The notes under the pieces: generated by a model
The model's database searches: none
What the model was told of the DNA's origin: nothing
The model's input: only the letters and a program-made list of their open reading frames with translations
Position numbers and translations under genes: made by a program
Shown: one piece after another, positions 1 through 19,163 of the stretch
Position numbering within the stretch: position 1 is the stretch's first letter
Layout of the letters: the number at the start of each line of letters is the position of its first letter
Origin: Candidatus Bathyarchaeia archaeon
GTDB lineage: Archaea; Thermoproteota; Bathyarchaeia; Bathyarchaeales; Bathycorpusculaceae
Length of the DNA: 19,163 nt
Assembly (NCBI GenBank): GCA_050010515.1
Contig: JBEKKX010000041.1
Span: forward strand, 1 to 19,163
Direction of reading: 5' to 3'

Positions 1-355
<355 letters not shown>

Positions 356-659
356 ATTGATGGTGTTTGAGCGATATTTGCGTGAACCGTTTCGGTGTGA
401 AGTGCGCGTAGTCTTGTTTGTCCTGTGCATGGCGTACTGTCATAGTTTTGTAATTTTCATCTTTTGCGTTGTTGTTGGGTAACAGTCGCTTGTGATATTG
501 AAGACCCGTGTGCTAAATTGAGAAATTAGCCCCAGACTTGGCTACTAAACCTCTATTGAAAAAGGGCAAAAAAGATTATTACGCAACTTAACGCAAAGTC
601 AGGCTAATCGACGTTAGAGTTTCAGCTTTGGTTTCTGGAGAAAAGCAGAGGAAGCTGCT

Positions 660-1211
660 TTAAGGTTCTGAGACTTTTTGCGGCATTAAACTTTTTTCAA
701 ACGTTTCTTCGCTTGCAACTTCGCTGAGGGTTTTTCTTGAATGCGCAAGATGCAAAAGCTTGCTTGACAAATCAAGTTTCTCTCGTGAGTAGCCGACCGC
801 TAAAAGCAAGAGAACCTCAAAGTTACTGGGAACCTTCACTGTTTCCTTTACCTCTTTCTCTTCAAAGCTTCCGACGCAGCAGGTGCTTAAGCCTTCGCTG
901 GTTGCGGTTAAAATCATGTTCTCCACTGCTAAGGCAACGTCGATAGCGTACCAGTCTGGCGAGGCTTTCTTATCGCCGCAAGCAACAATCACAAGCGGTG
1001 CTTCAGATAGGAATTTTGCGTAGTTGCCCTTTGAGAGGATTTTTCTTTTCTCTTTATCAGTTACTGCAATAAAATGCCATGGTTCAGTATTTCCCGCTGA
1101 AGGCGCAAGTCTGGCAGCCTCCAAAATTTTCTCAAGCTTTTCTCTTGGCACAGGCGTGTCCTGGTAAGCGCGGATTGACCTTCTTTCCTGTATAGCCTCA
1201 AAAACATCCAT
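660..1211 (-). CDS. Nitroreductase family flavoprotein (about 183 aa)
   Basis: Motifs RRSIRAY, ARLAPSAGNTEPWHF and ENMILTATSEGLSTC. The ATG at 1211 (MDVFEAI) follows AGGAAGG and is preferred over the GTG at 1244. Confidence 0.93.
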   Translation of the reverse strand: MDVFEAIQERRSIRAYQDTPVPREKLEKILEAARLAPSAGNTEPWHFIAVTDKEKRKILSKGNYAKFLSEAPLVIVACGDKKASPDWYAIDVALAVENMILTATSEGLSTCCVGSFEEKEVKETVKVPSNFEVLLLLAVGYSREKLDLSSKLLHLAHSRKTLSEVASEETFEKSLMPQKVSEP

Positions 1212-1313
1212 AACGTTCCTTCCTAAGATAGAAATGGTTTTCACGGTATATTAGCTTATAGAGCCGAAACATCCGCCAATCTGCCCTTAACTTTTTACTG
1301 GGCATTTTTAATC

Positions 1314-1338
1314 GTAAATAGTAGACCCTCTCTCCTCT
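1314..1338 (+). repeat. Dispersed repeat A, copy 1 (copy 2 at 4329-4351)
   Basis: GTAAATAGTAG(AC)CCTCTCTCCTCT; the copies differ only by a 2-nt indel. Confidence 0.75.
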
Positions 1339-1357
1339 GCTTTCAATTTTGCTTGAG

Positions 1358-1409
1358 AAATTCACTTGCTAAATTGATACCCTACCCCGCCTTCCTAATT
1401 TTTGATAAT
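1358..1409 (+). repeat. Direct repeat B, copy 1 (52 bp), left flank of the first AbrB/VapC cassette
   Basis: AAATTCACTTGCTAAATTGATACCCTACCCCGCCTTCCTAATTTTTGATAAT matches 2217-2268 at 49/52 positions by manual alignment. Confidence 0.93.
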
Positions 1410-1500
1410 CAAGGACTTGTCTTGCTAGTTTTTTAGGTAAGTTTCAGTAGATCTTCATTTTAAGTAAGAAACTTTATTTCTCTGATTAAATATTTATCTG

Positions 1501-1746
1501 ATGATGATAGATTTGTCGGAAAAAGTAAAAGTTGGCATGCGCGGACAGGTAGTTATTCCAAAAAGACTTCGTAAGAAATTCAATATTGAAAATGGAATCA
1601 TAATAGAGATCAACGAAACAGAAGAGGGCTTGCTTTTAAAACCTTTTAATCCAGTAGCTGAGCTGAAGGGGCTTGGGAAAGGCGTCTTCGGAGACCCAGT
1701 CAAATACCAGAAAAAAATGCGCGAAGAATGGGATTGCCCGCAATGA
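1501..1746 (+). CDS. vapB: AbrB/MazE/SpoVT-family antitoxin
   Basis: KVGMRGQVVIPKRLRKKFNI AbrB signature; ATGA overlap with the downstream PIN gene. Confidence 0.92.
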   Translation: MMIDLSEKVKVGMRGQVVIPKRLRKKFNIENGIIIEINETEEGLLLKPFNPVAELKGLGKGVFGDPVKYQKKMREEWDCPQ

Positions 1747-2156
1747 AAATAGCCTTAGATACAAATGTCCTTATTTACTTTCTAGAGGGTATAGAACCCC
1801 AAGCCAGTAAAGTAGAAAAAATCTTAAACTTGTTCATGAAAGCACAAGATGAAGGAATTATCTCTACAATAGCGGTTGCTGAGGTCCTAACTGGATTCTA
1901 CATGGCAAGAGAGGAAAAAAAAGTCGCTGAGGCAAAAAAACTGTTAAACGATTTGACTCTTAACAGTTTTAAGATAGTTCCAGTTACATTTGAAATTGCT
2001 GATTTAGCCGCTAATCTGCGTGCTAAGAGGGGCGGAAGACTGCCTGATGCTTTAATTGTGGCCACAGCACTCAACCAAGCAGCTAACATTGTTTATTCTC
2101 AGGATAAGGACCTTCAACGTTTCAATAAGGACATCAAAATTTGTGAATTATCATGA
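1743..2156 (+). CDS. vapC: PIN-domain VapC toxin (about 137 aa)
   Basis: PIN acidic motifs IALDTNVLIY, STIAVAEV, LPDALIVATA and YSQDKD. The ATG at 1743 overlaps the antitoxin stop. Confidence 0.94.
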   Translation: MKIALDTNVLIYFLEGIEPQASKVEKILNLFMKAQDEGIISTIAVAEVLTGFYMAREEKKVAEAKKLLNDLTLNSFKIVPVTFEIADLAANLRAKRGGRLPDALIVATALNQAANIVYSQDKDLQRFNKDIKICELS

Positions 2157-2216
2157 ATAATATGACCATTCACGTAGAAATTTCTGGAAAAAACAGTAAA
2201 AAAATTGAGGCTGGAA

Positions 2217-2268
2217 AAATTCACTTGCTAAATTGATACCCTCTCCCGCCTTCCTAATTTTGGATAAT
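2217..2268 (+). repeat. Direct repeat B, copy 2
   Basis: 49/52 identical to 1358-1409. Confidence 0.93.
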
Positions 2269-2308
2269 TTATTTATCAACAACTTTGTCCTGCTATGAAA
2301 CCGAATGG

Positions 2309-2353
2309 TTTATTTTTTACTACAGGGTCTGTAGTACTACAGAGTGTGTAGTA
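2309..2353 (+). promoter_or_regulatory. TATA-like element followed by two overlapping palindromic operator-like sites, TACTACA-N5-TGTAGTA
   Basis: Units at 2318-2336 and 2335-2353 (17-bp period) lie between TTTATT (2309) and the ATG at 2355. Confidence 0.7.
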
Positions 2354-2354
2354 A

Positions 2355-3431
2355 ATGCTGTTTGACTTAGCCCCAAAAGACTCGCCAGAAGCCCTTTTTG
2401 GAAGAGAAAAAGAAATCGACGAACTCGTCCGCTTCATCGAAGCAGGAAGGTGGGTAACTGTGCTTGGGCCACGAATGGTAGGAAAAACCAGCCTCATAAA
2501 AGCAACCCGTGCCTGCCTCAACCGCCAAACCGTTTACGTCAACTTATGGGGTGCAACTGGCGTTCAGGGGCTCCTCAACGCGTTAGTGCAAAGTGTCAAC
2601 TCCTCTATGACTCTGTCTCAAAAAATCAAGGAAGCAGCCTCAAGAATAGAAGGATTAACGGTTGGCCCCAGCGGTTTATCAGTAACCATCCCTCGAAGGC
2701 CATTAACCACGCTTTGGAATCTGCTTGATGTTTTGGGCAGGCAAGACGAGAACTTGGTCATTGAGCTAGATGAAGTGCAGGAGTTGTCCTATGTCTCTGG
2801 TCAGTTACTAAAGGTTCTTGCAAACATATTCAATACGCATTCCCATGTCGTTTTTGTGTTTACTGGGTCAATGTTTGGCCTTATTCGAACGCTGCTCAAT
2901 CCAGAATCTTCTAGGAGCCCCATGTTTGGTCGTCCGCCTGCGGAGCTTTATCTGCAGAGATTTGACAAAACTCAGGTTGCAGAGTTCCTCAAACAAGGCT
3001 TCAAAGAATATAACATGAAACCGCCTAGCAACTTGATAAGTCAAGAGGTTGAGTCGAAACTGGGCGGCACACCTGGCTGGCTTACTTTATATGGGAACAA
3101 CATTGCGGTTGGCAAACTCTCTCCTCAAGAAGCATTGCACAAAACAGTGGAGCAGGGTCTTAGGGTTGTGAGGGAGGAGCTTGAGCATTTTCTTGAAAGT
3201 AGAGACAGAAAACTTTACGTTACGGCTCTATCCGCAATGACTAATCCTGCCAGATGGAGTGATATTAAAGCCAGCGTCGAGGCGAGAAGGGGAACTCCCG
3301 TTTCTGACTCTACAATCCAAGTAGTATTGAAAAGCTTGGAGGACGGACTGCTCATAGACCACAAAGACAAAGTTTACCAAATAGCCGATACAATGCTGAG
3401 AACATTATTGCTGAGCGGTTCAGCGACTTAA
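2355..3431 (+). CDS. Archaeal P-loop ATPase (COG1672/ATPase_2 type) with a probable C-terminal winged helix
   Basis: LFGREKE, Walker A GPRMVGKTS, Walker B LVIELDEVQ, VFTGS and GGTPGWL; C-terminal RWSDIK...LKSLEDGLLI. Confidence 0.9.
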   Translation: MLFDLAPKDSPEALFGREKEIDELVRFIEAGRWVTVLGPRMVGKTSLIKATRACLNRQTVYVNLWGATGVQGLLNALVQSVNSSMTLSQKIKEAASRIEGLTVGPSGLSVTIPRRPLTTLWNLLDVLGRQDENLVIELDEVQELSYVSGQLLKVLANIFNTHSHVVFVFTGSMFGLIRTLLNPESSRSPMFGRPPAELYLQRFDKTQVAEFLKQGFKEYNMKPPSNLISQEVESKLGGTPGWLTLYGNNIAVGKLSPQEALHKTVEQGLRVVREELEHFLESRDRKLYVTALSAMTNPARWSDIKASVEARRGTPVSDSTIQVVLKSLEDGLLIDHKDKVYQIADTMLRTLLLSGSAT

Positions 3432-3466
3432 ACTAAACCCTTATGCAAGCGATTTGTGCGTGCACA

Positions 3467-3537
3467 AGCCTACCCCTAGTCTACTAGATGCTTCTAATAT
3501 GCCCCAAATATGATTCAACATAGATGTGCATAGAATT
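3467..3537 (+). repeat. Direct repeat D, copy 1 (about 71 bp); overlaps the 3' end of hepT
   Basis: AGCCTACCCCTAGTCTACTAGATGCTTCTAATA...CCAAATATGATTCAACATAG...TGCAT.GAATT versus 4510-4581: 6 substitutions and 1 indel. Confidence 0.93.
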
Positions 3538-3826
3538 GAGCTTTTACAGCTTTCCACAGTACCTGCAGGTTTACGCCGAAGTATTCATGGATGAGTTTAT
3601 CGCGAGTGCCCGCCATCATTTTCCAAGGGATTTGAGGATACTTATCTTTGGTTTCCAGAGGGATACGCTTTGTTGCTTCACCGATAATCTCAAAGTTTCT
3701 AACTATTGCATCAACCGTTTTACTATCTTCCGAAAACTGCTCAAAACTGAGTCCTTCAACATAGTTTTCTATCTTTTCTATGGCATCAGCGATATCGTCG
3801 AGATATAGACGAGAGTCCCTTTTCAA
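3515..3826 (-). CDS. hepT: HepT-like HEPN (DUF86) RNase toxin, with the C-terminus apparently replaced by repeat sequence
   Basis: [15 protein letters not shown] and [19 protein letters not shown] (R-X4-H motif); overlaps the MNT stop. Confidence 0.9.
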
Positions 3827-4122
3827 ACGTAAATTGCCTCGTTTAATATACTATCTTTTATCCTAGGCTTAAGAGCATCTCGCATAACCAAATCAACCTT
3901 AACACCAAGCTGCTGGCTCAGAAAATCTTCAAGCTCAACAAACCTGAAAAGGCTTATCGGTTCATAAAAATCAACCAAAATATCAAGATCACTCGTATCC
4001 TTCTGCTCTCCTCTAACATACGATCCAAAAAGACCAATACTTTTCACTTTGAACTTTTCTTCAATTTCGGGCTTCAACAATTCTAATCTGTTTTTAAGCG
4101 AATCAAAATTCAAAGGAGTCAT
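3823..4122 (-). CDS. mntA: Minimal nucleotidyltransferase antitoxin
   Basis: [20 protein letters not shown] and KVDLV motifs. Start is uncertain (4122 or 4146). Confidence 0.92.
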
Positions 4123-4328
4123 GAGCAGAAATATGCAGTTGGTCATATTTAGTTTTTTTGAGTAGTTCGGTTGTGAATCAATTGGTTTTTGTTGAACAGG
4201 GCTTGTTTTGACTCTTCTTAACCGTCACGCATGTAAATTGCTACTAGTTACGCATATTATAGCAATACGCCAACGAAGCACCAAATATTAGGATCAGCTT
4301 ATTAGCTTTTATGCTAGCGCAATCAGTT

Positions 4329-4351
4329 GTAAATAGTAGCCTCTCTCCTCT
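4329..4351 (+). repeat. Dispersed repeat A, copy 2
   Basis: Matches 1314-1338. Confidence 0.75.
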
Positions 4352-4410
4352 CTGTGAAAGTGTTGTTTTGGGTTGCTTTTTTGGTTCAGGGTTTAAATTG
4401 GTTGCAGGTT

Positions 4411-4470
4411 GAGGCTAGAAAAGGTTTGAAAAGGTGCAAAAAGGCTAAAAAAGGTAAAAAAAGGTTATCG
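4411..4470 (+). repeat. Six degenerate 10-bp tandem units (phased A-tracts, RAGGnnnnAA)
   Basis: GAGGCTAGAA AAGGTTTGAA AAGGTGCAAA AAGGCTAAAA AAGGTAAAAA AAGGTTATCG. Confidence 0.75.
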
Positions 4471-4509
4471 CCAACATAACCTAACCAGACTCCCGTTTGT
4501 GTGCGCTAC

Positions 4510-4581
4510 AGCCTACCCCCTAGTCTACTAGATGCTTCTAATAGGCTCCAAATATGATTCAACATAGCGTTGCATGGAATT
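4510..4581 (+). repeat. Direct repeat D, copy 2
   Basis: Matches 3467-3537. Confidence 0.93.
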
Positions 4582-4744
4582 AAGGCGCGCACTTTTGCAT
4601 GCAGAACAGTGCTTTTTCATGTACAAGAAGAAGCTTTACATAAACAAAACAATACAAAACCGAACAGATTGGCAATTTTTTCTTCCATATGGTAAGAATT
4701 CTTTCCAATTCTACCCCTCAAAACTTTATAGCTGTTAAGCTCAA

Positions 4745-4960
4745 ATGGCCTGGCCACATGCAACAAAAGAGGTGAAAACCATCAAAGAACTTACCCCACT
4801 TAAACAAGCTTTAAGGGAACTGGCAGCACTTGGCGAAGAAGAACACGAAGGACCACTCATAGACCTCGCGGTGCTATTATCAAAAATTGTCCGAACATCC
4901 GAACACAAAGGCATCCACTACACACTAGAAAAATACGCACCAGAATTAATCAAAATCTAA
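4745..4960 (+). CDS. Small hypothetical helical protein
   Basis: 71-aa ORF with protein-like composition and TTTATA upstream (about 4725). An internal GAGGTGA at 4769 makes the start uncertain. Confidence 0.5.
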   Translation: MAWPHATKEVKTIKELTPLKQALRELAALGEEEHEGPLIDLAVLLSKIVRTSEHKGIHYTLEKYAPELIKI

Positions 4961-5161
4961 CAAGCTTAAAAGTTACTATCACTTTATCAAGCACTTATTT
5001 TCAAATCACCAGACAAGGAATTGCACAAAGGTAGATTTTGATTAACTTTCTTACCAAATAATTCTAAACTATTAACAACTGCTTCTTAGTTAAAACGTCA
5101 AATAGCAGAATTATACGATTAAATTTATAGCCAAGAAAACAGCATAGCACAACTGGTCGTT

Positions 5162-6511
5162 ATGGTTACAAAGACGCTCAAGAAGAAAGAAGTTGAATTA
5201 GGGTTCGTTCACATACCCGTCAAAAACAGAGCGGAACTTTTGGGAGAGTTGGTGGCGCCCTTTGAAACCAAACTTAATGATTCGCCTGCTAAATTTGACA
5301 AATATGGACGCTTATGGTCATATTATCTTAAGCGAAGATTTCCCACCGGTACCCAAATTACGATTAGTAAGAATGATGGTGGTCTCGAAATTTCAGCAAT
5401 AGAAAAACAAGAAGGAAATACGGCTTTACAGATGACAGCACCTATAGAAACGGTTTCTACAAACATATTATTGCCTGAAAACGTCATATCTCATCAAGTG
5501 CTTGAAAAACGTTCGACTGAGCCTATTGCTGAAGGTGCCAACACTCTTCCGTCACAGGAAATTACAAACATAGACCGAGTTAAACCATACTTCCATGCTA
5601 ATTCTGTATTAATTTTTAATGAAAATGTAACTACTACAGAAGCTGTAGAAAAGAACAGTATTGATCTTATTGTTACATCCCCACCCTACAACGTCGATAT
5701 AAAGTACAACAGCCATGATGACAAAATCTCTTACGAAGATTACTTAGAGTTTAGTAGAAAATGGATGTCGCGTTGTTTCGAATGGCTGAAAGAAGATGGT
5801 CGTTTCTGTTTAAACATTCCCCTAGACAAAAATAAGAACGGTCAACAAAGTGTAGGAGCGGATTTGACAACTATAGCTAAGAAAATAGGCTTCAAATATC
5901 ACTCAACAATAGTTTGGAATGAAGGCAACATCTCTAGAAGAACCGCTTGGGGTTCATGGATGCGTGCTTCAGCCCCGTTTGTGATTGCACCGGTTGAATT
6001 AATTGTGATTCTCTATAAAGAGACGTGGAAAAAGACTAGTGGCAGTAAGGTTTCAGATATTAGTAGAGATGATTTCATGAATTGGACTAATGGTCTTTGG
6101 ACTTTCCAAGGAGAAAGTAAAAAACGAACCGGGCATCCTGCGCCTTTCCCGATTGAACTTCCTCATCGGTGCATTAAACTGTTCAGTTTTGTTAATGATT
6201 TGGTTTTAGACCCATTTTTAGGTAGCGGAACTACGTTGGTTGCTTCAGTTTTAGACAATCGAAGAGGTATAGGTATCGACGTAGATTTGGAATATTGCGA
6301 GTTAGCTAAGAAACGCTTAATTAAAGAAGCACATATACTCGATACTGTTCTTGCTACAGTAGGCGAATCTCATGAAGCTGAGAGACAGCGAGGAGCCAAA
6401 AAAGAAACTATTAACAGCACTCAAGGAACAGAGAGAACTAAGACGCAAAGAGGAAAGCGTGAAGTCTCAGCTAGACTTGATAATGGAATACTTCAAGAAA
6501 AATCCCGGTAG
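5162..6511 (+). CDS. Beta-class N4C/N6A DNA methyltransferase with an N-terminal extension of about 140 aa
   Basis: Catalytic motif IV DLIVTSPPY precedes HPAPFP and motif I VLDPFLGSGTT. Confidence 0.95.
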   Translation: MVTKTLKKKEVELGFVHIPVKNRAELLGELVAPFETKLNDSPAKFDKYGRLWSYYLKRRFPTGTQITISKNDGGLEISAIEKQEGNTALQMTAPIETVSTNILLPENVISHQVLEKRSTEPIAEGANTLPSQEITNIDRVKPYFHANSVLIFNENVTTTEAVEKNSIDLIVTSPPYNVDIKYNSHDDKISYEDYLEFSRKWMSRCFEWLKEDGRFCLNIPLDKNKNGQQSVGADLTTIAKKIGFKYHSTIVWNEGNISRRTAWGSWMRASAPFVIAPVELIVILYKETWKKTSGSKVSDISRDDFMNWTNGLWTFQGESKKRTGHPAPFPIELPHRCIKLFSFVNDLVLDPFLGSGTTLVASVLDNRRGIGIDVDLEYCELAKKRLIKEAHILDTVLATVGESHEAERQRGAKKETINSTQGTERTKTQRGKREVSARLDNGILQEKSR

Positions 6512-7034
6512 AGACATAAAACACCCTGAGATTGTTGACTGGGTTGTAGCAGAATGGAATAAGCGAACAGGTAAAGTTTTCAGAGACCCAGATAGAGGAA
6601 TTAGAAGGTTATCGCAAGATGGTTTGCTTATCAAGGTTGCAAAGGGAGTTTATCGGTATGAACCTGATTTTGTTGTTAAAAGAGACTTAGAAGATTTTAC
6701 TCCAGCGCAAAAAGAAGCTATTATGAAAAGAGATAATTACCGATGTGTTGTTTGTGGTCGGAGTGTTGCTAACGGTGTAGAATTACAGGTTGACCACATA
6801 AAGCCAAAAGACCAAGGTGGTAAAGCAACAATAGAAAATGGGGAAACCTTGTGTGCTCAGCACAATTTTCTTAAGAAAAACTACAAACAAACAGAATCAG
6901 GTAAACGGTTTTTCATACGTCTATATGAAATGGCAAAAGCCAACAAGGATAAACCACTTCAAGATTTCTGCACCCAAATCCTTGATGTTTACGAAAAAAA
7001 TAATGTTAACAGTCACATAGTTTGGGAAAGATAA
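6459..7034 (+). CDS. HNH endonuclease, probably the cognate type II restriction enzyme
   Basis: RDNYRCVVCG, LQVDHIKP and GKATIENGETLCAQHN. The GTG at 6459 follows GAGGA and is preferred; the ORF is open from 6372. Confidence 0.88.
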   Translation: MKSQLDLIMEYFKKNPGRDIKHPEIVDWVVAEWNKRTGKVFRDPDRGIRRLSQDGLLIKVAKGVYRYEPDFVVKRDLEDFTPAQKEAIMKRDNYRCVVCGRSVANGVELQVDHIKPKDQGGKATIENGETLCAQHNFLKKNYKQTESGKRFFIRLYEMAKANKDKPLQDFCTQILDVYEKNNVNSHIVWER

Positions 7035-7190
7035 AAGAACAAAAAAGAAGTAAACACGGTTGAAAAAGAGTGGCTTATTCCAAAAGAAACTTGGCGATAG
7101 CCAATAGCTAAAAAAACAGTTCAACGTACGTAATCCTTTCAACATTGCTTATTTTTATATACCAATTCATACAACAAGCTTGCGATTGAT

Positions 7191-8249
7191 ATGGGTGCTT
7201 TCATCTGCCAAGTATCAAAGATGGATTGGTTAGTAAGTCGTAGAATCGGTGTTTACGGGAACCGAGAAGGAACCGACACAGATGGAATAGTACAATACTT
7301 TAACAAAAGTAAGCATGGAACGCAAACAATTCAATCAATAATTGAAGATTTAATCGGAATGAAAAAAGGAGACATAGTATTTTTTCATGTCCTTGAAGAG
7401 CAAGCAGAAAGTACATTACACGGCGTTTATAGAGTGAGAGAAGAGCCTTTTTACAACGATAAACTGGGAATATGGAAATCGAGTGCTAGCCTGGTGTATC
7501 CATATAGGTTCTGTTTTGAGCCTCATCCTGATTATACGGAGCTTTGTAAACATGATGTAAGCATCCCCGTTAGTGAATTCTACCGTTCTGTTGAGCAAAG
7601 AAAAGTCATCTCAGTTTTAACATTGGAACGTGAAGTAAGAGGAGCTGCGCATGCAGTTAAGAAAATTACAGAAAATGATGGCGTTGAAATTACCAGATTA
7701 TTGTATAGGAAGCAAGATATGCTACCATCAAATGAACTGATAGAGTTTCATCCCGTGCAAATGGCCATGTCTCCCCTAAGAAACTATATTGAGAAAATTG
7801 GCTCAATCGAATTTTCGATCAAGGCATTATTGGCTTATGAACTTGGAAGAAAAAACCCTGGCATAGTAAAATTCTTTCCAGCTTGTAGAAGTCTTAAATT
7901 TGATGTTTTAATCGAGGCATTCATCGGTCAAACCATGCGAAGACCTATCGATCTTATGTGTATTTCAGCCAACAAAGATGTGATTGTTACAACCATCGAA
8001 GCAAAAACAGACCAATCGGATATTTATGACCTAGTTCAAACCCTTGAATATCAGGACATTTTCAAGCTTAGAAACACTGACAAAGGAGCACTAAATTTTA
8101 ATTTTTCGATCTGCCTTTTGGCAAAAAGATTCTCTCCAAAATTAATTGAATACGTAACGATTAGAAACCTTATTCTACTGTGGGAAGAAATTATTCTTCT
8201 TAGGTATGATCCTTCATTAGATGGCAAAAGTGCCAATTTCTTTCTATAA
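7191..8249 (+). CDS. EVE/PUA-like domain fused to a PD-(D/E)XK (NucS-like) nuclease; candidate modification-dependent nuclease
   Basis: N-terminal MKKGDIVFFH, LHGVYRV and YPYRF; C-terminal IDLMC, IEAK and QTLEY. Confidence 0.7.
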   Translation: MGAFICQVSKMDWLVSRRIGVYGNREGTDTDGIVQYFNKSKHGTQTIQSIIEDLIGMKKGDIVFFHVLEEQAESTLHGVYRVREEPFYNDKLGIWKSSASLVYPYRFCFEPHPDYTELCKHDVSIPVSEFYRSVEQRKVISVLTLEREVRGAAHAVKKITENDGVEITRLLYRKQDMLPSNELIEFHPVQMAMSPLRNYIEKIGSIEFSIKALLAYELGRKNPGIVKFFPACRSLKFDVLIEAFIGQTMRRPIDLMCISANKDVIVTTIEAKTDQSDIYDLVQTLEYQDIFKLRNTDKGALNFNFSICLLAKRFSPKLIEYVTIRNLILLWEEIILLRYDPSLDGKSANFFL

Positions 8250-8264
8250 CAAACAGTTTCTGAA

Positions 8265-8687
8265 ATGCCTCCAGAGTTTCCAAATTACAAAGTTATTAGT
8301 TCAAATGAAATTGATAAAATAAAAAATAACGCTAATTCCTATAGACTTTTTAGAAATGCGCCTGATAATATTAAACTAAAACTAATTTCCAACCAAAACA
8401 ACTTAATGGTAATACGCAAGATCTCTGAATACAATAGCCTTCAATTAGGCGATATCTTGATTTATCAAATTCATGGAAAATGCTCAATTAAGCAGTTCAG
8501 CAACTTTATGAAATTGGTAAAGGAGCATGCAGATAGCTGTTATAACGGCGATCTTATGAGTGTAGAGCCGTTAATAATTGCTGAATCGTATGAAAATATC
8601 ATAAGCTTCTTTGTTGATAATTACAACAAGTTTGAAACAATTGCCCAACGAGTTCCCATAATTATGTATACTCTAGCGCCAAAATAA
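8265..8687 (+). CDS. Hypothetical protein in frame with the upstream nuclease; possibly its severed C-terminal domain
   Basis: Same frame as 7191-8249, separated only by TAA and the codons QTVSE. Confidence 0.6.
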   Translation: MPPEFPNYKVISSNEIDKIKNNANSYRLFRNAPDNIKLKLISNQNNLMVIRKISEYNSLQLGDILIYQIHGKCSIKQFSNFMKLVKEHADSCYNGDLMSVEPLIIAESYENIISFFVDNYNKFETIAQRVPIIMYTLAPK

Positions 8688-8733
8688 CCAACAGAAACCC
8701 GCTAAATCACAGTTATTCTTTCAGTCTGGTGTA

Positions 8734-8827
8734 GTAGTAACTTTTATTTGTGTAAAGTTTTATGTGTTGGTGTAATCTGGGCGTCTTTGGGATGCCTCGA
8801 TATCTCCCCAGTAGAGCAACTGCCTTG
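8734..8827 (+). pseudogene. Decayed copy of the tRNA-Thr promoter region plus tRNA 5' half, ending in the anticodon
   Basis: Aligns to 9632-9728 (GTAGTAACTTTTATTTG...TATGTGTTGGTGTAATCTGGGCGTCTTTG...GCCTCGATA...CCCAGTAGAGC..CTGCCTTG). Confidence 0.9.
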
Positions 8828-8901
8828 AGGGGGTTAAATAGACAATTTAGTTTAAACAAGTTTTATCAGAATAATCAAGCCAGCAATATGACAGATAGAG
8901 G

Positions 8902-9246
8902 TTGAAAGGGGAGGTCAGGGTGAAGGTTCTTTCTTGTAGGAGTCATTTGGATTGTAATCGGGAATATTGGTGGTATAATCTTATTAGCCCTGAAAATTGG
9001 CTGGAAAGAGAGCCTTTTTTAACTTTAATTTTAAATGGCAAGGATGCTAATGAGAGGGTTGGCTCAATTGTCATACCGCTGAACGGTGAGTGGCGTGAGC
9101 GTATTCTTAAGGCGCCATCTGGTTCTTTAAAGGGAATGAAAGCCATAAAGGCGCATGTCTACAAGGTAAGGCAAAGCGGTGAATATTGGATTTATTTTGG
9201 GAAAGTAAGCGACGGAGTTTACCCTGTTAAGCTCCAAGAAGAGTGA
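8902..9246 (+). CDS. Hypothetical protein
   Basis: 114-aa ORF; alternative GTG start at 8920 after GGGGAGGT; no recognised motif. Confidence 0.6.
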   Translation: MKGEVRVKVLSCRSHLDCNREYWWYNLISPENWLEREPFLTLILNGKDANERVGSIVIPLNGEWRERILKAPSGSLKGMKAIKAHVYKVRQSGEYWIYFGKVSDGVYPVKLQEE

Positions 9247-9261
9247 CATAAGCACGGGAAT

Positions 9262-9486
9262 TTATTTTTTATGTTCGGCTATATATTTCTCAATCCAAAC
9301 CCAATCAGGATTTCCATGATTGAAAAAAGTTGAGAAGTTATCCTTTAACCATTCATAATAATCATCTTCAGTAAACTGGCAAAATGCTTCAACAAGTTCC
9401 TTCTTCCTAATAGATTTAGGAATCGGCGAATCGGTTTCCTTTAGCCCTTCCATAACAAATTCTTCCACTACTTTTCTATCTAACAA
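9262..9486 (-). CDS. Hypothetical protein
   Basis: 74-aa ORF with a TTG start preceded by AGGAGG. Confidence 0.7.
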   Translation of the reverse strand: MLDRKVVEEFVMEGLKETDSPIPKSIRKKELVEAFCQFTEDDYYEWLKDNFSTFFNHGNPDWVWIEKYIAEHKK

Positions 9487-9692
9487 GAGCGTTTCCTCCT
9501 AAAGCCTCTTATAACTTGCATCTTCTATGTGCTCCGGTCCCCGGATGAATGCGTTCTTAATAAACTTCGTCAGCGCGTTGTCCTGAATTATCGAGCTAAC
9601 AAAGCCTATAAGAGAAAAGTAAAAGCATTTGGTAGTAACTTTTATTTGGGTAGGTTTTTATGTGTTGGTGTAATCTGGGCGTCTTTGAGGGT

Positions 9693-9766
9693 GCCTCGAT
9701 AGCTCAGCCCAGTAGAGCGGCTGCCTTGTAAGCAGCAGGCCGCGGGAGCAAGGCCCGCCCGAGGCT
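9693..9766 (+). tRNA. tRNA-Thr(TGT) with non-canonical D and T loops
   Basis: Cloverleaf: acceptor GCCTCGA/CCGAGGC (A7-C66 mismatch), D stem GCTC/GAGC, anticodon stem GCTGC/GCAGC with loop CTTGTAA (TGT at 9727-9729), T stem GCGGG/CCCGC, discriminator T, no encoded CCA. Confidence 0.88.
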
Positions 9767-9776
9767 CCTCTAAATT

Positions 9777-10049
9777 TTATTCTTCGGGTGGTTCTGGTTC
9801 GTCTTTGCTTGCAGAGGGGTTTTTGCCTGTGAGTTTGTATTTGCGGGCTTGTGTTTCTATGATTTCGTGTTCGAAGAGTTTGCGCAATGATTTGAAGACT
9901 TTTTTGGAGGGTTCGCCTGTTTTGTCGGTTAGTTCTTGGAGGGTTAATTCTTTTCCTTCAGTCTTTAAGGTTTGATAGACTTTTTCGTCGGTTTTGTTAA
10001 GTTTCACTTTGACCACTGCCTTACGCTGTTTCTCTGTCTTATGGCACAC
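9777..10049 (-). CDS. Small winged-helix HTH protein
   Basis: KVYQTLK, LTLQELTDKTG and VFKSLRKLFEHEII; the true start is probably an internal GTG. Confidence 0.7.
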   Translation of the reverse strand: MCHKTEKQRKAVVKVKLNKTDEKVYQTLKTEGKELTLQELTDKTGEPSKKVFKSLRKLFEHEIIETQARKYKLTGKNPSASKDEPEPPEE

Positions 10050-10310
10050 ATGGCTTTTTCAATTTTGCGGTTTAACACCGAAAATAAACATCAAACGTTA
10101 GGAAACATGATTTTTTAAAAACCAAAACTTTCAGCAATTAAATCCTGATCTCTCAACTCTGAAAGCAATCTTGAGTTGATTCTAACAAACGAAGTTTCTG
10201 TTACTTCTTCGGTGGACTCTCCCATTCCGTGTGGTTGTTACCTTTCGGTTGATAAGAAAACCTTCTATAGCAACTTGGCTTGTGAAGGTTATTAGACATT
10301 AAACCAATCA

Positions 10311-10397
10311 TTAAATTAACAACCAAAGCAAAAATCCGAAGACTATGCCAACACCAAGCATTCCGAGCCACATCTTGGCAGAACTATAATCAGACAT
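10311..10397 (-). CDS. 28-aa single-TM microprotein MSDYSSAKMWLGMLGVGIVFGFLLWLLI (not in the ORF track)
   Basis: Strong SD GGGGTGA (10404-10410 on the minus strand) 6 nt before the ATG; about 20 hydrophobic residues. Confidence 0.6.
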   Translation of the reverse strand: MSDYSSAKMWLGMLGVGIVFGFLLWLLI

Positions 10398-10667
10398 CTT
10401 CTATCACCCCGTACTAACGTCGGATGCGTCCATATACCCACAATTTCAACTCAAAATTTAAAGTGTATTTCGGGCGCACGAATATGTCGAAAATTGAAAC
10501 AGCATAACCCTGTTACAGGCGGGAGGCTAAATTACCTTTTTTCCAGGCAGTTTAAAATAATAAGTCAGCCTATCTTTTTCTCTCTGCTTGCGTTTTGAAC
10601 GCAGTGTACGAAAAGAAACACCTAAGCTGAACAGACGAAGAAGTAACAGTGCCCAAATGAGTGATAG

Positions 10668-10880
10668 TTAGGAGGTGTCTCCGCCTTTTCTCCAGCTATC
10701 TGGGTTTTTATATTCTGCTTTGGGGCCTTCCTGCCAGATTGTGTCGTAGACCTTTTGGAATTCTTGGCTGGAGAGTCTTTTGTGCTCTTGGATTTTAGCC
10801 ATCGCTCGAAGCGTTTCATCATCAGGTTTATTCCCCTTTTTAGAACGCTTTAGCGTTTTAAGTAATCTATTTTTGGACAT
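10668..10880 (-). CDS. Small basic hypothetical protein
   Basis: 70-aa ORF overlapping the stop of the upstream ORF. Confidence 0.55.
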   Translation of the reverse strand: MSKNRLLKTLKRSKKGNKPDDETLRAMAKIQEHKRLSSQEFQKVYDTIWQEGPKAEYKNPDSWRKGGDTS

Positions 10881-11037
10881 TTTTTCGCCCCAGAAAAGTT
10901 TGAGCTTTTTGCATGTTTGCTTTTTTAAGCATGCATTTTGGCATTGGAATATCAGCGCCGTAAGATTTTTCGAGTGCCCTTCTGCATTTTTCAGCCATTT
11001 TCCTATCGTGATTTTTGGAGAATTTTTGGTTTATCAT
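10867..11037 (-). CDS. Small basic hypothetical protein (about 56 aa)
   Basis: ATG at 11037 preceded by GAGGAAAGGA; the ORF is open from 11097. Confidence 0.45.
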   Translation of the reverse strand: MINQKFSKNHDRKMAEKCRRALEKSYGADIPMPKCMLKKANMQKAQTFLGRKNVQK

Positions 11038-11525
11038 TTCCTTTCCTCGCAGCCTTTGAATACACTGGGGAAACTGAAAATAAAAGTAATGTTTCAATCC
11101 TAAGCATATGTTAAAAAAAGAAATATTGTTGGAATTGCTGCTTTCTCTCCCGAGAATATATCGGCACTGGACGGTTGCACTATAGTTAAGTTCTTTGTCT
11201 GTTAAGTTTTAGCTATTGTGATGGTTTGTGGTTCTGTATTTCGACTTCATAAGAGCTATTATCGGAGTTAACTGTTGCATAATGTGACTGGTCATACAAC
11301 GGTCCAAACTTGACCTTTACGTTGCCGTTCTTAATGCCGTAATATATCGGGTGTACTGAATCTATTCCGAATATTTCTATATTTTAACGTTAGATCTCTT
11401 TTTTCTGGATGAGCCCTCTTTTTGCTCCCTAAATGACCATGCAAATAGTATACCCGTTTGGTCAATTCTACAGAATATTGCGCTATCCTGCCGGATAAGC
11501 CATTTGGGCATGTTGAAAATCAATC

Positions 11526-11741
11526 TTACTCTTTGGAAGCATCATCCGCTTTAGCGTTAAACGCATGCTTCTTCTCAGGCGAAACTTTCAATCCATGATA
11601 TTCATAAAGAATTCTTAGCGCGTCTCGGATGGCTTCGTTGCGGCTGTTATAGACGCCTTTTTCGATTAACATGTTTAACAAGTCAAGATACCTCTTCGTA
11701 AGACGAATCGTGATGCGCTCTCTCTTGTTGCCATTAGACAC
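11526..11741 (-). CDS. Ribbon-helix-helix (CopG/Arc) transcriptional regulator
   Basis: ERITIRL beta strand and LIEKGVYNSRNEAIRDALR. Confidence 0.88.
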   Translation of the reverse strand: MSNGNKRERITIRLTKRYLDLLNMLIEKGVYNSRNEAIRDALRILYEYHGLKVSPEKKHAFNAKADDASKE

Positions 11742-11917
11742 CTTTATGTCACCATTTAGACGCTTTCTAAGTGATGTAATGCACGAAACTTGTCCATATA
11801 AGTTCTTGGCAGATAAACATTCGCCTTCTGTCTGCCAAAAATAGCCTGAAAAGTCAGGAACTTCCTGCTAGTCAAAAGCCGAAACAAAATCAACAAAAAT
11901 AAGCCTAAATTGTTCGG

Positions 11918-12541
11918 CTAACCAACAGCACGCTGCCCCAACAGCACACGAAACCCGCTTTCTCTTGCAAGAACCGTACAGTTCCCAAAGGTTTCGTTAA
12001 AAAGACAAGGCAGCGTTTTAGCGCCGATTTTAGACCGAATAACCATCTGGAACGTGGCTTTATCCGCCATGGCTTTTGCGGCTTCTTTCACTATGGCTTT
12101 CACCGTTTCCATACCTGCACTAACAGGCGGATTCGAAAGCACACAATTAAACACTAAACCTTTCACGGGCTCATACAAGTAACCATAGCGCACCTCAGCA
12201 TTAGGCACCTTGTTTAATTCAACATTCCTTTTTGCTAAGCGCACCGCTCTCATGTTCACATCAGTCATAATCACGCTAAGCTTTGAATTAAGAGCGGCTG
12301 CAACTATTCCGACAGCACCATAACCGCAGCCAATGTCAAGAACGCAGCCATCTTTCGGCAGAACCATCGATTCGATTAAAAGCCTAGTGCCTGGATCAAC
12401 TCGTCTCTTCGAAAAAACGCTTGAAGCAGTCAAAAACTCGAAGCCCTTCCCGCACAGGACGGTTCGAACTAAACCGAACCTCTCCTTTGACTTGGGTTCA
12501 GCGACAAAATAATGGTCTGTGCTATGGGTGTCCTGATTCAT
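11918..12541 (-). CDS. Class I SAM-dependent methyltransferase, RsmC/MTS family
   Basis: VFSKRRVDPGTRLL, VLDIGCGYG and SNPP. Confidence 0.9.
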   Translation of the reverse strand: MNQDTHSTDHYFVAEPKSKERFGLVRTVLCGKGFEFLTASSVFSKRRVDPGTRLLIESMVLPKDGCVLDIGCGYGAVGIVAAALNSKLSVIMTDVNMRAVRLAKRNVELNKVPNAEVRYGYLYEPVKGLVFNCVLSNPPVSAGMETVKAIVKEAAKAMADKATFQMVIRSKIGAKTLPCLFNETFGNCTVLARESGFRVLLGQRAVG

Positions 12542-13547
12542 GTTCGCTCCCGCTTTTCCAAACCTTCGGATAAGTGCCCCTCAGCATCAACACTCTCTCT
12601 AGAGCAGCAACAGCACCATGCCTCAAAGTCAACAATTCCTCAGCTGAAACAAGCGCTCTCGCCAACGCAACTGCCTCACCCTTCAACGTGAAAATACCCA
12701 AAATCGAACCTTTCTCAATGCCGTTTGCAACCTGCAATACGCCTGGAGCAGTCAAGTTTGCACCATGGCACAGCGCATCAACAGCCGAGTCACGAACCAC
12801 AATTTTCGGAAGCAAAGATAACGCCTCTTCCATAGGTACAATAAATTTGTGAAGGATCGCCTCGTCTTTTTTCTGCTCCCACTCACCAAACCAGTATGCA
12901 ACATCATGCAACGTAACTTTCGAAGCGCTGTTTTCGGTGAAGGGTCCCGAGCGTGTCCTGCGCAGCTCCTGCATGTGGGCGCCGACACCTATGATTTCGC
13001 CGATGTCAAAGCAGAGTTTGCGTATGTACGTTCCAGCCTCGCAGCCAACTTTGAAGAGAACATTACGCCCATCAGTTTCCAAATAGTCAATGTAGTAAAT
13101 GCGCCTAGTTCTAAGCTGCCGCTTAACAGAAGAACGCAAAGGTGGACGCTGATAAATTTCATCCTCAAACTCCAAAAGAACCGGCTTAATCTGTTCTTCC
13201 TTAGCGTCACCATGAAGCTTCATCACGCAAACGTATTCTTTGCCGCTGTAGAGAAACGCCTGAACCACCTTCGTAGCGTCCTCTAAGGTGATGGGTAAAA
13301 CGCCGGTCACTTTGGGGTCTAAAGTACCTCCATGTCCGATATTGGCTAGGTGCATGATTTTTTTTACCCACGCAGCAACTTCGTGGCTTGTTGGACCAGC
13401 TGGCTTGTCGAGGTTTATTGTGCCGTACTGAATGTACTCTTTGGCTGGTCTTTCAGAGGGTACATGCCCATACTTTGGGTTGGTTGTGTCCTCTGCTTTC
13501 GTCAACAGTTCACGTTTGATTTCCCATGGAGGGATTGTTCTAGGCAT
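12522..13547 (-). CDS. cbf5: H/ACA RNA-guided pseudouridine synthase Cbf5
   Basis: LDKPAGPTSHEV, GHGGTLDPKVTG, YQRPPLRSSVKR, CEAGTYIR, ELRRTRSG and a PUA domain. Confidence 0.97.
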   Translation of the reverse strand: MPRTIPPWEIKRELLTKAEDTTNPKYGHVPSERPAKEYIQYGTINLDKPAGPTSHEVAAWVKKIMHLANIGHGGTLDPKVTGVLPITLEDATKVVQAFLYSGKEYVCVMKLHGDAKEEQIKPVLLEFEDEIYQRPPLRSSVKRQLRTRRIYYIDYLETDGRNVLFKVGCEAGTYIRKLCFDIGEIIGVGAHMQELRRTRSGPFTENSASKVTLHDVAYWFGEWEQKKDEAILHKFIVPMEEALSLLPKIVVRDSAVDALCHGANLTAPGVLQVANGIEKGSILGIFTLKGEAVALARALVSAEELLTLRHGAVAALERVLMLRGTYPKVWKSGSEHESGHP

Positions 13548-13603
13548 ATGGCTGTTTTTCTCCTAACTGGTTGTAAGAAAAATAGATAAGAGATAATTAA
13601 AGC

Positions 13604-13885
13604 TTAAACTGCAGTTTTAACCGCTTGGGTCATTTCTTGCAGTTTGCCTGCGGCGTCTAAAACTTGAGCCACTTCCTCGTCTGAGGCGCCGCGTTTAACC
13701 TCAATCTTATCTTGAAGAGGCATAATATGGTTTACGTTGGCTCGTCTCCGCTTGACTCCCGTAACCTTTTTTGGTCCTGTTACTAAAACGAAGCTTTTAT
13801 CCATTACATCTATTACGACGCATTTTCTGCCGTTCTCTCGACCGACTTGTTTTACGCATATTCTGCCAATTTCTATAGCGGGCAT
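13604..13885 (-). CDS. rpl14e: 50S ribosomal protein L14e
   Basis: AIEIGRICVKQVGRENGRKCVVID and TGVKRRRANVNH; usual position upstream of cbf5. Confidence 0.96.
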   Translation of the reverse strand: MPAIEIGRICVKQVGRENGRKCVVIDVMDKSFVLVTGPKKVTGVKRRRANVNHIMPLQDKIEVKRGASDEEVAQVLDAAGKLQEMTQAVKTAV

Positions 13886-14261
13886 CCTTATTCAGTCTCC
13901 GTAAAAACAAAATACAACAACCGGCAGATATAAGCATAACATAATTTTAGGCAAAAACGCCAAGAATAGCCAAATGACGCTTCTTAAATAGACACCCAAA
14001 GACTTGTTTTAAAAAATAAATAAAGTGCCAGCTGTGTCTAAACCCCACAATAATCACCGAACTGATCGTAAGCACTTGCAAAAAGCATCTCCTTGATATT
14101 ATCTCAGACAACGCCTGGCAGCCGCTTAAGAACTGTACAGTGCTACCGTGGAGCGTGTTCCTCAACTGGCAAATAATATCCTCTCATCAATAGAATATAA
14201 TATAATATTATGTTGGCGCCTTGACGCTATAAGTAAAGAAAATATACTTACAAGCTGTATG

Positions 14262-14276
14262 CAAAAAACTTAAACT
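14262..14276 (+). promoter_or_regulatory. Putative BRE/TATA of the tRNA-Leu gene
   Basis: CAAAAAACTTAAA about 30 nt upstream of the tRNA. Confidence 0.55.
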
Positions 14277-14304
14277 GTACTATGTTGTCAGTTACGTTGC
14301 TGGT

Positions 14305-14424
14305 GCCGGGGTATCCGAGCCAGGTCTAAATAGGCGGCCAGATTAAGATTGCCTAAGATATGGAGGAGGACTTAAGATCCTCTGGCGCAGGCCTTCGTGG
14401 GTTCAAGTCCCACCCCCGGCACCA
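14305..14424 (+). tRNA. tRNA-Leu(TAA) with a 32-nt intron at non-canonical position 22/23 (intron 14330-14361) and encoded CCA
   Basis: Exon 1 GCCGGGGTATCCGAGCCAGGTCTAA plus exon 2 GGAGGAGGACTTAAGATCCTCTGGCGCAGGCCTTCGTGGGTTCAAGTCCCACCCCCGGCACCA give a type II cloverleaf. The central helix GTCT/AGAT has bulges AAA and ATG; the intron stem is TAGGCGG/TTGCCTA. Confidence 0.93.
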
Positions 14425-14480
14425 CTAAAAATAGTCTATAAAATTCAACTCTAACCTTTTCGGGTAAAAAAAGAGCCTTG

Positions 14481-14942
14481 TTACGTTTCTTGGCAAAACT
14501 CTTTGGGAGTCATTACTTTGCCTTTGAGGTTAGGTAGCCTCTCAAAATGTTCTTTGTTTTCGGTCAGCAGTACATCGCAACACTGCAAAAGAAAAGAGGC
14601 GGCGATTGCTACATCTTGGTATTCTATCGGTTGCCCCTTCGAGATTAGATATGCATTTAGTTCAGCAACAAGCTTAGCAGCCTCACCGTTTAATGAAACC
14701 CAGCGGAATTGACCAAGCACCTTTTCTGCTTTCTTTAAGGCAGTTTTGTAATCTTTTCTTAAATATGATCCTGTCAATATTTCCGAAACGCTTACCGTGC
14801 TGATAAATGCACTATTGGTGCTGGTTAATCGTTTGCACAGTTCTATTACGTCTTCTTTTCCTCTATCCACGTCGACAATTATTGAGGTATCAACGAATAC
14901 AGTTTTGAGTTCGCTTGTAGGTTTCTTCTTTTTCTCAGGCAA
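14481..14942 (-). CDS. vapC: PIN-domain VapC toxin
   Basis: VFVDTSII, STVSVSEI, YQDVAIAAS and LTENKEHF; probable TTG start just after the antitoxin stop. Confidence 0.92.
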   Translation of the reverse strand: MPEKKKKPTSELKTVFVDTSIIVDVDRGKEDVIELCKRLTSTNSAFISTVSVSEILTGSYLRKDYKTALKKAEKVLGQFRWVSLNGEAAKLVAELNAYLISKGQPIEYQDVAIAASFLLQCCDVLLTENKEHFERLPNLKGKVMTPKEFCQET

Positions 14943-14943
14943 T

Positions 14944-15195
14944 TCAAGGAACCAGCCCAAGGCGTTTGAATCTGTTTCTTGAATCGGCGCGTAAAGTTGT
15001 TAGCAGCTTTTCGAAGTCCACGGGTAAAAAGTCAGTGCAATCTTTCCACGCTTCTTCGTTTGCTTTTTCAATCACTATCTTGTTGCCTTCCACTACTCTC
15101 ATCTTCAGTCTATCTCCTTCCGTTATACCCACTTCTTCACGTATTTCTTTGGGTATTGTGACTTGTGAATGCCTTGTAACCGTGACTGAAGCCAT
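14944..15195 (-). CDS. vapB: AbrB-family antitoxin
   Basis: VTRHSQVTIPKEIREEVGITEGD. Confidence 0.92.
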   Translation of the reverse strand: MASVTVTRHSQVTIPKEIREEVGITEGDRLKMRVVEGNKIVIEKANEEAWKDCTDFLPVDFEKLLTTLRADSRNRFKRLGLVP

Positions 15196-15469
15196 CTGTC
15201 TCACTCTTAATATTTATTAGCAATTCCCACTAATAAGGAATTACTACAATTATGTAGGAAACTTGCAATAAGGAGTAATGCTGCAAAGCCGCACTCCCAA
15301 CTTTTGGGTGAAGGGGGCGAATAGAGAATAGCCGTGGAGCTAGCGCTCCCCACCAATTTCGGCGCAGTAGATATAGGTAGAAACTTAAATGTTGCTAATT
15401 TTGATTCTGTTACTTCTTAGTCAGGTTCCATCTCCATGTTACTTTTCGTCTGTTAGGGGAACTGAATAG

Positions 15470-16132
15470 TTGAGTGCGGTACCTCTTTTTGCAACAGGGC
15501 TTATATCGCTATTAGCTCTAATCTTGGTTAGACGTAGAATAAAAAGAGACGTTCCAATGGATAAAGAAGAGAGAGCACTATTATGGGTAATGGCGATTGC
15601 TGGAGGCGTTAGTGCTATCTTTGCAGTTCTCCTATGGTTAGGCATAAACCCATCGCTTTTCATGCATTACAAAACAGTTATTGAAATCATTTTGATTATG
15701 GGTTTCTTAATCTTTTTAGTTGCAATCATCTCCTATTTACTCTATCGAAAATGGAAATGGATTATTCTTCACTTCAAAAAGCCCATTGTGACCAGAATAA
15801 ACAATCGCTATAGGGAGAACTTGAAAAAAGAAATAAGACCAGAACTTGAAACTGAAGTAAAGACAAAGAAAATTGTACTTACCGACCAAGAAAAAGACGA
15901 AGTATTAACGATACTAACAAACATAGTTTGTTCCGACATCATGGATGGTCAAAAACTGCCACCCTATGAAGCACACAAAGTTTCAAACCCAACAAATTCC
16001 ATGAAGATAGATGGGATTATCTTCACAGTCTCACAGGACGATGCGGAAATCTTAGTAAAGAAAATGACCGAGCTACTCAACAATCCGAAATATAGAAAAA
16101 GACTATACCACTATTTCGGTCTATCCAATTGA
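15470..16132 (+). CDS. Hypothetical membrane protein (about 3 N-terminal TM helices and a soluble C-terminal domain)
   Basis: Three hydrophobic stretches in the first 100 or so aa of a 220-aa ORF. Confidence 0.7.
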   Translation: MSAVPLFATGLISLLALILVRRRIKRDVPMDKEERALLWVMAIAGGVSAIFAVLLWLGINPSLFMHYKTVIEIILIMGFLIFLVAIISYLLYRKWKWIILHFKKPIVTRINNRYRENLKKEIRPELETEVKTKKIVLTDQEKDEVLTILTNIVCSDIMDGQKLPPYEAHKVSNPTNSMKIDGIIFTVSQDDAEILVKKMTELLNNPKYRKRLYHYFGLSN

Positions 16133-16295
16133 GCATTTTGCAAAGTTTTCCAATTGTTGTCGCCCTCAACCGTTATCCCGCAAGCCTCAGAAGAGGTTTT
16201 GCCGTCTAAGGCTTCATGCGGACGGACAAAGTTGTGGTAAAGCTGGTAGCGTTGCAGAATAACGGCTGAATCCTCTTTCTTTAAACCCTCTTTGT
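16130..16295 (-). mobile_element. C-terminal remnant of a DDE transposase (IS6/integrase-core-like)
   Basis: GLKKEDSAVILQRYQLYHNFVRPHEALDGKTSSEACGI, the YN..RPH.AL.GKTP motif; no N-terminal part. Confidence 0.75.
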
Positions 16296-16392
16296 CTCTA
16301 TATAGTCTTAGCAAGAGCAAAACGCTTTTCACATAAAGGTTACAAGTTGAGCATTCTTAGATTTTCCCAGTAAGGTGAGCTAGGAGCTATTT

Positions 16393-16887
16393 TCAAAATT
16401 GTTCTATTGAAACCATAAAGTGGTCAGGGTATGGAGTCCCTTCGTAATCATGCTTTGTTTTCCATTCAACATTTCTTAGATGGTCGAAAAATCCACTCCC
16501 TCTTTTTCCAGTGAGTTTTCTATCATAATGATATTCTTGTTCAGTTAAAACAGCCAGACCGAGAAAGTAAAAAATACCATTCACGATAACTACATCATCG
16601 TCAGCTATCATTTCATTGCAAAAAAGATTGAACTGACTAGGCCAAGGTATTGAAACCGCCTGCTTTTCTGTGTCAGTAAGGTTATTCCAGTCTGTTTTAA
16701 CTTCGTCTGGCCAATCCAGGCCTATAAGGTTCCTTCCTGTGGGGTTCTTTCCTAAGGCAAAATTCCAAAGTCTTTCTCTCTCTTCGAGATTTACCCTGCG
16801 ATTTTTGTCCCCATAGCTTAAGTGCATAAGATAGAAATCGTCTTTCTTTTTCGAGTCCAGCCACTCGCCAAGATTCATGGTACCCAC
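16393..16887 (-). CDS. Hypothetical protein resembling PUA/EVE-like N-terminal domains of McrB/Mrr-type proteins; probably frameshifted near its 3' end
   Basis: LIGLDW, QFNLFCNEMIADDDVVIV, LGLAVL, YHYD and HLRNVEW pattern. Confidence 0.55.
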   Translation of the reverse strand: MGTMNLGEWLDSKKKDDFYLMHLSYGDKNRRVNLEERERLWNFALGKNPTGRNLIGLDWPDEVKTDWNNLTDTEKQAVSIPWPSQFNLFCNEMIADDDVVIVNGIFYFLGLAVLTEQEYHYDRKLTGKRGSGFFDHLRNVEWKTKHDYEGTPYPDHFMVSIEQF

Positions 16888-17019
16888 TCGATTGAACTGT
16901 ATAGCGCTTGGAATTTAAAAATATTCGCACCGAGTTATCCCACGTTGTTAACAGCCGCAAAGAAACCCGTCAGCTTATCCCACGGGAGTTAACATGAAAC
17001 CCCAAATCTCCACAACAAG

Positions 17020-17464
17020 TTACCAGACCCTAATTTTGGTTTCTTTCTGTATTACCCCAAACTTCAACTGAAAAACTAGTTAATCCCCAATGCCACCCCC
17101 TCTTTTCAGCAACATGCTCTCCAAACTCAGTTTCCAAGCGCTTGTTCATTTTTAGAATTCTTCGGCTTATTTGGTGCCGGGTGACATTGAAACGCTCAAG
17201 CTTAACTGCATATCCTTGGGTAATAAGCCGGAACTGCCTGCCTCAAAAAGCAACTGCAGAATTTCCTTGTCAACCTCGTCTTGGCAGGCAACTCGCCGAT
17301 TAATGACTGCTCAAAATTGAAAGAACCCTTCATACCAGCAAAGATAGTTCGAAGCATAAGTTTGACTTCTTCAACTTCTGTCAAGGTCTTCTTGAGCAGT
17401 TGTTGATTATAATTTAAACGACCAATCTTATCGCTTCGCCGTGCTTCTTTGACGCTTTCATCAG
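17020..17464 (-). pseudogene. 5'-truncated, doubly frameshifted winged-helix protein gene
   Basis: Three frames join to give ...KIGRLNYNQQLLKKTLTEVEEVKLMLRTIFAGMKGSFNFEQSLI / RVACQDEVDKEILQLLFEAGSSGLLPKD / AVKLERFNVTRHQISRRILKMNKRLETEFGEHVAEKRGWHWGLT..., with shifts near 17297 and 17210. Confidence 0.7.
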
Positions 17465-17533
17465 TATGGAGGAGGACTTAAGATCCTCTGGCGCAGGCAT
17501 TCGTGGGTTCAAGTCCCACCCCCGGCACCACTA
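17465..17533 (+). repeat. att-like copy 2 of the tRNA-Leu 3' part (last 3 intron nt, exon 2, CCA, CTA)
   Basis: 68/69 identical to 14359-14427. Confidence 0.97.
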
Positions 17534-17564
17534 CGTTGAAAATATCGATTTGTGGGCGGTAATT

Positions 17565-17846
17565 TCAAACTTCTGGGAAAAATCGTCTCATGAATGCAAT
17601 TATTGCTTGATTTTCTCTGGGGTTGAGTGCTACCTGCAATCCATAACTTGTTGGTTTGGGGATAATCCACCCTTGACGGATAAGGTCTTTTGCGATTGTG
17701 TCTATTCTTTTTGTCCCATGTTTTCCGAGATCCGCTTCTTTAAAGCCCTTTTGCAGATTCTCGAAGGCTGTGTGACTTGCTCCCCAATTGCCTCTCTTAT
17801 GAAGCTTGAAAAGTATCGTCGCTTTTATTTCGTCGTCCGAAAGCAT
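17565..17846 (-). CDS. Small basic hypothetical protein, possibly winged-helix-like
   Basis: 93-aa ORF with ILFKLHKRGNWGASHT and DLIRQGWIIPKPTSYG; divergent from the HTH gene. Confidence 0.75.
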   Translation of the reverse strand: MLSDDEIKATILFKLHKRGNWGASHTAFENLQKGFKEADLGKHGTKRIDTIAKDLIRQGWIIPKPTSYGLQVALNPRENQAIIAFMRRFFPEV

Positions 17847-17921
17847 AAGTTCACTTTTGATACTTTCAAAGGTTACTCTTATATACTTTGGGATTATTTA
17901 TGATTCAGCAGGTCTTTTGAT

Positions 17922-18281
17922 ATGGGAACGGCATACAAAGCGGATGAAACACTTCTGCTCAAATACTTGGGAGATAGCCCAATACTGAGAATCATTGATT
18001 TCTTCTTAGACAACCCGCTTTCTGATTACTCCAAAAACGAGGTTGCAAAGAATCTTGCTATGAGCAGAGCAACATTTTTCAAGTATTGGAAAGAACTTGA
18101 AATGTCGGGAGCTCTGATAGTAACCCGTAAAATTGGGAGAGCTACGATGTACAAGCTTGACAGAGCTAACGATATTGTAAAACAATTGATTAGGCTTGAT
18201 ATGACTATTTCAAGAAAGGCAATGGAAAAACAAGTTGAAGAAAACGAGAAGTCGATTGCTATTAAAACAGGCTCTCACTAG
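17922..18281 (+). CDS. Winged-helix (ArsR-like) HTH protein
   Basis: SPILRIIDFF, YSKNEVAKNLAMSRATFFKYWKEL and TRKIGRATMYKL. Confidence 0.85.
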   Translation: MGTAYKADETLLLKYLGDSPILRIIDFFLDNPLSDYSKNEVAKNLAMSRATFFKYWKELEMSGALIVTRKIGRATMYKLDRANDIVKQLIRLDMTISRKAMEKQVEENEKSIAIKTGSH

Positions 18282-18318
18282 ATATTTGTTTGGTTCTGTA
18301 TCAAGCCTCCCTTTGCAA

Positions 18319-18332
18319 CCCCGGCACCACTA
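18319..18332 (+). repeat. Short att-like copy 3 of the tRNA-Leu 3' end
   Basis: CCCCGGCACCACTA, identical to 14414-14427 and 17520-17533; lies between genes. Confidence 0.8.
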
Positions 18333-18363
18333 TTGTTAAAATCGAGGGAAAGCTGAGGGTTTT

Positions 18364-18762
18364 TTAGATCCAGCTTTTTTTTGTTTCCTGTATTGCGTCA
18401 AAGTGGGGGTCGTCTGACAGAATGGTTGCTTGGTTGGCTATGGCTGTTGCAGCAATTATGCAGTCGCCCATAGGTGTATTTCGGTATTTGCTTCTGAGCA
18501 GGCCTGCTTGTTTGGCTATTGGTGAAGTTAGGCTTTGGATCTTCAGTCCGCTTTGGGTTAAATTCGCATAGCAGATTTCTGCTTCTTCTTTTCCGATTTT
18601 TTCGCAAATCGTTTGAATAGTTTCGCTGATAACGATTGTCGGCAGTATGCCTTCTTTGCGCTGGATAAGGTCTTTTAACTTTTTTGTAGCTTTTTGCTTG
18701 GTTTCAGTTTTGTCTGAATAGAAATATTCCATGATGAATCGGCTGTCAAGCACCATTTTCAA
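18364..18762 (-). CDS. vapC: PIN-domain VapC toxin
   Basis: MVLDS, PTIVISE, MGDCIIAATA and LSDDPHF. Confidence 0.92.
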   Translation of the reverse strand: MKMVLDSRFIMEYFYSDKTETKQKATKKLKDLIQRKEGILPTIVISETIQTICEKIGKEEAEICYANLTQSGLKIQSLTSPIAKQAGLLRSKYRNTPMGDCIIAATAIANQATILSDDPHFDAIQETKKSWI

Positions 18763-18765
18763 GCT

Positions 18766-19008
18766 TTAATATTCCTCTCTAAGCATGTCTATGTGTTTCT
18801 TCATTTCTTCCGGCTTTGCGTATTTTGAGTAGATGCCTGCGCATTCTTCTAGTTTTCTGATTGGTGTAAAAATAACTTGACCGTGCTCGGTTGCTTCGAC
18901 TAAAAGTTTGTCTCCTTCCTTTATCACCAGTTTTTGCCTAACTTCTACTGGTATAGTTGTTTGACCTTTTCGGGTAACCTTTACAATGCTGGTCATGTGT
19001 AATCTCAA
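18766..19008 (-). CDS. vapB: AbrB-family antitoxin
   Basis: VKVTRKGQTTIPVEVRQKLVIKEGD; start at 18996 or 19008. Confidence 0.92.
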   Translation of the reverse strand: MRLHMTSIVKVTRKGQTTIPVEVRQKLVIKEGDKLLVEATEHGQVIFTPIRKLEECAGIYSKYAKPEEMKKHIDMLREEY

Positions 19009-19103
19009 TACGTAAAGGTCAGTACTACCCTAAAAGTTTTATCCTAATTCAATTGCGAAAATACTACTTAACTTAAAGTCAGTGATGCCATAAAATGGAA
19101 TTT

Positions 19104-19163
19104 GATTGCCTAAGATATGGAGGAGGACTTAAGATCCTCTGGCGCAGGCCTTCGTGGGTTCAA
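19104..19163 (+). repeat. att-like copy 4 of the tRNA-Leu 3' part (last 15 intron nt plus exon 2), cut by the window end
   Basis: 60/60 identical to 14347-14406. Confidence 0.97.

Follow-up and report, generated by a model that had tools for sequence, protein, structure and literature searches.

A sole tRNA-Thr(UGU) with an alternative A18/G55 elbow, probably an ordinary translational tRNA, in a Bathyarchaeia species of peat or wetland

In the canonical tRNA elbow, G18 is inserted between bases 57 and 58 and bonded to Ψ55. According to one review, elongator tRNAs combine this G18-Ψ55 contact with the G19-C56 pair, a reverse Hoogsteen U54-A58 pair and a stacked purine at position 57 (R57), with U55 conserved and U54 universally conserved except in eukaryotic initiators, which present a purine-purine A54-A58 pair (PMC7912444). 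Moreover, G18, U55 and C56 are termed conserved or invariant in cytoplasmic tRNAs in two reviews (PMC7912444, PMC6337575). The T-loops of FMN and cobalamin riboswitches follow the consensus YGNRA, whose second position is G, and receive an intercalating base that is adenosine in 99.96% of the sequences, tRNA departing from these riboswitch loops by a U at position 2 (10.1101/2022.12.26.521914). In staphylococci, non-proteinogenic tRNA-Gly species with altered conserved D-loop and T-loop letters are described as extra isoacceptors found beside the proteinogenic ones (PMC4574755, PMC12256121). In a literature search whose coverage left subscription journals largely outside, no description of natural tRNAs combining A18 with G55 was found.

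The gene reported here occupies 9693..9766 (+ strand; tRNA positions 1-73) of a 19,163-nucleotide stretch of contig C41, hereafter the window, from a Bathyarchaeia genome (G000) of 2.38 Mb in 66 contigs, with 42.6% G+C and rated 98.5% complete; the stretch is also present in peat and wetland metagenomes. The single tRNA call of ARAGORN in the window was tRNA-Thr(tgt) at 9693-9768, with the anticodon TGT, which decodes ACA, at 9727..9729 (+), and Rfam RF00005 matched 9693-9766 over its full length (1-71) with 51 bits (gathering score of 29; E 1.6e-8). By reading of the sequence, A7 was placed at 9699, U8 at 9700, A14 at 9706 and G15 at 9707, followed by the D loop AGCCCAGUA, in which 9711..9712 (+; D loop AGCCCAGTA) correspond to A18 (9711), in place of the near-universal G18, and to a retained G19 (9712). 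Further downstream lie C48 (9741), C66 (9759), U73 (9766) and, by sequence and Rfam alignment alike, the T loop AGCAAGG (9747..9753, +), composed of A54 (9747), G55 (9748), C56 (9749), A57, A58 (9751) and G59/G60 (9752-9753). The D, anticodon and T stems were entirely Watson-Crick, U8-A14 and G15-C48 were present, and the 7-66 pair was the sole non-standard one flagged in the Rfam alignment. This base-by-base reading agreed with the preliminary description of the gene, which had pointed out A18 and the A54-G55 of the T loop, the perfect D, anticodon and T stems, the conservation of G19/C56, G15/C48, U8/A14 and A58, and an A7-C66 mismatch, which is real.

G1-C72, C2-G71 and U73, which we take to be the identity elements of archaeal ThrRS, were found in this tRNA and in both other Thr tRNAs of the genome. 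The minimum free energy fold was a cloverleaf of -30 kcal/mol, with a z-score of -0.62 that is uninformative at such high GC. C74-C75 were encoded at 9767..9768 (+), the next base being T, so that A76 is absent from the gene; many relatives encode the full CCA. Upstream, the region 9634..9692 (+) carries the A/T-rich boxes TTTTATTT (9640-9647) and TTTTTATG (9655-9662), and would resemble the promoter of an archaeal tRNA gene. The marks of a tRNA pseudogene, namely broken stems or loss in relatives, were not observed, the stems being intact except at 7-66 and the allele being kept in 119 of 332 family genomes.

Compared with the canonical elbow, this tRNA preserves the cloverleaf, a D loop of normal size, a seven-base T loop, G19-C56, A57, A58, G53-C61, U8-A14 and G15-C48. 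It departs from it by A18 and G55 instead of G18 and U55, by A54, which removes the U54-A58 pair, and by G60, in contrast to the pyrimidine given as conserved at position 60 of elongators (PMC7912444). The riboswitch loops resemble the Thr loop in having G at the second loop position (the counterpart of 55), a purine at the fourth (57) and A at the fifth (58), as well as in receiving an adenosine from the partner loop, for which A18 would be the equivalent by sequence position. The loop A-G-C-A-A therefore fits YGNRA at positions 2, 4 and 5, with A instead of Y at position 1, and the partner is a D loop with G19-C56 rather than a T-loop receptor. Since the riboswitch loops begin with a pyrimidine and this one with A54, the analogy is incomplete. 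With respect to A54 opposite A58 and to a purine at position 60, the tRNA resembles eukaryotic initiator tRNA-Met, which carries A60; it differs from it as an archaeal tRNA-Thr of the elongator class whose anticodon is UGU and whose first pair is G1-C72, whereas initiators keep G18 and U55. By analogy, the change in the elbow is best read as a compensated swap of the G18-Ψ55 contact to the A-G design of the riboswitch T-loops. In such an elbow, A18 would stack between A57 and A58, taking the place of G18, and would bond to G55, while G19-C56 would be retained and a purine-purine A54-A58 pair would close the T loop in place of U54-A58.

The preliminary description had interpreted the gene as a functional but specialised tRNA, such as a non-ribosomal Thr donor or a nuclease-evading variant. 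A specialised additional tRNA would presuppose a second, canonical Thr(UGU) gene that serves translation. The tRNA complement of the genome comprised 45 genes by ARAGORN and 42 Rfam matches, with a single Thr(UGU) in both. A regular expression for the Thr acceptor arm recovered just three Thr-type genes, with the anticodons CGU (contig C13), GGU (C37) and UGU (the window), and BLAST searches of G000 with the tRNA returned itself, the CGU and GGU genes, a partial copy located upstream and two short matches to Asn tRNAs. Hence, by ARAGORN, Rfam and the regular expression, this 98.5%-complete genome presented no second Thr(UGU), and the gene is the lineage's only Thr(UGU), which is one half of a condition that this description had itself set against its reading. 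In addition, ACA was the most used Thr codon of the genome, accounting for 32.6% of the Thr codons and 20.4 per 1000 codons over 413 ORFs with 400 or more codons. With a sole Thr(UGU) gene and ACA as the commonest Thr codon, a role as a specialised additional tRNA is unsupported. In contrast to the staphylococcal tRNA-Gly, there is no canonical duplicate in this genome, and the tRNA must therefore serve the ribosome. All this points with high probability to an ordinary, essential translational tRNA with an alternative elbow in a species of Bathyarchaeia from peat or wetland. Among contigs from metatranscriptome runs (four examined), one (X17, record 2) spanned 9691-9758 with no differences and another (X18, record 5) spanned 9632-9868 with eight differences; both extended into the flanks of the gene, so that they could represent DNA carry-over or precursor.

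A sole decoder of the commonest Thr codon would thus operate with neither partner of the G18-Ψ55 contact, although reviews call this contact invariant. Cbf5 is one of two archaeal Ψ55 enzymes, and the genome encodes both Cbf5 and Pus10 (239 bits). Despite the presence of these enzymes, A54 and G55 imply that the tRNA cannot bear Ψ55 or any U54-derived modification, which leaves the enzymes that modify positions 55 and 54 without a target on an essential tRNA.

The distribution of the A18/G55 allele was assessed in a census in which every genome searched represents one species. The exact pattern was present in 119 of the 332 genomes (70 genera) of the family, corresponding to 93 of the 120 genomes of the window's own genus (g1, G000 included) and to all 26 genomes of a second genus (g54), and it was found in none of the other 68 genera, bearing in mind that patterns of this exact kind keep the Thr anticodon arm and the T stem constant and could miss diverged Thr genes. 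The recurrence of the same allele, with intact stems, in so many species upheld two earlier claims, namely that the changes were not sequencing errors and that the gene was functional rather than decayed. A looser A18/G55 pattern, open to every tRNA whose D stem reads GCTC/GAGC and whose D loop has nine bases, was applied to a class sample of 251 genomes from 96 genera and hit 14 genomes, all belonging to g1 or g54, with all 22 matches in Thr tRNAs. When a degenerate Thr(UGU/CGU) pattern (up to two mismatches) was used in g1, 111 of 120 genomes were matched, with 209 matches, 150 of them listed. Most g1 genomes gave two pattern matches, which among the matches listed were as a rule a UGU gene and a CGU gene, and these two genes were frequently identical except at position 34. 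By a hand count among the matches listed, the UGU gene itself bore A18/G55 in roughly 76 of the 120 genomes of g1. In the 26 genomes of g54, 48 Thr(UGU/CGU) genes were recovered, 46 of them A18/G55, one G18/U55 (UGU) and one A18/U55 (CGU).

Within both genera the alternative to A18/G55 was G18/U55. It had been considered that orthologues in close relatives might carry the canonical GG and TTC; GG did occur in some relatives, but it was paired with ATC and not with TTC. These G18/U55 forms are alternative working alleles and do not mark the gene as a pseudogene, and both elbows coexist in the genome of the window, A18/G55 in the UGU gene and G18/U55 in the CGU gene. Some g1 genomes carried two identical A18/G55 Thr(UGU) genes, placed 3.1 kb apart in G053 (C106:1126-1182 and 4273-4329) and on two contigs (C15 and C16) in G095.

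A further survey by regular expression covered 80 loci linked to Cbf5, 25 of which presented such a Thr gene: 22 were A18/G55, three G18/U55 and none discordant. ARAGORN run in batch on the same 80 loci found tRNAs in 17, 11 of which were the Thr gene, and these counts were not used, the batch having missed the Thr gene in 14 of the 25 loci (L056, L058, L064, L079 and others). For example, the gene of L058 was missed in the batch, and the same DNA was called by ARAGORN in another run (as L016). Gene finders may thus under-call such low-scoring tRNAs. The score of the gene in the window was 51 bits by Rfam, against 55-70 for most tRNAs of the genome, and it serves as a warning that finders tuned to GG and TTC give low scores to genes of this kind.

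The earlier claim that both partners of the 18-55 contact had changed together was borne out across the two genera, in which A18 was matched with G55. The searches for G18/G55 and for A18 with a base other than G55 covered g1 and g54, the two genera with G55. G18/G55 was found in none of the 120 g1 genomes and in none of the 48 genes of the 26 g54 genomes, and A18 without G55 was found in five of the 120 g1 genomes (four U55 and one C55) and in one g54 gene, all six being CGU genes. In these searches, therefore, the UGU gene presented concordant states alone, and the discordant A18 forms were confined to the redundant CGU gene, whose loss the UGU tRNA might make up for in part by wobble. Moreover, the two alleles shared, among the matches listed, the same variants at positions 57-60 (AAGG, AAAG, GAGG and GAAG) and at positions 20-21 (TA and TG). 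The presence of the same flanking variants on both alleles indicates that nearby sites recombined or mutated anew without breaking the match between 18 and 55.

A maximum likelihood tree of Cbf5 (residues 90-341; 29 rows, L056 having been dropped by the filter) grouped the three loci with a G18/U55 UGU gene together, with a support of 86/70. This group was nested in a clade (98/97) whose other nine rows, the window included, were all A18/G55, and the 12-row sister of this clade was likewise all A18/G55. Provided that the root falls beyond these rows, to which both the midpoint root and the distant rows point, coordinated double changes must have occurred at least twice, a switch count taken from one gene (Cbf5) and a moderately supported branch (86/70). 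The pairing of A18 with G55 was also found in phage contigs, where a pattern with A18 and T54-G55 gave ten loci, nine of them called as tRNAs by ARAGORN (Pro, Thr, Phe, Ala and others). These phage tRNAs have T54, whereas the Thr tRNA has A54. The pattern with G18 and G55 gave seven phage loci, with three ARAGORN tRNAs that were all one identical tRNA-Phe, and the pattern with A18 and U55 gave 74 phage matches, 33 of which had an earlier GG in the D loop and consequently an ambiguous register. Because relatives are not independent, raw counts overstate the evidence for linkage; the flanking variants, the confinement of the discordant forms to CGU genes, the Cbf5 tree and the phage tRNAs nonetheless argue, at the level of sequence, that positions 18 and 55 interact epistatically.

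The swap would have taken place on an older background. A54 was present in every Thr(UGU/CGU) gene of g1 and g54 among the matches listed, with the reservation that the g1 patterns and the exact A18/G55 pattern required A54, and that the pattern for all Thr genes of g54 left position 54 free. A54-U55 was also found in Thr tRNAs from other families of the order (G040, G029 and G039), and U54-U55 in those of G030, G027, G036, G034 and G032. Judging from these genes, A54 appears older and wider than the swap at 18 and 55. A18/G55 may have arisen on this A54 background inside one clade of two genera, probably with A18/U55 in the redundant CGU isoacceptor as the intermediate step, and would then have spread between CGU and UGU genes, which often differ at position 34 alone. 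The coexistence in one genome of an A18/G55 UGU tRNA and a G18/U55 CGU tRNA implies that ThrRS, EF-1A, RNase P, the CCA enzyme and the ribosome accept both, and this acceptance argues that the swap may be structurally near-neutral. Under the reading of a compensated swap, the case would add an instance in a single essential isoacceptor of a free-living Bathyarchaeia (TACK) lineage, with A54 as its background. The two alleles and the likely A18/U55 intermediate still segregate among species of one genus, so that G18/U55, A18/U55 and A18/G55, with G18/G55 missing, make up a natural mutant cycle for the effects of 18-55 and Ψ55 on folding, charging and decoding.

Position 55 also varied elsewhere in these genomes. 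U54-C55-C56 was found together with a normal G18-G19 in four tRNAs of G000, namely Glu-UUC (C7:784-861), Thr-GGU (C37:5798-5874), Val-GAC (C21:11461-11537) and an intron-bearing gene (C10:19302-19400). C55 was likewise observed in the Gln(CUG) tRNA of a relative (L059:6928-7001) and, among the matches listed, in the Thr(CGU) tRNAs of G066, G072, G087 and G108, with the loop ACCGAAG. It seems that U55 is unusually dispensable in this lineage, or that C55 is edited.

These observations bear on how the linkage of 18 and 55 should be understood. Much of it could stem from very few events, since a 76-base gene recombines little, and the 18-55 contact itself may be under relaxed constraint, as G18/C55 occurs in several tRNAs and A18/U55 exists. 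A18 and G55 would then simply have travelled together from a single origin on a short, rarely recombining gene, an explanation consistent with the C55 of the four other tRNAs of the genome and of the four Thr(CGU) genes, the latter among the matches listed, with the existence of A18/U55 and A18/C55 genes, and with the frequent identity of UGU and CGU genes outside position 34, by which the allele would spread through anticodon change or gene conversion. We nevertheless consider it unlikely, because G18/G55 was absent from the 120 genomes of g1 and the 26 of g54, sites 20-21 and 57-60 occurred in all combinations on both alleles (among the matches listed), and discordant A18 was restricted to the redundant CGU gene; furthermore, the Cbf5 tree, if rooted outside, needs more than one coordinated switch, and the A18 and G55 pairing recurs in unrelated phage tRNAs. 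Less probable still is that the gene is a non-ribosomal Thr donor or a decaying pseudogene, as its non-canonical T loop, the A7-C66 mismatch, the incomplete CCA and the decayed partial copy about 900 bp upstream might suggest; this we regard as extremely improbable for the only UGU gene reading the commonest Thr codon, whose allele is kept with intact stems in the 119 family genomes and whose C66 is also found in a sister genome (L052) that encodes the full CCA.

Another alternative is a selected escape variant. This version holds that A18 and the A54/G55 T loop hide tRNA-Thr from something that reads the canonical elbow or U55, such as a toxin or viral tRNA nuclease or a modifying enzyme, and that the two alleles are maintained as a balanced polymorphism. 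Their coexistence across the 120 species of g1 and inside single genomes would agree with this, and there is circumstantial support in a window where toxin-antitoxin and restriction genes abound (three PIN genes, a HepT-nucleotidyltransferase pair and a DNA methylase with an HNH nuclease). This version is very unlikely, given that neither a nuclease directed at the elbow nor any other candidate factor was found and that the co-resident CGU tRNA keeps G18/U55, so that the pressure would have to be isoacceptor-specific; PIN and HepT toxins, moreover, are known to target the anticodon loop or the 3' end and are not known to target the elbow. It is quite unlikely, too, that G18/U55 and A18/G55 are two interchangeable stable states between which the clade repeatedly flips its essential tRNA, driven by an agent that reads the elbow or U55. 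If true, the polymorphism would be the trace of an arms race, the agent being, for example, a nuclease of viral or toxin origin or a checkpoint dependent on modification, and Ψ55 would be dispensable in vivo for an essential tRNA.

The mismatch in the acceptor stem of this probably translational tRNA has a separate history. It is due to C66 (9759..9759, +), in place of the T66 that gives A7-U66 in relatives, and metatranscriptome contigs of relatives also presented T at position 66. C66 was common only to L052, the sister of the window on the Cbf5 tree (96/97), and by this comparison it is a young, private change. Being common to L052 and the window, the mismatch has outlasted one or more splits and is clearly tolerated. 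An origin of C66 from an element inserted at the 3' end of the tRNA was considered and rejected: the gene immediately downstream, a small winged-helix (TrmB-like) gene at 9777..10049 (- strand; Pfam PF01978, E 4.6e-6), was syntenic and adjoined the tRNA at all 11 loci under comparison. The variable 1.8-kb segment (about 10092-11920) sits beyond this gene. This segment, with almost no long ORFs, lies between the winged-helix gene and a methyltransferase gene, is missing from L051 and is partial in L055, L057 and L124.

The decayed copy mentioned above had been placed at 8794-8827 in the preliminary description, with A7 and CCCAGTAG; the copy and both features are real, and it proved to be larger, extending over 8737..8827 (+) and including the upstream region. 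Aligned to 9634-9730, it comprises the upstream region, duplicated almost unchanged at 8737-8793, and tRNA positions 1-35, without the 3' half. It retains A7 and CCCAGTAG, with a two-base deletion in the D arm and AA for GG at positions 26-27. From its sequence, this copy is a true pseudogene, apparently a relic of a duplication or an insertion. Comparable copies of the 5' half were found in two other g1 genomes (G004:C16:2847-2887 and G019:C78:16414-16455). About 800 bp separate the copy from the tRNA (8828-9633), with two small ORFs of no family (8902-9246, +; 9262-9486, -), and the 8737-9633 segment was whole in L052 and present only in part in L051. The copy was also considered as an att site, a candidate that was discarded with about 800 bp between the repeats, two ORFs of no family and no integrase seen.

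The remaining genes of the window were assigned by Pfam and Rfam. Positions 1-355 of the window belong to the 3' end of an archaeal 23S rRNA gene (321 bits by Rfam). The region 1728-8687, upstream of the tRNA, is a defence or addiction island by Pfam. It holds genes for a PIN toxin (1728-2156) and for an archaeal ATPase (2355-3431), followed by a HepT/nucleotidyltransferase pair (3515-4146), by an N6/N4 DNA methylase (5162-6511) whose gene overlaps that of an HNH nuclease (6372-7034), and by two ORFs of no family. Two further PIN genes were found at 14481-14960 and 18364-18762. The Cbf5 pseudouridine synthase gene used as the tree marker is a syntenic neighbour of the tRNA at 12522..13547 (-), with the Pfam domains TruB_N, TruB_C_2, PUA and DKCLD. 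In four relatives (L052, at 3230-3255, L058, L064 and L119), cbf5 contained an insert of 24-25 bases with an AGGCTT..AAGCC hairpin within the conserved GGTLDP motif, which stops the frame after residue 78 and is absent from the window (13300-13320, -). A bulge-helix-bulge mRNA intron has reportedly been found in crenarchaeal cbf5, and the insert resembles an intron of this type.

Follow-up and report, generated by a model that had tools for sequence, protein, structure and literature searches.

Chromosomal (sedentary) integrons carry arrays of small cassettes with unrelated functions, many of them toxin-antitoxin pairs thought to stabilise the array, and both cassette content and cassette order differ between relatives. 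Bacterial cis-mobilizable elements (CIMEs) likewise stand in tandem; the primary papers on them are reportedly those of Pavlovic (2004) and Bellanger (2011). Such elements, and accretion in tandem at att sites, are known from ICESt1/ICESt3-related islands of Streptococcus; as PMC5704250 describes them, CIMEs lie between attL and attR copies of the target gene's 3' end, carry no genes for integration or transfer, are arranged in tandem with elements that share their site and can be mobilised by a neighbour's integrase. For the Tycheposons of Prochlorococcus, the relevant parts of a preprint (bioRxiv 10.1101/2020.12.28.424599) describe tyrosine integrases acting at tRNA genes, neighbours separated by a partial tRNA only, newer elements pushing older ones inwards, and islands in which degenerate remnants and extra partial tRNAs are scattered. 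Cryptic integrated elements of Thaumarchaeota and their archaeal relatives are described as integrating into the 3' part of tRNA genes, intron-bearing ones included, with tandem use of one site and with VapBC and winged-helix cargo (PMC6563490, PMC8371274), and tandem integration and loss of the integrase gene are both described in archaea (PMC8371274).

The window analysed here is one entire contig (C41, JBEKKX010000041.1; 19,163 nt) of a peat archaeon, genome G000. Relatives with G codes belong to the same genus and have records titled Candidatus Bathyarchaeota; runs with X codes are other metagenomes, examined as Logan contigs. Behind a tRNA-Leu gene of G000 lie four cassettes, each closed by a partial direct copy of the tRNA, followed by a conserved flank. 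The tandem array of tRNA-Leu 3' copies proposed in the preliminary description is real and far beyond chance, with direct copies at 17465-17533 (68/69), 18319-18332 (14/14) and 19104-19163 (60/60, cut). Its features are as follows.

14305..14424, + strand: tRNA-Leu(UAA) gene, attB anchor of the array (in-script intron removal with ARAGORN, and fold)
14428..17464: cassette 1, a composite of a VapBC core (~14428-15321) and ~2.1 kb of other DNA (comparison with relatives)
14481..14960, - strand: VapC-like PIN-domain toxin, 159 aa (Pfam PIN, E 6e-08)
14944..15204, - strand: VapB-like antitoxin of AbrB/MazE fold, 86 aa (Pfam MazE_antitoxin, E 1e-13)
15470..16132, + strand: 220-aa ORF in the variable part of cassette 1, putative membrane protein (read by eye)
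16111..16332, - strand: relic of the C-terminal region of a DDE (rve-like) transposase (73-aa ORF, repeat similarity)
16393..16887, - strand: 164-aa ORF of no assigned family (ORF list)
17465..17533, + strand: att copy 2, identical at 68/69 positions to 14359-14427
17534..18315: cassette 2, a divergent gene pair (ORFs)
17565-17846, - strand: 93-aa protein of cassette 2 (ORF)
17922-18281, + strand: 119-aa winged-helix protein of cassette 2 (ORF; atlas neighbours ArsR/MarR-like)
18316..18332, + strand: att copy 3, reduced to 17 nt of the tRNA 3' terminus (16/17; exact over the 14 nt at 18319-18332)
18333..19103: cassette 3, a VapBC pair (Pfam)
18364-18762, - strand: PIN toxin of cassette 3 (Pfam PIN, E 4.7e-14)
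18766-19008, - strand: AbrB/MazE antitoxin of cassette 3 (Pfam MazE, E 7.7e-10)
19104..19163, + strand: att copy 4, matching 14347-14406 at 60/60 positions and truncated where the contig stops
Contig C23, outside the window: cassette 4, an MFS transporter; left end resembling type-A elements, right end resembling the G001 element

Pfam matches to PIN and AbrB/MazE domains bear out the two VapBC pairs (14481-15204 and 18364-19008, both on the - strand) reported earlier, and the divergent two-gene module between copies 2 and 3 is likewise present. The locus is a variant of known accretion systems; tandem accretion, partial-tRNA spacers and archaeal integrase loss are already in print. We favour, with roughly even confidence, an accretion array of att-bounded modules without integrases, similar to CIMEs and moved by the integrases of full-size elements. 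Unlike CIMEs, these modules occur in an archaeal host, at an intron-bearing tRNA with part of the intron in the repeat; many are single operons of 0.55-1 kb, with up to five or more units in a row, and the same units are found in many species in other combinations. Tycheposon remnants, as the preprint presents them, have no clear boundaries, whereas units here are clean on both sides and shared as units between species; unlike in Tycheposon islands, insertions appear to lie both beside the tRNA and at the distal end of arrays. The Thaumarchaeota and related archaeal elements are defined by their integrase, the smallest given in the relevant parts of the two sources measuring 2.6 kb with it (PMC6563490, PMC8371274), whereas units here carry none and reach a minimum of ~0.55 kb.

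ARAGORN and Rfam both miss the tRNA-Leu gene because of a non-canonical intron of ~32 nt located somewhere within ~14330-14369. Deletion of 30-35 nt within this interval leads ARAGORN to call tRNA-Leu(taa) from the true 5' end, and a 32-nt deletion yields an 88-nt tRNA, as in the other tRNA-Leu genes of the genome; acceptor, anticodon (UAA), variable and T arms are all present in the fold. Of the 24 congeners drawn, 18 have a full-length match, and other families of the order have such matches at ~73-86% identity. Between genomes the 5' half of the intron varies and the exons are conserved. The partial copies extend into the intron: copy 2 covers tRNA positions 55-123, starting with the final 5 nt of the intron zone and running through the 3' end and CTA, and copy 4 begins at position 43, within the intron, and continues, after 16 nt, into C23. 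The 14-mer of copy 3 occurs three times in the window against 0.00 expected (200 shuffles), and longer copies (25-36 nt) occupy the same place to the left of cassette 3 in G094, G082, G011 and G097. Multiple long copies are common in the genus: of 105 genomes that gave a match, 29 have at least two.

The array extends from C41 onto the adjacent contig C23, which holds cassette 4, a fifth tRNA copy and the conserved flank. The first 105 nt of C23 (C23:1-105) are 81-84% identical to the DNA immediately behind tRNA-Leu in G016 and G097 and also match that in G013, and in a contig of run X4 the tRNA 3' end runs straight into the first bases of C23. From position 2070 on, C23 corresponds to genes further downstream of tRNA-Leu in G003, G004, G002 and G013, which among these four lie directly behind the last tRNA copy only in G004. 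It is highly improbable that the array is an assembly artefact, in which the repeats made chimeric joins of unrelated pieces in a metagenome-assembled genome. C41 does end within a repeat, and none of the Logan contigs compared crosses the 69-nt copy, so the evidence for joining cassettes 1 and 2 is the original assembly together with G130, where the order is the same. However, the succession of cassette 2, cassette 3 and att copy recurs in the G004 and G130 assemblies (94% over ~1.55 kb), contigs of runs X4, X11 and X17 span the short third copy, at least half of the sampled words are present in 19 runs from 15 studies, and the repeats, at 17-81 nt, are presumably shorter than usual reads. 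Two contigs of run X13 display other joins, one (depth 181) linking the tRNA end to 17907 and one (depth 2.2) in which an att copy leads into the beginning of cassette 3 with cassette 2 absent; other species present in these samples may be their source.

Cassette 1, previously described as one cassette, is a composite and not a single clean unit. Its VapBC core of ~0.9 kb stands alone in G130 as a 921-nt unit running from att to att (89% identity) and recurs in G001, G023, G066 and G120, and run X17 has 181 nt in place of 15376-17269. The 220-aa ORF, missing in the X17 variant, has a hydrophobic N-terminal half and family matches that are all sub-threshold, and the 164-aa ORF has no match in Pfam or NCBIfam. 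The 73-aa ORF of the transposase relic has no Pfam match; the segment 16145-16260 matches three other places in the genome at 72-77% identity, one of which (C4:32341-32455) directly follows a sub-threshold rve match; the frame containing that match is 249 aa long. Divergence of the cassette-1 core is close to that of the core genome (74.5% versus 79% in G066, 76% versus 74% in G023), a level that fits old vertical descent. This divergence and the relics in cassette 1 agree with a reading by erosion only, in which independent full-size elements decayed to their addictive or useful genes and the resulting immobile units descended vertically with differential loss, through recombination between the repeats of an ancestral array. 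The truncated integrase gene beside the tRNA in G120 points the same way, and a review presumes, in its treatment of the subject, that integrase-less archaeal integrated elements lost that gene (PMC8371274).

Comparison of cassettes 2 and 3 among relatives speaks against erosion alone. Matches to both within the genus break at att copies. Cassette 2 stands alone, bounded at att copies, in G092, G001, G066, G111 and G108 (80-84%). Cassette 3 is found at 88-95% nucleotide identity in 10 other genomes with the tRNA or an att copy on at least one side: behind cassette 2 in G004, G130 and G128, behind the tRNA itself in G087, and behind unrelated cassettes in G094, G082 and G098. Next to unrelated neighbours, too, the unit begins and ends at the same points. 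More distant homologues of cassette 3 (79-87%) in G114, G091, G103 (two), G122, G125 and G086 have no convincing att copy within ~5 kb, the best matches there being at most 17 nt with E 0.35 or worse. G000 and G130 share the order cassette-1 core, cassette 2, cassette 3, whereas in G066 the tRNA is followed by cassette 2, an att copy, 1.9 kb ending in the cassette-1 core, another att copy and the flank. Loci L033-L056 were picked by similarity to cassettes 2 and 3, so any tally based on those loci favours these two. In the closest relative, G078 (contig C16), the tRNA is identical, Cbf5-L14e is 92% and the flank 94% identical, yet its two cassettes, a radical-SAM gene and an NYN-domain gene, include none of the four G000 units; cassette turnover is fast. 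Cassette number, content and order thus vary, as an array of exchangeable units had been expected to do (G066, G078, G087, G130 and others), and the recurrence of the same cassettes in other combinations in related species suggests that small units move between genomes.

Synonymous divergence from G000 was compared between two housekeeping genes, Cbf5 and L14e, and the two genes of cassette 3.

G082: Cbf5 1.29, L14e 0.93; VapC 0.29, VapB 0.13
G098: Cbf5 1.65, L14e 1.01; VapC 0.42, VapB 0.26
G087: Cbf5 2.13, L14e 0.69; VapC 0.44, VapB 0.23
G128: Cbf5 1.90, L14e 1.33; VapC 0.63, VapB 0.26
G111: Cbf5 1.20, L14e 0.42; VapC 0.34, VapB 0.15

In these five distant species Cbf5 has 3-9 times the synonymous divergence of cassette 3, which indicates horizontal spread, and on these sequence comparisons cassette 3 looks to have been transferred between species. 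The contrast is weak in G097 (L14e 0.47 versus 0.44 and 0.41 for cassette 3) and absent in the close kin G004, G130 and G094, where cassette 3 diverges like Cbf5 and L14e, as erosion with vertical descent would have it. Set against the low divergence in distant species, the G066 order and the 92-94% flanks of G078 without a shared unit, erosion alone appears unlikely.

Within the genus, tyrosine-integrase elements use the intron-bearing tRNA-Leu(UAA) gene as their chromosomal attachment site, and integrase-bearing elements are found at it in seven relatives. Type A integrases (Zn ribbon plus PF00589, ~440 aa) occur in G016, G097, G048 and G099 and, truncated, in G001; type B occurs in G015, and the G120 fragment is of this type. 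In G000 the five PF00589 matches all lie off C41 and C23, and PF00239 has no match anywhere in the genome. The array is therefore free of recombinases, as had been proposed, and the suspicion that its units are too small for autonomy is borne out, none of them containing one. G000 also has no close orthologue of type A, the only integrase family for which a search was made. For the large type-A elements, 17-22 kb of sequence did not reveal the right-hand copy, and viral contigs, scanned for the att sequence as candidate vehicles, gave no match. At its left end cassette 4 matches the left end of type-A elements, and at its right end the element of G001. Such homology to ends of integrase-bearing elements, which erosion would equally predict, suggests that cassette 4 arose by deletion. 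Matching of cassettes to the ends of large elements had been set against the cassette reading in the preliminary description; it holds for cassette 4, outside the window, and no integrase-bearing parent was found for cassettes 1-3 within it. An origin from a larger element is supported for cassette 4 only, a further difference from CIMEs.

The earlier reading as an integron-like array is not supported: the array is not an integron and shows none of the defining features of one. Cassettes of one to a few genes, many toxin-antitoxin pairs and variable order are shared with chromosomal integrons, but the array has no resident integrase, neither an IntI gene nor attI, and its repeats are direct tRNA 3' copies rather than attC hairpins; genes lie in both orientations, and cassettes have their own upstream regions. 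A related and unlikely possibility is that the units are stand-alone minimal cassettes with their own site, excised as small circles and captured at the tRNA or its copies by an integrase acting in trans. The site of cassette 3 would then be an 81-nt partial tRNA, from intron to 3' end. Functionally, the system would be an archaeal counterpart of integrons in which the 3' part of the tRNA serves as both attC and attI. Two unrelated cassettes, cassette 3 and a PIN+66/69-aa cassette of G002 and G087, end in a copy starting at tRNA position 43, as this proposal would have it. Units across the genus are small (0.55-3 kb, one to three genes) and unrelated in function (toxin-antitoxin, glyoxalase, nitroreductase, restriction-modification, NYN nuclease, transporters), one and the same unit can follow different neighbours or the tRNA itself, and the integrase family is very common, with a match in 100 of 120 genus genomes. 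Yet contig data showed no circle junction, most genomes have no integrase beside their arrays, the ends of cassette 4 resemble those of full-size elements, and left-hand copies of cassette 3 range from 17 to 66 nt, so that the two sides do not evidently share one uniform site; mixed orientation and toxin-antitoxin operons with their own upstream regions also fit poorly.

Homologous recombination offers another route. Being near-identical across species, the partial copies could serve as portable homology, through which DNA uptake would swap, add or delete cassettes without a site-specific recombinase. Among the matches listed, a 60-nt tRNA segment is 100% identical at 38 places in 34 genomes including G000, and the array of G000 differs from that of its closest kin although a close type-A orthologue is lacking. 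Such recombination is proposed for module exchange between tandem archaeal elements in part of a review (PMC8371274), and natural transformation is reported to drive cassette shuffling in chromosomal integrons in the portion of PMC12614218 concerned. Some junction copies, however, are just 14-30 nt, short for this process, the copy boundary is typical of each cassette (43 for cassette 3), as for a defined attachment site, and integrases lie exactly at this tRNA in the seven relatives; we regard this route as quite improbable.

Under the favoured accretion reading, the modules would be att-bounded units, minimal or trimmed from larger elements, with no recombinase of their own; cassette 1 would be a VapBC module that received its other DNA later. 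Integrases of full-size elements using the same tRNA would catalyse their insertion and excision and, probably together with the vehicles of those elements, carry them to other cells as passengers. Repeated integration at the tRNA or at a distal copy would lengthen an array, recombination between copies would remove entire units, and VapBC addiction modules would favour retention and so stabilise it. Mobilisation by a neighbour's integrase, described for CIMEs in the source cited above, would apply here by analogy. The G000 array is probably static until a full-size element with such an integrase arrives, because the genome has no close type-A orthologue and the array contigs no recombinase. 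Trans-mobilisation and erosion, offered earlier as alternatives, are compatible with each other; modules that are eroded or minimal and still moved by the integrases of others would fit the data.

Family searches with the two cassette-2 proteins gave weak HTH matches only. The winged-helix gene of this cassette also occurs without its partner, adjoining a nucleotidyltransferase gene, in G078 and G087.

The array is anchored in a tRNA-Leu(UAA) gene at 14305–14427 that neither ARAGORN (intron search on or off) nor Rfam called, because it carries an insert of ~32 nt at a non-canonical place; ARAGORN finds 45 tRNAs in the source genome, with no Leu(taa) or Leu(caa) among them. The fold of the gene contains the acceptor, anticodon (UAA), variable and T arms, with the insert located after the D-arm region and ahead of the anticodon stem. 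With 30–35 nt inside ~14330–14369 deleted by script, ARAGORN recognises a tRNA-Leu(taa) that begins at the true 5′ end, and a deletion of 32 nt leaves an 88-nt tRNA, the length of the other tRNA-Leu genes of this genome. A full-length match to the 120-nt gene is present in 18 of the 24 congeners drawn, and the gene shows ~73–86% identity in other families of the order. Across genomes the exons are conserved and the 5′ half of the insert is variable. Like intron-bearing archaeal tRNAs, the gene thus gives a cloverleaf with the right anticodon once the insert is removed and has exons better conserved than the intervening stretch, and we read the insert as a putative non-canonical intron with approximate splice sites.

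The repeats reported in the preliminary description are confirmed as direct copies of the 3′ part of this tRNA (hereafter att copies; bounding repeats measure 17–81 nt). The segment 17465–17533 matches 14359–14427 at 68 of 69 positions, 19104–19163 equals 14347–14406 (60/60) and is ended by the contig edge, and the 3′-end 14-mer recurs at 18319–18332, extending to 18316–18332 with 16 of 17 positions identical. This 14-mer occurs three times in the window, against none expected. The copies reach into the intron, copy 4 from gene position 43 and copy 2 from position 55. The left flank of copy 4 (19092–19120, compared with loci L019, L022 and L024) resembles the intron variant of the relatives G013, G004 and G016, unlike that of the source genome itself, which indicates that partial copies carry foreign intron variants. 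A shared trailer after the copies (A-run, G-run and a TGGCG-like word) was detected by a scripted motif test at 7 of 52 junctions and is therefore not a general feature.

The window is one entire contig (C41) of a 2.38-Mb genome in 66 contigs. It starts within the 3′ end of an archaeal large-subunit rRNA (window 1–355) and stops in a tRNA copy, so that both contig ends fall in repeated or conserved RNA genes. A second contig, C23, holds 27 nt identical to the tRNA 3′ end, and its genes from position 2070 (a 470-aa membrane protein and others) are those found further downstream of tRNA-Leu in G003, G004, G002 and G013; in G004, flank genes of this type directly follow the last att copy. In G016 and G097 the DNA directly behind the tRNA is 81–84% identical to C23:1–105, and in G013 it is 78% identical to C23:24–110. 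In a contig assembled from metagenome run X4, the tRNA 3′ end runs directly into the first bases of C23, leaving a 16-nt gap between the two contigs. Taken together, the C23 copy, the flank match and the X4 join indicate that the array continues onto C23, in the following order.

Order of the tRNA-Leu locus, preceded by a tRNA-Thr
9693–9768, tRNA-Thr(tgt)
14305–14427, tRNA-Leu(UAA), anchor of the array
cassette 1, 3037 nt, − strand
17465–17533, att copy 2
cassette 2, 782 nt, −/+ strands
18316–18332, att copy 3
cassette 3, 771 nt, − strand
19104–19163, att copy 4
cassette 4, ~2.04 kb on C23, + strand, MFS transporter
C23:2043–2069, att copy 5
from C23:2070, conserved flank

The left end of cassette 4 (C23:17–28, locus L014) holds a run of 10 G that counts 12 G in the X4 contig, a length-variable homopolymer. 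The window stretch was found in 20 runs from 16 studies of peat and wetland metagenomes, with joins judged on assembled contigs of these public runs. We regard an assembly artefact as extremely improbable. Run X13 shows two alternative joins, one from the tRNA end to 17907 (depth 181) and one that skips cassette 2 and links an att copy with the start of cassette 3 (depth 2.2); both may derive from other species in the same samples. A further X4 join, 17533 to 19117, was set aside, its side of 26 lying under the tool's caution line, and uncovered stretches in X13 and X17 were dropped as evidence.

Both VapBC pairs named in the preliminary description were recovered by Pfam past the cut-offs (14481–15204 and 18364–19008). 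Each pairs the gene of an AbrB/MazE-fold antitoxin with that of a PIN-domain toxin, both small and adjacent or overlapping, and they are accordingly classed as predicted type II toxin–antitoxin systems. A paralogue of the cassette 3 pair with 71–72% nucleotide identity lies near a contig end elsewhere in the genome (C19:42128–42747, L016). The VapBC core of cassette 1 (~14487–15321) forms a 921-nt att-to-att unit in G130 (89% identity) and is also present in G001, G023, G066 and G120. Cassette 1 is thus a composite of this core and ~2.1 kb of other DNA, which contains three open reading frames:

220 aa, hydrophobic N-terminal half, membrane protein as judged by eye
164 aa, without family
73 aa, with homology to DNA that directly follows a weak rve match at another place in the genome

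A close variant in run X17 (depth 40) has 181 nt in place of 15376–17269 (1894 nt), an indel that falls inside cassette 1, away from any att copy. In Pfam, the 119-aa protein of the divergent pair of cassette 2 gave weak helix-turn-helix matches alone, and the ArsR/MarR-type names of its Atlas look-alikes serve as leads only. The look-alikes of its 93-aa partner are unnamed archaeal clusters, and the AlphaFold2 model of the latter (7 sequences) is all-helical with a mean pLDDT of 56.8, too poor for a fold search. An open reading frame on the + strand through copy 2 (17466–17903) overlaps this conserved 93-aa gene on the opposite strand and has no family, and was therefore taken as spurious. 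In G078 (L055:5540–5902) and G087 (L054:5749–6378) the gene of the 119-aa winged-helix protein adjoins an MNT-like nucleotidyltransferase gene; the 209-aa G087 enzyme has an N-terminal part that is itself weakly winged-helix-like (DUF7342). This arrangement hints at membership of the cassette 2 pair in a toxin–antitoxin-like or regulatory module.

The array had been described as lacking an integrase, and six-frame family searches bear this out, with no PF00589 or PF00239 signal on C41 or C23. PF00589 matches lie on contigs C22, C9, C21, C1 and C2, and PF00239 has none across the genome. Pfam detected no integration or transfer genes among the open reading frames of cassettes 1–3 and the three at the start of C23, including cassette 4. 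Nor does a split integrase of SSV type account for the units: N- or C-terminal fragments beside the copies are absent from the window (six frames of 16880–17540; PF00589 genome-wide). The integrase that marks archaeal elements of class I (SSV type) or class II is thus missing as a whole gene and as a split one. A hidden recombinase was sought in a 285–296-aa protein encoded behind the last copy, which had no Pfam or NCBIfam match and was treated as a flank gene. By eye, its N-terminus is basic and the rest is charged and repetitive, resembling a coiled coil. In many relatives (for example L034:3305–4177, L040:3258–4136 and L050:4302–5159) the gene of this fast-evolving protein directly follows the last att copy, and in the source genome it stands beside tRNA-Pro on C10 (L057:2189–3052). 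Viral contigs yielded no exact match to a 34-nt part of the att copy.

Related genomes show the same site with different contents. Among 16 tRNA-Leu loci fetched regardless of content, 6 have extra partial copies within 9 kb. A tRNA-Leu(UAA)-specific query of 60 nt detected at least two copies in 29 of the 105 genomes with a match, a count that includes some copies on other contigs and a few bins that may contain two strains. When cassettes 2 and 3 were used together to query 120 genomes of the genus, they were found separately, with alignments that stop at the att copies. Cassette 3 is present in 10 other genomes (88–95% identity): preceded by cassette 2 in G004, G130 and G128, directly behind the tRNA in G087, preceded by unrelated cassettes in G094, G082 and G098, and at sites with partial copies but without the tRNA gene in G097, G111 and G011. 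The order in G066 is tRNA, cassette 2, att copy, 1.9 kb ending in the cassette 1 core, att copy and flank, which differs from the orders in the source genome and G130. In G078, contig C16 has an identical tRNA, neighbouring Cbf5–L14e genes at 92% and a flank at 94%, and holds, between 28–30-nt copies, a different pair of cassettes with a radical-SAM gene and an NYN-domain gene; G120 has at least five intervals. Toxin–antitoxin-type genes occupy 18 and integrases 2 of 31 two-sided intervals (554–8328 nt; 17 loci in 16 genomes), most of these loci having been chosen by likeness to cassettes 2 and 3; the subset free of this bias (7 intervals, 6 genomes) gives counts of 4 and 2. Further cargo comprises a glyoxalase, a nitroreductase, an AsnC-like protein, MFS and ABC transporters, a sensor kinase and a XamI-type restriction–modification pair. 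This variation in content and order, which the preliminary description had proposed as a check, favours cassettes.

In distant species, cassette 3 is closer to the source genome than the Cbf5–L14e genes are, with nucleotide identities of, for example, 95 versus 77% in G082, 91 versus 79% in G098 and 90 versus 79% in G087. Synonymous divergence gives the following values.

Synonymous divergence from the source genome (Nei–Gojobori), Cbf5 / L14e against VapC / VapB of cassette 3
G082: 1.29 / 0.93; 0.29 / 0.13
G098: 1.65 / 1.01; 0.42 / 0.26
G087: 2.13 / 0.69; 0.44 / 0.23
G128: 1.90 / 1.33; 0.63 / 0.26
G111: 1.20 / 0.42; 0.34 / 0.15
G097: 1.02 / 0.47; 0.44 / 0.41

All genes compared in G082 lie on one 1.03-Mb contig, which excludes binning as the cause. 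Measured against a yardstick of two genes, these values point to a transfer of cassette 3 that postdates the separation of the species. Erosion of larger elements under vertical descent only would agree with the cassette 1 core, which unlike cassette 3 has diverged about as much as the core genome, and with the close kin G004, G130 and G094, where synonymous divergence is similar for cassette 3 and for Cbf5 and L14e. Set against the first five species tabulated, it is an improbable account of the locus.

Two kinds of tyrosine integrase occur at tRNA-Leu in relatives. In G016 the tRNA is directly followed by type A, a Zn-ribbon recombinase of ~440 aa. Orthologues at least 80% identical adjoin the tRNA or Cbf5 in G097, G048 and G099, one in G001 is truncated, and the wider family is present in 100 of 120 genomes, with a best match in the source genome on C9 (E 2.7e-50, ~35% identity). 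Type B follows the tRNA in G015 as a 306-aa integrase (L020:12138–13058; best match in the source genome on C9, 25% identity) and is found in G120 as a 224-aa fragment (L071:11950–12624). Its open frame starts inside the tRNA copy (T arm and acceptor part), with similar N-termini in both genomes, recalling SSV-type integrases, whose site lies within the gene; the far end yielded no N-terminal fragment. In G015 the tRNA itself (L020, oriented 2780–2973) runs to position 92 and, after 23 nt, restarts in the intron and continues to the 3′ end. This 68-nt duplication inside the tRNA gene beside the integrase could stem from the assembly, or the gene could be functional with a lengthened intron.

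The left end of cassette 4 shares 81–84% identity with that of the type A elements of G016 and G097. The right end shares 89% with that of the element in G001 and also matches that of an integrase-less insert in G013, which holds a different gene. Cassette 4 may thus have arisen by deletion within an integrase-bearing element of this site. The preliminary description had named resemblance of each cassette to the end of an ordinary integrative element as evidence against a cassette system; cassette 4 alone shows it, and no parent integrase element was found for cassettes 1–3. A right-end partial tRNA copy of the large type A elements was not seen within 22 kb in G016 or 17 kb in G099. Homologous recombination via the repeats, for which the direct copies offer a substrate, appears a decidedly doubtful source of the varying contents when set beside integrases at the same tRNA.

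Integron attC sites are imperfect inverted repeats active as folded single strands, and integron cassettes are mostly promoterless and lie in one orientation behind a common promoter. The integron-like array envisaged in the preliminary description shares none of the defining features: PF00589 and PF00239 searches reveal no IntI-type recombinase gene with attI beside the array, the repeats are direct tRNA copies rather than attC sites, and the cassettes differ in orientation (−, −/+, − and +). An integron-like form of archaeal gene capture, with the partial tRNA-Leu copy (intron to 3′ end) as a portable recombination site for minimal one-operon cassettes, seems unlikely. Each cassette would then excise as a small circle, and Zn-ribbon tyrosine integrases, abundant in the genus, would act in trans to insert the circle at the tRNA or at one of the copies. 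Every species would in this way keep an array of its own, in which addiction, defence and metabolic cassettes change, and as copies carry intron variants of other species, cassette traffic could spread tRNA introns too.

The locus does show att copies on both sides of each unit, derived from the target gene, and units without integration or transfer genes, as in cis-mobilizable elements and accretion. The closest described systems are bacterial cis-mobilizable elements with accretion (PMC5704250) and tycheposon islands, in which partial tRNAs separate the elements and remnants occur (bioRxiv 10.1101/2020.12.28.424599). Given this likeness and the lack of integron features, we consider that the locus has about an even chance of being an accretion array of att-bounded, integrase-less modules. 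Integrases of full-size elements would move these modules at tRNA-Leu, and the toxin–antitoxin pairs would favour their retention. For archaea, tandem integration, integrase loss and insertion into intron-bearing tRNAs have been published, and the catalogued elements have an integrase by definition and a smallest size of 2.6 kb, according to PMC6563490 and PMC8371274. That integrating elements ferry introns between tRNA genes is an old idea (Sugahara 2012, cited in PMC8371274), and an intron inside attachment repeats bears on it.

This tRNA-Leu locus emerges as a hot spot at which recombinase-less, single-operon units are gained, lost and common to several species, among them toxin–antitoxin pairs, a restriction–modification system, nucleases, transporters and small enzymes. 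How the Bathyarchaeia, which are abundant and uncultured, exchange genes is, to our knowledge, hardly known, and we know of accretion and cis-mobilisation so far from bacteria. If integrases of larger elements move the units, both would reach archaea, and a single tRNA site, two types of integrase and delimited partial copies would together make a simple testable system. No account of such arrays in Bathyarchaeia was found in the literature covered, which left out most subscription journals.

A second, slightly diverged tRNA-Leu(UAA)-like copy with its own cassettes lies elsewhere in G098 (C3; L070 5275–8304, with the XamI-type restriction–modification pair between copies) and in G078 (C3; L055). 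Such a copy may mark a further site, may have come with an element, or may belong to another strain in the same bin. In G097 (L039 6815–8215), cassette 3 is located between SecY/ribosomal genes and genes for a terminase large subunit and a PLD-like nuclease, and in G082 (L034 2656–3153) a T4 gp19-type tail tube gene lies ~1 kb behind the array. These terminase and tail tube genes possibly belong to proviruses or tail-like particles, which would be candidate vehicles.
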